The position numbers and the translations under genes were made by a program. Below are positions 1 through 38,726 of a stretch of 38,726 bases of DNA, one piece after another. The notes below the pieces were generated by a model. The model was not told the DNA's origin. It saw only the letters and a program-made list of their open reading frames with translations, and searched no databases. The stretch is taken from IMG/VR virus record IMGVR_UViG_2541047763_000005, positions 1-38,726 of that record. One strand, 5' to 3'. This DNA comes from a virus. Its lineage: Duplodnaviria; Heunggongvirae; Uroviricota; Caudoviricetes. Each line of letters begins with the position of its first letter. Positions within the stretch are counted from its first letter, which is position 1.

Positions 1-330
1 TCACTTCAGCGGGTAGTCATCAAACTCACCATAACGCACTTCGTTGATGATGTACGTGATCACCAAAAATATCGCATCCGGACTAGTTCCATCTTCATGC
101 GCAGGCATATGTTCATGCCTACCTGTCTGCAAACCAGTAATAAGCCATTACAGGGTGATAGTGATGCATCAACTACGTTAAGCGCAGAGAAATGATGCAA
201 TGGTGGGCGGACTGGATTGATGAAAAGGTGGGGTGATCCACCTTAACCACTATCGAAGAGCACAAAGCCTTGCAATCCAGTGCAAAGCTTTGTGTGTCTC
301 AGTTTTGTCTCATCGGTAATTATGTGTTCG

Positions 331-633
331 CTACGATGCAAGAATCCATACCAATAAGCATCCGATAATTGGGAAAGAAAAATCCAACAGACTTCCCACA
401 TCCCACACGCGTGGATCAAAACCTCCCCACCACGGCATGTTGATGCGTTTCCCTTTCCCAAACTTTTCTATCCAGCGATATTCTGCCTGGGTGTGTTCAC
501 GCGCAATGAAGAACGTACAACCAGCTATCGATCCGTAAGCCCAGTTTCCGGTAAAAAGACCAACCAGAACTTGTGCGACAACAGCGCAAAGTGCGTGAAG
601 AATTGGTGTTATATCAACTTCTATATTCATCAT
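331..633 (-). CDS. hypothetical small membrane protein (about 100 aa) downstream of the tailspike
   Basis: ORF from the six-frame track; hydrophobic stretches at both ends (ILHALCAVVAQVLVGLFTG, FPIIGCLLVWILAS). No family recognised; could be a moron or host-junction gene. Confidence 0.3.
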   Translation of the reverse strand: MMNIEVDITPILHALCAVVAQVLVGLFTGNWAYGSIAGCTFFIAREHTQAEYRWIEKFGKGKRINMPWWGGFDPRVWDVGSLLDFSFPIIGCLLVWILAS

Positions 634-709
634 AAATAACTCATTCGATTTTCACAAATAAGCCGCCAACAAGAAGACGGCATTAACATTAAAATAATTA
701 TATATGATG

Positions 710-2701
710 CTATTCCTCAATACCTAACCTGCTTGAAACCTCCGGCATAACAGTAACCTGAAGGGTTTTTGATGAATCTGTGTTTTTAATTGCTATGCTG
801 ATATTGTCAGAAGTGCTGTTATTGTTTGACACTGTTATAGAGTTTGCATCCACCCCGAGTTTCGAATAAGCATCAGCAAAACTAAGACCAACACTTCCAC
901 CAACAACTCTATATGAACCATCAATTCTGAATGACGATATATTGTTATTGCTAACATCTCTAATTAGAACCCATATAGAAATCCCCCTGAAAACAAGGCT
1001 TGCCCCTGATGGTATTTGAAGTGATACAGTTCCTGTGGAACCGGGGGGGATACTGCCAGTATATTTAGTTCCGTGCAGATATTTCCCCGGTAGATCTAAA
1101 TACGAGGTGTCTGGCTGTAATAAATTATGTATATGTCTGCTATCTATGCTTCCAGACAGAACCATAGAATCATTTCCATATTCAATTATCCTTCCACCAT
1201 CGTTACTTATTGTAAGTAATCCTTTGTTTCCTTTATTGTTTCTAACAGTTATATCAGAAGAATCCAGACGGACAATTGATATATTTCTTTCTGTTCCATG
1301 ACAATAATTTGATGAAATTTCACCTGTAACAAGTGACGTACATAAAATGTCTGAACTTCCATCACTGTCGCCAGTAATAGTGTTGCAGGAAATTAATGCA
1401 CCATATACCAGACCTGTTGGAGATTCTCCAAATTGCTCTATAGTAATCCGTTTTGTGGTATTTGCTGATATGGTTATATTATGAATATCGTCAGTTTGCG
1501 ATGTTACTTTGATCCTTGATGAAACTGTATTTCCAGAAATAGTAACATTACTTGTATCATCCACCCATAAATATGACGAAAACGTATTACCTGATATGAC
1601 TGAGTTACTCACCATTGAGTTCTCAAGCTCACATGAACCATAGCTATTGTTATGGTCATAATTTCCTATAATCCTTACAAATCCATTCTGGTTAATGAAG
1701 TTGTATGATGTTGCATTTTGTCCGCCATAAGTTGAGTTATGCGATGTTTCAGCATTTGTAACGCCTATATGTTGAAAATGACCGGCATTTACAGAATCAG
1801 GAGCAACTGATGTACACCCTATTACTTTTGTATTTTTGACAGTTCTTGAATTAGGGTCATTCTCCAAATAATAGTTTTTTGCAACAAATGCCGTAGAGTA
1901 AAAGAAACCTTCAAATCTATTAAACAAAATCTGAATATCGTCATAATCTCTTTGGTCTTCATTTGCATAGCAATAAAATGCTCTTGAAGACTCGGAGTAA
2001 TCCTTGCATTTCTGAACACCAGATAAAAGTGATCGGATTCTGCTAGATTTTATTCTAAATCCGTTGTGAATTAACGTTGCATCACCAACCAATGTTATTG
2101 GCTTAAGCAATTCAACCTTATCAAAAACAAATTCACCACCATAAAATCCAAGTATAGCCCCTTCTGGTACTGCATTAATAGCATTTTGAATTGCTACAGT
2201 ATCATCTGTTATGCCGTCTCCTTTTGCACCAAAATCACTAACACTAATGTGCTCGGCATTTTTTTGATGCTGCGTCCTTCTTATTGACAAGGTGAATGGT
2301 TGTTTTACTGCTATTAATGCATCTCCAAGATCATCACCTGAACTTGCTAACTCCTGCCTTAACTGATCCGGGTCATACTTCAGCACATTAGGAAAATAGA
2401 ACTGCTGCGCACCATATGCATCATATACAGCCATAGAATGGCCTTGCACAGTTACGAATTTGGCAATCTGCCCGTTATATACCGGATATCCAGCAGCGTT
2501 AATGATGATTGGTTGCGAAACAGGAACATGAGAGCCGTCTTCGTTCTCTACATAAACCGGAATCTGGTTTTCAGTATTTACCGGGTCCGTGTCAATTTTA
2601 CCGATATAAATTTTGCCATTGGCTACGGCTTTAAAAGAACGAGCCATAGTGAAGAGTTGCGAAGGCATGCTCACTACAACATTGGCTGTAATGTCTGTCA
2701 T
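710..2701 (-). CDS. tailspike protein, P22 gp9-type N-terminal head-binding domain with a different receptor-binding domain
   Basis: 663-aa ORF. N-terminus [11 protein letters not shown]...[34 protein letters not shown]...QP.IINAAG...[12 protein letters not shown]...NVLKYDPDQ closely matches the P22 tailspike N-terminal domain as I recall it; the rest diverges, with beta-helix-like repeats. Confidence 0.85.
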
Positions 2702-2757
2702 TTAATTTGCTCCAGATACAAGGAATCGCCGCAGCGTGGCCACGGTGAATTTTGGGC

Positions 2758-2783
2758 ATAAAAAAACCCAGCCGAAGCTGGGT
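2758..2783 (-). terminator. rho-independent terminator between ant and tailspike
   Basis: On the minus strand: stem CCCAGC, loop TTCG, stem GCTGGG, then a T7 run (plus-strand A-run 2760-2766). Same position as the ant terminator of P22. Confidence 0.55.
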
Positions 2784-2801
2784 AGTTGCGTTGGTTATCT
2801 G

Positions 2802-3731
2802 TCAGTAGTTATGTACTGAAGGAGGTAATTCTTTATTCTTAAGTCTCATCCATGCGGAAAGATTCGTTGGTCCGTCTGGCTCATTAATATCAACATCTCG
2901 TGTGTGGTTTATTAAAACGTCTCTCGCCATTCCGATAACATACGAGAATTCATGACCGTAGTCGTAGCATCTGCCGGAATAGTTCGATTGAATTTGTTTT
3001 AATGCCGGATACAGTTCGCGGAATAATGCCTGTGAACGGTTAGCATAATCCCATAGCCATACAAGGCTGTTTGCTTCTTTTGCAGAAAGCTCGTTTGCTT
3101 TCTTCTCTTGTTTGCCGATGAATTCACCTTCAAGCGGAACTCGAGCTGCAAGTGACAGTGCTTCGGTAAACTGCTCCTCACTGATTTCTTTGTACGAACA
3201 TCCAAAATGGGATTTCAGTGACGACCACATGGTGATCATCGCCTTAGCCTGCTTTTCTTTTGGTAGAGACTGACCGCGACTCATGACGAGTTGTTTAATG
3301 GCTTCCTGCTGTTCAGTGGTTATTTTACCCGGCAACGCCTTTTTAGCTTTGCGTGGGTTAACTACATGGCCTTTAGTCCAGTACTCGTAGAGCACATCGT
3401 CACACTCTTCCTGATACTGGATTACCTTGTCGCGGATTTCAGGGCGGACTTTGTTTGGACTGATGGTTTGCAGCCAGCCAGCAAGTTTGCGAAGTGCCAA
3501 ACAAATAATCTCACGGCACTGTTCATCACCAGGAAGCTGCATTGTGATTTTCACAATGGAGGTTTTAAACCGTTGCTTTATTTTCGTAAACTGTGAAGCC
3601 CAATCCATACCCATACCTTCAACGATAGGTTTCATTGGGGTGTACGGCTCACCGTTGTGATTGACGACATAAAGCTCTGCGCCGTGGAATGGCACGTTGA
3701 TAGTAGATACTGGAGTTGCTATACTTTTCAT
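2802..3731 (-). CDS. ant: antirepressor Ant (immI region)
   Basis: 309-aa ORF directly downstream of arc and divergent from mnt, the P22 immI arrangement; N-terminal region resembles the AntA-type antirepressor domain (recollection). Confidence 0.7.
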
Positions 3732-3797
3732 GTCAGTTTTTCCTCAAAATTTACTGGCGATTTAAGCCCGAGCTACTCGCAATAGCTTGGGCTTTAC

Positions 3798-3944
3798 TCA
3801 TTCTGGACAAACAATTCCATCCTTAGCTACTGACTCCTTTAGTCTCCTCAATACCTCATTACTGAACGACCGATCATCCTTTTTCGCGGACTGCTCCAAA
3901 GCCTTTTCCAGCCATTCTGGCATCCTTAATGTCTTAACTTTCAT
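3798..3944 (-). CDS. arc: Arc-like ribbon-helix-helix repressor (48 aa, below the ORF-track cutoff)
   Basis: Hand translation MKVKTLRMPEWLEKALEQSAKKDDRSFSNEVLRRLKESVAKDGIVCPE; aligns with P22 Arc in the beta-strand and first helix (RSVNSEIYQRV versus RSFSNEVLRRL). Sits between mnt and ant. Confidence 0.7.
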   Translation of the reverse strand: MKVKTLRMPEWLEKALEQSAKKDDRSFSNEVLRRLKESVAKDGIVCPE

Positions 3945-4048
3945 TTTTGCTCCTTTGTATGTGGTACGCATACATAGTATTTAGGTACGCATTGATAGTC
4001 AATAGATACCTACATATCCTGTGGTAAATAATTATTCAGGATGCGCCG
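3945..4048. promoter_or_regulatory. divergent arc-ant / mnt promoter-operator region
   Basis: 104-bp gap between the divergent arc and mnt starts. Inverted repeats GTATG-TGGTACG-CATAC (3957-3973) and AGGTA...TACCT (3983-4011); GGTACGCAT occurs twice. Candidate Arc/Mnt operators by analogy with P22. Confidence 0.45.
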
Positions 4049-4300
4049 ATGTCTGATCGTAAGTACAAAAACCCTCAAGTGAATCTGAGGCTTCCTGTAG
4101 AGATAAAGGAACGTCTTATTGAGCTGGCTGAGGCTAATTCTCGTTCATTAAATGCTGAGATGGTAGCAGCACTTGAGGCATGGACTGAAAAAAATAAACA
4201 TATTCAAGCACTAGATATTGCAACTATAGCATCGCGGTTGATAGAGCTTGAGCATGAGGTTGAGAAGTTAAAATGTATGCATGGCAACGGTGAAAAATGA
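4049..4300 (+). CDS. mnt: Mnt-like ribbon-helix-helix repressor
   Basis: 83-aa ORF, the same length as P22 Mnt; N-terminal RHH motif NLRLPVEIKERLIELAEANSRSLNAEMVAAL parallels P22 Mnt NFRMPMEVREKLKFRAEANGRSMNSELL; divergent from arc-ant. Confidence 0.75.
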   Translation: MSDRKYKNPQVNLRLPVEIKERLIELAEANSRSLNAEMVAALEAWTEKNKHIQALDIATIASRLIELEHEVEKLKCMHGNGEK

Positions 4301-4611
4301 AACGCATCGCTATTTTGTTAATATTGTTCTTCTCTACAATAGTTTGCGCCAAACAAAAATCAGATAATGGCGATCTTAAAGGCCTGCAAGAACTCATGAT
4401 AACTTCGAAATTTGCTGGCATGTGCGGCACAATCAAACAAATGGCAACATTTCAAGAATCAACAAAAATGCCTGGCGGAGATGAGTTCTTACAGCGTTTT
4501 CTGACCACAGAGCAAGCAAGACTTGGAATGAATCCACAGGAGTTTCTTGAAGCATGCCAGAAGTCAATTTCAGCTTATACCAATTATTACAATCTAACTT
4601 CTGATAAATAA
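4297..4611 (+). CDS. small secreted protein, likely moron, translationally coupled to mnt
   Basis: 104-aa ORF whose ATG overlaps the mnt stop (ATGA). N-terminal signal-peptide-like sequence MKRIAILLILFFSTIVCAKQ. The DNA is visibly AT-rich compared with its flanks. Confidence 0.5.
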   Translation: MKRIAILLILFFSTIVCAKQKSDNGDLKGLQELMITSKFAGMCGTIKQMATFQESTKMPGGDEFLQRFLTTEQARLGMNPQEFLEACQKSISAYTNYYNLTSDK

Positions 4612-4636
4612 TAGAAAGGATTTTATAAATAACTTT

Positions 4637-5122
4637 ATGAAAAAATCACTATTAATTATCCCGCTTCTGCTGGCTGGATGCGCAAAAGTAAGTGACTATC
4701 AAGCAAGTTGCGAACAACGCTATCAAAAGCTTAGCGATATGGCTAATTGCCTTGATGCCAGTGTGAAGAACGACTCACGCATGGCATCAGCACCAACACC
4801 TAAGCTGTATGTCCTTGCTGCAAAGATGCTCGGGCAAGGTGTCGATGAAGGAAAGATAAGTGACGCACAGGCAAGACTTGAGCTTCAGAATCTTTATGTT
4901 CAATTACAAAGCCAAGAACAAGCCCAACAAATAGCACAAAGCCAAGCATTCCAGCAGGCTTTATTGAATTATCAGGCTGTAAACACAATGCAAGCGATCG
5001 AGCAAAAAGCGCGCCAGCCTGTTATAACTCAACCTTACCCAACACGCGTTGACACATATACAAACTGCAATTCAGGATTTGGAAACGCGGTAACATGCAA
5101 CAGTAGCAGTAACATCAGATAA
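4637..5122 (+). CDS. lipoprotein (lipobox LLAGC), likely moron
   Basis: 161-aa ORF; MKKSLLIIPLLLAGC is a canonical lipoprotein signal with lipobox Cys; Gln-rich central region; Cys-containing C-terminus. Same strand as mnt, convergent with the structural operon. Confidence 0.55.
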   Translation: MKKSLLIIPLLLAGCAKVSDYQASCEQRYQKLSDMANCLDASVKNDSRMASAPTPKLYVLAAKMLGQGVDEGKISDAQARLELQNLYVQLQSQEQAQQIAQSQAFQQALLNYQAVNTMQAIEQKARQPVITQPYPTRVDTYTNCNSGFGNAVTCNSSSNIR

Positions 5123-5212
5123 CAATCAGCAAAGGTATCGCCTATGCAGAGGAATACGATAAACCTCGCGTTCTACATATTTGGTTTTTGCACGTTCCTG
5201 GTGTTTGAAAGG

Positions 5213-7210
5213 CTATTCTGACAACGAATCAGACTTAGCACCCTGCGTCAGTGCATTAATCGCTTTTTGCGCTTGCTGCATGGCTTTCTCAAACGCTGTC
5301 GATCCGCGTGGTGTGTTTGCCATTCGGAGCATTGCATTTCTGAATGGTTCGCTCTCATAGGCGCGAGTAAGAAGTCCGTAGCTTACCGCTGCGCCAGTTG
5401 TCGCCGGGTTCATTGCTGTCCCATACCCGATAATGAACGGGATGGTTTGCTGCCCTGTTGGTGTTGTTACTGCCGCTTTTGCAGCCTGCTGCGTGGATTG
5501 CAGGTAGTTTTTCAATCCTTTCAGATAAGCAGCGTCCTGCCCCTTAAATGTGATGCCAGTCTGGTTTTGCAGGATGTTAAGCTGTCGAAGGAACTGATCA
5601 GGGGAACCACCTGATTTCTCCATCGCCTTTCCAATGATGCCATTGCGCATTTGCGCCCTGCCAACACGACCAACTGAGTTATACAGCGTCTTAATTTCCG
5701 ATTTGTTCTTGCTGAATAGCATGTTGTTGACAACTTCCGGCGTCAGGTCGCCTTTCATGAGAACATTCTTCAGCATGGTATTCTTTAGTTTCGCCGCTTC
5801 GTCAGCGTAGACGGCATTGGCCTGCTGATATTTACGGAGAGTATCGTTGCCAAGATTCTGACCAATGGCACCATTGATATCGTCGGTCATTGCCTTGTAA
5901 ACGCGCTGAATGGCAGCATCGGAACGGTTTGGTAACACTGGTCGCTCACCCTTCACATCCATTCTGAACTGGCTGCGCAGATCGCTTAATTGCTTCAAAT
6001 CCAGATTTACCGGACCATCAGGACCAGCATTGCGAACAAGCTCATCACGATAGGACTGAAGTTTTGAAATAGTCTCGTTATCAGCAACCTTACCAAGCTT
6101 CTGCAGGTTAGATATTTCTGTATCAATCTGCTGAATTGCTCTTGCAGGCTGAATGTTTATTCCCGCCATAGCATTCTGAACCTGCTCCAGTCGATTACCG
6201 GCGGCACGACGAATTCCTGATGTTTTCGCTTTAAGGCTGTCAATAACAACCGCTGGATCATACTCACCGAATTTATCAGCAAATCTCTGAACCAACTGGC
6301 TTCTCGCTTCCTGTTGCGTTGCTCTCATTCCGCTTGTGCCAGCCAGGGGGATATTTTCTGCTGTCGTTTGCGCCATTTTTCCGACGCGGGAAGTAGGCTG
6401 TAACAGGTCTGTGGTGTGCAGAGGAACTCCTTCACGCTCTGCAAATCTGATAGCCTGCTGCGCTTCTGGCGCAATAGCACCACGAACGCCACGATAAGCA
6501 GCACCTAATCCACGTCCGGCAGCGTTAATAGCACCGCCAGCCAGAACGCCAACGCCTAAATCGGTGGCGAGTGCTTCCGCATCATCTTTCGCACTATTTG
6601 CAGCAAGTGATCCAACTGCGTTTTCTGCTAGAAGGCGAGTTGCCCCCTGAGCAATTCGACCAGCAAGTGTTGGTGCCTGTGCTGCCGCTCTCTCAACGCC
6701 AGCAGGAGTGAGGTAAGGCAATGCTTCAGCAAATACCCTTCCCTCTGTCGTTTGTGGAGTGAGCGCGCCTTGCTGAAGGCCAAAGTCCTGCTCTAACCCC
6801 TGCGTTGTTACTCGTGGCGCTGGTTGATATGTACCATCGCCAATGCCGAGTTTACCGCCAGCCCATGCCGCCGCGCTTGTTACAGCATCGGCAACTGATG
6901 CAGGTATGTTTGCCACGTTCACGCCAGCCTGCACCAGTCCGCGACCAGTTTCTTTCACGGCTTCACCAAGATCCGACATAAATCCACTTTGCTGTGGTTG
7001 TTGCTGTGATACTGGTTGTTGTGTCTCCACTGGCTGCACAGATGGCAATGGATAGGCAGCATAGAAAGCTTGCTTAGCCTGCTCTGCATTTTCTCCGGCT
7101 TGCGGGGCAACGACTTCATTGAAGTATTGCTCCTGAGCCTGCGCTTTTTGTTCTGGTGCTAACGCCTGATACTGTGGAGAGGCGATAACATCTTTCCATG
7201 CTTTAGCCAT
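5213..7210 (-). CDS. ejection (internal virion) protein, P22 gp16-like
   Basis: 665-aa Ala/Gly/Gln-rich ORF at the gp16 position, last gene of the ejection-protein trio before the immI region. Confidence 0.7.
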   Translation of the reverse strand: MAKAWKDVIASPQYQALAPEQKAQAQEQYFNEVVAPQAGENAEQAKQAFYAAYPLPSVQPVETQQPVSQQQPQQSGFMSDLGEAVKETGRGLVQAGVNVANIPASVADAVTSAAAWAGGKLGIGDGTYQPAPRVTTQGLEQDFGLQQGALTPQTTEGRVFAEALPYLTPAGVERAAAQAPTLAGRIAQGATRLLAENAVGSLAANSAKDDAEALATDLGVGVLAGGAINAAGRGLGAAYRGVRGAIAPEAQQAIRFAEREGVPLHTTDLLQPTSRVGKMAQTTAENIPLAGTSGMRATQQEARSQLVQRFADKFGEYDPAVVIDSLKAKTSGIRRAAGNRLEQVQNAMAGINIQPARAIQQIDTEISNLQKLGKVADNETISKLQSYRDELVRNAGPDGPVNLDLKQLSDLRSQFRMDVKGERPVLPNRSDAAIQRVYKAMTDDINGAIGQNLGNDTLRKYQQANAVYADEAAKLKNTMLKNVLMKGDLTPEVVNNMLFSKNKSEIKTLYNSVGRVGRAQMRNGIIGKAMEKSGGSPDQFLRQLNILQNQTGITFKGQDAAYLKGLKNYLQSTQQAAKAAVTTPTGQQTIPFIIGYGTAMNPATTGAAVSYGLLTRAYESEPFRNAMLRMANTPRGSTAFEKAMQQAQKAINALTQGAKSDSLSE

Positions 7211-8511
7211 TAATCACCCCATAGCGAAGAAAAGTTACTGCCAGTAGTAGATTGTTGCCCTGGCATATTCTGCACCGGCTCCTGATAATCAAACTGTTTT
7301 TTAACAGTGCTCAACTTGCTTTCAAGCTGATTTCTAATCTTTCCGATAGAGTCACGAAAAGCCTTTTCACTCATTTTGGGGCTTAGGGCACCAACCGCAT
7401 CGGATAATTTTTTACCCTCTGCATCTGAAAGAGCGCCCATACCCTTCAGGGACTGCACCATAGGAAGGAATGTTTGAGCTTTAAAGGTGTCGAGCCTTGC
7501 TTCAAAGTTAGCCGCATCAGAGCCAGGAACTGTCGGAAACGCTGAGCGAATTCCTACTGCTTTTGAAAGGCCGGGGCTTTGCTCTATCTCGTTGAGAGAA
7601 TCAAGCGCGGTGCTGAACGTATCAACTGCACCCTGAGCGGCGGCCTGCCTGTCAGCGCGGGCTATGTCAGCCTTTTGCCGAACATCTGCCTGTTTCTGTT
7701 TTAGCTCTTCAAGCTTTAACTGATTGCTTTCTCTGGCTATCTGTCTGTCCAGAGCCTTTTCTTGTAATTCTGCTCTTTGTATTTCTCGGGAAAGAGCAGC
7801 ATTCTGTGCGCTGATGTTCTGTCCACGTATCTGGATGTCCTGACCTCGAGCTGTTAGTGCTTCTCCTGCCTGATTGCTGCGGATTGTCTCTGCCAGCCTG
7901 CCTCGGTCAATCTCACGACCAGCCATCTTGTCCTGAACATTGAAGTAATCAATCGGACCAAGAGCAGCCATTCCAAGGTGATCAACAAACTCACCAAATC
8001 CTGAAGGATTCTGCTGATACATCTGAGCAACGTTATTAGGGTCAACACCGACGCGAGTCAGTTCCTTGGCGTTGTTTTGCAGCCATGATTGCATTGCTTC
8101 TGGAGACGATGACGCAAGGCGTGCGCCAGCCGCTAAGGTACCGATGGAATTGCGCTGGTCTTCGTCTGCCCACTTCATACCAGACTGAATCTTCTCTAAT
8201 TGACCAGGATATTTGGTCATCAGATTTCGAACCTGCTGTCGATCGCCGGACTGGATGGCTGCCGCATATTCTTTTTGGAATGCAGCATCCGCTTCCTGTT
8301 GCTTTGCGGCTTGATATGCTTGAGCGACACTACCAAGACCCTGCAACGCCTGAAGGCCGATGTTATTGCGACCTGAGCGCTCCATTTCGTTGTTCTGGCG
8401 AATATAGGCCAACGCCTCACTTACATCACTTGCCTTTGGCGCATTTGAGTTTTGCCCACCGATACCAGCAAGAAAGCCGCCTGAGTTGATTCCTTGTTGC
8501 CAAGTAGCCAT
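7210..8511 (-). CDS. ejection protein, P22 gp20-like
   Basis: 433-aa ORF between the gp7-like and gp16-like genes; coiled-coil and Gln/Ala-rich composition; start overlaps the neighbouring stop. Confidence 0.7.
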   Translation of the reverse strand: MATWQQGINSGGFLAGIGGQNSNAPKASDVSEALAYIRQNNEMERSGRNNIGLQALQGLGSVAQAYQAAKQQEADAAFQKEYAAAIQSGDRQQVRNLMTKYPGQLEKIQSGMKWADEDQRNSIGTLAAGARLASSSPEAMQSWLQNNAKELTRVGVDPNNVAQMYQQNPSGFGEFVDHLGMAALGPIDYFNVQDKMAGREIDRGRLAETIRSNQAGEALTARGQDIQIRGQNISAQNAALSREIQRAELQEKALDRQIARESNQLKLEELKQKQADVRQKADIARADRQAAAQGAVDTFSTALDSLNEIEQSPGLSKAVGIRSAFPTVPGSDAANFEARLDTFKAQTFLPMVQSLKGMGALSDAEGKKLSDAVGALSPKMSEKAFRDSIGKIRNQLESKLSTVKKQFDYQEPVQNMPGQQSTTGSNFSSLWGD

Positions 8512-8520
8512 ATTCCCACC

Positions 8521-9195
8521 TTAAAACAATGATCCAAGCCCACCGATAATACCGCCACCAATAGCGCCAACAGCTGTACCTATTCCAGGCACCACAGAGC
8601 CAATCATCGCCCCTGATGCAGCACCGCTCATGGCACCTCCCAAGGCTGATTGCAGTCCTGATGGTCGGTTAGCATTAGCCGCAGATGCTGCCGCCTGCTG
8701 TTGATACAATTGGCTGACGTTGTTAGCGTAGTTCTGTCCGGCATTTGCCTGACCTGTAAGAGCACCAAGGCCGATATTTGCCAGATTGTTGTAGTTGTTC
8801 ATCTGACCTGACAGCCAGTTTTGACCGAGTGTAGGTGCGATTGCTGCTAACTGGTTTCCTGTTGCTGTAGAGCCTAATCCACCAGTTGCCTCTGCTGCTG
8901 CCAGACTCTGATAGCGCGCCTGCCCTGCAAGGTCTTTATACTGCTGAGAGTTGTAATACTGGTTAAGCGCCTTACCTTGCCCCTGAAGAGAGGAAAGATT
9001 TTGCAACTCTGATACGTACTGCTGAGCGAGTGGCGTAAACGGTGCAAGGTTCTGCATGTTCGTTTGCCACATTTCACGCTGCAGTTCGATGCCCTTTTCA
9101 GTGGCGCGTGCCTGGGCTTTTGAACCGCCATCACCGCCACCTTTGCAGTAAACAGTTTTGCTGAGGTGCTTATTGGCAATCTGGAAAATTAACAT
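8521..9195 (-). CDS. ejection protein, P22 gp7-like
   Basis: 224-aa ORF (P22 gp7 is about 229 aa); contains KAQARATEKGIELQREMW and a Gly-rich hydrophobic C-terminus. The start may lie downstream of the listed one because of overlap with the preceding gene. Confidence 0.65.
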   Translation of the reverse strand: MLIFQIANKHLSKTVYCKGGGDGGSKAQARATEKGIELQREMWQTNMQNLAPFTPLAQQYVSELQNLSSLQGQGKALNQYYNSQQYKDLAGQARYQSLAAAEATGGLGSTATGNQLAAIAPTLGQNWLSGQMNNYNNLANIGLGALTGQANAGQNYANNVSQLYQQQAAASAANANRPSGLQSALGGAMSGAASGAMIGSVVPGIGTAVGAIGGGIIGGLGSLF

Positions 9196-9652
9196 TCTTT
9201 AGCTCCTCGTATTTTGAGCGCGGTAACTGATAAATCGTGATGCCTACAGGCTTTCCATTGCTGGTATAAGCATCATCAAGGTGACCAACACGGGTAGCGC
9301 CAAGCAAACGGATAATTGACCGTCCGTATTTCGTGGTGTCAGGAACCATAGTGATGCTGTTAAGGAATGGTGAGTTTTCGAGAAGCCATTTGCAGAATAA
9401 TCGATGCCCTTGCAGTGCATATTCGCCACGGAATCCGGGGTCGTACACCGCATGGCATTCAACAACGCTATGCCAGAAGTTACGCACTTCATGCACTCCG
9501 ACCAGCATCAGTCCTTCGTAGATGCCGAGGTATACCGCATCAGGCTTGATGTAGTATTTGTCTCCACTGTCTACGATATTTCCCGTGTTTGCCGGGTTGT
9601 TGAGGAATTCTGCAAGCTTCACCGGATTATCGATGAGCTTTATTTCCATCAC
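9170..9652 (-). CDS. head assembly protein, P22 gp14-like
   Basis: 160-aa ORF between the tail needle and gp7-like genes; assignment by position and size. Confidence 0.6.
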
Positions 9653-10497
9653 TGCTCCGCAATGATTTTGATGGTTGTGGCAGTAAACGCCGCCCCATTT
9701 GACTGAATGGTTAACGTACTGCCATTTGTGGCAAGAAAGCCGTCTTTATCCACGCTGAAGAACGTAGCTAACAGGATGTTGTCGGTTGTTGTCGCCGCAT
9801 TACGACTGCTGACCAACGTGTCAGGAACAGAGCCGGAAAAGGTTAGCTGCATTGACCTGTTGGCGGTTCCGCTGGGCCACGTCCCGACGATCGACAGCTT
9901 GAAGAACAAGGTTTTGTTCTCGTTGAACACAACCATCTTGTTGTTAACGGTGTCGAAGAATGGTGCCAACGAGCCTGATGACGGCGTGAGCGTTTTCAGC
10001 AGGCTAACAAGGTTGGTCGGCGCTGTCGGGATGGTTACAGATACGCCAGAGTAAACAACCTCTGACTTCTTGCGAGTAGTGGCATACTCCAGGGCATCGA
10101 TGCGCGTTTCATGGTCTGAAACCTGCGACTCCAGCGACTGAACTCTGGTATCAAGAGACGCAATATCGCTTTCATTCTGAGCGATTCGCGTTTCATGTTC
10201 CTGAAGAGTTGATTCTGCCTGGCTGATTCGCTCCTCATGATTAACAAGCGTTGCTTCCGCAGCAGAAATTCGCTGCTCATGGTCAGCGAGAATCACATCC
10301 TGCTCATCGTTCCTGACTTGTGCGTCATAAGCGCCCTGTCCGGCCTCGTTGGCCTTGTTAGCCACGTTACCAACATCAGTGTCCTGTGCGATAACGTAAA
10401 GCAGATACGACTGCGAGAAGATATTGCGTGGAAGGACTGATGTATCAAGCCGCGTAGCTTGGATGATTACCGGCACATTGAGATTCGAATCCGCCAT
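9649..10497 (-). CDS. tail needle protein (gp26-like) with C-terminal knob domain
   Basis: 282-aa ORF with heptad repeats ([65 protein letters not shown]) typical of the trimeric tail needle, plus about 140 extra C-terminal residues as in Sf6-type needles. Confidence 0.8.
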
Positions 10498-11915
10498 TAC
10501 TCAATCCTTATCTGGCAACCAGACAGAGTGACAGGTGACTTCGTGATAACGCGCAATTTGAAACCGACATTTTTCCTGATGCGCCCTACTCGCTTCCACA
10601 AAACGCGTTTGTCGTAAACGAACGGTTCATTCTGCTCAATCATCTGCTCACGCCCGTAATTGATGCCGTCAGTGGTTGCAGAGAGGAACAGGCGGTCGGC
10701 GTACTGAGCTACGCCAGTGGATGATTCCACCTCCAGATCGAAGCATCTGGCGTTATCCGCTTTGAACAGTGGAGTAAACAGCAGGTGTTCCTGTTGAAGC
10801 CCATACTGACTGCTGATATCGAACTGCAATTTCCCGGTCACCGATTCCAGCTTATCGCCGCACGTTATCTGATTTCCTTCGTAAATGAAGTCGATAGCGC
10901 GGTACACATCGTCATACAAGCCTGTTTTCAGTACACACCATTGTGGGCCATTGGCGCTTGAAGATGCGTCGTACACGAGGACGTGACGCGGAAGGTGGAT
11001 AATCAGCAACTCATGAGCATCAAATCGCAGAGACTCCATCACGCCATCAGCCAGTTCATCAGCAGTGTAGGAGCGGAGGATTTTCTCAATGCTCGCGCTG
11101 GCGATTGGTGATACCTGACCAGATCCGATGATGTACACAGACGGCGCACCTGTTGCCGGATTGCTGATGAACGCATACGAATCAGCGAATGGTGTTTTAC
11201 AGTAGGTTCCGGCAATACCTTTCTGCACCATCAGCGATGGCTGCGCGACATACAAAGCAGCACCAACGGTAGTTGCGCCTGTCAGGGAGAAATATTCAAT
11301 CGTCGATGAACCAAAGCAGACGATGAAGTCTCGCCATGTTCCGATGCCGATGATGCCGTCAGGCTGAGACTCGGCACGATATTGTGCGCTGTAACGGTCA
11401 GGATGTGTTTCGTCATCAAGGTCAGTGATAAACCATGAATCAGTGCCGTCTTTTGACCACGCATAACGCCCGCGCAAGCGCGTAATGTCACGAACCGAAC
11501 CTAACTCATACTGAGTGAATCCGCTATCTGTAGGCCAGTTTGAGACGGTTTTAACCGTGCCATCATAGCGGTATTCGACCAGTTGCCCGTTAACACCTAC
11601 CGCCTGTGATGTCCGACCATGTGCCATTGATACGCGACCACTTCCGGCAACGTCACCGACTTCACTTTCGCCTTTGTAGAGCTTGCCACCACACACGCGA
11701 TAAACAGCACTCTGCGCCATGTTGTACTCGACGCCGCGCGATACACCGTTCACATCAGAGCGTTTGGCAATGCCCGGGAATGAGCGAAGATATCCGCTGC
11801 TGTTCAGGATTTCTTTGGGTGTAGCCAACATATTCACTGGCAGATAGTCGATATAGTCGGCGTTTCGAAAGTCTTTGCCGACACCTTTCATAAGCGGAAG
11901 TTGCTGAATCGGCAT
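10497..11915 (-). CDS. head completion / tail hub protein, P22 gp10-like
   Basis: 472-aa ORF, the same length as P22 gp10, in the conserved gp4-gp10-gp26 order. Confidence 0.8.
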
Positions 11916-11924
11916 TTATTCACC

Positions 11925-12386
11925 TCACGTACTCGGATCATCTTTCTCGATGTAAAACCGATTCCACGTAAACGCGCTTTTGTTACCACTACCGCGAGGC
12001 ATGTCATTTCGCCGCTCAAGTGGTGGTATTTTTGTTAAAGCGATACAGATTGTCTGATATGCACTGTCAGCAGCGGTCAGGAGAGCATCCGACGGCTGAA
12101 TGACGTTATCCATGCACACTTGCACAGCGAGCTTCAAAGCGACGCCATCATTTGCCCATGCAGGGATACCTGAATCATCGTCAGGTAACGGCATGATGCC
12201 GTTTTCTGTATCCGCAAACTGATATCCAAGCTCGATACCTTTCGCCTGCCATGCTGCCATCATGTCTTCAAGGTCATTAATGGCATCTTCAATTGCCTGA
12301 GGGTCGGCATCTGTCAACGTGGCATTGGAATACAGCCCGGCTTTTCGTAAAGCCTTTAGAACGAGATCACCCTTCGTTTTCGCCAT
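11925..12386 (-). CDS. head completion protein, P22 gp4-like
   Basis: 153-aa ORF immediately downstream of the coat gene, in the gp4 position. Confidence 0.7.
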   Translation of the reverse strand: MAKTKGDLVLKALRKAGLYSNATLTDADPQAIEDAINDLEDMMAAWQAKGIELGYQFADTENGIMPLPDDDSGIPAWANDGVALKLAVQVCMDNVIQPSDALLTAADSAYQTICIALTKIPPLERRNDMPRGSGNKSAFTWNRFYIEKDDPST

Positions 12387-12555
12387 CTTCTTCCGCCTTA
12401 GCCACTTTTTGCTTCGTTGCGGTTTCTTCAGGAGTTTTTACCCAACCTTTTTTCAGGTGAGATTTAACTTCTTCGTCATCAACAATGATGTAATCGACAG
12501 CAAACTGACCACAGGTGATCATGTTGCCAGGCTTATAGAGCATTGTTCGTGCCAT
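12367..12555 (-). CDS. small hypothetical protein between coat and gp4-like genes
   Basis: Start placed at the internal Met of track ORF 12367..12594 (MARTMLYKPGNMITCGQFAVDY...). P22 also carries a small ORF here. Confidence 0.3.
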   Translation of the reverse strand: MARTMLYKPGNMITCGQFAVDYIIVDDEEVKSHLKKGWVKTPEETATKQKVAKAEEDGENEG

Positions 12556-12596
12556 TGTCTTCTCCCAATAAAAATGGGGCCGAAGCCCCACCAAAA

Positions 12597-13850
12597 TTAC
12601 TGCCCGGCAATAACGATGCCCGTATATTCAGGAACAAGTACAGAGCAACCGTACAGAGTGGTGAAACGAGCAGTGGTTACGCCTTTGATGTGGTCGAAGG
12701 CGTAAGACATGATCAGCGTAGCGCCCTGCTCGGTGGTTGCTGTCATTACCTGTGGACCCTGACCAGTCGGGAACGCTAGTTTGCCGTACATCAGCTCAAC
12801 AGAACCATCAGCCCAGAACAGGTTAGCAGGTGCTGCGTTCTTGTTGAGAATGGTGATTGCTGCTGATTCTGCCGGTTTGGCATCGACGTTTGCATATGGA
12901 CGACTCGCAACATCGGTATTTTCAACAGGGAGAATCTTTGGAGAGATTGTTACGGTAGTTCCGCTAACAGCCAGAACACGGAATACCTGCGGTTGCCCGG
13001 TGGTATCTTTTGTGATCTGGTGTACGGAATTCACACCGGCAATGGTGAACGCATCACCAACCTGCAAGCCAGATGCAGATACCGTAATAGTCCCCTGTCG
13101 GTTATCAACTGGCATACCATTTGAATCTTTCGCTTCAACCTTGTGTTCAGGTTGGCCTGATACTGTCAAGGATTCAGCGCTTCCTTTCGGTAATCGACCA
13201 GAAATATCGGTCTTGTAGCTATCAAAGGAAGCAACCGGAGGGATCTGCGCTTTTTCGTATGCTGTCAGGGTTGCGCCCTGAGCGTAGGCACGGTGACCAA
13301 GCTCGCCAGCAAGGTCTTTGTAGTTGAAGGGGTTCCAGAAAGAGCGACGGTTGATACCCTGCGGTACACCAATCGCCGTCATGGTGGCATCAATACCTGC
13401 CGCACAGTTCCACAAATCACGGCCCTGTGTACCTGTGGTTGAGTCAGACATTGTGATCACGTTAGTAGCACGCTGCGTAACCATGGAAATCAGGTCAGAG
13501 TCAATCTGTGCAGCAAGGCGCATACCTGCGGCGCGACCAGCTTCAGTTTTATGCTCAGGGTCACGCATTTCACGCGCATCCAGAGTGTACAGAATGTTTT
13601 TCGGCTCCTTGAACACAGAAGGAACAAGGCGCTGAACCAGTGCTGTAGGCGTTTTGCTGCTGAGATCGAGGCCTTCCTCAATGTTCATGTGGTAATGCTG
13701 CGGACGATACAGAACATCACCTGCTCGCTGCATTGCTGTATCACCGGGACGGAATTTTTTAGCGTTACGGGAAACTACGCAGGCGGCCTCAAAGCCTTCA
13801 ACGTAGTTTTCGAACATGATTTCAAGGTCTTTTGCTAATTGGTTAGCCAT
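12597..13850 (-). CDS. major capsid (coat) protein, P22-like family
   Basis: 417-aa ORF after the scaffold gene; size and order match P22/Sf6 coat proteins. Confidence 0.8.
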   Translation of the reverse strand: MANQLAKDLEIMFENYVEGFEAACVVSRNAKKFRPGDTAMQRAGDVLYRPQHYHMNIEEGLDLSSKTPTALVQRLVPSVFKEPKNILYTLDAREMRDPEHKTEAGRAAGMRLAAQIDSDLISMVTQRATNVITMSDSTTGTQGRDLWNCAAGIDATMTAIGVPQGINRRSFWNPFNYKDLAGELGHRAYAQGATLTAYEKAQIPPVASFDSYKTDISGRLPKGSAESLTVSGQPEHKVEAKDSNGMPVDNRQGTITVSASGLQVGDAFTIAGVNSVHQITKDTTGQPQVFRVLAVSGTTVTISPKILPVENTDVASRPYANVDAKPAESAAITILNKNAAPANLFWADGSVELMYGKLAFPTGQGPQVMTATTEQGATLIMSYAFDHIKGVTTARFTTLYGCSVLVPEYTGIVIAGQ

Positions 13851-13868
13851 GCTTAATGCTCCGATAGG

Positions 13869-14762
13869 TTATTTTTTTGCCTTTTTAGCGGCGAAATACG
13901 GCGTCCAGTCACCAGTTTCCAGCGCCTTGGCTTTCAATTTGTCGAGGTTGTTGATTACTGCGCCGTTGCTCCCCTTAACTGTCGGGGTTGTGGCTGCCGT
14001 GGTTTTTGCTTTTGGCATGATTCTGGCCTTCGATTCGATACGTTCCAGCAGACGACCAATTGCTACGGGGTTGGTAGCTTCTGCCAGTTGCTTGCGCAGT
14101 TCAGCGTTGCGACCGAGCGCCAGAACAACGATTTCCGGCTTCTCTGACTCAAGAAGGATCATGTCCTGAATATGAACAGGAACATCTTCGCGTACAGCCT
14201 GCTCTGCATCCTGGTAGCCAGCCACTTTCAGTGCTTTTACTCTCTGCATGTAATTGGCTGCTTTCTGCTGAAGCGTTGCGGTACGCGCCTCTTCCTCTCG
14301 TTTCCGCTCTCGTACTTGCTCCTGGTATTTGCCGTTATCCTCTGCCCACTTAGCCATGCGTTGCTGGTAGATTTCTTCATCGAAACCGATGTCCTCATCG
14401 TCCAGTTTTGGCATTCGCGGTGGTTGAGTGATTACCGGCTGCTGCTCGACGGGTTTCTGAGACTGACGCATCAGCTCTTTCAGCTCGCGGTCTTTCTCTT
14501 TAATCGTCTTGCGCAAGTGTTTTACCAGTCCATGCTCAGCTCCATCTTCGCTGGTTGGCGAATCCAGCTTTTCGTCACCAAAGTAGAATTCCTGTTCTGA
14601 TTCGTCGTCATCAGTGTCAGTAGCTTCCTCTGCATCATTTCCTGAGGACTCACTGCCATCTGCTGTTTCGACTTCTTCAGCCAGTTCGACATCATCAGGA
14701 ATCTGCTCTGACGCGTCGGTTTCGATTTCAACTTCTGGTGTGTTTTCTGCCATCTGGTCCAT
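13869..14762 (-). CDS. scaffolding protein
   Basis: 297-aa highly acidic, helical ORF between portal and coat (P22 gp8 is 303 aa). Confidence 0.7.
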   Translation of the reverse strand: MDQMAENTPEVEIETDASEQIPDDVELAEEVETADGSESSGNDAEEATDTDDDESEQEFYFGDEKLDSPTSEDGAEHGLVKHLRKTIKEKDRELKELMRQSQKPVEQQPVITQPPRMPKLDDEDIGFDEEIYQQRMAKWAEDNGKYQEQVRERKREEEARTATLQQKAANYMQRVKALKVAGYQDAEQAVREDVPVHIQDMILLESEKPEIVVLALGRNAELRKQLAEATNPVAIGRLLERIESKARIMPKAKTTAATTPTVKGSNGAVINNLDKLKAKALETGDWTPYFAAKKAKK

Positions 14763-14852
14763 TTTTTACCCCTGTTTACTCGATGTTCAGCCCATCGGAA
14801 GGCAATAGGGTGCCAGGCCTCATAAAGACAGCCATTGCACGTTATGGGTTAA

Positions 14853-17051
14853 TTACTGCTGTGGTTGTTGCTGAGTTGATTTTTGCAGGATGCTGTTGAT
14901 GTCCATGCGCTGCGCATGGCCCTGCGCCTGACTCTTCAGGACAAGCTCTGCATCAGCACGGGCATTATCTCCTTGCTGTTGCTGGAACTGTCCGAGCAGT
15001 TTCAGCGCCTCACGGATATCAGATTTTTGCTGGCTATCGGCAGATGCGAGGATTTTCACAACATTTGCCGCAGCAACCTGAGCATCCGTCTGTGCCTGGA
15101 ATGCTTTAACCTGAATGGCTGCTTGTTCGTTCTGCGCTTTCTGCAATTCAGCCTGACCAGCAAGAAGCTGACCTTGCGCAGCAACCATAGCCGGATCTGG
15201 CTGACTGGCCTGTTGTTGTTTCGCCTGCTCAACCATTTGCTGTTCTTCAGGCGTTCTCGGCTTGATAACGCCAGACAGAAGCAACTGATTGCGGTTGTAT
15301 TCTTTCAGGTCGTCCATCCCTTCGCCGTCCATATTGTCGAGAATCATCGACGATACAAGGTCATGCTTCGGCGTTCCTGGCGGGATAAGTGCCAGCATGG
15401 AAAGTAACGACTTAACCGTTGCATCACGGCGAGTAGCGAACGACTGACCGACATCGACAGTCACTTCATAGTTACCCTGCGAAAGGTCGTTAAGCGCGAT
15501 AACCTGCCCTGTCTGACGGTCAACCACTTCACCAGTCATCAGCGCCACGTCATCGCTGCCGTCCTCATTAACGATACGCATCGGCGTATCGCTGCCATAG
15601 ACTTCACGCGCCATAGAAAGCCACACAACGCCAGCGCGACGCATGGATTTAGCCATGTTGTCCATGTAGATATAGGACTGCGTGTCCATCCGGTTAAAAA
15701 TGCTATCAACGGTATCGGTGGCGACGTTGCTCGGCATGTTCTCAAGCTGCGAAGCACCTGTAATTTGCTGAATAGCCGTTCCGGTGTACTGCAATAGCCC
15801 GGCAAGAGCTGGAGGCATTTGTGTCGGAGGCGTCCAGCCAGCAACCTGAGCCTCTGAAATGACCGTTCCGTTTTTGTCCTTCTTGCTGGTCATGGGAAGA
15901 ACTGCTGGTCTTTCCTTATTCCTCTCTGCCCAGTGATTCATTAATGGACCGGGAATGAAATCAACATCCACGATAGGAATGCCATCACCGCCAGCCTGAG
16001 TAGCGTTATCTGCAATCATGGAAACCATCAGGTTCTCAAGACGCTGTGCATCCATCGCTTTTGCAGCGTGGCCTTCGATTCGCTCCTGATTATCAACAAA
16101 TGAGCGACGCCCATATACCGGGATGAGAGGAATATGTTCGCCCGGAATACGCTTCGGTTCTTCCAGCCATTCAGCGCCAGACAGAAGGCCGCAATAAACG
16201 CGGCGTTTCTTCACTGTCCGCTCGCCAATCAGTTCGAATGCGCCATCGGTCAGCTCGTCAACAATATCTTTGATTTGCTCTTCATCATAGATTGCCGTTT
16301 CTCCGCTAACAGGGTTGCGCCACGCCGTGAGCTTCACCTTCTCTATGCGAACTTCGTAGTAGCGTCCAACATAGATGGCATCGGGCGTTGACCAGTCATA
16401 CTGAGTGCCAGTGTCATCACGAGAAAGGCTTGCCGCGATGGAATCAGGGTATTCAGTCTCGAACGCTTTAGGCGTCATGGAGAACATTTCCATAGCCCAC
16501 ATAGCATCAGAACGGTCATATTGCTTGCTGTCCTGATCGAAGAAGACGCATGTCGCTGGGTCGTAAACAGGAAGAAGGCTGATGCGGCGCTGCTCGTTAC
16601 TCGGATCCATTTCATCTTCGTAATCGGCACACATGCGGAAACAACCGAATCCGCCCGTTACAGCATCATCAAATGCGTTATCACACGCTTCGCCACCGGA
16701 TGTTTCCTGATAGTCAGCGCGGAATTTGCCGTTCATCTTTTCGGCTAACGCTTCCGATGCCTTATCGTCCTTCGGCCTGAATTTAACGCTGATGCGATTC
16801 TGTCGATACTCGCCAATGATGCGATCACATTCACGGGCAATCTTATTCAGTTCAAAGCGCGGGTAATGCTCAAACCTGCCTTCATCAAATGAGTAACCAG
16901 CGTTTGTGCTGCCTTCCCACTGTGCGCCGGACACCCGGACGAAACGTTGAGCCTCAATAATCTGCTCACGCATATCCTGCGTTGCTGACCAGGCATTATC
17001 AAAGTTGCACAGCACCTTGCGATGCCAGTCAGTCATCTTTTTTTCTGCCAT
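14853..17051 (-). CDS. portal protein, P22 gp1 family
   Basis: 732-aa ORF; GEHIPLIPVYG and the C-terminal helical barrel DPAMVAAQGQLLAGQAELQKAQNEQ...RADAELVLKSQAQGHAQRMDINSILQ match the P22 portal as I recall it. Confidence 0.9.
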   Translation of the reverse strand: MAEKKMTDWHRKVLCNFDNAWSATQDMREQIIEAQRFVRVSGAQWEGSTNAGYSFDEGRFEHYPRFELNKIARECDRIIGEYRQNRISVKFRPKDDKASEALAEKMNGKFRADYQETSGGEACDNAFDDAVTGGFGCFRMCADYEDEMDPSNEQRRISLLPVYDPATCVFFDQDSKQYDRSDAMWAMEMFSMTPKAFETEYPDSIAASLSRDDTGTQYDWSTPDAIYVGRYYEVRIEKVKLTAWRNPVSGETAIYDEEQIKDIVDELTDGAFELIGERTVKKRRVYCGLLSGAEWLEEPKRIPGEHIPLIPVYGRRSFVDNQERIEGHAAKAMDAQRLENLMVSMIADNATQAGGDGIPIVDVDFIPGPLMNHWAERNKERPAVLPMTSKKDKNGTVISEAQVAGWTPPTQMPPALAGLLQYTGTAIQQITGASQLENMPSNVATDTVDSIFNRMDTQSYIYMDNMAKSMRRAGVVWLSMAREVYGSDTPMRIVNEDGSDDVALMTGEVVDRQTGQVIALNDLSQGNYEVTVDVGQSFATRRDATVKSLLSMLALIPPGTPKHDLVSSMILDNMDGEGMDDLKEYNRNQLLLSGVIKPRTPEEQQMVEQAKQQQASQPDPAMVAAQGQLLAGQAELQKAQNEQAAIQVKAFQAQTDAQVAAANVVKILASADSQQKSDIREALKLLGQFQQQQGDNARADAELVLKSQAQGHAQRMDINSILQKSTQQQPQQ

Positions 17052-17052
17052 A

Positions 17053-18468
17053 TCAACCTACACCACAAGGAATTGAGTAACTGGAATAGTCGGGTTGCGC
17101 AGCCGACTCCGGGCAATGCATACACATCATCAGCGCATCAGCCAGGTTAGGAGATGGGATACCGAGCTTCTGCTTCATTTCGACCTTAGTCATAAGCTCC
17201 AGCTTCCCGTTATTATTGAATTTGCGCTGAATCTGCGTCAGTTCTGCAAACAGCTTCTCCAGCATCTTCTCGCCTATCGCTTCTTTGTCGAAGCTCAGCA
17301 TGTCGTCGGGGTCTGCATACTCACCGTGGACAACCGCCCGATATGTCAGATACAGCCTGTCAGCCAGCGCGTAATAGAATTGCGCTCGCTTATTGCGGAA
17401 CACATCACCAATAGTGCGAACGTTGTCGCCCTGTACGACTTCATCAGCCCATGCTCCGGCCTGATACGGCGCATCTTCATCGAATGGCGATTCACTGCCC
17501 TTGAACATCGTGGCGGTGATTTTCTTACCGGAGAATGCTTCCGTTGTCTGTCTGCGTAGCCCCGCACCGACGCCATCACCATCCCACAGGTAATGGTCAG
17601 CGCTGTCTTCAATCGCCAGCGAAGTAGCCCAGTCAGCACCCTCGTTGATGTCCATCAGCAGACCTTCGGCAATGCGCTTAACCACCGAACCGTGACGCGA
17701 TGCGTAACCTTTAGCATCTGGCCCTGTATCTGACGGGTCATGCGCAGAAACAACCGCACCTTTCGCTTTCCATCCGAGTTTCTTGTGCGCATCGGTTGCG
17801 GCTTCAAGCCATTCACGTTTGATGATTGCCATATCACTTGCGCTTACCGGCTCACCAAGCCAGATGTGACGATACAGTGTCGGATTTCTGCGTTTGCACT
17901 CTTCCATCTCCAGACGGAGAACTTCAGGAAAGTGCGGGTTGTCGGTGTAGTTCACCGTCAGCAGACAAATATCATCGGGAGGGTTTACTACGAATCGCTG
18001 ATAGGTATCGTCGAGGATGTTTTTCGGGTTGAAGCTCACCCATATTTCGGAAAATGGCTTGCGGATGGTTGGTATCAGGATATCCCATGATTCCTTCGTT
18101 ACCGCTTCCGCTTCCTCCACCCAGCAGATATCAATGCCTTCGAGCGATTTAATCTTCGTCGGGTTGTTTTTGATGCCGTAGAACATGAACTCAGCATTCG
18201 TTCCGAGATGACGAATCATTGAACGCTGAATTTCAAACTCAGCCGAATACCCTTCCCGCTCTATGGTGTCTTCAAGCAACCGGATTACCGAATCGCTGAT
18301 ACTGTTTTGCAGTTCACGAGCGCAGAGAATACGCACCGGCTGCCGACGCGCCGCTTCAACAAGCAGCCTCGCGATTGCCCATGACTTACCGCTACCTCGA
18401 CCGCCTTTGGCGACTTTATAGCGATGCGCCTCAATGAACGGTTCAAAGATAGGATTAATCGAGGTCAT
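17053..18468 (-). CDS. terminase large subunit
   Basis: 471-aa ORF with Walker A motif KGGRGSGKS near the N-terminus and a nuclease-type C-terminal half; ATGA overlap with the small-subunit gene. Confidence 0.9.
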   Translation of the reverse strand: MTSINPIFEPFIEAHRYKVAKGGRGSGKSWAIARLLVEAARRQPVRILCARELQNSISDSVIRLLEDTIEREGYSAEFEIQRSMIRHLGTNAEFMFYGIKNNPTKIKSLEGIDICWVEEAEAVTKESWDILIPTIRKPFSEIWVSFNPKNILDDTYQRFVVNPPDDICLLTVNYTDNPHFPEVLRLEMEECKRRNPTLYRHIWLGEPVSASDMAIIKREWLEAATDAHKKLGWKAKGAVVSAHDPSDTGPDAKGYASRHGSVVKRIAEGLLMDINEGADWATSLAIEDSADHYLWDGDGVGAGLRRQTTEAFSGKKITATMFKGSESPFDEDAPYQAGAWADEVVQGDNVRTIGDVFRNKRAQFYYALADRLYLTYRAVVHGEYADPDDMLSFDKEAIGEKMLEKLFAELTQIQRKFNNNGKLELMTKVEMKQKLGIPSPNLADALMMCMHCPESAAQPDYSSYSIPCGVG

Positions 18469-18905
18469 TTTCCGAATAGAGTGCTCATCGGTGATGTTTC
18501 AATCTGGATTGCGCCGCCGTCTTTGCCTGTTAGCTCGTGATCAACCTTATCGCGCCATTTATCCTTCTGTCGGTTCTTAAGCCAGAAGATGGCGGCGGTT
18601 GTATCAGGCGGGTAATACTTCTCAAGCGGAGTTTCGACAATTCTGTTTTCAATAACACGAATATCGATGTCTGGAGCCACGAAGCCCATAGCGCGTTGAT
18701 AAAGACGATCACTAACTTCTGCATCAGCGACGGCCTTACCCTTTTTTATGGACTCCGAAAACTCAGGATAATCAAGCTTCCACTTGTTAATAGTTGACTC
18801 ACTGACTTCGAAGAAATCAGCAAGCTCTGCATCGGTGTAGCCCAGCAAGCACAGTTTGCGTGCCTGTTCGGCATACGCCTCTTGATACTTTGTTGGGCGC
18901 GCCAT
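18465..18905 (-). CDS. terminase small subunit
   Basis: 146-aa ORF immediately upstream of and overlapping the large terminase; N-terminal helix-turn-helix-like segment. Confidence 0.65.
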   Translation of the reverse strand: MARPTKYQEAYAEQARKLCLLGYTDAELADFFEVSESTINKWKLDYPEFSESIKKGKAVADAEVSDRLYQRAMGFVAPDIDIRVIENRIVETPLEKYYPPDTTAAIFWLKNRQKDKWRDKVDHELTGKDGGAIQIETSPMSTLFGK

Positions 18906-18907
18906 GT

Positions 18908-19150
18908 TTATGCTCCGGTAGTGAACAGGTCTAACGCTTCCTTCGATTTACGCACCGCTTCGATTGTGCGGGTCGTGATATCTGAATTAGCGCCGCCTGA
19001 CTGGAAGTGAATTTTGAATAACTCAAGCTTCAGCTCGTCAGTGCCAATGAACTGAAATGCTTCTTCTGCGGCTGCGTTCTGGTTCATGACCAGTTTGTAA
19101 ATCTCTAACTGGAATTTCTGTTCTTCAGTCATGGGAATAATCTCTGCCAT
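18908..19150 (-). CDS. hypothetical protein upstream of terminase
   Basis: 80-aa ORF ending 2 nt before the small terminase start. Confidence 0.45.
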   Translation of the reverse strand: MAEIIPMTEEQKFQLEIYKLVMNQNAAAEEAFQFIGTDELKLELFKIHFQSGGANSDITTRTIEAVRKSKEALDLFTTGA

Positions 19151-19254
19151 TGTTGGCTCCGTTTATCCGTTAAAAGGGATATCAGTTAAGTTATCCCGTG
19201 TAGGGTATAAGCCATTATCAAAGCCACTCTGTAGGGAATGGCTTTTGTGATGGC

Positions 19255-19279
19255 AATAAAAAAGGCCGCCTGAGCGACC
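19255..19279 (-). terminator. putative rho-independent terminator
   Basis: On the minus strand: GGUCGC-UCAG-GCGGCC stem-loop (one G-U pair) followed by UUUUUUAUU. Confidence 0.4.
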
Positions 19280-19289
19280 TGTTAGTTGT

Positions 19290-19475
19290 TCACAACTTCC
19301 ATTGAAGGTCCAGCATGTCGAAAAATGATCCGCATTTAGGGGGATTTTCCATTCTTGCCCTCTCTTCAGCCGCTTTGTAATAAGCCATTGGCCTTTTCAC
19401 ACCATCAGCACCAGTGATGTATTCAACGCCTTCCTTCGGATCTTTGTTTACTGAAACCATCGCAACCTCTTCCAC
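19290..19475 (-). CDS. hypothetical small protein
   Basis: 61-aa ORF from the track; no recognised motif. Confidence 0.35.
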   Translation of the reverse strand: MEEVAMVSVNKDPKEGVEYITGADGVKRPMAYYKAAEERARMENPPKCGSFFDMLDLQWKL

Positions 19476-19621
19476 TTGTTCATCATCGATTCAGCGGATG
19501 TCTTTCCATCAGTCCGCCACCACAAAGAATCTTTTTTGCCATAAGGCTGGAGGTTCATCTTTCAGTGGCTGCCAGTGTTATTTCCCCACTTACTGGCTTG
19601 GGTTGCTTCGTGGTACTGCTG

Positions 19622-20158
19622 TTAATTAGTGAGTCCGGGGATTACGGTTTGCCCGTGCTGTTCAAGGCGTTCAATTCTCGCCAGTAGCTGAGGCTTCTTA
19701 ATTTTTCCCCAGCGATTGAGCAGGCGGCCAGACATACTGGCGACATCCTTCTCTTTCATATACTCCAGCATTATGGCGTTGCGTTCTGCTTCATAACTTT
19801 CGCTGTACTTACGGAGTTCTGCAGACATCCAGTTAAAGGCATTTATATAGGCCTCTTTAACAGCGTCGGCTTTTGCGCCATTAAATCCCATGACCAGCAT
19901 AACGAAGCCACTAAAGTCCATGCGGTAGTAAATCTGTTTCTTGTCAAAAATCCCTAAGTCATTGATTTTTTCGGCAACGCAAAAATGCGCTCTCCGGAAA
20001 TCTTCAGAGCAATGACAATTTTTCAGCGCCCTCAATACGTCCGCATGACGCTTACCAAATGCCTTTGCGATCTGGAAGGTGTCAGTTACCGGTTGACCTT
20101 CTGCTGCGGTAACTAACTGGCGAAAGTCAAAGTCATGATTCACAATTAATTCATTCAT
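19622..20158 (-). CDS. rha: Rha-family phage regulatory protein
   Basis: Start moved to the first ATG (MNELIVNHDFDFRQLVTAAEGQPVTDTFQIAKAFGKRHADVLRALKN...) with an AGGTAA ribosome-binding site; N-terminal Rha-type domain; lies between lysis and terminase genes as rha does in P22. Confidence 0.6.
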   Translation of the reverse strand: MNELIVNHDFDFRQLVTAAEGQPVTDTFQIAKAFGKRHADVLRALKNCHCSEDFRRAHFCVAEKINDLGIFDKKQIYYRMDFSGFVMLVMGFNGAKADAVKEAYINAFNWMSAELRKYSESYEAERNAIMLEYMKEKDVASMSGRLLNRWGKIKKPQLLARIERLEQHGQTVIPGLTN

Positions 20159-20310
20159 GGCGTTACCTGCTACTTCGAAATGAACCTTTGCCGCACAGGA
20201 AACCAGCCCACCGAGGCTCGCCAGCACTAACTGGTATCCTCAAAGGCCCATTCCAAAGGGTCAGGTTCGGTGGTTATTGTGCGCTGCGGTGCGCGGTGAA
20301 ATACCTATAC

Positions 20311-20334
20311 AAAAACGCCCCGCATCTGCGAGGC
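20311..20334 (-). terminator. putative rho-independent terminator downstream of Rz
   Basis: On the minus strand: GCCUCGC-AGAU-GCGGGGC stem (7 bp, one G-U) followed by GUUUUU. Confidence 0.45.
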
Positions 20335-20376
20335 ATTTTCCTGAAAGTCACTTGTTAAATTTCAGTGAAATTAAAA

Positions 20377-20814
20377 TTATTTTAAGCACTGCGTCCTAAT
20401 GTAATCCTGCAAGTAGTTAACCTGCGCGGTTATCCTGTCGATTCCACTTCGGAGACGGTAATAATTGAGTTCAGCATCTGCTGTAAGTCCTGGGCTTTCT
20501 CCATCGCCCATGCTGCTGGCTCCGGTCGTTGACTTTGCACAGGTGGCGGCGACTTGCAGGCGCTTACGACCAGCAGAAACATCAGCACGGAGACTTTCGA
20601 TAGTCGCGTTAGCATCAGCAAGCTCCTTTGTGTATCTGGCGTCGAGTTCTGCTACATCACGTTGACGCTTCTGCATGTCAGCGATGATGTACGTGGCTTT
20701 ATCGCGCTGGGTTTTGTAGGTAATGGCGTTATCACGGTAATGATTAACAGCCCACGACAGGCAGACGATGATGCAGATAATCAGAGCGGAGATAATCGCG
20801 GTTACTCTGCTCAT
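20377..20814 (-). CDS. Rz: spanin inner-membrane subunit Rz
   Basis: 145-aa ORF; N-terminus [33 protein letters not shown] matches lambda Rz; the C-terminal half diverges. Confidence 0.85.
20430..20621 (-). CDS. Rz1: spanin outer-membrane lipoprotein Rz1, embedded in Rz in the +1 frame
   Basis: 63-aa ORF wholly inside Rz; signal plus lipobox LLVVSAC and a Pro-rich mature region, as in lambda Rz1. Confidence 0.8.
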
Positions 20815-21287
20815 GCCTCAATCTCTCTTACCGTTCCGCCAGCTTCTTTGAATTTTGCAATCAGGCTGTCAGCCTTATGCTCGAACTGACCATAACCAGC
20901 GCCCGGCAGTGAAGCCCAGATATTGCTGCAACGGTCGATTGCCTGACGGATATCACCGCGATCAATCATCGGTAAAGCGCCACGCTCCTTAATCTGCTGC
21001 AGCGCAACGGCGTCCTGGCTTTTCGGAGAGAAGTCTTTCAGGCCAAGCTGCTTACGATAGGCATCCCACCAACGGGAAAGAATCTGGTAACGTCCGGCTG
21101 CTGTTGATTTGAGTTTGGGGTTTAGCGTGACAAGTTTGCGAGGGTGATCGGAGTAATCAGTGAATAGCTCTCCGCCTACAATGACGTCATAACCATGATT
21201 TCTGGTTTTCTGACGTCCGTTATCAGTTCCCTCTGACCACGCCAGCATATCGAGGAACGCCTTACGTTGATTATTGATTTCCACCAT
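20811..21287 (-). CDS. R: endolysin R (lytic transglycosylase), lambda type
   Basis: 158-aa ORF; [52 protein letters not shown]... is essentially the lambda R sequence as I recall it. Confidence 0.95.
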
Positions 21288-21594
21288 CTTCTACTCCGGC
21301 TTTTTTAGCAGCGAAGCGTTTGATAAGCGAACCAATCGAGTCAGTACCGATGTAGCCGATGAACACGCTAGTTATATAAGCGAGATTGCTACTTAGTCCG
21401 GCGAAGTCGAGAAGGTCACGAATGAACCAGGCGATAATGGCGCACATCGTTGCGTCGATTACTGTTTTTGTAAACGCACCGCCATTATACCTGCCGCGAA
21501 GGTACGCCATTGCAAACGCAAGGATTGCCCCGATGCCTTGTTCCTTTGCCGCGAGAATGGCGGCTAACAGGTCATGTTTTTCTGGCATCTTCAT
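21271..21594 (-). CDS. S: holin/antiholin S with dual start (S107/S105), lambda type
   Basis: 107-aa ORF beginning [39 protein letters not shown]...; Met1-Lys2-Met3 dual-start motif; essentially identical to lambda S. Confidence 0.95.
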
Positions 21595-21620
21595 GTCTTA
21601 CCCCCAATAAGGGGATTTGC
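21595..21620 (-). promoter_or_regulatory. sdi-like stem-loop at the S translation start
   Basis: CCCC-UUAUU-GGGG hairpin immediately 5' of the S ribosome-binding site and start codons, as in lambda. Confidence 0.5.
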
Positions 21621-21835
21621 TCTATTTAATTAGGAATAAGGTCGATTACTGATAGAACAAATCCAGGCTACTGTGTTTAGTAATCAGATTTGTTCGTGAC
21701 CGATATGCACGGGCAAAACGGCAGGAGGTTGTTAGCGCAACCTCATGCCACCCGCTTTCACGAAGGTCATGTGAGAAGGCCGCAGCGTAACTATCACTGA
21801 TGAATTCAGGATAGCCAGTGGCTACGGCTCAGTTA

Positions 21836-21911
21836 TGGTGCTGGTTAACGGACTTGAACCGCTACCCATTCGCTTACAAGGCGACTGCTCTACCATTGGA
21901 GCTAAACCAGC
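21836..21911 (-). tRNA. tRNA, anticodon UGU (Thr) by hand folding
   Basis: 76-nt cloverleaf read from the reverse complement: acceptor GCTGGTT/AACCAGC, D-arm GCTC..GAGC, anticodon loop CTTGTAA, T-arm AGCGG-TTCAAGT-CCGTT, 3' CCA encoded. Confidence 0.6.
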
Positions 21912-21916
21912 ATGTT

Positions 21917-21991
21917 TGGCGGGACAGCGTGGGCTCGAACCACGATAAGAAGGTTAACAGCCTTCCGTAATGACCTTTATACGACTGACCC
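21917..21991 (-). tRNA. tRNA-like gene, anticodon GUU (Asn) by hand folding; non-canonical
   Basis: 75 nt: perfect T-arm CGTGG-TTCGAGC-CCACG, anticodon arm GAAGG-CTGTTAA-CCTTC, CCA encoded, but one acceptor mismatch and a compressed D-arm. May be a degenerate phage tRNA. Confidence 0.45.
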
Positions 21992-22054
21992 AAATAAAAA
22001 AAGCCACCGTTGCAACTTAAGAGTCACTAACGGCAGCTTACCTTCTAATTATGG

Positions 22055-22573
22055 CTAAATGGATAATTGCATGTCAAGGCTTTTAACAGCAACATGCTTA
22101 ACTTTCTCAACACGTTTACGCATTTTGAAAGCATTTTGCATTGGCTGGTACAAAACAAATAACGACGCTTTCAGGATGTCGTCAATTTCGTTTCTACAGG
22201 TTGCCAGTGAAGGTTTTCTCCATCCCTCGCCACCACGTCCACACATCTTGCGTGGCTTTGCAGTCGCGTGATAGTAGGATGCAATTGCTCGCTTAGATGA
22301 ACCATGAGCGTAGTAGCTGAGGAGGATGCCAAAGGCTTTCTTGTCAATGCACATGACGGAATCGACGACCTGAGAAATCAACATTCCATCATCATCATTG
22401 CACATTGGCCTTGTCATAACTCTTCCCGGCTCTACGCTCTCCATGAACTTCGCTATTACGCTGCTCATGCGCTTTTCCAGACGACCTGAATAAACCCATG
22501 CGCCCCACAGTTCAAGCCAGCCATTCAGCCACTCGTGCTGCTCTTTGGTGAGGTTTAGCTCTCTTATGCTCAT
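22055..22573 (-). CDS. Q: late-gene antiterminator Q (phage 82 / 933W-type family)
   Basis: 172-aa ORF after ninH and upstream of the tRNAs and S; motifs LELWGAWV, CNDDDGMLISQVVDSVM and LLSYYAHG resemble the 933W/82-type Q family as I recall it; unlike lambda Q. Confidence 0.65.
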   Translation of the reverse strand: MSIRELNLTKEQHEWLNGWLELWGAWVYSGRLEKRMSSVIAKFMESVEPGRVMTRPMCNDDDGMLISQVVDSVMCIDKKAFGILLSYYAHGSSKRAIASYYHATAKPRKMCGRGGEGWRKPSLATCRNEIDDILKASLFVLYQPMQNAFKMRKRVEKVKHVAVKSLDMQLSI

Positions 22574-22758
22574 CGTCTTCCCCTCTTGCCCTGTTTGACC
22601 ATCAGGACGCCGTTAACTATTACGTGACGCTCGCCTTTGCTGTCTCGGTTGTACTTGAGCACTGTTCCTCTTGCGCAGGAAAGCATCCTCGCCACTTCGG
22701 TCTGATTGCCTCGTGTCTGGATAAGAAGCTCTGGTATCGTTTGAATTGTGGCGTTCAT
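22570..22758 (-). CDS. ninH: NinH-like protein
   Basis: 62-aa ORF; core GNQTEVAR...C.RGTV.KY......H.IVN.VLMV matches lambda NinH. Confidence 0.7.
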   Translation of the reverse strand: MNATIQTIPELLIQTRGNQTEVARMLSCARGTVLKYNRDSKGERHVIVNGVLMVKQGKRGRR

Positions 22759-23117
22759 ACGTTCTCCAGTTCGGTGATTTTTATTCCAAGCCGTCCGCCT
22801 GGTACTTTCACACCACGAATTACGCGAATGTCATCGAATTGCTCGTCGTCTTCCGCAAATCCGGCGTGGATAAGTGAGTCGAGTAAACCTTTCAGGATGT
22901 TATCGAGGTCGCGGCGGCGGGAGTCTGGCACGTCTGTGATGACTTTGATGCGGAGTCGTGATTTGGTGAAAATGTCTAACTTAAGTTGGCGGATGATTTG
23001 CTGAACGTCTTTTCGGTATTTCTGGCCTTTATCGCTGATGTAGTATTGACTTCCCCGTCTTCGCCAGTAGGTATTCACCGACGGCGGGTATGGAAGCACA
23101 AACTGATATTCGTTCAT
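22755..23117 (-). CDS. rusA: RusA-family Holliday junction resolvase
   Basis: 120-aa ORF starting MNEYQFVLPYPPSVNTYWRRRG, the typical RusA N-terminus, with downstream acidic catalytic residues; nin-region position. Confidence 0.85.
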   Translation of the reverse strand: MNEYQFVLPYPPSVNTYWRRRGSQYYISDKGQKYRKDVQQIIRQLKLDIFTKSRLRIKVITDVPDSRRRDLDNILKGLLDSLIHAGFAEDDEQFDDIRVIRGVKVPGGRLGIKITELENV

Positions 23118-23404
23118 GGCTTAATCTTCCCCTCCTTCAGCAGTATCGCCTGCGTCCTGATCACGCCTTCGAGGTGGTAAAGTCTGGCGTCTTTGTTGTC
23201 GAGGTTATGGGTGCGTCGGTCGATTTCATCGTGACACGCGCTACAAGCCCATGCGCCGATCAGGTCGTCAGGCTTCATTCCCGTTCCGCAAATTCCAGCC
23301 ATCCGGTAATGTGCCAGAACTGTAGTTTCAGGATTACCATTGCATATTCCGTAAATACGTACCTGGCATTCTCTGCCGCGCGCTTCTTTGCGTAGGTTAG
23401 CCAT
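23114..23404 (-). CDS. small Cys-rich nin-region protein (YbcO-like by position)
   Basis: 96-aa ORF immediately upstream of rusA, with a Cys/His cluster (CQVRIYGICNG...CSACHDEIDRR); resembles the gene preceding rusA in DLP12-type prophages (recollection). Confidence 0.5.
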   Translation of the reverse strand: MANLRKEARGRECQVRIYGICNGNPETTVLAHYRMAGICGTGMKPDDLIGAWACSACHDEIDRRTHNLDNKDARLYHLEGVIRTQAILLKEGKIKP

Positions 23405-24127
23405 TAAGCAGCCTCCCCTGTTACTTTCAGCATTCCGTTATCGAGCAGCTTTCTGGTCAGCCACTGTTGACCACGCCCGGTGATTTTTGTGGTGAACGAT
23501 ATCTGTATTCCGTGATTTGTGTTGACCGCTGTTTCTTTCACTGTGAAATAGCCGCGATCCATATATTCCTGCATTGGCACATTGCGCCGGGAACCTGAAG
23601 CAATAAGGATTTTGTGATCGCGCATCCACGCAAACAGTTTGTTTGGACCAATACCGACAACCTTTGCAAAGTTTCCAATCAAAATTCCGCTGGCCTCGCC
23701 AACGCGATCGGCAAACTCAACTTTAGGTGCGGCAATTGCGAGCTGGTTTTCCAGTTGCATTTTCTGCTCAGCAAGATCAGCAGCAAGGCGCAACGCTTCT
23801 GGTAGCGTTTTGGGGGATATTAACCGCAGCTTCTTCAAGCTCTCGCCAACGGTCAACAAGACGAGCGGTGAATTCCGGCGACAACTGAGCGACGACAATA
23901 ATGCTGTCTCGCTTACCTTGTTCGCCCTCAAAAACGTAAGCCTCTACGCCACGAAGTAATCCTAAGTTATTGATTTTTTCGAAAACCACCATTGGGGGAT
24001 TTCGGATCACACCTCGAGCCGCCAGTCGTTCAATAGATTGTTTCACCTTGTCATGACGACTTCCCACCAACTCAGCGATTTCAATGCTTGTCATTTTGAT
24101 GGCATTGCCATTTATTAACTCACTCAT
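23404..24127 (-). pseudogene. Rha-N / KilAC-C antirepressor-like gene split over two reading frames
   Basis: Track ORF 23777..24127 carries a Rha-like N-terminal domain and ORF 23404..23931 a KilAC-like C-terminal domain (...GNFAKVVGIGPNKLFAWMRDHKIL...); they overlap in different frames at 23777-23931, so either a frameshift or a sequence error. Confidence 0.5.
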
Positions 24128-24296
24128 CGTCTTCTTCCTCGTACATTGAGCTATTCGGATCGCTCATCAGTTCTGCGCAGCAGTGCTCACACACGTGAAC
24201 TTCCAGCACATGCAGCTTCTGACCGCAGTTAGCGCACGTTAAAGCCCGCTCGACGCTTTCTTTCTGGTATTGAAGTGATTGGGATGGGCTAAGCAT
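24120..24296 (-). CDS. ninF: NinF
   Basis: From the internal Met the product [56 protein letters not shown]. matches lambda NinF almost exactly (58 aa). Confidence 0.8.
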   Translation of the reverse strand: MLSPSQSLQYQKESVERALTCANCGQKLHVLEVHVCEHCCAELMSDPNSSMYEEEDDE

Positions 24297-24696
24297 GGCT
24301 TTCACCATTAAAAAGTCGCTTGTAAGCATCAATGTCTCGTTTTGCTTCACCAAGCTTTCGTCTTAATTCCATGTTTTCTGATTCAAGTTTTTCCATGTCT
24401 TGTTGGTATCGATCGCGGTGTTCTTTCCATGCTTTTCGATACGCCTTCATGTATGTCGTATTGGCCTTTCTCTTTGCCTGACGAACTGCGTGGTGGTTTT
24501 CCACAAACCAGTCAGGGTCGTTAAATGCTGCTCTGGCGCATGTATACCAATAATTTGTTGCCTCCCTGTTTAGCCAATAAATACTGATAAATGGCAACTG
24601 GATAGACACCATTTTTCGTTGAGACTCTTTCTCGCCAAACATGTGCCCTTTTTTGATGCTAAGGCCAAATCCAGGTTGAATTAAAAGCATTGTCAT
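24289..24696 (-). CDS. hypothetical nin-region protein with C-terminal coiled coil
   Basis: About 135 aa from the ATG that overlaps the ninE stop (ATGA); C-terminus [32 protein letters not shown]; no family recognised. Confidence 0.45.
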
Positions 24697-24869
24697 TTCC
24701 TCGCACGATGTCTTAGCCACCGGATATCCCACAGGTGAGCCGTGTAGTTGAAGGTTTTTACGTCAGATTCTTTTGGGATTGGCTTGCGTTTATTTCTGGA
24801 GCGTTTCGTTGGAAGGTATTTGCAGTTTTCGCAGATGATGTCGGTGAAACTTCGTCGCTGTCGTCTCAT
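24693..24869 (-). CDS. ninE: NinE (58 aa, below the ORF-track cutoff)
   Basis: Hand translation [58 protein letters not shown] matches lambda NinE; ATGA overlap with the ninB stop. Confidence 0.7.
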
Positions 24870-25276
24870 TCGTACCTCCTGTCGGTAAATCTGACACCCT
24901 GACCAATAGCCCAGGCTGTTGTGTACTCAATCAGACTTGCCATACGCTTCACACTCATCTGCGCGCTGCTTTCGCGGATGTTGACGTATTCGCCTTCAAG
25001 CCCGGGCAAAACATCAGCTTCCTGCTTTGTTGCCACTGCATGACCGCTTATCAACAAAACCTTCCATTGTTCTGGTTTTAACCATTTATCGCGCCACTGA
25101 ACTTGCCTGGCGATATCTGCGACCATCGCGTGAAATTTTGCGTTCTGGTCAAGGTTGCGCTTGTAGTCAGTAATGCGGATGGTGACTGGCTTGTCTTTAT
25201 CGAGTGGTGTTGCGAGGATGGCATTTATTGCAGCTTGCTGTTGTTGCTTAGTTCGGAGGAATATTGTTTGCTTCAC
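24866..25276 (-). CDS. ninB: NinB (Orf-family recombination mediator)
   Basis: 136-aa ORF; motifs [20 protein letters not shown].....KPEQWK resemble lambda NinB (RSLDQNRKLWACLGDVSRQVEW). Confidence 0.85.
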
Positions 25277-25287
25277 TGAACACTCCT

Positions 25288-25479
25288 TTATTTTTTATGC
25301 CTGTAACCCCATTCTTCCAGCAACCTTGCGGCGTACCACCCAAGAAACAAAGGAAAGAACATTACAATGAGATATTCCCCGCCACGGTCAATGTTCGAAA
25401 TTGACCAGATTACGATGTAACCAGTGCAGGACAGGAATATTACAAACCCCAAAAAGCTACTTCGTCGACTCATGCTCAC
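25288..25479 (-). CDS. small hydrophobic protein
   Basis: 63-aa ORF with two predicted hydrophobic helices; overlaps the next gene's start. Confidence 0.35.
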   Translation of the reverse strand: MSMSRRSSFLGFVIFLSCTGYIVIWSISNIDRGGEYLIVMFFPLFLGWYAARLLEEWGYRHKK

Positions 25480-25745
25480 TCCTTCACTTTGACTCCAGCA
25501 GCGCGGATGTTTTCCTCATAAGCATCCATTCCATCACCGAAGCCATTGGAATAATCAACAGTAAACCCTTTGGCTAATGCTTCTCTGCTGTCGATAAACT
25601 TTGGCGCGGTTATTTCAATAGCTGCTCGAGATGCCTTCCACGCTTGCCAATACATCTCAACCATATTGGCGTATATTTTATTTTTAGGATCACATCCGGT
25701 GTAACTTTCAAACCATTCTTCAAACTGCTTTCTTGATTCGTCCAT
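25476..25745 (-). CDS. hypothetical protein
   Basis: 89-aa acidic ORF in the helicase-to-ninB interval. Confidence 0.4.
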   Translation of the reverse strand: MDESRKQFEEWFESYTGCDPKNKIYANMVEMYWQAWKASRAAIEITAPKFIDSREALAKGFTVDYSNGFGDGMDAYEENIRAAGVKVKE

Positions 25746-25756
25746 ATCAATCCCCG

Positions 25757-25957
25757 TTATGACAGGTTAATTTTCACCCAACCCTTCCCACGCACATTTG
25801 CAACAAGCCCTTTCTTTCTCAGGTATTGTATACGGCGATCGATGGTTTCGATATACATTCCATTGCTCCGCCATTTAAGCCAGATATCAAAAACAGGTGT
25901 TGGTCTTTCACTCAGCATTGAAAGAATGTTTTGATCTAATTTTTCGTACTTGCTCAC
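25757..25957 (-). CDS. hypothetical small protein, possibly DNA-binding
   Basis: 66-aa basic ORF; ends RIQYLRKKGLVANVRGKGWVKINL, suggestive of a winged helix. Confidence 0.4.
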   Translation of the reverse strand: MSKYEKLDQNILSMLSERPTPVFDIWLKWRSNGMYIETIDRRIQYLRKKGLVANVRGKGWVKINLS

Positions 25958-26280
25958 AAATACCCTCTCTCACTTAATCGCGCCCACGCTTCGTTAAACT
26001 CTTCTCGGGTTGCGCCGGATTTTCTTTCTTCAAACATCATGCATTCGCTGATGTCTCCCCATGACTTTGGTCGCTTTTCAGCGAACAGATCATCCCATTC
26101 GAATACCCAGCGTCCTGATTTTCGGTAGTGGTAAATGGTCAGCCATGTTGTGCTGTTCGCTGGATACCCATAGAGAACTTCGACTTTTTGATCACGGTCT
26201 TTATGCTTTTTCAGCAGGATAAAGCCAGCAACCAGCGAAGCTCCGGCAAGAATGATGATTGGAATTTGCCAGTCAGCCAC
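25954..26280 (-). CDS. membrane-anchored hypothetical protein
   Basis: 108-aa ORF with one N-terminal hydrophobic helix (IPIIILAGASLVAGFILL). Confidence 0.4.
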   Translation of the reverse strand: MADWQIPIIILAGASLVAGFILLKKHKDRDQKVEVLYGYPANSTTWLTIYHYRKSGRWVFEWDDLFAEKRPKSWGDISECMMFEERKSGATREEFNEAWARLSERGYL

Positions 26281-26352
26281 ACTTCCCTCTCCCCCAAATA
26301 AAAAGGCCTGCGATTACCAGCAGGCCTGTTATTAGCTCAGTGATGTAGATGG

Positions 26353-27729
26353 TCATACGTCAGCCCCTTGTGCATATCGTCTGCCACGCGCAGCAGGTGC
26401 ATTTGATGTTGTGCAAATCTGTCTGGCTTCATCCTGGTCACATGCAACAAAGTGTCCGTTGCAGAACCGCTGGTAAACCGTACCAAGTGAGCCAAAACGG
26501 TTTTTCGTCACGATGATTTCAGCAAATGGCGCGGCGCTACTGTTCTCGTCATATACCGCTTCCCGATAGAGCATGATGATTGAGTCTGCGTCCTGTTCAA
26601 TGCTTCCTGAATCACGCAAATCTGCGTTTGTCGGGCGTTTGTTTGGTCGCTTCTCAACATCGCGCGAAAGCTGACTCAGGGAGATAACCGGTGTTTTCAG
26701 GTCTTTCGCCATCGCCTTCAGGCTTCCGGAGATGTGAGCAATTGCGAGGTCGTTGCGATCTGCTTTCGGCTTCTCAATCAGGCCAAGATAATCCACCATG
26801 ATGAGTGACAGGTTTGGATTTTCCTGTTTGTGCCGTTCTGCGATTGAGCGTATTTCTTCGACCGATAACCGCGAGGCATCGACTACCCATACATCCAAAT
26901 CTGCAAGCTGACTCATGCCGTTAGCAACACGCGCCCAGCCCTCGTCATCCATCGATGCAGGATTTCGCAGTACGCTAACCGACATCCTCCCGGCGTTGGC
27001 AATGCTTCGCTCTGCAATCTGTAATGCGCTCATTTCCATTGAGAAAATCAATACTCCACGCCGGATGTCAGAACCAGGAATAACACGACTTGCAACGCCT
27101 TCGGCAATCTTCAGCGCCAGTTCGGTTTTACCCATACCAGGACGAGCGGCGATTATCACCAGGTCTTCCGCGTTCATCCCTCCGGTGATGGCATCAAGTT
27201 CTTCGATTCCGGTCTTCAGGGTATCGGACTCTTCTCCGTTCCTCAGACGCCTGTCAAGCGTGTCAGTGTAGTCGGTGATGATTTCCCCTAACCGTACAGG
27301 TTTAACCTCGTCACGGGGCTTTCTGATGGCTGAAAGACGCTTTACAAGCTCATCCATCGCCTGACTCGATGCGTCGATGGTTCCGCTTTGGATTGGTTCA
27401 CGCATTTCATCCATGATTTCCAGCACCAGACGGCGGTGATAGTTATCCGCGACCATTCCGGCATATCCCTTCAGGTTTGCGGCACTCGGGCAGTTTTTGC
27501 TGGTCATCAGGATTGACGTGAAATGCTCCTCTCCGCACTCCTCGGCAACCATCAGCGCGTCGATTAGGTTTCTGTTTCGCGCCTGCTTGCGGATAACCTC
27601 GAAGGCTTTCCGGTAGAGCGGAATTGAAAACGCTTCCGGCTCCAGCGTTGCCAGAACGTCGCTGGCGGTTGGTGTTAATCCACCAATCAGCAGGCCACCG
27701 ATAACGCTCGCTTCGATATCCTGTCTCAT
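26353..27729 (-). CDS. replicative DNA helicase, DnaB family (P22 gene 12-like)
   Basis: 458-aa ORF with Walker A GMGKT, Walker [10 protein letters not shown] and DnaB-type N-terminal domain motifs; overlaps the initiator gene stop. Confidence 0.9.
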
Positions 27730-28673
27730 GCAATCCCCCTGTCTGCAAACTTCCCTTCCCGTACTCCCGTTAACGAATCTTCCCTCAGCAGGTAATCAAA
27801 ATCAGCCGTCCAGCCCGTGTCGTTGTCTCCGAAGTAAAACGGCTTGGCCTGATGCACAAACGCCCTGACATACGCTCTGAAACCGTCCACATTTGGCGTT
27901 TTCAGTTGCGGGATGATTTTCTTCAGGCGGCGTTTGCGTTTCTCGTTGACCGCAACAGCGTGTGGAAGTCTGTCACCGACTTCGGTGTTGTAGGCGTTCA
28001 GGAAGGATTCGTAGTCGATTCGTTCTGCCTTGCGACGTTCAGGTTTAACCTGCCCATCGCCTCCCCCATTGGGGGGTAGGGGGGTATTATTTATATTCTT
28101 GTTAATACCTTCTTGTTCATGATGTGCGGTTGTTTGTGCGGCTTCATGTGCGCTTTCATGTGCGGCATGTACGCTGAAAGCCGCGCCATTACTGGCTTCG
28201 TCATGTGCGGCATCATGTGCGGTTGTTTGTGCGGCTTCATGTGCTGGCGAATCGTCCATTTTTTGAGCATATTCATGGTAATTTGTGATGGTAATCACAC
28301 GACCTTTTTGCTTCTCTCCATCAATGGTGATCATCCCCTCTTTCACAAAAACCTGAAGCATCCGCTCAACCTGATCACGGCTTGCCGGCTTGCCATGCCT
28401 GTCGCATAACTGAAGACCTAAATCAGCTGCTGTCACAACCAGTTGACCGGGTTGCAGATGCCATTCATGACCTTTGAAATTCGCTTTGTATGGCTTTCTG
28501 GCGGCATTCAGGAGAAGGTTTTCCCACAGGGTGCGAAGATAAACATCTTTCGCCCATGACTGTTTCAGAATGCTCCGGTACAACGGAATGTAACCAGTTT
28601 TCTGGTTCTCCATCCTGTTGCTCCTGCGCTCGTGTGCGGCGCTGAAATCGTAGATTTTTGCTGTATTGCTCAT
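27726..28673 (-). CDS. replication initiator (lambda O / P22 gene 18 analogue) containing the origin iterons
   Basis: 315-aa ORF directly upstream of the helicase; internal repeats [10 protein letters not shown] encoded by DNA iterons; N-terminal DNA-binding-like region. Confidence 0.7.
28122..28244. repeat. origin-like iterons inside the initiator gene
   Basis: Perfect 30-bp direct repeat ATGTGCGGTTGTTTGTGCGGCTTCATGTGC at 28122-28151 and 28215-28244, plus about 8 copies of the core CATGTGCGG across 28117-28249. Confidence 0.6.
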
Positions 28674-28675
28674 AA

Positions 28676-28948
28676 CTACCTGCCTTGACGAAAGACCTTA
28701 AGAACATCGTTAAACTGACTTACGGATATGTCTTCTTTGAGCAGCTTTTCCAGAAATGCGTTTGGAATGGCCGTATATCCCTCCTCTTTTGGCAGAGACG
28801 GGAGCAACGCCCTCGCCTCAGCCTTCAGAAGCTCAGTTCTGGCAACTTTCACAAAAGAGATTTGAGTTCTTTCATCAATGGAACGAAGGAAGCGCAAACG
28901 CTTAGCTTCTTTGTGTGTATCAGGTGGATTAAAGCCTTTGTTTCGCAT
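28676..28948 (-). CDS. hypothetical protein between cII-like and initiator genes
   Basis: About 90 aa from the internal ATG (MRNKGFNPPDTHKEAKRLRFLRSIDERTQ...) with a GAGG ribosome-binding site; the longer track ORF overlaps the cII-like gene and is probably spurious. Confidence 0.4.
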   Translation of the reverse strand: MRNKGFNPPDTHKEAKRLRFLRSIDERTQISFVKVARTELLKAEARALLPSLPKEEGYTAIPNAFLEKLLKEDISVSQFNDVLKVFRQGR

Positions 28949-28970
28949 ATAATTACCTCGTTGGATGTTG

Positions 28971-29270
28971 TTAAAATTCCATTTGTATTTGATCAGAACG
29001 CTCGGTCTTGCACACCGGGCGTTTTTTATTGGTGAGTCCATCAAGCGCATACTTAAAAGCCCTGCTAATCGGACTGATGTCTGATGCCATTCCGAAAGCA
29101 CACAAGACCGAAGCAATAAACCGCCAGTCCGTTCTGCTTATCTTTGATTCATGACAGCCAATCATCTTTGCCAGACCGCGCTGGGTAAGCGTTGACAGGT
29201 TGATGAGTAAATCTGTTTCTGCGCGATCAACATCGCGCTGTGATAGTTTGCTGTAACTTGTTTGTTCCAT
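28971..29270 (-). CDS. cII: CII-like transcriptional activator
   Basis: 99-aa ORF immediately after cro/nutR; C-terminus ...LTNKKRPVCKTERSDQIQMEF parallels lambda CII ...LTNKKRPAATERSEQIQMEF; helix-turn-helix region present. Confidence 0.8.
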   Translation of the reverse strand: MEQTSYSKLSQRDVDRAETDLLINLSTLTQRGLAKMIGCHESKISRTDWRFIASVLCAFGMASDISPISRAFKYALDGLTNKKRPVCKTERSDQIQMEF

Positions 29271-29305
29271 TTCTTACTATTTCCATAGGTAAATAATCAC
29301 TAATA

Positions 29306-29321
29306 CTCATCTTTCGATGAG
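29306..29321 (-). terminator. tR1-position hairpin between nutR and cII
   Basis: On the minus strand: CUCAUC-GAAA-GAUGAG stem-loop followed by an A/U-rich tract; terminator function inferred only from position. Confidence 0.3.
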
Positions 29322-29334
29322 TTCTTAATTAGTT

Positions 29335-29369
29335 ACCGCGTTGTCGGCGGTGCAGATTGATAAAGAGCG
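29335..29369 (-). promoter_or_regulatory. nutR (boxA + boxB), P22 type
   Basis: Reverse complement gives boxA CGCTCTTTA (29361-29369) directly after the cro stop and boxB ACCGCCGACAACGCGGT (29335-29351), which I recall as the P22 nutR boxB. Confidence 0.6.
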
Positions 29370-29376
29370 GTGTTAC

Positions 29377-29586
<210 letters not shown>

Positions 29587-29603
29587 TTAGTACATGCAAT
29601 CAT

Positions 29604-29667
29604 TATCACCGCTAGAGGTAAAATAGTCAACACGCACGGTGTTAGATATTTATCCCTTGCGGTGATA
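29604..29667. promoter_or_regulatory. right operator OR1-OR2-OR3 with divergent PR and PRM, lambda type
   Basis: Three 17-bp lambda operators: OR1 29604-29620, OR2 29628-29644, OR3 29651-29667. PR -10 GATAAT and -35 TTGACT on the minus strand; PRM TAGATA / TAGATT on the plus strand; cI AUG is at the predicted leaderless start. Confidence 0.9.
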
Positions 29668-29674
29668 GATTTAA

Positions 29675-30391
<717 letters not shown>

Positions 30392-30398
30392 CACGTAA

Positions 30399-30836
30399 AT
30401 GATTAAAGAACGTATTTCTTATATCATTCCGATTGCGATGGATGAAGGCAACCCCGTAACTCCAGTTCTTATCTATGAAATGGATAAAGACTCCCATGAA
30501 GTGGATCTGTCATTTGGCGCTTTTTTTATCGGCCTTAAGGCTACAAAAAAATATTCCATAGGCATTGAGGTTTTCAATGCTCAAGAAATACCGATACCAA
30601 TTGACACAAAACTGTACTCCAACCATAAGTTTTTTACGGTAGCAGAAGCCAACGATGGAGAAACCATCGTATCAACTTCTATGAGAATTAACTTCCCAAG
30701 GGTGAAAATTATCAAGCCTGGGATATTCGAAGTTAGAGCATCACTGGTTAATCCTGAGAAAGGCGAAGTAATTGATGTAAAAAGTTCGTTTTTTGACGTG
30801 AAGATAACAGGATCAGTTCGCGATGAGTTTAGATAA
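30399..30836 (+). CDS. hypothetical soluble protein, first gene of the cI-linked cassette (rexA position)
   Basis: 145-aa ORF starting 7 nt after the cI stop with no strong ribosome-binding site; predicted beta-rich, no hydrophobic helix; AT-rich DNA; not RexA-like. Confidence 0.55.
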   Translation: MIKERISYIIPIAMDEGNPVTPVLIYEMDKDSHEVDLSFGAFFIGLKATKKYSIGIEVFNAQEIPIPIDTKLYSNHKFFTVAEANDGETIVSTSMRINFPRVKIIKPGIFEVRASLVNPEKGEVIDVKSSFFDVKITGSVRDEFR

Positions 30837-31146
30837 CAAGGTTACTCAGCTTCGTCCAAATCAAAACATATCTCGCCCAATTGGACACTATCCAACTGAT
30901 GATGCATACTCACGGCATGGTGGCGGCAATGGCGGAGGTGATGATGTGCTTCAAAGAGTGAAAGAACTCGAAAAAGATGTTCAGCAAATGAAAACCGACC
31001 TGGCTGTCATGCGCTCGAATTATGCAACCAAATCAGACGTAAGCGACGCGAAAACTTCGATAATTCTATGGGTTGTAGGTGCGGTCGTATCCTCACAACT
31101 CATACCAGCAATCCCCAAAATACTTGAAGTGTTTTTCCATAAATAA
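30823..31146 (+). CDS. hypothetical single-pass membrane protein with coiled coil, second gene of the cI-linked cassette (rexB position)
   Basis: 107-aa ORF overlapping the previous gene by 14 nt; Gly-rich N-terminus, heptad segment DDVLQRVKELEKDVQQMKTDLAVMRSNY, C-terminal hydrophobic helix ILWVVGAVVSSQLIPAIPKIL. Confidence 0.55.
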   Translation: MSLDNKVTQLRPNQNISRPIGHYPTDDAYSRHGGGNGGGDDVLQRVKELEKDVQQMKTDLAVMRSNYATKSDVSDAKTSIILWVVGAVVSSQLIPAIPKILEVFFHK

Positions 31147-31147
31147 C

Positions 31148-31176
31148 AACCCGGCCTCAGTGCCGGGTTTTCTTTG
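31148..31176 (+). terminator. rho-independent terminator ending the cI operon
   Basis: ACCCGGC-CTCAGT-GCCGGGT stem-loop followed by TTTCTTTG, 2 nt after the stop of the 107-aa gene. Confidence 0.6.
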
Positions 31177-31327
31177 CCTCTCGATCCCCACACCTAATAA
31201 CACAATAACCAATTGTATTTATTGAAAAATTGATAGATACAACTTGCTAAACAGTGCAATTCTGATCCCTCACCTACCAAACAATGCACCCCTGCAAAAA
31301 ATAAATCCATATAAAAAACATACAGAT

Positions 31328-31390
31328 AACCATCTGCGGTGATAAATTATCTCTGGCGGTGTTGACACACATACCACTAGCGGTGATACT
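31328..31390 (+). promoter_or_regulatory. left operator OL1-OL2-OL3 with promoter PL, lambda type
   Basis: OL3 31328-31344, OL2 31348-31364, OL1 31372-31388; -35 TTGACA (31362-31367) and -10 GATACT (31385-31390) with 17-bp spacing; the sequence is near-identical to the lambda PL region as I recall it. Confidence 0.85.
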
Positions 31391-31436
31391 AAACACATCA
31401 GCAGGAAGCTGGAAGCCAAACGGAACAGATTGGCAG

Positions 31437-31470
31437 GCTCTTTAACTTCGATGGGGCGCTGACAAAGCGC
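31437..31470 (+). promoter_or_regulatory. nutL (boxA + boxB), P22 type
   Basis: boxA GCTCTTTAA (31437-31445) and boxB hairpin GCGCT-GACAA-AGCGC (31456-31470), which I recall as the P22 nutL boxB. Confidence 0.6.
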
Positions 31471-31589
31471 AAACAGATACCAAACGAGATGGGTTTGGCG
31501 GTGATGTGAATTGTAGCTGCAACGACAGCAACCAGAAGATCAGCATCTGTCGCATCACCACCAAAGCCATTTCACATGAGGAAAACATC

Positions 31590-31925
31590 ATGACGGTAAT
31601 CGTATACGGGAAATCAACATTCGCAGGAAATGCCAAAACTCGCCGTCATGAGCGGCGCAGAAAGCTGGCTATTGAGCGTGATGCTATCTGTAACATCATT
31701 GATTCTATCTTCGGCACAGACAGTGAGGAACCTGTTCAGGAGGCCCCAAGAAAGCGTTTAAGCCTTTCTGAAAAAGCAATATCACTCGGAAGCCTTCGCT
31801 GCAAGAATGCAGAAGAAGTCGAGCGTAAACAGAACCGTATTTACTACCGCAAGCCACGCAGTGAAATGGGCGTGACTTGTGTTGGTCGCCAGAAAATGAA
31901 ATTAGGCAGCAAACCACTTATTTGA
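31590..31925 (+). CDS. N: antitermination protein N (P22 gene 24-type arginine-rich motif)
   Basis: Start at ATG 31590 with a GAGGA ribosome-binding site; N-terminus MTVIVYGKSTFAGNAKTRRHERRRKLAIERD matches the P22 N RNA-binding peptide; C-terminus ...RIYYRKPRSEMGVTCVGRQKMKLGSKPLI is N-like. Confidence 0.8.
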   Translation: MTVIVYGKSTFAGNAKTRRHERRRKLAIERDAICNIIDSIFGTDSEEPVQEAPRKRLSLSEKAISLGSLRCKNAEEVERKQNRIYYRKPRSEMGVTCVGRQKMKLGSKPLI

Positions 31926-31933
31926 GGTGAGAT

Positions 31934-32020
31934 ATGGAAGAAGAATTTGAAGAGTTCGAAGAGCATCCGCAGGATGTGATGGAGCAATACCAGGACTATC
32001 CGTATGACTACGACTATTGA
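31934..32020 (+). CDS. very small acidic ORF (28 aa) between N and ral
   Basis: MEEEFEEFEEHPQDVMEQYQDYPYDYDY with a GAGGTGA ribosome-binding site; overlaps the ral start; coding status uncertain. Confidence 0.3.
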   Translation: MEEEFEEFEEHPQDVMEQYQDYPYDYDY

Positions 32021-32204
32021 TAAGAATCAATGGTGTGGACAATTCAAGCGATGCAATGGATGCAAGCTGCAATCGGAATGCATGGTTAAGCCTGAAGAAA
32101 TGTTTCCTGTAATGGAGGATGGGAAATATGTCGATAAATGGGCAATACGAACTACGGCAATGATTGCCAGAGAACTTGGTAAACTGAACAACAAGGCTGC
32201 CTGA
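32004..32204 (+). CDS. ral: Ral (restriction alleviation), lambda type
   Basis: 66-aa ORF MTTTIDKNQWCGQFKRCNGCKLQSECMVKPEEMFPVMEDGKYVDKWAIRTTAMIARELGK.NNKAA, matching lambda Ral as I recall it. Confidence 0.8.
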   Translation: MTTTIDKNQWCGQFKRCNGCKLQSECMVKPEEMFPVMEDGKYVDKWAIRTTAMIARELGKLNNKAA

Positions 32205-32227
32205 TGGTGGCCTTTATTTTCTTATTT
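32195..32227 (+). terminator. putative rho-independent terminator after ral
   Basis: GGCTGCC-TGAT-GGTGGCC stem (7 bp, two G-U pairs) followed by TTTATTTTCTTATTT; the ral stop codon lies in the loop. Confidence 0.45.
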
Positions 32228-32240
32228 GAGAGGAATTAAT

Positions 32241-32864
32241 ATGTCATCAATCCGCTTAACTACGAGAATGAAAGAGGAAATCGCTCGTAACGCTTTAATT
32301 AAGTCTGGGGTTTTCACTGAACTTGAAGAAGTAACAAAGTTAAAGAACCAGCTTGCACTTGACGCCAGAGTTATTGCGTTTGGCGGTAAAAAGAAAACTG
32401 AGGAAGTGGATCAGTTATCATCCAAGTTGGTAGCTATAAGTGAAGAACTTGAAAAGATGGGATGTTCATTTTACTCATACGATGTTCGTTCTACTTCAAT
32501 TTATCTGACTGTATCTGGCAGAAGGGTTGGATGGCATTCATATGGGAAAGACGGCAACGGCGAAGATATATTGCTCCCTACTCCGACCAAAGATAAATGC
32601 ATGTTTGACGCAGAACACGAAATAACAGAAAGGTTTGATGAAATCTGCGCATTACAACAAAAACTTGAAGCAAAGAAAAAGGATATCGAATCAAATGTAT
32701 GGGCTGCTTTAAACTCAGTCACAACAGTTAAGCGACTCATTGAAGTTTGGCCTGAAAGCAAAGAATTGCTACCAAAAGAAGCAGATAAAGCAAGTACAGC
32801 ACTTCCTGCTTTACGGGTAGAAGATTTGAATAAGATGATTGGACTTCCTTCCGAGGCCGCATAG
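32241..32864 (+). CDS. hypothetical protein (207 aa) flanked by terminators in the PL operon
   Basis: ATG at 32241 with a GAGAGGA ribosome-binding site; soluble, mixed charge, no recognised motif. Confidence 0.5.
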   Translation: MSSIRLTTRMKEEIARNALIKSGVFTELEEVTKLKNQLALDARVIAFGGKKKTEEVDQLSSKLVAISEELEKMGCSFYSYDVRSTSIYLTVSGRRVGWHSYGKDGNGEDILLPTPTKDKCMFDAEHEITERFDEICALQQKLEAKKKDIESNVWAALNSVTTVKRLIEVWPESKELLPKEADKASTALPALRVEDLNKMIGLPSEAA

Positions 32865-32880
32865 TCGGCCTTTATTTTTG
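32854..32880 (+). terminator. rho-independent terminator
   Basis: AGGCCG-CATAGT-CGGCCT stem-loop followed by TTATTTTTG; the stop codon of the 207-aa gene is in the loop. Confidence 0.5.
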
Positions 32881-32998
32881 GCACTAACAACAGAATAAAC
32901 ACTGCACTGTGTATTCATTCCAACGAGTGAATACACGGAGCAATGTCGCTCGTAACTAAACAGGAGCCGACTTGTTCTGATTATTGGAAATCTTCTTT

Positions 32999-33025
32999 GC
33001 CCTCCAGTGTGAGGGCAATTTTTTT
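32999..33025 (+). terminator. rho-independent terminator-like hairpin upstream of the coiled-coil gene
   Basis: GCCCTC-CAGTGT-GAGGGC followed by AATTTTTTT; sits 12 nt before the ribosome-binding site and ATG at 33038. Confidence 0.5.
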
Positions 33026-33037
33026 GATGGAGGATAT

Positions 33038-34006
33038 ATGAGTGAAGTAACAGATTTAGTTGTTATTGAAAAAGCAAATGCAATGACTGTATTTCAGTCT
33101 GCCGACCAGATTGAAGAAATCCTTCAAAAGGTTGAACGTGAAGTTATGTCCTTTGTGCCTGATATCACAACAGCAAAGGGCAGAAAGGAGATCGCTTCTC
33201 TGGCGTATAAAGTTGCGCAGACGAAAACATATCTCGATGGTCTTGGCAAAGACCTTGTTGCTGAACTGAAGGAAATTCCAAAGCTAATTGATGCTAACCG
33301 CAAGACAGTGCGTGATCGCCTTGATGAACTGAAAGCCAAGGCGCGCCAGCCTCTTACTGATTATGAGGAGGAACAGGCACGGATTAAAGCCGAAGAAGAA
33401 GCTAAGGCAGCAGCTGAAGCTCTCGCAAAGCAAATTGAGTCTGATCATGAAATAGCTATTTTGATGGATCGCGAATTTGACCGCCAAAGAGAAGAGGCAA
33501 GACTCAAAGCGGAGCAGGAAAAGCGAGAGCATGAAGAACGCTTAAAAAGAGAAGCTGAAGAGAAAGCCAGAGCTGAAGCCGAAGCAAAGGCAAAAGCCGA
33601 AATTGAAGCAGCAGCAAGGCGAGAAGCAGAAGCTAAGGCCGCAGCGGAACGTTCAGAGCGTGAACGCATTGAAGCCGAGCAACGAGCACAGCGCGAAGCA
33701 AAAGAGGCAGCAGAACGAGCTGAAAGAGAAAAGCAGGCGGCAATTGAAGCAGAACGCCGAAAAGCACAGGAGGAGGCTGAACGAATCCGGCGCGAAGCTG
33801 AAGCAAAAGAGCAAGCCAGAATAGCAGAAGAAAAAAGAATCAAGGACGAAGAAGAGCGTAGAGCAAAGGATAAAGCTCACCGGAAAGAAGTTAATAACAA
33901 AATACTTGCTGACCTTATCAAGGTTGGCGCATCAGAAGATGTTGCTAAAAATATCATAACAGCCATCGTAAAAGGCGAAGTATTCGCAACAAAAATAACC
34001 TACTAA
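33038..34006 (+). CDS. coiled-coil protein with E/A/K/R-rich low-complexity core
   Basis: About 322 aa from the ATG preceded by GGAGGA; the central 200 residues are continuous EAxxKAxAE-type helical repeats; structured N- and C-terminal segments. Confidence 0.5.
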   Translation: MSEVTDLVVIEKANAMTVFQSADQIEEILQKVEREVMSFVPDITTAKGRKEIASLAYKVAQTKTYLDGLGKDLVAELKEIPKLIDANRKTVRDRLDELKAKARQPLTDYEEEQARIKAEEEAKAAAEALAKQIESDHEIAILMDREFDRQREEARLKAEQEKREHEERLKREAEEKARAEAEAKAKAEIEAAARREAEAKAAAERSERERIEAEQRAQREAKEAAERAEREKQAAIEAERRKAQEEAERIRREAEAKEQARIAEEKRIKDEEERRAKDKAHRKEVNNKILADLIKVGASEDVAKNIITAIVKGEVFATKITY

Positions 34007-34030
34007 TAAAACCAACATAAGGAACCACCC

Positions 34031-34162
34031 ATGATTTACGCAATCGCGGGAGGCGCTCGCATGGGTGCCTTCCAACTAAATGAATCTTTACTTGAACGAA
34101 TCACCCGTAAATTACGTGACGGATGGAAAAGAGTTGAGGTCTTATTATGCGCAATGAAATAA
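34031..34162 (+). CDS. cIII: CIII-like protease inhibitor (43 aa, below the ORF-track cutoff)
   Basis: Hand translation MIYAIAGGARMGAFQLNESLLERITRKLRDGWKRVEVLLCAMK; the core ESLLERITRKLRDGWKR is the conserved lambda CIII helix. Confidence 0.75.
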   Translation: MIYAIAGGARMGAFQLNESLLERITRKLRDGWKRVEVLLCAMK

Positions 34163-34299
34163 CCATCAATCACCAGATGCTTCGTGCAGCACAAAACAAA
34201 GCAGTAATAGCCAGATTTATTGGTGATTCAAAAATGTGGCTTGAAGCAAATAAAGCGATGAAATCAGCTATCAACCTTCCGTGGTATCGCAGGAAATGA
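34147..34299 (+). CDS. small protein in the kil position
   Basis: 50-aa ORF MRNEITINHQMLRAAQNKAVIARFIGDSKMWLEANKAMKSAINLPWYRRK overlapping the cIII 3' end; kil-like by position only. Confidence 0.35.
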   Translation: MRNEITINHQMLRAAQNKAVIARFIGDSKMWLEANKAMKSAINLPWYRRK

Positions 34300-34454
34300 G
34301 TTTTACAGATAACTGGTCAGACGAAGAATTCATTCGTCAGATGAAAGAATTAATCGGTAACGAAGGAGATATTCATGTCACTTGCAACCACAGTGAAGGA
34401 GAGCAAGTTACAGAGACGCATGTACACGCAGAAAGCTCTCTGGTATCGCCATAA
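34296..34454 (+). CDS. small hypothetical protein (52 aa)
   Basis: ATGA overlap with the previous stop; MSFTDNWSDEEFIRQMKELIGNEGDIHVTCNHSEGEQVTETHVHAESSLVSP. Confidence 0.3.
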   Translation: MSFTDNWSDEEFIRQMKELIGNEGDIHVTCNHSEGEQVTETHVHAESSLVSP

Positions 34455-34555
34455 TGGTGACCGCGAAGGAATGCGGGTATGCCTTAATTTGTCCCGAGTC
34501 GAAGTATTAAATCAGCGTTATTTCCTTGGGCCGTGTCCATTCTGAGAACAATCAT

Positions 34556-35161
34556 ATGAGCAAAGAATTTTACGCAAGACTGGCAGCTATTCAGGAGAAT
34601 CTGAACGCGCCAAAGAATCAGTACAACTCATTCGGCAAATATAAATACAGAAGCTGCGAAGATATTCTTGAAGGCGTTAAGCCGTTACTGAATGGTCTGT
34701 TTTTATCAATCAGCGATGAAGTTGTGTTGATTGGTGATCGGTATTACGTGAAAGCAACGGCAACTATTACTGATGGCGAAAACAGTCATACAGCAACCGC
34801 TCTTGCACGAGAGGAAGAAAGCAAGAAAGGAATGGATTCTGCACAAGTTACGGGAGCTACAAGCTCTTATGCACGCAAGTATTGCCTCAATGGTTTGTTC
34901 GGCATTGATGATGCGAAAGATGCAGATACCGACGAGCATAAACATCAGCAGAACGCAGCAGCAAAGCAATCAAAGCCATCACCTACACCTGAACAGGTTT
35001 TAAAGGCATTCACTGACGCAGCAATGCAGAAAAACACCGTGGAAGAGCTTAAACAGGCGTTCGCCAAAGCGTGGAAGATGCTCGAAGGCACACCGGAGCA
35101 GCACAAAGCGCAGGACGTTTACAACATCAGACGAGACGAATTAGAAGGAGCGGCTGCTTAA
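34556..35161 (+). CDS. erf: Erf-family single-strand annealing recombinase
   Basis: 201 aa from the ATG at 34556; motifs KYKYRSCEDIL and GATSSYARKYCLNGLFGIDD are characteristic of the Erf family; same place as erf in P22. Confidence 0.8.
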   Translation: MSKEFYARLAAIQENLNAPKNQYNSFGKYKYRSCEDILEGVKPLLNGLFLSISDEVVLIGDRYYVKATATITDGENSHTATALAREEESKKGMDSAQVTGATSSYARKYCLNGLFGIDDAKDADTDEHKHQQNAAAKQSKPSPTPEQVLKAFTDAAMQKNTVEELKQAFAKAWKMLEGTPEQHKAQDVYNIRRDELEGAAA

Positions 35162-35544
35162 TGGCACATTCGATTACTGTAAGACTAAACAAACCCGCAA
35201 GAGAGTTTCAGGCCGGGGAAAATATCGGATTCAACATCCGTGCTGGCGTTCAGTATTACGATCGCCAGACAAAAAAGAAAGAATGGACAAACTACAGCGC
35301 CGTTGTATTTGCCAAGCCGGGAGCGCAAGCGGATTACTACCGTAGCGTTCTTGTTGAAGGTGGCATTGTGGAAATTACCGGAGAAAACATCAGGGTTGAT
35401 GTTTATCAGGGGCAAAATGGTCTATCAATCACTCTTGAATTACTGAATGCAAAGATTGGATTTGCAGCTTCAGGAAATGACCCGCAGCAGCAAAGTAGTA
35501 ACCAGCAGAACACTCCTGTATACGACGATTCCATCCCATTCTGA
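35161..35544 (+). CDS. small SSB-like protein with acidic C-terminal tail
   Basis: 127 aa; the ATG overlaps the erf stop (TAATG); C-terminal ...QQNTPVYDDSIPF resembles the SSB amphipathic tail (DDDIPF); Gln-rich linker. Confidence 0.55.
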   Translation: MAHSITVRLNKPAREFQAGENIGFNIRAGVQYYDRQTKKKEWTNYSAVVFAKPGAQADYYRSVLVEGGIVEITGENIRVDVYQGQNGLSITLELLNAKIGFAASGNDPQQQSSNQQNTPVYDDSIPF

Positions 35545-35567
35545 TTCAGAAAAATAAGGATTCCATT

Positions 35568-35861
35568 ATGCCAGCGCCTCTGTATGGTGCGGATGACCCG
35601 CGCCGCTGTTCCGGCAATTCCATATCGGAGGTGCTGGATAAATTCAGAAAAAACCACGATCGAATAATGTCTCTACCGCAGGAAACGAAAGAGGAAAAGG
35701 AATTTCGCCATTGTATATGGCTTGCAGAGAAAGAAGAACGCGAGCGAATTTACCAGGCATCAATCCGACCATTCCGCAAAGCCACATATACCCACTTCCC
35801 TGAAATTGACCCGCGCCTGCGTAATTACCGCTCACGCTATGGCGCTATCAGTAATGACTGA
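35568..35861 (+). CDS. hypothetical protein (97 aa)
   Basis: ATG with an AAGGA ribosome-binding site; basic protein; an Abc2-like anti-RecBCD role is possible from position after erf, but this is speculative. Confidence 0.4.
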
Positions 35862-35871
35862 GGAATTTACC

Positions 35872-36036
35872 ATGAGAGGACTTGCATACAATCCCGGCAT
35901 TCTTCCGGCAGAAATGATTATTCGCCAACGCGTAAAGCCAATGCCATCGAGAGAGGAATTGCTTAAGAGAAATTCTTTTCCTTCAGTGAATCAAAACAAA
36001 TATCTGAATGCGATGTGGCGGAGTGGGAAGAAATGA
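35872..36036 (+). CDS. small hypothetical protein (54 aa)
   Basis: Internal ATG of track ORF 35722..36036, preceded by GAGGA and starting right after the stop of the 97-aa gene. Confidence 0.3.
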
Positions 36037-36515
36037 AACAAATGTCACTAATTGAGATGGATGGATTTCTGAAAGGTAAATGCATCCCAAGTGATTTAAA
36101 GGTTAACGAAACAAACGCTGAATACCTTGTCCGTAAGTTCGGTGAACTTGAATCAAAACTGGAAACGGCGTTGCGGGAGTGTAGTTCTGCTGGAATCACG
36201 ATTGATAACCTTGAGGCTAAATGCGCGAAGATGGCTGCTGAAAATACCTCACTTAAGCAATCTGAGAAGGAATTTAATGACTTTTGTCGTGAGGAGTTTA
36301 GCGAATGGGAAGATGATGTTACTGAAACCCCAGCCACCGATGCTTTCCTGGCTGAAGTACGGGCGCAGGGGGTAGAGATGTACGCAGATAACCTCGACAA
36401 CGGAGCAGACGACGCAGAACGAGGTGGTTTTGATGATGCCGTTAAGTTTCTACGCAGTGAAGCGTCTGGTGTACGTTTGTTCGCCGACCAGCTTCGCAAA
36501 GGAGGCAACCAGTGA
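36033..36515 (+). CDS. hypothetical acidic protein
   Basis: ATG at 36033 overlaps the previous stop (ATGA); 160 aa, acidic, helical. Confidence 0.4.
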
Positions 36516-36997
36516 GCAAGATTGATTATCAGGCACTGCGTGAGGCGGCAGAACGTGCAATTACGGCAATGGAACGCCTGTTAATGTTGCCAGTTGATGA
36601 TGATCTGATAAGCGAACAGGAACTTAAAGATTACGGTGTGGATATTGATGCGCTCAACGCCTTCAAATTTCTGGCCGGACCAGAAACCGTGCTGGCGCTG
36701 CTGGATGAACGGGAAAGAAACCAGCAATACATCAAATCCCGCGACCAGGAGAACGAGGAAATTGCGCTAACGGTAGGGAAGCTGCGCGTTGAGCTTGAAG
36801 CAGAAAAACAGCGGGCAAAAGTTCTATTTATGGAAAATGCTCGGCTTAAGTCAGGCATAGCCGGTCTGATACACCTCGGTATTCGATATGCAGATGTTGA
36901 GGTCATGAAAATTGCTGGAGATGCCCAGCTTTCTACCCCATGCACTGACAGCATCATAAACAGCATTGCAACAGGCATTCGCATCAAAGGAGAGTGA
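36512..36997 (+). CDS. hypothetical protein with coiled coil
   Basis: GTG start preceded by AGGAGG and overlapping the upstream stop; 161 aa. Confidence 0.4.
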   Translation: MSKIDYQALREAAERAITAMERLLMLPVDDDLISEQELKDYGVDIDALNAFKFLAGPETVLALLDERERNQQYIKSRDQENEEIALTVGKLRVELEAEKQRAKVLFMENARLKSGIAGLIHLGIRYADVEVMKIAGDAQLSTPCTDSIINSIATGIRIKGE

Positions 36998-36998
36998 T

Positions 36999-37196
36999 AT
37001 GGATAAAAACACCACTGCTTACTGGAATCTGTCACTTGATACCGAATGCCCAAAATGCGGTCACAATTTCGATCTGCTTTGTGATGCTGATTTCTGGGAG
37101 TTTTCTGGAGCTAAACAGGCATGTGAAGAAATAAAAGGTTACGAAACATGCTGTCCAGAATGTAACCATGAATTTAAAACAGATTTCGTGTATTGA
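36999..37196 (+). CDS. small zinc-ribbon-like protein
   Basis: 65 aa from the ATG after GGAGAG; two CxxC pairs (CPKCGH ... CCPECNH). Confidence 0.4.
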   Translation: MDKNTTAYWNLSLDTECPKCGHNFDLLCDADFWEFSGAKQACEEIKGYETCCPECNHEFKTDFVY

Positions 37197-37206
37197 GGCA
37201 TAACAA

Positions 37207-37818
37207 ATGACCACTATTACCAGAGAACAGGCACAGAAAATTATTGAAGCAGCCGATGAGGTTATTAGTGCGCTGGCCGGAACTAATGAGGATGTTAACC
37301 CTGATAGCAATGACATGCTACGTCTGTGGGATGACCTGAATGACCGTCACGCGCCCCCTGAAGTTGTGCGTGAGCTGGCACGAATTGCGCTGGCATCGCT
37401 GGGAGCAGAACCTGTAAGCCAAGCTTACAACTTGCCAGAATTAATCGAAGGCATGGAGGTTTCCATTGATGTAAGCACTTGTGATGCGGATTTAGGTAAT
37501 CGCTATTTCGGTACCGTCACCGAGGCGTTAGAACTTGATACTGCCAAGAATGGTTACATCCTCCTGGTTCAGGACGCAGAGCCAAACTTCGATGTAAATG
37601 GCAACTCTCCGGTAACTCCAGATGGTTGGATAAGCTGTAGTGAGCGAATGCCCCCTCAAGATGATTGGATTTTAATTTATTCAAAGCACGGCGAGTATAT
37701 GGCAGGACAGGTACAAGGGGAATACGTGGAGTTGAGCGACGGCACTTTATCGTGGTTAGGGAACGTCTTGTTCTGGATGCCGCTACCAGAACCTCCGCAG
37801 GAGGTTAACCGTGGCTAA
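37207..37818 (+). CDS. hypothetical protein with DUF551-like C-terminal domain
   Basis: 203-aa ORF; the C-terminal segment WISCSERMPPQDDWILIYSK...WLGNVLFWMPLPEPP resembles the DUF551 pattern common in enterobacterial prophage early regions (recollection). Confidence 0.45.
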   Translation: MTTITREQAQKIIEAADEVISALAGTNEDVNPDSNDMLRLWDDLNDRHAPPEVVRELARIALASLGAEPVSQAYNLPELIEGMEVSIDVSTCDADLGNRYFGTVTEALELDTAKNGYILLVQDAEPNFDVNGNSPVTPDGWISCSERMPPQDDWILIYSKHGEYMAGQVQGEYVELSDGTLSWLGNVLFWMPLPEPPQEVNRG

Positions 37819-37850
37819 CCTGCAACTTGCCGTCAAAGGTGAATAACAAT

Positions 37851-37906
37851 CCTCGCACTCGCGGGGATTTCTTTTATCTGAACTCGCTACGGCGAGTTTT
37901 GTTTTA
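37851..37906 (+). terminator. tandem rho-independent terminators
   Basis: Hairpin 1 CCTCGC-ACTC-GCGGGG plus ATTTCTTTT (37851-37876); hairpin 2 ACTCGC-TACG-GCGAGT plus TTTGTTTT (37882-37906). Confidence 0.5.
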
Positions 37907-37918
37907 TGGAGATGATAA

Positions 37919-38086
37919 ATGCACTTCCGAGTCACAGGTGAATGGAATGGAGAGCCATTCGACAGGGTTATCGAAGCAGAGGACATCAACGACTGCTATA
38001 ACCACTGGATGATATGGGCGCAGATAGCGCATGCAGACGTAACCAATATTCGAATTGAAGAACTGAAAGAACACCAAGACGCCTGA
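37919..38086 (+). CDS. small hypothetical protein (55 aa)
   Basis: Hand-translated ORF MHFRVTGEWNGEPFDRVIEAEDINDCYNHWMIWAQIAHADVTNIRIEELKEHQDA; starts just after the tandem terminators. Confidence 0.3.
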   Translation: MHFRVTGEWNGEPFDRVIEAEDINDCYNHWMIWAQIAHADVTNIRIEELKEHQDA

Positions 38087-38112
38087 TGGCGGTTTTTTAT
38101 TGGAGACAAGAA

Positions 38113-38457
38113 ATGTCAGATTTGGCTATGAAGGTTTTGAAATGGCAATCAACTGGCGATGTCGGCATCAGTAGCGCAACTCTTGCCTCAATCGCATGTG
38201 GACTGAAAAAAAATATCTATGGTCATCACTTCGGCGCTCCACATGACGCAGCAGACTTCCGGCGATGCGTTGCACTTGTTGAGCAGATTCCAGAAATCAG
38301 AGATTCATTCGACAAGGTTGCAAAGCGCGTTCCGGCATTCAAAGGCATCCTCAACGAATGGGATTCTCTCGTTGCTCTGTTGAAGTTTGAAATGAAGATA
38401 CACGGAAACAAAGCACCAGAGACTTACAGAAGAATCAGCGAGCTACGCAAGGACTAA
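38113..38457 (+). CDS. hypothetical protein
   Basis: Start moved to the ATG at 38113 (ribosome-binding site GGAGA); the upstream ATG at 38086 lies inside a hairpin/T-run; 114 aa. Confidence 0.4.
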   Translation: MSDLAMKVLKWQSTGDVGISSATLASIACGLKKNIYGHHFGAPHDAADFRRCVALVEQIPEIRDSFDKVAKRVPAFKGILNEWDSLVALLKFEMKIHGNKAPETYRRISELRKD

Positions 38458-38534
38458 CGCCTCACACTCGATGAGGCCTGTACATATCTGATAGAGCCGC
38501 TATATGGCGGTTTCTTTTTGCCTGGAGAATTAAG

Positions 38535-38726
38535 ATGACCGATACCAGCCTGATTCCTGAGAAAGAAGTGATGAACAAGCTCGGTGTTTCATCACGTCAG
38601 ACAATCTGGAACTATACCAAACGGCACGGATTTCCGAAGCCAGTCAGAACCCACCCCAAATCATACCTTCGTGAAGCTGTTGAAGGGTGGATTCTTAACG
38701 GTGGCGTTAATCAGAAATGCTCCTGA
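38535..38726 (+). CDS. AlpA/excisionase-like DNA-binding protein (probable Xis)
   Basis: 63-aa ORF; EKEVMNKLGVSSRQTIWNYTKRHGFPKP is the MerR-type winged-helix motif of AlpA/Xis proteins; last gene before the expected integrase outside the window. Confidence 0.55.
   Translation: MTDTSLIPEKEVMNKLGVSSRQTIWNYTKRHGFPKPVRTHPKSYLREAVEGWILNGGVNQKCS

Follow-up and report, generated by a model that had tools for sequence, protein, structure and literature searches.

The question raised by this locus is what two small genes of a P22-like prophage, placed between a mnt-like repressor gene and the ejection genes, do for their carrier. In the window (the whole stretch of 38,726 nucleotides analysed here, IMG/VR record IMGVR_UViG_2541047763_000005), these genes encode a signal-peptide protein, ORF104, and a lipoprotein, ORF161. 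The preliminary description had regarded them as a pair of morons expressed in the lysogen at the sieA position, with superinfection exclusion or lysogenic conversion of the Cor/Bor/SieA kind as their role. The explanation that we tentatively prefer, at slightly less than an even chance, is that they are independent morons in the mnt unit whose exported products guard the envelope of the lysogen against incoming phage.

Table 1 Features of the window around ORF104 and ORF161.
Feature	Position	Strand	Description
Tailspike gene	710..2701	-	
ant	2802..3731	-	P22_AR_N and P22_AR_C domains
sar-like antisense RNA	3732..3798	+	between arc and ant; Rfam RF00262
arc-like repressor gene	3798..3971	-	57 aa; divergent from mnt; Pfam Arc PF03869, E 2e-5
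Presumed Pant/Pmnt region	3974..4032		divergent, overlapping promoter-like sites and operator-like inverted repeat; consensus matches
Promoter-like site TTGACT-17-TACTAT	4002-3974	-	consensus match only
Promoter-like site TTGATA-17-TATCCT	3992-4020	+	consensus match only
Promoter-like site TAGATA-18-AATAAT	4003-4032	+	consensus match only
Inverted repeat	3978-3995 / 3999-4016		18-nt arms, 78% complementary; operator-like
mnt-like repressor gene	4049..4300	+	83 aa; ribbon-helix-helix; Pfam Arc PF03869, E 3e-10; phrog_795, E 9e-24
ORF104	4297..4611	+	104 aa; signal-peptide protein
ORF104 signal peptide (predicted)	4297-4350	+	residues 1-18
ORF161	4637..5122	+	161 aa; lipoprotein
ORF161 signal peptide (predicted)	4637-4678	+	residues 1-14
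ORF161 Cys15	4679-4681	+	predicted to be lipid-modified
gene-16-type ejection protein gene	5213..7210	-	665 aa; 33% identity to P22 gp16 over 582 aa
gene-20 homologue	7210..8511	-	Pfam Inj_translocase, E 6e-71

The plus-strand trio of mnt-like gene, ORF104 and ORF161 is flanked by arc, ant and the tailspike gene on one side and by the gene-16 and gene-20 ejection genes on the other, all on the minus strand (Table 1). The coordinates confirm that both ORFs follow mnt on its strand, that the ATG of ORF104 overlaps the mnt stop and that both genes run against the structural operon. Judged by its sequence, the P22-type immI region is intact here, with divergent ribbon-helix-helix repressor genes, overlapping promoters, an operator, ant 3' of arc, and sar. 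The sar-like RNA matches its Rfam model over the full length (1-68 of 68) with a score of 29.3 bits (E 0.004), which does not reach Rfam's gathering score (43 bits), and its position is that of sar in the annotated P22 record; likewise, the layout of the promoter-like region is that of the annotated Pant/Pmnt/Oarc/Omnt region of P22. The product of the gene called mnt is a divergent Arc/Mnt-family repressor, which shares 42% identity with P22 Mnt over 36 aa only.

Since the P22 reference order is 16, sieA (with its own promoter), orf59a-mnt and arc-ant-9, ORF161 occupies the place of sieA and ORF104, directly downstream of mnt, that of orf59a; the earlier placement at the sieA position thus holds for ORF161 but not for ORF104. 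ORF161 lies tail-to-tail with the gene-16 homologue across a gap of 90 nt, and a gene 16 of this type carries an injection-protein annotation in phage Gally. ORF104 resembles orf59a in its place and would likewise be part of the mnt transcript; however, orf59a encodes 59 aa without a signal peptide, begins 99 nt after mnt with no overlap and is unrelated in sequence. Besides ORF104 and ORF161, the slot in the window holds no further ORF. Their description as AT-rich suits ORF104 clearly (GC 0.378) and ORF161 only mildly (0.438), compared with 0.471 for the window and 0.502 for the late operon.

Because dN/dS against homologues is 0.04-0.20 (0.145 for ORF104 and 0.04-0.20 for ORF161) and both families are conserved, the two ORFs are real genes under purifying selection and not chance reading frames. 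The features expected of their products were also found. ORF161 begins with MKKSLLIIPLLLAG followed by Cys, a canonical LLAG-C lipobox (L-A-G-C at residues 12-15) with Ala at +2, and the family (28 of 28 members) and the wider superfamily keep Cys15 without exception. In its relatives, the +2 residue is Thr, Val, Ser or Gln, Asp (the Lol avoidance signal) being absent, and sorting to the outer membrane is predicted from the +2 Ala. The predicted mature chain of 147 aa is Gln-rich (14%) and has no second hydrophobic segment (highest 19-residue Kyte-Doolittle mean 0.47). It consists of a conserved, helical, disulfide-type N-domain (residues 15-95) with invariant C25 and C38, a Gln-rich helix (~95-125), a linker that contains Pro and, at the C-terminus, a hairpin with two Cys, and AlphaFold2 models the N-domain at a pLDDT of ~80 and the tail below 50. 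ORF104 starts within the mnt stop in an ATGA overlap (GAAAAATGAAACGC), a junction kept across divergent mnt alleles (e.g. locus L011). Its N-terminus, MKRIAILLILFFSTIVCA followed by KQ, carries two positive charges in the n-region, and its hydrophobic core averages ~2.5 on the Kyte-Doolittle scale; the cleavage site is of the form V-x-A. The protein is acidic (pI 5.3), and its predicted mature chain of 86 aa contains 2 Cys and no integral-membrane stretch (highest 19-residue Kyte-Doolittle mean 0.65). AlphaFold2 predicts a three-helix bundle (pLDDT 77; helices 26-56, 61-76 and 80-101), and in the family alignment C43 and C87 are invariant and the motif FQESTKMPGGDEF is found.

Membership in the Cor, Bor or SieA families found no support. 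Scans of both proteins against Pfam, NCBIfam and PADLOC gave no significant family, and neither a sequence-profile search of the PDB nor a search by fold gave a match; sequence and profile comparison detected no likeness to SieA, Cor, Bor, TraT, Llp, Spackle or PADLOC models, and comparison of folds no match to SieA, Cor, Bor, TraT, Llp or Spackle. By these comparisons, each protein belongs to a separate unnamed family, unrelated to the other: ORF161 to phrog_6067 (E 9e-110) and ORF104 to phrog_19844 (E 6e-63), both listed with unknown function in PHROGs. The ORF161 family comprises 93 clusters, in Enterobacterales, by single-sequence search, and its superfamily comprises 251 representative clusters by profile, of which ten members were scanned with no Pfam or NCBIfam family found. 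For ORF104, single-sequence search gave 18 clusters and profile search 310 proteins, without a Pfam domain. Some candidate matches were rejected: an NCBIfam GspK match (E 0.001) lies on the Gln-rich helix, far below cut-off, and is compositional, and weak matches of the ORF161 superfamily to RcsF, LpoB, TraV and T6SS immunity proteins are all confined to the signal peptide. A literature search by accession, locus tag and PHROG number returned no paper on either family.

Between 4300 and 5210 of the window, no consensus promoter or terminator was found, and a terminator after ORF161 was looked for with the same outcome. From the ATGA overlap, the 25-nt gap between the two ORFs and the lack of a terminator or strong internal promoter, we infer that mnt, ORF104 and ORF161 form one transcription unit in the window. 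The promoter-like region at 3974..4032 would presumably drive all three genes, so that ORF104 and ORF161 appear to borrow Pmnt. An operon-like linkage of mnt to ORF161 recurs elsewhere, with gaps of 17 nt (Serratia, Proteus) and 70 nt (O26:H11), but it varies between loci. For ORF161 without such neighbours, promoter-like sites were seen upstream and transcripts are on record. As a source of expression data, we used published RNA-seq of the Gally prophage (PMC9928086, S1 Table), whose GALLYPH_13 is the orthologue of ORF161 (97.5% aa identity). In LB, GALLYPH_13 reached 70.2 normalised reads compared with a prophage median of 15.6, c2 alone being higher, and it was transcribed while the structural genes of Gally were silent (PMC9928086). 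Its level was 4.5-fold over background, so it was not called a moron by the authors of the RNA-seq study, whose cut-off was 5-fold (PMC9928086); the expression of this orthologue was overlooked because it fell just under an arbitrary cut-off. The claim of expression in lysogens is thus borne out for the ORF161 orthologue, by RNA-seq of one resident prophage, and ORF104 and ORF161 are probably both made in the lysogen. The region upstream of GALLYPH_13 differs from that of ORF161 in the window, and Gally mnt was at background level in LB (PMC9928086); if Pmnt is the sole promoter here, expression of ORF104 and ORF161 in standard culture may be low.

The position of ORF161 is constant. Each of 19 loci examined has the ORF161-family gene tail-to-tail with a gene-16 homologue; nine genera are represented, namely Escherichia, Salmonella, Citrobacter, Serratia, Morganella, Proteus, Providencia, Tatumella and that of an Enterobacteriaceae MAG. 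The partner is not of one type, since these homologues range from 74% to ~30% identity to P22 gp16 or are largely unrelated, and the idea that ORF161 tracks a gene-16 type was dropped. Other occupants of the slot are also envelope proteins, such as SieA in P22 and a 129-aa signal-peptide protein in L011; the Gally slot holds a second lipoprotein, the PEGA-like GALLYPH_14, and ORF104-like proteins stand alone beside gene 16 in Salmonella prophages and phage Kapi1. With P22 SieA as the query, tblastn found no type A SieA in the window or 35 related loci. Among phage records, ORF161 occurs in 5 and ORF104 in 2, P22 having neither, and a scan of species-representative genomes with the ORF161 alignment found 5 loci only. 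The reading as morons is supported: the genes are present or absent between related P22-like phages, and their composition is unlike that of the neighbouring late operon. Members of both families also occur outside prophages (L026 for the ORF161 superfamily, Sulfurimonas L020 for ORF104), and around ORF104 relatives outside P22-like phages a conserved partner gene was searched for and none was found.

For the preferred reading, that of independent morons guarding the envelope, we infer the following operon structure, localisation, disulfides and exclusion function. The two genes would be stacked in a hypervariable slot of a P22-like prophage, between gene 16 and the immI and tailspike genes, and would form the distal part of the mnt unit, with ORF104 coupled translationally through the ATGA and ORF161 following 25 nt on. 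Belonging to the mnt transcription unit, they would be expressed from the resident prophage. In lytic growth, their expression would be opposed by Arc and by late transcription, which is convergent and has to cross both genes on its way to the tailspike gene. ORF104 would be exported by Sec and cleaved after Ala18 to give an 86-aa helical periplasmic protein, probably disulfide-bonded. ORF161 would be lipidated at Cys15 and directed by Lol to the outer membrane; on the inner face, its helical domain would sit at the membrane while the Gln-rich helix and Cys hairpin extend into the periplasm. The step of exclusion would then be at the outer membrane or in the periplasm, and ORF161, standing in by position for SieA of the inner membrane, would interfere either with a secondary receptor in the outer membrane or with the conduit that ejection proteins form across the periplasm. 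Superinfection exclusion is a plausible candidate function of these proteins, by position and by the precedent of the Lpp021 and Lpp010 lipoproteins described below. Counting for it, ORF161 keeps its place beside gene 16 and the other occupants of the slot are likewise envelope proteins. Counting against it, a dN/dS of ~0.04 and near-identical alleles beside very different gene-16 types are unlike an arms-race protein following a target on the phage, and both families have members outside prophages; the conservation of ORF161 fits a conserved host target equally well.

Among known systems, SieA of P22 is an inner-membrane protein that blocks ejection, the only studied system so far thought to stop DNA delivery by short-tailed phages, and its gene is carried by 22 of 66 sequenced P22-like phages (PMC10883804). 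ORF161 is like SieA in its slot between genes 16 and 9, convergent with gene 16 and against the late operon, in size (161 compared with 162-164 aa), in prophage expression (seen for its Gally orthologue) and in its predicted envelope location. However, SieA has 3-4 TM segments, no signal peptide and a cytoplasmic FxRYPxEAxxFNK motif, which is absent from ORF104 and ORF161, whereas ORF161 has a lipobox, lacks TM segments in its mature chain and is predicted to reside in the outer membrane. In addition, sieA of P22 is served by a separate promoter that follows the mnt terminator, but the window has no terminator or strong promoter there. The closest mechanistic model for ORF161, as a phage-encoded lipoprotein predicted at the outer membrane, is offered by Cor of phi80, N15 and HK022 and Llp of T5, small outer-membrane lipoproteins that block FhuA and are made in the lysogen or in early infection. 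In contrast to Cor, ORF161 is twice as long, and its match to phrog_1119 (E 0.03) covers residues 1-31 only, the signal peptide. Because P22-like phages bind O-antigen first, a protein receptor targeted by ORF161 would be a secondary one. Lambda Bor and TraT, which confer serum resistance, are similar to ORF161 as prophage- or plasmid-encoded outer-membrane lipoproteins expressed in the lysogen, but ORF161 has no Pfam Lambda_Bor or TraT match at E up to 1. For ORF104, T4 Spackle offers a comparison: it is a small signal-peptide protein, helical in the periplasm, which blocks the tail lysozyme of the incoming phage. ORF104 is also small, has a signal peptide and is predicted to be helical and periplasmic; compared with solved Spackle structures, it showed no sequence or fold similarity. 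Finally, Lpp021 and Lpp010 are lipoproteins of the structural cluster of mEpimmI temperate coliphages, and their expression from plasmids excludes phages that use OmpA or LamB, the same outer-membrane receptor being used by the phages excluded (PMC11893012). By description, which is the level of this comparison, they resemble ORF161 as lipobox proteins encoded inside a structural cluster, but they belong to another phage group and exclusion is demonstrated for them, whereas for ORF161 it is a proposal.

How the two genes are distributed bears on whether they work only jointly, for example as a complex bridging outer membrane and periplasm. In the window and in 18 E. coli genomes, among them those of O104:H4 outbreak strains, they lie side by side on one strand and are probably co-transcribed; the trio with mnt in O104:H4 strains is 98% identical to that of the window. 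However, among 5426 complete E. coli genomes, ORF161 occurs in 186 and ORF104 in 61, with both in only ~18. Of the 186 genomes with ORF161, ~168 lack ORF104, and so do all loci examined from Serratia, Morganella, Proteus, Providencia and Tatumella; 43 E. coli genomes, Salmonella prophages, Kapi1, a Mu-like head module and a lambdoid prophage of Pseudomonas carry relatives of ORF104 but no ORF161. Moreover, the homology of Gally-type phage to the window starts exactly at the ORF161 start codon. The two are therefore independently mobile genes, each found alone in the slot, and not the pair they had been called; an obligate two-component unit is largely refuted by this distribution and is very unlikely. 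A need in the lytic cycle, as a virion, ejection, lysis or assembly accessory, would fit the location of the genes inside the late region next to ejection genes and the predicted outer-membrane lipoprotein, which recalls o-spanins, but the genes are on the strand opposite to the late operon and are missing from most P22-like phages, P22 included. GALLYPH_13 is expressed while structural genes are silent (PMC9928086), and Gally has a separate Rz lysis gene elsewhere, so this reading is unlikely in the extreme. It is also conceivable, if distinctly improbable, that the proteins, chiefly ORF104, are orphan immunity proteins or inhibitors directed against T6SS or colicin-type effectors or, by analogy with Spackle, against phage muralytic enzymes. 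The small, acidic, disulfide-type, helical format of ORF104 is typical of periplasmic inhibitors, its relatives are spread over many prophage types and some chromosomes, and some gene-16 homologues of these prophages carry an SLT lytic-transglycosylase domain; against this, no effector gene lies beside ORF104 relatives in any locus examined, and PADLOC and NCBIfam gave no match.

Lysogenic conversion is a possible but rather unlikely alternative, in which the exported proteins would remodel or protect the envelope in a Bor-like manner, in a host-associated or stress niche, with a host benefit independent of phage attack. GALLYPH_13 rose from a log2 value of ~6.1 in LB to 10.3 in macrophages at 1 h (~18-fold), and GALLYPH_14 from ~5.5 to 11.0, both being strongly induced in cell-culture conditions and in macrophages (PMC9928086). 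Strong purifying selection without co-variation with the gene-16 type, superfamily members in core-chromosome and non-P22 contexts, and the occurrence of ORF161 in the pathogenic lineages O104:H4, O26:H11 and AIEC LF82 also speak for conversion. However, deletion of the whole Gally prophage left macrophage survival of LF82 unchanged at 6 or 24 h (PMC9928086), neither protein resembles Bor, TraT, Ail/Lom or another known virulence family, and the strict placement by the ejection genes, in the sieA slot of P22, would be left unexplained.

A broader form of the exclusion reading can be proposed, which we consider rather unlikely. The ORF161 family would be a widespread, hitherto unrecognised class of outer-membrane exclusion lipoproteins against short-tailed phages, which from the periplasmic face would stop the gp7/gp20/gp16 conduit from forming or close a secondary receptor, and would fill the role of SieA in those P22-like phages, roughly two-thirds of the total, that are without sieA. 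ORF104 would act separately against entry, as a periplasmic factor of broad distribution, and the slot would be an 'entry-defence island' that swaps unrelated envelope proteins (SieA, ORF161, ORF104, GALLYPH_14 and secreted proteins of 129 aa and 60 aa).

In conclusion, the analysis identifies ORF161 and ORF104 as contents of the sieA-type slot in many of the P22-like phages without sieA. The conserved lipoprotein ORF161 is encoded in 3.4% of complete E. coli genomes, and the ORF104 family consists of small periplasmic proteins found across several prophage types, including Mu-like and lambdoid ones; both are unannotated everywhere. If they do not act in exclusion, they would be candidate envelope-remodelling conversion genes that are induced inside macrophages. 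If exclusion is their function, they would be relevant to phage therapy and to the typing of these pathogens, and would help to study how podovirus genomes are delivered through the periplasm, a stage that is poorly understood.

The window holds a complete P22-like prophage in reverse orientation, and ORF and junction analysis confirmed what the preliminary description had placed there: ORF104, encoding a 104-aa signal-peptide protein, and ORF161, encoding a 161-aa lipoprotein, are linked to mnt on the same strand, and both oppose the flanking genes (tailspike, ant and arc on one side, the gene-16 and gene-20 homologues on the other). The two genes are also AT-rich as described, ORF161 only mildly, with GC contents of 0.378 (ORF104) and 0.438 (ORF161) versus 0.502 for the late operon. 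The immI region appears to be intact and of the P22 kind, with divergent and overlapping promoter-like sites in a consensus scan, and the sub-threshold sar match between arc and ant suggests that the antisense control of immI may be conserved in this divergent region. The tailspike gene has a GC content of only 0.377 (0.33-0.39 in the receptor-binding part) and a conserved N-terminal head-binding domain, which would be the usual sign of a horizontally exchanged receptor-binding module; downstream of it, near the prophage end, lies a 100-aa ORF without a Pfam match (331-633, - strand).

Table. Coordinates of ORF104, ORF161 and neighbouring features in the window
Feature	Position	Strand	Remark
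Tailspike gene	710..2701	-	Pfam Head_binding, E 5e-66
ant	2802..3731	-	P22_AR_N and P22_AR_C
sar match	3732-3798	+	Rfam RF00262, full-length, 29.3 bits, E 0.004; gathering score 43 not reached
arc	3798..3971	-	Upstream of ant
Operator-like inverted repeat, 18-nt arms	3978-4016		immI region
Arc/Mnt-family repressor gene (mnt)	4049..4300	+	
ORF104	4297..4611	+	ATG overlaps mnt stop (ATGA)
ORF161	4637..5122	+	Start 25 nt past ORF104 stop
Gene-16 homologue, ejection gene, 665 aa	5213..7210	-	33% identical to P22 gp16
Gene-20 homologue, ejection gene	7210..8511	-	Inj_translocase

Both are real genes under purifying selection, with dN/dS values of 0.04 (Gally and VSe13), 0.20 (O26:H11) and 0.13 (Morganella) for ORF161 and 0.145 for ORF104, in comparisons with homologues in other genomes. 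By sequence rules and family conservation, both carry the export signals that had been described, a Sec signal peptide of standard type at the start of ORF104 (MKRIAILLILFFSTIVCA/KQ) and a canonical lipobox in ORF161 (LLAG/C) with Ala at +2, an outer-membrane sorting signal. No hydrophobic segment was found in either mature chain. The ORF161 family comprises 93 clusters, from Enterobacterales only, with little or no variation at the lipobox Cys, C25, C38, a C-terminal Cys and most of residues 15-95. In an exhaustive profile search, its N-domain fell into a wider unnamed lipoprotein superfamily, mostly of 125-135 aa (251 representative clusters at E < 0.001; 97 at < 1e-10), whose common architecture is the lipobox Cys, YQxxCE, a second Cys 12 residues on, helices, a variable linker and a C-terminal TTxCxxxGxxxxCxx[Y/R] hairpin. 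The ORF161 C-terminus (family alignment columns ~140-178, residues ~128-161) has two alternative tails, ..NCNSGFGNxVTCNSSSNIR and ..TTNCTTYGNQTRCQSY, each keeping both Cys and distributed as a mosaic among otherwise similar N-domains; the tail may carry specificity. For ORF104, single-sequence search found 18 clusters and profile search 310 proteins of ~100 aa, from Enterobacterales, Pseudomonas, Methylophaga, Nitrosomonas, Sulfurimonas and uncultured Caudoviricetes. Their signal peptide varies, two Cys are invariant, and the motif FQESTKMPGGDEF is shared.

The profile and structure searches proposed in the preliminary description were uninformative. Using AlphaFold2, mature ORF104 was predicted as a three-helix bundle (mean pLDDT 77, core 85-94), and ORF161 as an N-domain of four helices (pLDDT ~80), after which come a long Gln-rich helix of low confidence and a disordered tail containing one short hairpin. 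In BFVD, Foldseek found no match at E < 0.001. Profile searches of all PDB sequences were empty for both proteins, Pfam, NCBIfam and PADLOC returned no match, and a Pfam domain was absent from all ORF104-family and ORF161-superfamily proteins checked. PHROGs places ORF104 in phrog_19844 and ORF161 in phrog_6067, both listed as "unknown function". Of the Cor/Bor/SieA kind invoked in that description, membership in the SieA and Cor families fails on sequence and architecture: the SieA query, P22 SieA (type A), had no match in the window or any related locus, and the similarity of ORF161 to Cor was limited to the signal peptide.

In the annotated P22 record, the order is gene 16, sieA (opposite strand, own promoter), the mnt terminator, orf59a and mnt, and Pant-arc-sar-ant-9. 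From this layout, ORF161 is therefore at the sieA position, as had been stated, but ORF104, directly downstream of mnt, is at that of orf59a. In 19 of 19 inspected loci, the ORF161 relative and the gene-16 homologue were arranged tail-to-tail at a distance of 9 to 90 nt; these loci come from Escherichia, Salmonella, Citrobacter, Serratia, Morganella, Proteus, Providencia, Tatumella and one MAG, the E. coli loci being a sample of those with ORF161. The gene next upstream is mnt in Serratia and Proteus phage Brookers (17-nt gap) and in O26:H11 and Tatumella (70-75-nt gap), an opposite-strand gene in Gally, VSe13 and LR-60, and the tailspike gene, without any mnt, in Morganella and the MAG. Homology at the DNA level to Gally and to many E. 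coli prophages starts precisely with the ORF161 start codon. The gene-16 partners differ strongly: identity to P22 gp16 is 74% in O26 versus 33% in the window, and the Morganella and Serratia types are, for most of their length, largely unrelated to both. Co-variation of the lipoprotein with the ejection protein is therefore absent. The 665-aa type (window 5213-7210, - strand; L033 4077-6074) is labelled 'lytic transglycosylase domain-containing protein' in RefSeq, but Pfam, searched up to E 0.01, found nothing in the window copy; the Serratia homologues of 893-901 aa (L007 6492-9197) do carry PF01464 (SLT). Mosaicism among the ejection proteins of these prophages is extreme. The slot between gene 16 and immI/gene 9 repeatedly holds envelope-targeted proteins that are mutually unrelated, namely the inner-membrane protein SieA, ORF161, the PEGA-like GALLYPH_14, ORF104, and secreted proteins of 129 aa and 60 aa, with a lipobox in both ORF161 and GALLYPH_14. 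In the same slot, a SocA/Panacea-domain module and, adjoining gene 16, an unrelated signal-peptide protein of 129 aa are found in a divergent-mnt prophage (L011 6328-8185), a HicA/DUF1902 toxin-antitoxin pair in a Salmonella prophage (L023 6005-6541), and a 60-aa secreted protein in phage Kapi1 (L024 3734-3916). For defence and envelope cargo alike, this slot seems to be a general hot spot.

The two genes had been described as a pair, which did not hold, as each occurs without the other. Of 5426 complete E. coli genomes, 186 have ORF161 (full-length in 182) and 61 have ORF104, versus only 18 with the whole mnt-ORF104-ORF161 block, O104:H4 outbreak strains included (98% identity). The remaining 43 ORF104 copies (60-80% identity) have a different mnt allele upstream with the same ATGA junction, and ORF161 is replaced in such loci by a SocA/Panacea-type module and a 129-aa signal-peptide protein beside gene 16. 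Distant ORF104 relatives stand alone beside gene 16 in Salmonella P22-like prophages and in Kapi1 (signal peptide 1-22 in the depositors' DeepTMHMM annotation), and others lie in the head module of a Mu-like phage on the opposite strand (L016 5776-6102), convergent with cI in a Pseudomonas chlororaphis lambdoid prophage (L019 7001-7324), in another phage's early region, and at a non-phage site in a Sulfurimonas chromosome (L020 6609-7312). Of the ORF161 superfamily, members were located in an integrase/DUF3987 element and among core genes. With these separate distributions, ORF104 and ORF161 are thus independently mobile cassettes that in this window occur stacked. The Sulfurimonas relative has an ATGA-type overlap between its start and the 131-aa gene upstream, whose function is unknown. 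In Pectobacterium peruviense, a lone superfamily lipoprotein without the C-terminal Cys hairpin lies beside a DNA-pol-III-theta-like gene between dsbB and minCDE (L035 5438-6411); the same theta-like gene is at the end of Morganella and Proteus P22-like prophages (L003, L004 and L025), and the Pectobacterium locus may be a retained remnant of such a prophage.

Expression in lysogens, claimed for both genes, was borne out for ORF161 through an orthologue in a different upstream context. GALLYPH_13 (LF82_138) of Gally, a P22-like prophage of AIEC strain LF82, is 97.5% identical to ORF161. According to the RNA-seq in S1 Table of Misson et al. 2023 (PMC9928086), it reaches 70.2 normalised reads in overnight LB versus a prophage median of 15.6, exceeded within Gally only by the c2 repressor (727), and Gally mnt is at background level in LB. 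Its log2(fpkm+5) is ~6.1 in LB, 7.9-8.2 in conditions B1 and B6, and 10.3 at 1 h and 8.6 at 6 h in macrophages, where the paper gives 6- to 40-fold induction for the five rightmost Gally genes, GALLYPH_13 included; macrophage survival was the same after the entire prophage had been deleted (PMC9928086). The adjoining gene GALLYPH_14 (LF82_139; L001 3448-3867, - strand), divergent from GALLYPH_13, encodes a lipoprotein (MKRIIGVVAGAILLSG/C) with a weak PEGA-domain match (E 0.004) and rises from log2 ~5.5 in LB to 11.0 in macrophages (PMC9928086). In that paper, GALLYPH_13 was left off the moron list because 70.2 reads are under the 5-fold cut-off (78.1), and Gally was called devoid of morons because both genes are slightly below it. 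GALLYPH_13 lies outside the mnt operon, with an opposite-strand gene between and promoter-like sites upstream (consensus matches). From the Gally data, an ORF161-type lipoprotein is made from the resident prophage while structural genes are silent. In the window, we infer that ORF104 and ORF161 are co-transcribed with mnt from Pmnt, because ORF104 overlaps mnt, the gap before ORF161 is short, tight mnt-ORF161 and mnt-ORF104 junctions recur elsewhere, and no promoter or terminator consensus was found from 4300 to 5210 (in these scans, match counts were not above shuffled controls).

Among known systems, SieA is closest by position and expression logic, and Cor, Llp and Lpp021 are closest by protein type; membership of ORF104 and ORF161 in these families fails on sequence and architecture. 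Cor and Llp are phage lipoproteins that exclude through outer-membrane receptors. A superinfection-exclusion or anti-entry role of ORF104 and ORF161 appears possible, somewhat short of probable, because the slot adjoining the ejection genes repeatedly holds unrelated envelope-targeted proteins, because SieA, its single characterised occupant, blocks DNA delivery (PMC10883804), and because phage lipoproteins excluding via outer-membrane receptors, such as Lpp021 and Lpp010 (PMC11893012), are well established. In the proposed mechanism, ORF161 would be anchored in the outer membrane's inner leaflet and act there by locking a secondary protein receptor or by hindering assembly of the gp7/gp20/gp16 conduit across the periplasm; ORF104 would act in soluble form in the periplasm, on a target of its own. 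The very strong purifying selection, the lack of co-variation with gene 16, the non-phage family members and the strong induction in the host-cell environment count against exclusion and fit an envelope-fitness (conversion) role equally well, a reading that we consider less likely than exclusion; immunity-type or other roles take up what is left.

Prophage morons for exported proteins are a familiar category, the ORF104 and ORF161 sequence families are uncharacterised and unnamed, and no surprising mechanism has been demonstrated for either gene. ORF161 is found in 3.4% of complete E. coli genomes, major pathogens among them, its linkage to gene 16 is absolute across nine genera (19 inspected loci), and the expression data of its orthologue had been overlooked. 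The pattern of the slot is that of a swap site for envelope proteins.

Follow-up and report, generated by a model that had tools for sequence, protein, structure and literature searches.

In the 38,726-nt stretch of phage DNA analyzed here (the window), two genes that we call orfA and orfB lie directly behind a lambda-type cI gene, in the place where lambda carries rexA and rexB, and the same order of repressor, partner gene, OrfB-like gene and terminator recurs in about 90 prophage loci. In our reading the two genes are accessory cargo (a moron) within the repressor operon, expressed in the lysogen, and we consider it somewhat probable (roughly 0.55) that they serve anti-phage exclusion of some kind. 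We infer this function from the position and the architecture of the pair; in searches with both proteins no homology or structure match backed an abortive-infection or exclusion role. The existence of such a pair at this position in Salmonella phage epsilon34 and the variability of the slot were already known. For the structural assignment of both proteins, the predicted β-layer and trimer, and the widespread module with interchangeable partners we found no earlier description, and these are new here.

Layout of the repressor operon and the rexAB slot

Outside the slot the window is a P22-like (CUS-3/720R6-like) prophage. The cro gene lies on the minus strand (29377-29577). The lambda-type operators OR1-OR2-OR3 with PR (minus strand) and PRM (29604..29671) were read from the sequence, with coordinates transferred from the annotated phage HK544 on the basis that cro and cI stand at a constant offset between the HK544 lambda-immunity region and the window. 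PRM has its -35 element TAGATA at 29643-29648 and its -10 element TAGATT at 29666-29671, and the cI mRNA that starts there would be leaderless, with its first base at the ATG. The repressor gene itself (29678-30391, plus strand) encodes a 237-aa protein of the LexA/S24 family and of lambda immunity type. It shares about 92% nucleotide identity with the immunity regions of lambda, HK97 and HK544, and in the identical prophage of E. coli LR-60 its product is labeled as a LexA family protein.

Both cassette genes are on the plus strand. Following a gap of 7 nt, cI is succeeded by orfA (30399-30836; 145 aa, phrog_5893, the family of epsilon34 gp45), which overlaps by 14 nt with orfB (30823-31146; 107 aa, phrog_6324/6136, the family of epsilon34 gp44). 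The cI-orfA-orfB operon ends at an intrinsic terminator on the same strand (31148-31177), AACCCGGC-CTCAGT-GCCGGGTT followed by TTCTTTG, whose stem of 8 bp with 6 GC pairs spans 31148-31169. Since it aligns with Timm of lambda and with the annotated Timm of HK544 and CL707, the terminator downstream of orfB is, as judged by alignment, lambda Timm. Further along the plus strand are OL3-OL2-OL1 with PL (31328-31390; TTGACA at 31362-31367, a 17-nt spacer and GATACT at 31385-31390) and an N-type antiterminator gene (31590..31925), which opens the PL operon and bounds the rexAB slot on the right. The reading frame of this gene contains the Arg-rich motif GNAKTRRHERRRKLAIER, which we take to be P22-type.

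No terminator was detected between cI and orfA, and a search for an internal promoter like lambda PLIT gave 6 promoter-like sites versus 4.9 expected, which is not significant. Transcription of orfA and orfB would start at PRM in the lysogen and at PRE while lysogeny is being established. Both are real genes, because orfA shows a dN/dS of 0.115 against epsilon34 and intact homologs exist across many genera. The first-pass annotation had already described two genes in the rexAB slot behind a lambda-type cI, tightly coupled to it by this gap and overlap and followed by a strong terminator, and every element of that layout, including the ORFs themselves, was confirmed. Its statement that the DNA is more AT-rich than cI is correct for orfA (GC content 0.379 vs 0.437) but not for orfB, which at 0.432 is essentially equal to cI.

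An alignment of window positions 30340-31420 with the cI-rexA-rexB-OL region of lambda delimits the exchange. Homology reaches the end of cI, breaks off at the start of the lambda cI-rexA spacer and restarts at AACCCGGCCTCAG(T/C)GCCGGGTTTTCTTTGCCTC, that is at Timm, from where the two sequences are near-identical on through OL3-OL1 and PL. The cassette thus fills precisely the stretch from the end of cI to Timm, and as homology breaks at these two points, the 755 bp are a base-for-base swap of rexA-rexB.

The slot is a mosaic hotspot that houses rexAB and bstA, with the repressor promoter in common (Owen et al., PMC8585504). Other wild lambda-immunity phages carry two hypothetical genes (HK544), a single 301-aa gene (CL707), hicAB (mEp234 and HK106) or gp48/49 (HK97) at this position. 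Cargo with a function other than defense has also been described, as phage 434 makes Hex off the PRM transcript and this protein blocks RecA-mediated cleavage of the repressor (PMC3564112). HicAB, HK97 gp48/49, HK544 c104/c103 and 434 Hex have the hotspot in common with the pair, but their proteins are unrelated to it. The same holds for BstA of the BTP1 prophage, which shares the hotspot downstream of the repressor and the promoter (PMC8585504) but is one large protein whose action is at sites of phage replication. Most of the characterized cargo, namely rexAB and bstA, serves phage exclusion, and it is because most characterized slot cargo excludes other phages that we favor exclusion for orfA and orfB.

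Predicted structures of OrfA and OrfB

OrfA has no signal peptide and yields a confident all-β model (pLDDT 87) with eight strands arranged as a β-sandwich; we predict with confidence that it is a cytoplasmic protein of this fold. The fold is generic, and structure comparison gave no functional lead. Against PDB sequences the OrfA profile found noise only, the best match being an IgA1 protease with an E-value of 0.1. By contrast, phrog_5893, a family of unknown function, matches OrfA with an E-value of 3.4e-64 (positions 1-140 of 140).

OrfB is composed of a variable N-tail (residues 1-33), a Gly-rich linker (34-43), a heptad coiled coil (44-68), the β-layer motif Y69-A70-T71-K72-S73-D74 and a transmembrane (TM) helix at about 80-100, its only C-terminal hydrophobic segment, beyond which there are about 8 residues. 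In the family alignment the N-terminal tail is variable and about 20-40 residues long, the Gly-rich linker reads HGGGNGGGDD, the conserved helix reads MLQRVKxLEKDVQxMKTDxAVxxSNYATKxDV and the C-terminal hydrophobic helix comes in at least four unrelated versions. The 4-3 spacing of the window protein, read from its sequence, runs through V44, V48, L51, V55, M58, L62, M65 and Y69. After 3.5 heptads it meets YATKSD (residues 69-74), about 10 residues ahead of the TM helix, and the T, K and D of YATKxD are nearly invariant across the family. The family profile matches PDB entries 5APZ, 5APX and 5APW, which are α/β coiled-coil constructs of Hartmann et al., the study that defines the β-layer motif (PMC4786415); YATKxD pairs with the MATKDD β-layer of these trimeric crystal structures. 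Because a heptad coiled coil and a YATKxD β-layer align with trimeric structures, OrfB is predicted to form a parallel trimer, with the β-layer at Y69-A70-T71 about 10 residues ahead of the membrane helix. The AF2 monomer is a single long helix (residues 40-105) of low confidence (pLDDT 57, and below 50 at residues 70-74). The C-terminal helix would lie in the inner membrane and the N-terminus in the cytoplasm, making OrfB a tail-anchored protein.

A β-sandwich tethered in this way might also act in lysogenic conversion. Its target would then be a membrane protein of the host or an envelope intermediate such as a lipid-linked glycan facing the cytoplasm, with altered surface or stress physiology as the outcome; we regard this as very improbable.

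The searches for known families agree with the first-pass annotation, which had proposed a soluble 145-aa protein next to a 107-aa protein with a coiled coil and one C-terminal TM helix, both of them unrelated to rexAB and not assignable to any described family. The absence of a signal peptide and the all-β model support the former, the 4-3 spacing and the hydrophobic segment the latter. Profile searches of Pfam and NCBIfam, with their TA families, and a PADLOC run gave nothing significant for OrfA or OrfB; no family of PADLOC-DB v2.0.0 matches either protein, and the only matches are to PHROGs of unknown function, which for OrfB reach E-values of 1.8e-17 and 2.8e-15 (phrog_6324/6136). Kinship with RexAB was rejected at hhalign probabilities of 0.2% (RexA) and 0.25% (RexB).

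Two families resemble OrfB in layout. DUF1640/CCDC90-like proteins likewise have a heptad coiled coil, a β-layer of the form [aliphatic]-A-T-K-[polar]-[D/E] and a C-terminal TM helix, and OrfB with its A-T-K-x-[DE] motif shows this DUF1640-type layout; Hartmann et al. list the DUF1640 membrane proteins as a β-layer family (PMC4786415). OrfB differs from them by its extra variable N-tail, its Gly linker and the presence of a partner gene. Membership in PF07798 was rejected, with no hit for the window OrfB and 13.4 bits for P0109, a distant relative, against a gathering score of 33.5. The second family, XhlA (PF10779), is lysis-associated in Bacillus PBSX-like phages and also consists of a small coiled coil with a C-terminal TM helix, whereas the OrfB gene lies in the repressor operon and not in a lysis cassette. 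The OrfB allele of E. coli E2348/69 and PK5, which has the same 39-residue N-tail and a different C-terminal half, is weakly XhlA-like (21.6 bits, gathering score 34.7) and is labeled 'hemolysin XhlA family' at NCBI. We rejected membership here as well, since the window OrfB gave no hit at E ≤ 1 and all scores stay below the gathering score of 34.7 (21.6 bits for allele P0085, 11-14 bits for P0103 and P0109). An XhlA-type lysis cassette was rejected because the neighbors of OrfB, both in the window and across about 90 loci, are a repressor, a partner gene and a terminator.

The small sizes of the two proteins, the 14-nt overlap and a putative antidote in first place resemble type II toxin-antitoxin (TA) operons, and the slot of mEp234 and HK106 is occupied by a bona fide TA pair, hicAB. 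OrfB could thus be a membrane toxin of small size, neutralized by an antidote that is encoded upstream and translationally coupled to it, namely OrfA or, in other prophages, the zinc-ribbon protein; the pair would stabilize the prophage and any effect on phages would be incidental. The weak similarity of the E2348/69-type OrfB to lysis-associated XhlA (21.6 bits) points in the same direction. On the other hand, no TA family matched, the partner lacks a DNA-binding domain with which it could autoregulate, expression would be from the repressor promoter and OrfB relatives without a partner occur. We consider such an addiction function highly doubtful.

Homologs behind other repressors and exchange of partners

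Nucleotide comparison matches the pair to Salmonella phages epsilon34 (genes 45/44), g341c (40/39) and NM-3, where it likewise stands directly after the repressor and ahead of OL, PL and N. These are true homologs in the same slot, with about 73% amino acid identity for OrfA, but epsilon34 differs from the window in its repressor and immunity type, and its OrfB homolog has another TM type. A tblastn search with OrfB against 50,697 phage records found a homolog only in these three, which may explain why the module has gone unstudied. The pair had not been wholly unnoticed: in 2008 epsilon34 genes 44/45 were described by position as lying in the repressor operon 'like rexA and rexB', without database matches (PMC2629481). 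Beyond that genome paper our literature search found no study or phenotype of the pair or of any member.

Among 5426 complete E. coli genomes, 40 match the cassette DNA, about 16 of them with orfA; carriers include LR-60 with its identical prophage, EPEC E2348/69 and PK5. In PK5 a different repressor precedes the pair and the 7-nt gap is kept. Between the window and E2348/69, dS is 0.021 for orfA versus 0.44 for the adjacent cI, and therefore the cassette was exchanged recently and independently of the immunity gene. More distant OrfB relatives are found in Photorhabdus, after an Arc repressor within an ant-type moron, and in Klebsiella, after the HTH_3 repressor of a Rac-like prophage. Both abut distant OrfA homologs of about 140 aa (25% identity in full-length alignment; 31% across 61 residues).

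A scan of IMG/VR added 80 loci, and the set examined had 90 with an OrfB homolog. The order of repressor, partner, OrfB-like gene and terminator recurs in about 90 prophage loci; the positional argument first made for the window thereby extends to other prophages. An iterated OrfA profile matched 51 ORFs, every one of them (51/51) abutting an OrfB homolog on its upstream side and none elsewhere in the 90 loci. In 29 of the 90 a protein of 90-130 aa with the zinc-ribbon signature CxxC...CxxCG takes the partner position, in 8 something else does, and 2 have no partner. Pfam and NCBIfam gave nothing over noise for the alternative L011 cassette or the zinc-ribbon proteins; for the zinc-ribbon partners, the other OrfB types and the L011 pair PADLOC gave only short, weak matches, none below E 4.7e-4. 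A terminator-like hairpin lies within 150 nt past the OrfB homolog in 57 of 78 non-redundant loci, compared to 40 of 282 random windows. The loci range in GC content from 0.40 to 0.64, and one high-GC locus has flanks like those of Burkholderia, Pseudomonas and Ralstonia phages. Of the OrfB relatives, the most distant one stands alone in a housekeeping neighborhood, outside a phage context.

In 72 non-redundant loci the domains found in the gene upstream of the pair were Peptidase_S24 (35), HTH_3 (32), Phage_CI_repr (9), Arc (4) and Mnt (2). This bears on whether the pair modulates the life cycle of its own prophage, be it the induction threshold, the lysogeny decision or the timing of lysis. 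Phage 434 Hex is a precedent for a function of this kind in the PRM operon (PMC3564112), one OrfB allele has the XhlA-like similarity, and the two genes past the CI repressor of ST64B, likened to orfA and orfB by this place and not by sequence, are highly expressed under peroxide or nitric oxide shock (PMC7067206). However, the upstream repressors are unrelated (S24, HTH-only, Arc/Mnt), the phage types differ, the cassette is exchanged independently of cI and it lies outside lysis cassettes. A repressor-specific role like that of Hex is unlikely because the module follows unrelated repressor folds and moves apart from cI, and a role in the life cycle appears quite improbable overall.

To compare divergence we used 37 non-redundant pairs of the β-sandwich class. 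Pairwise identity averages 24% between partners, 21% between OrfB N-tails and 46% between the coiled-coil/TM parts of OrfB. In 29 pairs identity exceeds 80% in the C-terminal part of OrfB but stays under 35% in the partner; the window and E2348/69, in turn, have the partner and the N-tail in common but not the C-terminal part. Divergence of the partner is correlated with that of the N-tail (Spearman 0.166, Mantel p 0.0005), which does not prove an interaction, since partner and N-tail are neighbors on the DNA and physical linkage fits equally, but not with that of the C-terminal part (Spearman 0.065, Mantel p 0.13). This pattern is suggestive of a membrane stalk that is itself conserved and, through its N-tail, docks a partner that evolves fast.

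Mechanistic readings and significance

Lambda RexAB acts against T4 rII and other phages, and the membrane potential is lost in the process. OrfA and OrfB occupy a slot identical to the base, in a common promoter/terminator frame and with the soluble gene first and the membrane gene second, and may share the logic of a sensor and a membrane effector with lambda RexAB and with RexABpp of P. putida. The proteins differ, since RexA, with 279 aa, dimerizes and binds DNA and RexB crosses the membrane with four TM helices (PMC12894663), whereas OrfA is a predicted 145-aa β-sandwich and OrfB would have one TM helix and a trimer-type coiled coil. Sbash 30/31, Butters 30/31 and CarolAnn 43/44, two-gene defenses of actinobacteriophage prophages against heterotypic phages, can be likened to the pair by description only, as their hosts and proteins are unrelated to OrfA and OrfB. 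Each reportedly consists of a cytoplasmic and a membrane protein and is likened to RexAB.

Within exclusion we favor a RexAB-like abortive mechanism over a block of genome entry, and put forward this specific sensor-to-membrane route tentatively, with the odds against it. The OrfB trimer would be anchored in the inner membrane by its C-terminal helix, and its N-tail, on the flexible Gly linker, would dock the soluble partner, which is the OrfA β-sandwich here and a zinc-ribbon protein in other prophages. This partner would be the variable, fast-evolving specificity or sensor subunit and would sense a component of the infecting phage on the cytoplasmic side of the membrane. Upon its signal the TM helices of OrfB, which are rich in small-xxx-small motifs, might reorganize or cluster; the membrane barrier or the proton-motive force would be lost and the infection aborted ahead of progeny release. 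The logic of RexA and RexB would thus be executed by unrelated proteins. A channel-type effector is weakened by the architecture, as a trimer of single-pass helices is unlikely to be a pore. Since the conserved coiled coil is combined with at least four unrelated TM types, a generic anchor fits better than a specific channel, and the lone OrfB relative in a housekeeping neighborhood also counts against a channel.

An anchor or scaffold, to which exchangeable TM types and a conserved stalk are suited, could also serve superinfection exclusion. Here the OrfB trimer would display OrfA on the cytoplasmic side of the inner membrane, where OrfA would target ejection proteins or the tape-measure protein of related phages, or the route by which they cross the inner membrane, so that genome entry is blocked and the cell survives. 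Prophage superinfection exclusion (Sie) proteins are typically small and located in the inner membrane, as are P22 SieA, HK97 gp15 and T4 Imm. The position after the repressor and ahead of the terminator is as compatible with an entry block as with abortive infection, and a fast-evolving partner would fit an arms race with phage entry proteins. Yet known Sie proteins are encoded by single genes and usually have periplasmic loops, whereas OrfB extends only about 8 residues past its TM helix. Moreover, OrfA and OrfB would both face the cytoplasm and hence lie past the entry point, and Pfam and PADLOC revealed no homology to a Sie family. We therefore consider an entry block unlikely and prefer the abortive mechanism.

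Beyond the window, it is conceivable, at a little less than even odds, that orfA and orfB are the founding case of a widespread prophage defense family in the repressor operon, in which a trimeric, tail-anchored OrfB with a β-layer coiled coil recruits interchangeable sensors, either a β-sandwich or a zinc ribbon, through its variable N-tail. On the same reading the family would range from Enterobacterales to loci with flanks like those of Pseudomonas and Burkholderia phages.

The slot from the repressor gene to N is known classically for rexAB and, through more recent work, for bstA. If the exclusion function is true, orfA and orfB would be a third unrelated module in this slot and would bring a new protein architecture to prophage-encoded immunity. 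Should the pair turn out to have no anti-phage phenotype, it would be a warning against guilt-by-position annotation of the hotspot. The module is conserved over a wide range of GC content, and its design would be that of a conserved membrane stalk with a swappable specificity subunit. It would also provide the first bacterial function for membrane coiled coils of the β-layer/DUF1640 type. How a signal passes from the cytoplasm to the membrane in RexAB is still open after 60 years, and the natural mixes of partners, N-tails and TM types are ready-made chimeras with which such signaling may be dissected.

Cassette movement and other cargo between cI and Timm

The window cassette was compared with the related locus of E. 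coli E2348/69 over the stretch that runs from the start of cI to the end of orfA (29678-30836). Synonymous divergence between the two is 0.44 in cI and drops to 0.021 in the adjacent orfA, which therefore places a recombination joint right at the cI stop codon. This contrast between neighboring genes also means that the window cassette has moved recently.

The slot between cI and the lambda immunity-operon terminator Timm also holds other cargo. Prophages of E. coli CRECJHTL34 and 702/18 carry a second unknown gene pair there (L011:2499-3502 and L012:2499-3502), encoding a 106-aa protein and a 227-aa protein, the latter with a C-terminal coiled coil and a TM helix. The 227-aa protein is annotated as 'CCDC90 family' and scores 28 bits against PF07798, below the gathering score of 33.5. 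This pair and the window cassette have their last bases and the Timm hairpin in common.

Relatives of OrfA and OrfB in other settings

The closest predicted structures to the beta-sandwich OrfA in BFVD are M1PKK7 and A0A2P1JU14, both uncharacterized proteins of 134-142 aa with TM-scores of 0.65-0.70 at 14-17% identity. One of the two belongs to Anoxybacillus phage A403, whose host is Gram-positive.

At 29 loci, the OrfA-like beta-sandwich is replaced as partner of the OrfB homolog by a zinc-ribbon protein of 90-130 aa (CxxC...CxxCG). Examples from IMG/VR are L074:4597-5252, L052:1972-2509 and L089:1501-2128. Like the beta-sandwich pairs, these are placed after a repressor. Searches of the zinc-ribbon partners with Pfam and PADLOC gave no match.

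Photorhabdus asymbiotica (FM162591) carries two copies of the module in one genome (L005 and L006). Both sit among the tail genes of a myovirus-like prophage, 3' of an Arc repressor, with a KilA-N protein and a Hok/Gef toxin encoded alongside; the layout resembles that of an immI/ant-type moron. The most distant OrfB relative, the 80-aa P0109 from a JGI metagenome contig (L096:5001-5243), has neither the N-tail nor a partner gene. Housekeeping genes surround it (obg, proB, a SnoaL-like gene and endonuclease III), and the coiled-coil/TM core thus occurs outside prophages too.

Other genes of the window

On the minus strand, a replication-initiator-like ORF (27726-28673) encodes the repeated peptide motifs HEAAQTTAH and DAAHDEA. 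By analogy with lambda O, and compared with the epsilon34 annotation, these repeats probably reflect intragenic origin iterons. The PL operon includes a gene (32984-34006) whose 340-aa product has an extremely high content of E, A, K and R; in related prophages this protein bears the name 'cell envelope biogenesis protein TolA', probably an annotation artefact caused by low complexity. An N-type antiterminator gene (31590-31925), left uncalled by PGAP in the identical prophage of E. coli LR-60, encodes the Arg-rich motif GNAKTRRHERRRKLAIER, which we take to be of the P22 gene 24 type. The operators and repressor of the window are lambda-type; with such a motif beside them, the immunity and antitermination region would be mosaic.

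Follow-up and report, generated by a model that had tools for sequence, protein, structure and literature searches.

In bacteriophage λ, the PL operon region between ral and ea10 (≈33,925-34,096) comprises, directly after ral, the tail of the ral hairpin, a second hairpin with a 14-bp stem, and the tL2a hairpin with its T-run. tL2a is an intrinsic terminator that is read through by N-modified RNA polymerase. In phage Sf6 (AF547987), the corresponding segment contains gene 35 (ral), gene 34, gene 33, a terminator annotated as tL2A and a "bsq4 boundary sequence". Phage φ80 (Lula) encodes a 322-aa protein, Agt, in its PL operon, with gamL-recT-exo immediately downstream. The GenBank notes in the φ80 record (PHI80_40) read "anti-toxin for Gam; Mog" for agt and "toxic without Mog" for gamL. 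The function of Agt/Mog in φ80 is taken here from these notes.

The name of the second family considered here, Nmad5 or nucleotide modification associated domain 5, derives from the neighbourhood of DNA-base-modification enzymes. In M6/SN1-type phages, the family is found within a thymidine-hypermodification cassette, next to aGPT-Pplase (PMC9476957). In Dhillonvirus, a missense mutation in nmad5 leads to escape from the Tmn defence, whereas deletion of the gene does not, and the gene is toxic to clone (PMC11846954).

Organization of the PL operon

The sequence described here is a 38,726-nucleotide stretch of viral DNA (IMGVR_UViG_2541047763_000005), referred to as the window. The region from 31362 to 35861 is a mostly ordinary, N-dependent delayed-early stretch of the PL operon of a P22/Sf6-like lambdoid phage (Table 1). 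The order of elements is PL, nutL, N, (orf28-ral-hairpin A), (Nmad5-hairpin B), a conserved spacer with a strong hairpin, tL2a, the agt-like gene, cIII, kil, arf, erf, ssb and abc2. An earlier note on this DNA had drawn attention to two open reading frames of 207 and 322 aa, three hairpin/T-run sites and a 9-bp inverted repeat, all of which are present in the sequence where it had placed them. Profile matches also confirmed the neighbours ral, cIII, kil and erf, and the reading of this part of the PL operon as a slot for variable accessory genes was supported. The note had considered neither protein nameable; however, the 207-aa protein is a member of Pfam Nmad5, and the 322-aa protein is a homolog of φ80 Agt/Mog and of Sf6 gene 33. 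An Rfam search gave no match in the region, and the two tRNAs of the window lie elsewhere.

Table 1. Elements of the PL operon region, in window coordinates.
Feature	Position	Strand	Basis
PL promoter (TTGACA, 17-nt spacer, GATACT) in λ-type oL operators	31362-31390	+	Promoter scan, 10/12 matches; sequence λ-like oL/PL
boxA-like GCTCTTTAAC	≈31439, just upstream of boxB	+	Sequence
nutL boxB, P22 type, GCGCTGACAAAGCGC	31456-31470	+	Exact match, unique in window
N antiterminator, 111 aa, P22-type arginine-rich motif	31590-31925	+	Pfam N_peptide 4e-26; phrog_271
10-bp direct repeat CTTATTTGAG, left copy, overlapping N stop codon	31917-31926	+	Repeat search
λ orf28 homolog, 28 aa	31934-32020	+	Near-identity to λ 34271-34357
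ral (restriction alleviation), 66 aa	32004-32204	+	Pfam Ral 2e-48, full length
Hairpin A, GGCTGCC-TGAT-GGTGGCC + T-run, ral stop codon in loop; terminator-like junction element	32193-32224	+	Hairpin scan, RNA folding
10-bp direct repeat CTTATTTGAG, right copy, directly before Nmad5 ribosome-binding site	32221-32230	+	
Nmad5-family gene, 207 aa	32241-32864	+	Pfam PF18757; phrog_1965
Hairpin B, GAGGCCG-CATAGT-CGGCCTT + TTTATTTTT, Nmad5 stop codon in loop; terminator-like junction element	32853-32882	+	Hairpin scan, RNA folding
Conserved non-coding spacer, 173 bp, equal to λ ral-ea10 intergenic region; overlaps Sf6 "bsq4 boundary sequence"	32865-33037	+	Alignment with λ, Sf6, mEp234
Strong hairpin, 14-bp stem + 3 pairs, enclosing 9-bp inverted repeat	32903-32942	+	RNA folding
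tL2a homolog, TTGCCCTC-CAGTGT-GAGGGCAA + T7	32997-33025	+	λ alignment; Sf6 annotation
Agt/Mog-like coiled-coil gene, 322 aa	33038-34006	+	φ80 agt homology; phrog_1376
cIII	34031-34162	+	Pfam Lambda_CIII 4e-15
kil	34147-34299	+	Pfam Lambda_Kil 1.7e-20
erf (ssDNA annealing protein)	34556-35161	+	Pfam ERF 2e-44
Phage SSB	35161-35544	+	phrog_44 4.8e-26
abc2 (P22-type anti-RecBCD)	35568-35861	+	phrog_656 1.4e-53, full length

A scan of the plus strand from 31390 to 34302 detected no promoter-like site, either for the Nmad5 gene or for the agt-like gene. The upstream T-run and the Nmad5 start codon are separated by 14 nt, which are occupied by the ribosome-binding site. The description of the 207-aa gene as terminator-insulated is thus not supported in so far as it suggests an autonomous unit. 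Since PL, a P22-type nutL and N all lie upstream, the Nmad5 gene, which has no promoter of its own, should need N antitermination for its expression.

Hairpins, conserved spacer and cassette junctions

The stem of hairpin A (32193-32214) has nine pairs and is followed by TTTATTTT, with a calculated RNA ΔG of −14.6 (z = −3.2). The seven-pair stem of hairpin B (32853-32872) precedes its T-run with a ΔG of −11.0 and a z of −1.5, and this hairpin is therefore weak on its own. In the tL2a homolog, eight pairs (32997-33018) are followed by T7 (ΔG −13.2, z = −2.7); it differs from λ 33925-33952 by one base in the stem and in having T7 rather than T6, and the equivalent feature in Sf6 is annotated "terminator; homology to phage lambda; tL2A". 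Across 84 loci (the window and 83 related loci), the tL2a stem is kept, while the loop is variable. The 9-bp inverted repeat (GTGTATTCA/TGAATACAC) is real, and as RNA it extends to the 14-bp stem plus three pairs listed in Table 1 (ΔG −22.8, z = −7.6; 0/200 shuffles folded as well). This hairpin is nearly invariant in the 84 loci and is found in λ at ≈34007-34046.

The spacer that contains these elements aligns base for base with the λ ral-ea10 region, with ≈97% identity, tL2a included. It is present in 329 phage records at 90-99% identity, and its RNA fold has a z of −5.85. The hairpin before the 322-aa gene and the inverted repeat are thus the λ ral-ea10 region itself. In λ, ral abuts the spacer, which is followed by ea10, whereas in the window the Nmad5 cassette lies between ral and the spacer, duplicating the hairpin/T-run junction, and the agt-like gene follows. 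Apart from the variable cassette, the Sf6 segment matches the window at ≈98% DNA identity, with the same architecture, spacer and terminator, but its slot is occupied by gene 34, which encodes an unrelated 140-aa hydrophobic protein, instead of Nmad5.

The terminator scan yielded 11 terminator-like sites in all, compared to 7.3 ± 2.2 expected, a count that is not significant by itself. The three hairpins nevertheless go beyond chance, because they are placed exactly at gene ends or starts and are conserved in hundreds of phages. The same hairpins are annotated as terminators in the Sf6 and mEp234 records; a literature search on tL2a returned unrelated papers only. Their resemblance to intrinsic terminators was supported, and most likely all three are intrinsic terminators that are read through by N-modified RNA polymerase. 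If they terminate transcription until the N-modified polymerase arrives, Nmad5, the Agt-like protein, cIII, Kil and the recombination proteins would be made only once N has accumulated.

Comparison of the 84 loci also showed that the two bracketing hairpins are not special to the 207-aa gene, but are common to the 3′ ends of many cassettes. The genes that end in hairpin B fall into four multi-member families with no relation to one another, with three singletons besides, and those that end in hairpin A form two families, ral (13 loci) and an 83-aa gene unrelated to it (9 loci). The Nmad5 gene itself is present in only 13 of the 84 loci. The 10-mer CTTATTTGAG, which is present only twice in the window, flanks the orf28-ral unit, and in several loci, including L072 and L064, N is joined straight to the Nmad5 gene via a single copy. 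As in boundary sequences of the bsq type, the same short non-coding sequence is found at the junctions of unrelated modules in many phages. The region is built of interchangeable cassettes, each consisting of a ribosome-binding site, a gene, and a GC hairpin with its T-run. The comparison shows the hairpins to be short conserved sequences at which cassettes have been exchanged, and this is why the Nmad5 gene looks bracketed: the two hairpins around it are shared junctions, preceded in different loci by at least seven unrelated cassette genes.

The Nmad5-family protein

The 207-aa protein matches Pfam PF18757 with an E-value of 7.2e-72 (242.2 bits, compared to a cut-off of 27), residues 4-203 aligning to profile positions 1-206 of 206. 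A total of 68 homologs were found, and PF18757 was detected in 68/68. The AlphaFold2 model (pLDDT 85.7) is a predicted helical bundle with a small β-hairpin that matches no enzyme fold. A C-terminal motif, TxK[KR]LIxxWPE...LPAL.V..LN..IG.P, is conserved in Nmad5 proteins, including those of the M6/SN1-type Pseudomonas phages and Dhillonvirus. Searches of NCBIfam and PADLOC gave no matches for the Nmad5 or the 322-aa protein, and sequence searches found no solved-structure relatives of either. Kinship between the two proteins was rejected (hhalign probability 0.4%).

Downstream of the cI-like repressor in prophages of Klebsiella, Providencia and Serratia, the first gene called is the Nmad5 homolog, and in several genera the gene is first or second in the early leftward operon. 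The PL-operon position in the window differs from that in Dhillonvirus, where the homolog forms an opposite-strand island among the head genes, and from the hypermodification cassette of the M6/SN1-type phages. No DNA-base-modification enzymes adjoin Nmad5 in the window, where the neighbours are N, orf28, ral, the agt-like gene, cIII, kil and erf, and such enzymes are likewise absent from the surroundings of the homologs in Klebsiella, Providencia and Serratia. Escape from the Tmn defence is the one experimental link that was found for the family. A role in host takeover or counter-defence, which the earlier note had proposed for this gene and its neighbour, is plausible: soon after infection, the Nmad5 protein would bind some target, either DNA or a host component, rather than modify DNA, a suggestion that we make with low confidence.

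We considered whether the Nmad5 gene might be an autonomous moron, with its own promoter and terminator and expressed in the prophage without reliance on PL, to serve in defence or exclusion, for instance. Like a moron, the cassette contains one accessory gene with a 3′ terminator-like hairpin (hairpin B) and has a sporadic distribution among the related loci; there is a second hairpin on its upstream side, and the Dhillonvirus island would fit a mobile element of this kind. Morons, however, have a promoter of their own, whereas the Nmad5 gene lies inside the PL operon in the same orientation, with no σ70-like site upstream and only the 14 nt between T-run and start codon. This, together with the position of Nmad5 as first PL-operon gene after the repressor/operator region in other genera and the lack of a PADLOC match, makes the moron reading very unlikely. 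Participation in phage DNA modification, by which the genome would be shielded from restriction, is suggested by the Pfam name, by the adjoining anti-restriction gene ral, and by the cassette in M6/SN1-like phages (PMC9476957). We nonetheless consider it unlikely, since the surrounding PL operon contains no hydroxymethylase, kinase, aGPT-Pplase or radical-SAM partner, the confidently predicted model has no match to an enzyme fold, and only the C-terminal half of the protein (≈104-207) is common to the M6-type and Dhillonvirus proteins. The hairpins, in turn, might not be terminators at all, but recombination "boundary sequences" or 3′ mRNA-stabilizing structures, with the genes expressed with or without N. 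Their distribution at cassette junctions, the weakness of hairpin B and the labelling of the adjoining spacer as a boundary sequence by the Sf6 authors are consistent with such a role, which is rather doubtful in view of the canonical GC stem and T-run in 3/3 hairpins, the homology of the third to λ tL2a, and the complete N/nutL system that is kept upstream.

The Agt/Mog-like protein

The 322-aa protein is a relative of φ80 Agt/Mog at the ortholog level, with 50% identity over the full length (BLASTP E-value 9e-65). Both proteins are 322 aa long and have the same domain plan, and both genes precede the recombination genes at the same point of the PL operon. The window protein matches phrog_1376 (1e-110) and corresponds to Sf6 gene 33, with 100% identity over the N-terminal 120 aa; the family also takes in D3 Orf53. 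A conserved N-domain (residues 1-115) and a C-domain (278-322) are linked by a length-tolerant coiled coil of E, A, R and K. The N-domain family comprises 4978 clusters at 50% identity, and T45, G48, R49, K63, G70, K71, K78, D85, R88 and E110 are invariant in 40 diverse members. A remote link of the Agt N-domain to Pfam DUF1351 of Gram-positive phages was also considered; an hmmscan of the 40 members gave no match to it at E ≤ 1, and no DUF1351 gene was found in staphylococcal phage 80α for comparison.

A long E/A/K/R helix had been described as uninterrupted. The composition was borne out, with residues 116-277 being 80% E/A/R/K, but the AlphaFold2 model has one helix at 46-172 and another at 190-295, separated by a break of low confidence at 175-188. 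The predicted helix thus spans ≈250 residues, may fold back on itself, and is not uninterrupted in the strict sense. Natural in-frame deletions of 13, 16, 22, 32, 47, 53 and 77 residues all fall inside residues 121-237 and show no heptad or hendecad periodicity constraint.

The agt homolog lies directly upstream of erf and an exonuclease gene in D3 and JBD44; in a Vibrio phage, the genes that directly follow it encode an exonuclease and an OB-fold protein. Among the next two sizeable genes in 32 diverse loci, there were 15 YqaJ, 9 ERF, 5 RecT, and one each of AAA_24, DUF3799 and SSB, while about half of the loci had no recognisable recombination gene among these two. One context (P0333) had no recombination gene nearby. 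In the window, cIII, kil and arf intervene between the agt-like gene and erf, and the agt-like gene occupies an early-operon position upstream of the recombination module. As the first gene beyond tL2a and ahead of cIII, it takes the slot of λ Ea10 and P22 gene 17 (DUF2528); Ea10, however, is 122 aa long, lacks a coiled coil and has no sequence relationship to the Agt-like protein, and phage APC_JM3.2 has a DUF2528 gene and an agt-like gene in series.

Whereas φ80 has gamL-recT-exo immediately downstream of agt, the window has cIII-kil-arf-erf-ssb-abc2, with abc2 present and gamL absent. In 68 near-identical E. coli loci, abc2 was found in 63, λ gam in one and gamL in none. With no gamL in the window or the related loci, the φ80 mechanism cannot transfer literally. 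A reading that follows the φ80 annotation to the letter, with the 322-aa protein as an antitoxin dedicated to a Gam-type RecBCD inhibitor, would agree with the full-length similarity to Agt and with the annotation itself, but is quite unlikely given these counts, and given that the D3, JBD44 and Vibrio homologs adjoin erf or exonuclease genes with no annotated Gam. Most database records instead use names such as "cell envelope biogenesis protein TolA", and the E/A/K-rich helix does resemble TolA domain II in composition. A TolA-like envelope protein is nevertheless improbable in the extreme: no Pfam TolA or other domain was detected at E ≤ 10 in the N-part, the C-part or the whole protein, 0/40 diverse family members matched a TolA family, the N-domain (GRAVY −0.47) reads MSEVTDLVVIEKANAMTVFQSADQ and has no hydrophobic N-terminal anchor, and the genomic context is one of phage recombination genes. 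The TolA identity was therefore rejected for want of TolA domains and of a membrane anchor; the label "TolA / cell envelope biogenesis" on the Agt family is an artefact of composition, for which "Agt/Mog-like" should be substituted.

We infer that the Agt-like protein assists the phage recombination and anti-RecBCD module as an accessory factor, in which role it would act alongside Abc2 and Erf. More tentatively, as one possibility, Agt/Mog-like proteins, among them the "TolA" of hundreds of prophages, may be an unrecognised, widely conserved accessory of the recombination modules of Gammaproteobacteria phages, their N- and C-domains, held by the length-tolerant coiled coil, docking on or buffering whichever of Abc2, GamL, Erf, RecT or exonuclease is present. 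An Agt/Mog-like protein is not listed in a 2025 survey of lambdoid recombination modules, and one observation, that diverse Gammaproteobacteria phages carry this large family immediately ahead of recombination genes (Erf, RecT, YqaJ exonuclease), may be new.

Taken as a whole, we regard it as reasonably probable that the region consists of N-dependent PL cassettes in which the hairpins are both terminators and exchange junctions, Nmad5 is a takeover or counter-defence binder, and the Agt-like protein is an accessory of recombination and anti-RecBCD functions. The window itself matters little, as its genes and hairpins are common, hundreds of phages of the lambdoid, Stx-converting and P22-like kinds contain near-identical copies, and λ itself has this terminator and spacer. 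Since the only experimental link is to the Tmn defence, the occurrence of Nmad5 as a stand-alone early gene without an enzyme-like fold supports re-examining that family as a binding or counter-defence factor. The tie of the Agt family to recombination modules, and to abc2 in E. coli phages, provides a concrete and testable starting point for asking how phages withstand RecBCD-modifying proteins of their own making.

Layout of the leftward early operon

Genes of the PL (leftward early) operon read along the + strand of the window. Its regulatory region (31330–31925) is a hybrid, in which lambda-like cI, oL and PL are combined with a P22 boxB and a P22-type N, as judged by the arginine-rich motif GNAKTRRHERRRKLAIERD. 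A promoter scan found no sigma-70-like site on the + strand from PL to 34302, and the T-run of the hairpin at the 3' end of ral (hairpin A) is followed after only 14 nt by the ATG of the 207-aa gene, with the ribosome-binding site inside this gap. Since the upstream PL–nutL–N system is complete, the simplest reading, by homology with lambda, has three intrinsic terminators in a row within 830 bp, so that the 207-aa and 322-aa proteins, cIII, Kil and the products of the recombination genes would be delayed-early and strictly N-dependent.

Between the cI gene and PL (30399–31169), ORFs of 145 aa (phrog_5893) and 107 aa occupy the slot held by rexA and rexB in lambda. A bidirectional hairpin closes the pair, and the C-terminal segment of the 107-aa protein is hydrophobic. 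Neither protein had a match in Pfam, NCBIfam or PADLOC; the two may form an exclusion or defence pair that is expressed from the prophage.

Features of the window, with RNA folding energies of the hairpins
Feature	Position	Strand	dG (kcal/mol)	z
tRNA-Thr (anticodon tgt) and tRNA-Asn (anticodon gtt), adjacent	21836–21991	-		
lambda-type cI gene	29678–30391			
bidirectional hairpin	31148–31169			
PL-like promoter	31362–31390			
boxB, exact P22 type	31456–31470			
N	31590–31925			
lambda orf28 copy	between N and ral			
ral	32004–32204			
hairpin A, stem	32193–32214		-14.6	-3.2
207-aa ORF (Nmad5)	32241–32864			
hairpin B, stem (3' end of Nmad5 gene)	32853–32872		-11.0	-1.5
non-coding spacer, 173 bp	between 207-aa and 322-aa ORFs			
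strong spacer hairpin	32903–32942		-22.8	-7.6
hairpin before 322-aa gene (tL2a homolog)	32997–33018		-13.2	-2.7
322-aa ORF (agt-like)	33038–34006			
cIII, kil, arf-like ORF, erf, ssb, abc2, in that order	downstream of 322-aa ORF			

Hairpins, spacer and cassette exchange

The earlier note had described hairpin/T-run sites on both sides of the 207-aa gene and before the 322-aa gene, with a 9-bp inverted repeat between the two genes. All three sites were recovered by an independent scan. The inverted repeat is also real, and folded as RNA it sits at the centre of a far stronger structure with a 14-bp stem and 3 further pairs. This strong spacer hairpin is almost invariant across 84 loci and is found in lambda at about 34007–34046. 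It lacks a T-run on the + strand and matched nothing in Rfam; roles in RNA processing, RNA stability or recombination are conceivable.

The lambda ral–ea10 intergenic region aligns base for base with window positions 32865–33037. The match takes in the T-run and "GGCA" that follow the ral hairpin, then the strong hairpin, and finally the hairpin with its T-run directly before ea10. In the Sf6 record, the hairpin before the 322-aa gene is labelled "terminator; homology to phage lambda; tL2A" and the spacer "bsq4; boundary sequence", while the mEp234 record labels both hairpins as rho-independent terminators. A 158-bp core of the spacer was present at 90–99% identity in 329 phage records, among them lambda, HK022, H-19B, Stx1 and Stx2 phages, SfI and Salmonella phages. 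Across the 84 loci, the tL2a stem GCCCTC/GAGGGC is constant and its loop is variable (CAGTGT, CGATGT, CAATGT, TAATGT and others), a pattern that would be expected from structural constraint. Both the inverted repeat and the hairpin upstream of the 322-aa gene are thus known lambda features, with nothing peculiar to the window phage; overall, the inverted repeat and the hairpins are lambda-type elements that have been conserved.

We compared the window with lambda, Sf6, mEp234, APC_JM3.2 and 80 IMG/VR loci carrying the same 322-aa gene. The slot from N to the spacer holds interchangeable cassettes, each closed by either of two related hairpins with TTTATTTTTGGCATAAACA after it. The type A hairpin (GGCTGCC-TGAT-GGTGGCC) closes ral in 13 loci and an unrelated 83-aa gene in 9. 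For the type B hairpin (GGCCG-CATAGT-CGGCC), the genes closed were Nmad5 (14), that of an Sf6 gp34-like hydrophobic protein (10), members of a 156-aa family (9) and of a 107-aa family (7), and three singletons. Stop codons of the cassettes fall within the closing hairpin, often together with the last two or three codons (…K/E-A-A-stop). The Nmad5 gene was found in only 13 of the 84 loci. A 10-bp direct repeat, CTTATTTGAG, has exactly two copies in the window, which flank the 304-bp orf28–ral–hairpin A unit: the left copy (31917–31926) overlaps the N stop codon, and the right copy (32221–32230) lies just before the Nmad5 ribosome-binding site. In several of the loci with the Nmad5 gene, such as L072 and L064, N is joined directly to the Nmad5 gene via CTTATTTGAG-AGGAATTAATATG, with a single copy of CTTATTTGAG. 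The hairpin bracketing of the Nmad5 gene thus results from the shuffling of cassettes at short conserved junctions. The Sf6 bsq4 feature already flags the neighbouring spacer as an element of this kind.

The 207-aa protein belongs to the Nmad5 family

The finding in the earlier note was real and well described, but its statement that neither protein resembled anything nameable did not hold, as both genes belong to named families. The 207-aa protein matched Pfam PF18757 (Nmad5) end to end (7e-72, 242 bits, cut-off 27), and all 68 homologs in Enterobacterales prophages carry this domain; by sequence, its membership is certain. By tblastn, the family is present in 382 phage records; with the proteins of Dhillonvirus and M6-type phages, only the C-terminal half (about residues 104–207) is shared. 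Downstream of the cI-like repressor, the first gene called in prophages of Klebsiella, Providencia and Serratia is the Nmad5 homolog. In Klebsiella prophages (L086–L088, about 4580–5000), it opens the leftward early operon as its first ORF, preceded by a leader of ~400 nt without any ORF; N is absent. In the Dhillonvirus Escherichia phage SECphi18 (L192, 2030–2794), the Nmad5 gene is an opposite-strand island between head-morphogenesis and scaffold genes.

The family is named after gene contexts like the thymidine-hypermodification cassette found in M6/SN1 phages (PMC9476957). The only experiments on Nmad5 found in the literature concern Dhillonvirus, in which one missense mutation in nmad5 (K216E or K296E) allows escape from Tmn defence, deletion of nmad5 gives no escape, and nmad5 is toxic to clone (PMC11846954). 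K216 of the SECphi18 homolog (254 aa) aligns with R165 of the window protein, at the invariant K/R position of the nearly invariant TxK[KR]LIxxWPE motif, and, assuming equal numbering across phages, is the site of the K216E escape mutation. We tentatively prefer a binding, counter-defence or takeover role for Nmad5.

The 322-aa protein and its association with recombination modules

The 322-aa protein belongs to phrog_1376 and had no match in Pfam, NCBIfam, PADLOC or PDB sequences. Databases commonly call it "cell envelope biogenesis protein TolA", a name that reflects composition only; the protein has neither a membrane anchor nor a TolA domain. It is 50% identical over its full length (E 9e-65) to phi80 Agt (322 aa), which carries the one author-assigned function in the family, "anti-toxin for Gam; Mog (modifier of Gam)". 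In phi80, the genes directly downstream of agt are gamL ("host RecBCD/SbcCD enzymes inhibitor; toxic without Mog"), recT and exo. The N-terminal 120 residues define a family of 4978 clusters at 50% identity (E <= 1e-3; 3482 at E <= 1e-10), from phages of Escherichia, Pseudomonas, Vibrio, Klebsiella, Erwinia, Acinetobacter and others.

The long E/A/K/R core described earlier was borne out: the central 162 residues are 80% Glu, Ala, Arg or Lys. The structural model (pLDDT 84.9) has helices at 46–172 and 190–295, with an uncertain break between them, and a small C-terminal domain. Natural variants of 245–333 aa have in-frame deletions of 13–77 residues, all within residues 121–237, so that the coiled coil behaves as a length-tolerant connector of conserved end domains. 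Its coding region (33340–33900) is full of short imperfect direct repeats of the GAAGCnnAAGCnAAGGC type, which probably explain the length variants in databases.

In Pseudomonas phages D3 and JBD44, 9 nt separate the Agt-like homolog from erf and an exonuclease gene downstream; in a Vibrio phage, the genes that follow encode a RecE-like exonuclease and an OB-fold protein. Two metagenomic members adjoin PD-(D/E)XK/DUF3799 and AAA_24 genes; one member has no recombination genes nearby. We translated the next two sizeable genes downstream at 32 loci differing by at least 15% in the N-domain and ran them against Pfam; they included 15 YqaJ exonucleases, 9 ERF, 5 RecT, and one each of AAA_24, DUF3799 and SSB. 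A small query panel recognised Erf in 33 and RecT in 5 of the IMG/VR loci L005–L084 (downstream 4 kb). Among the near-identical E. coli loci of this set, abc2 accompanied the agt-like gene in 63 of 68, lambda gam in one and gamL in none. A recent survey of lambdoid recombination modules makes no mention of the Agt-like protein.

The most interesting remainder is this Agt/Mog-like family, which is large, mislabelled, experimentally almost untouched and tied to recombination modules. From the association, we infer that the Agt-like protein may be an accessory in a recombination and host-nuclease-control module, a role broader than that of a "GamL antitoxin".
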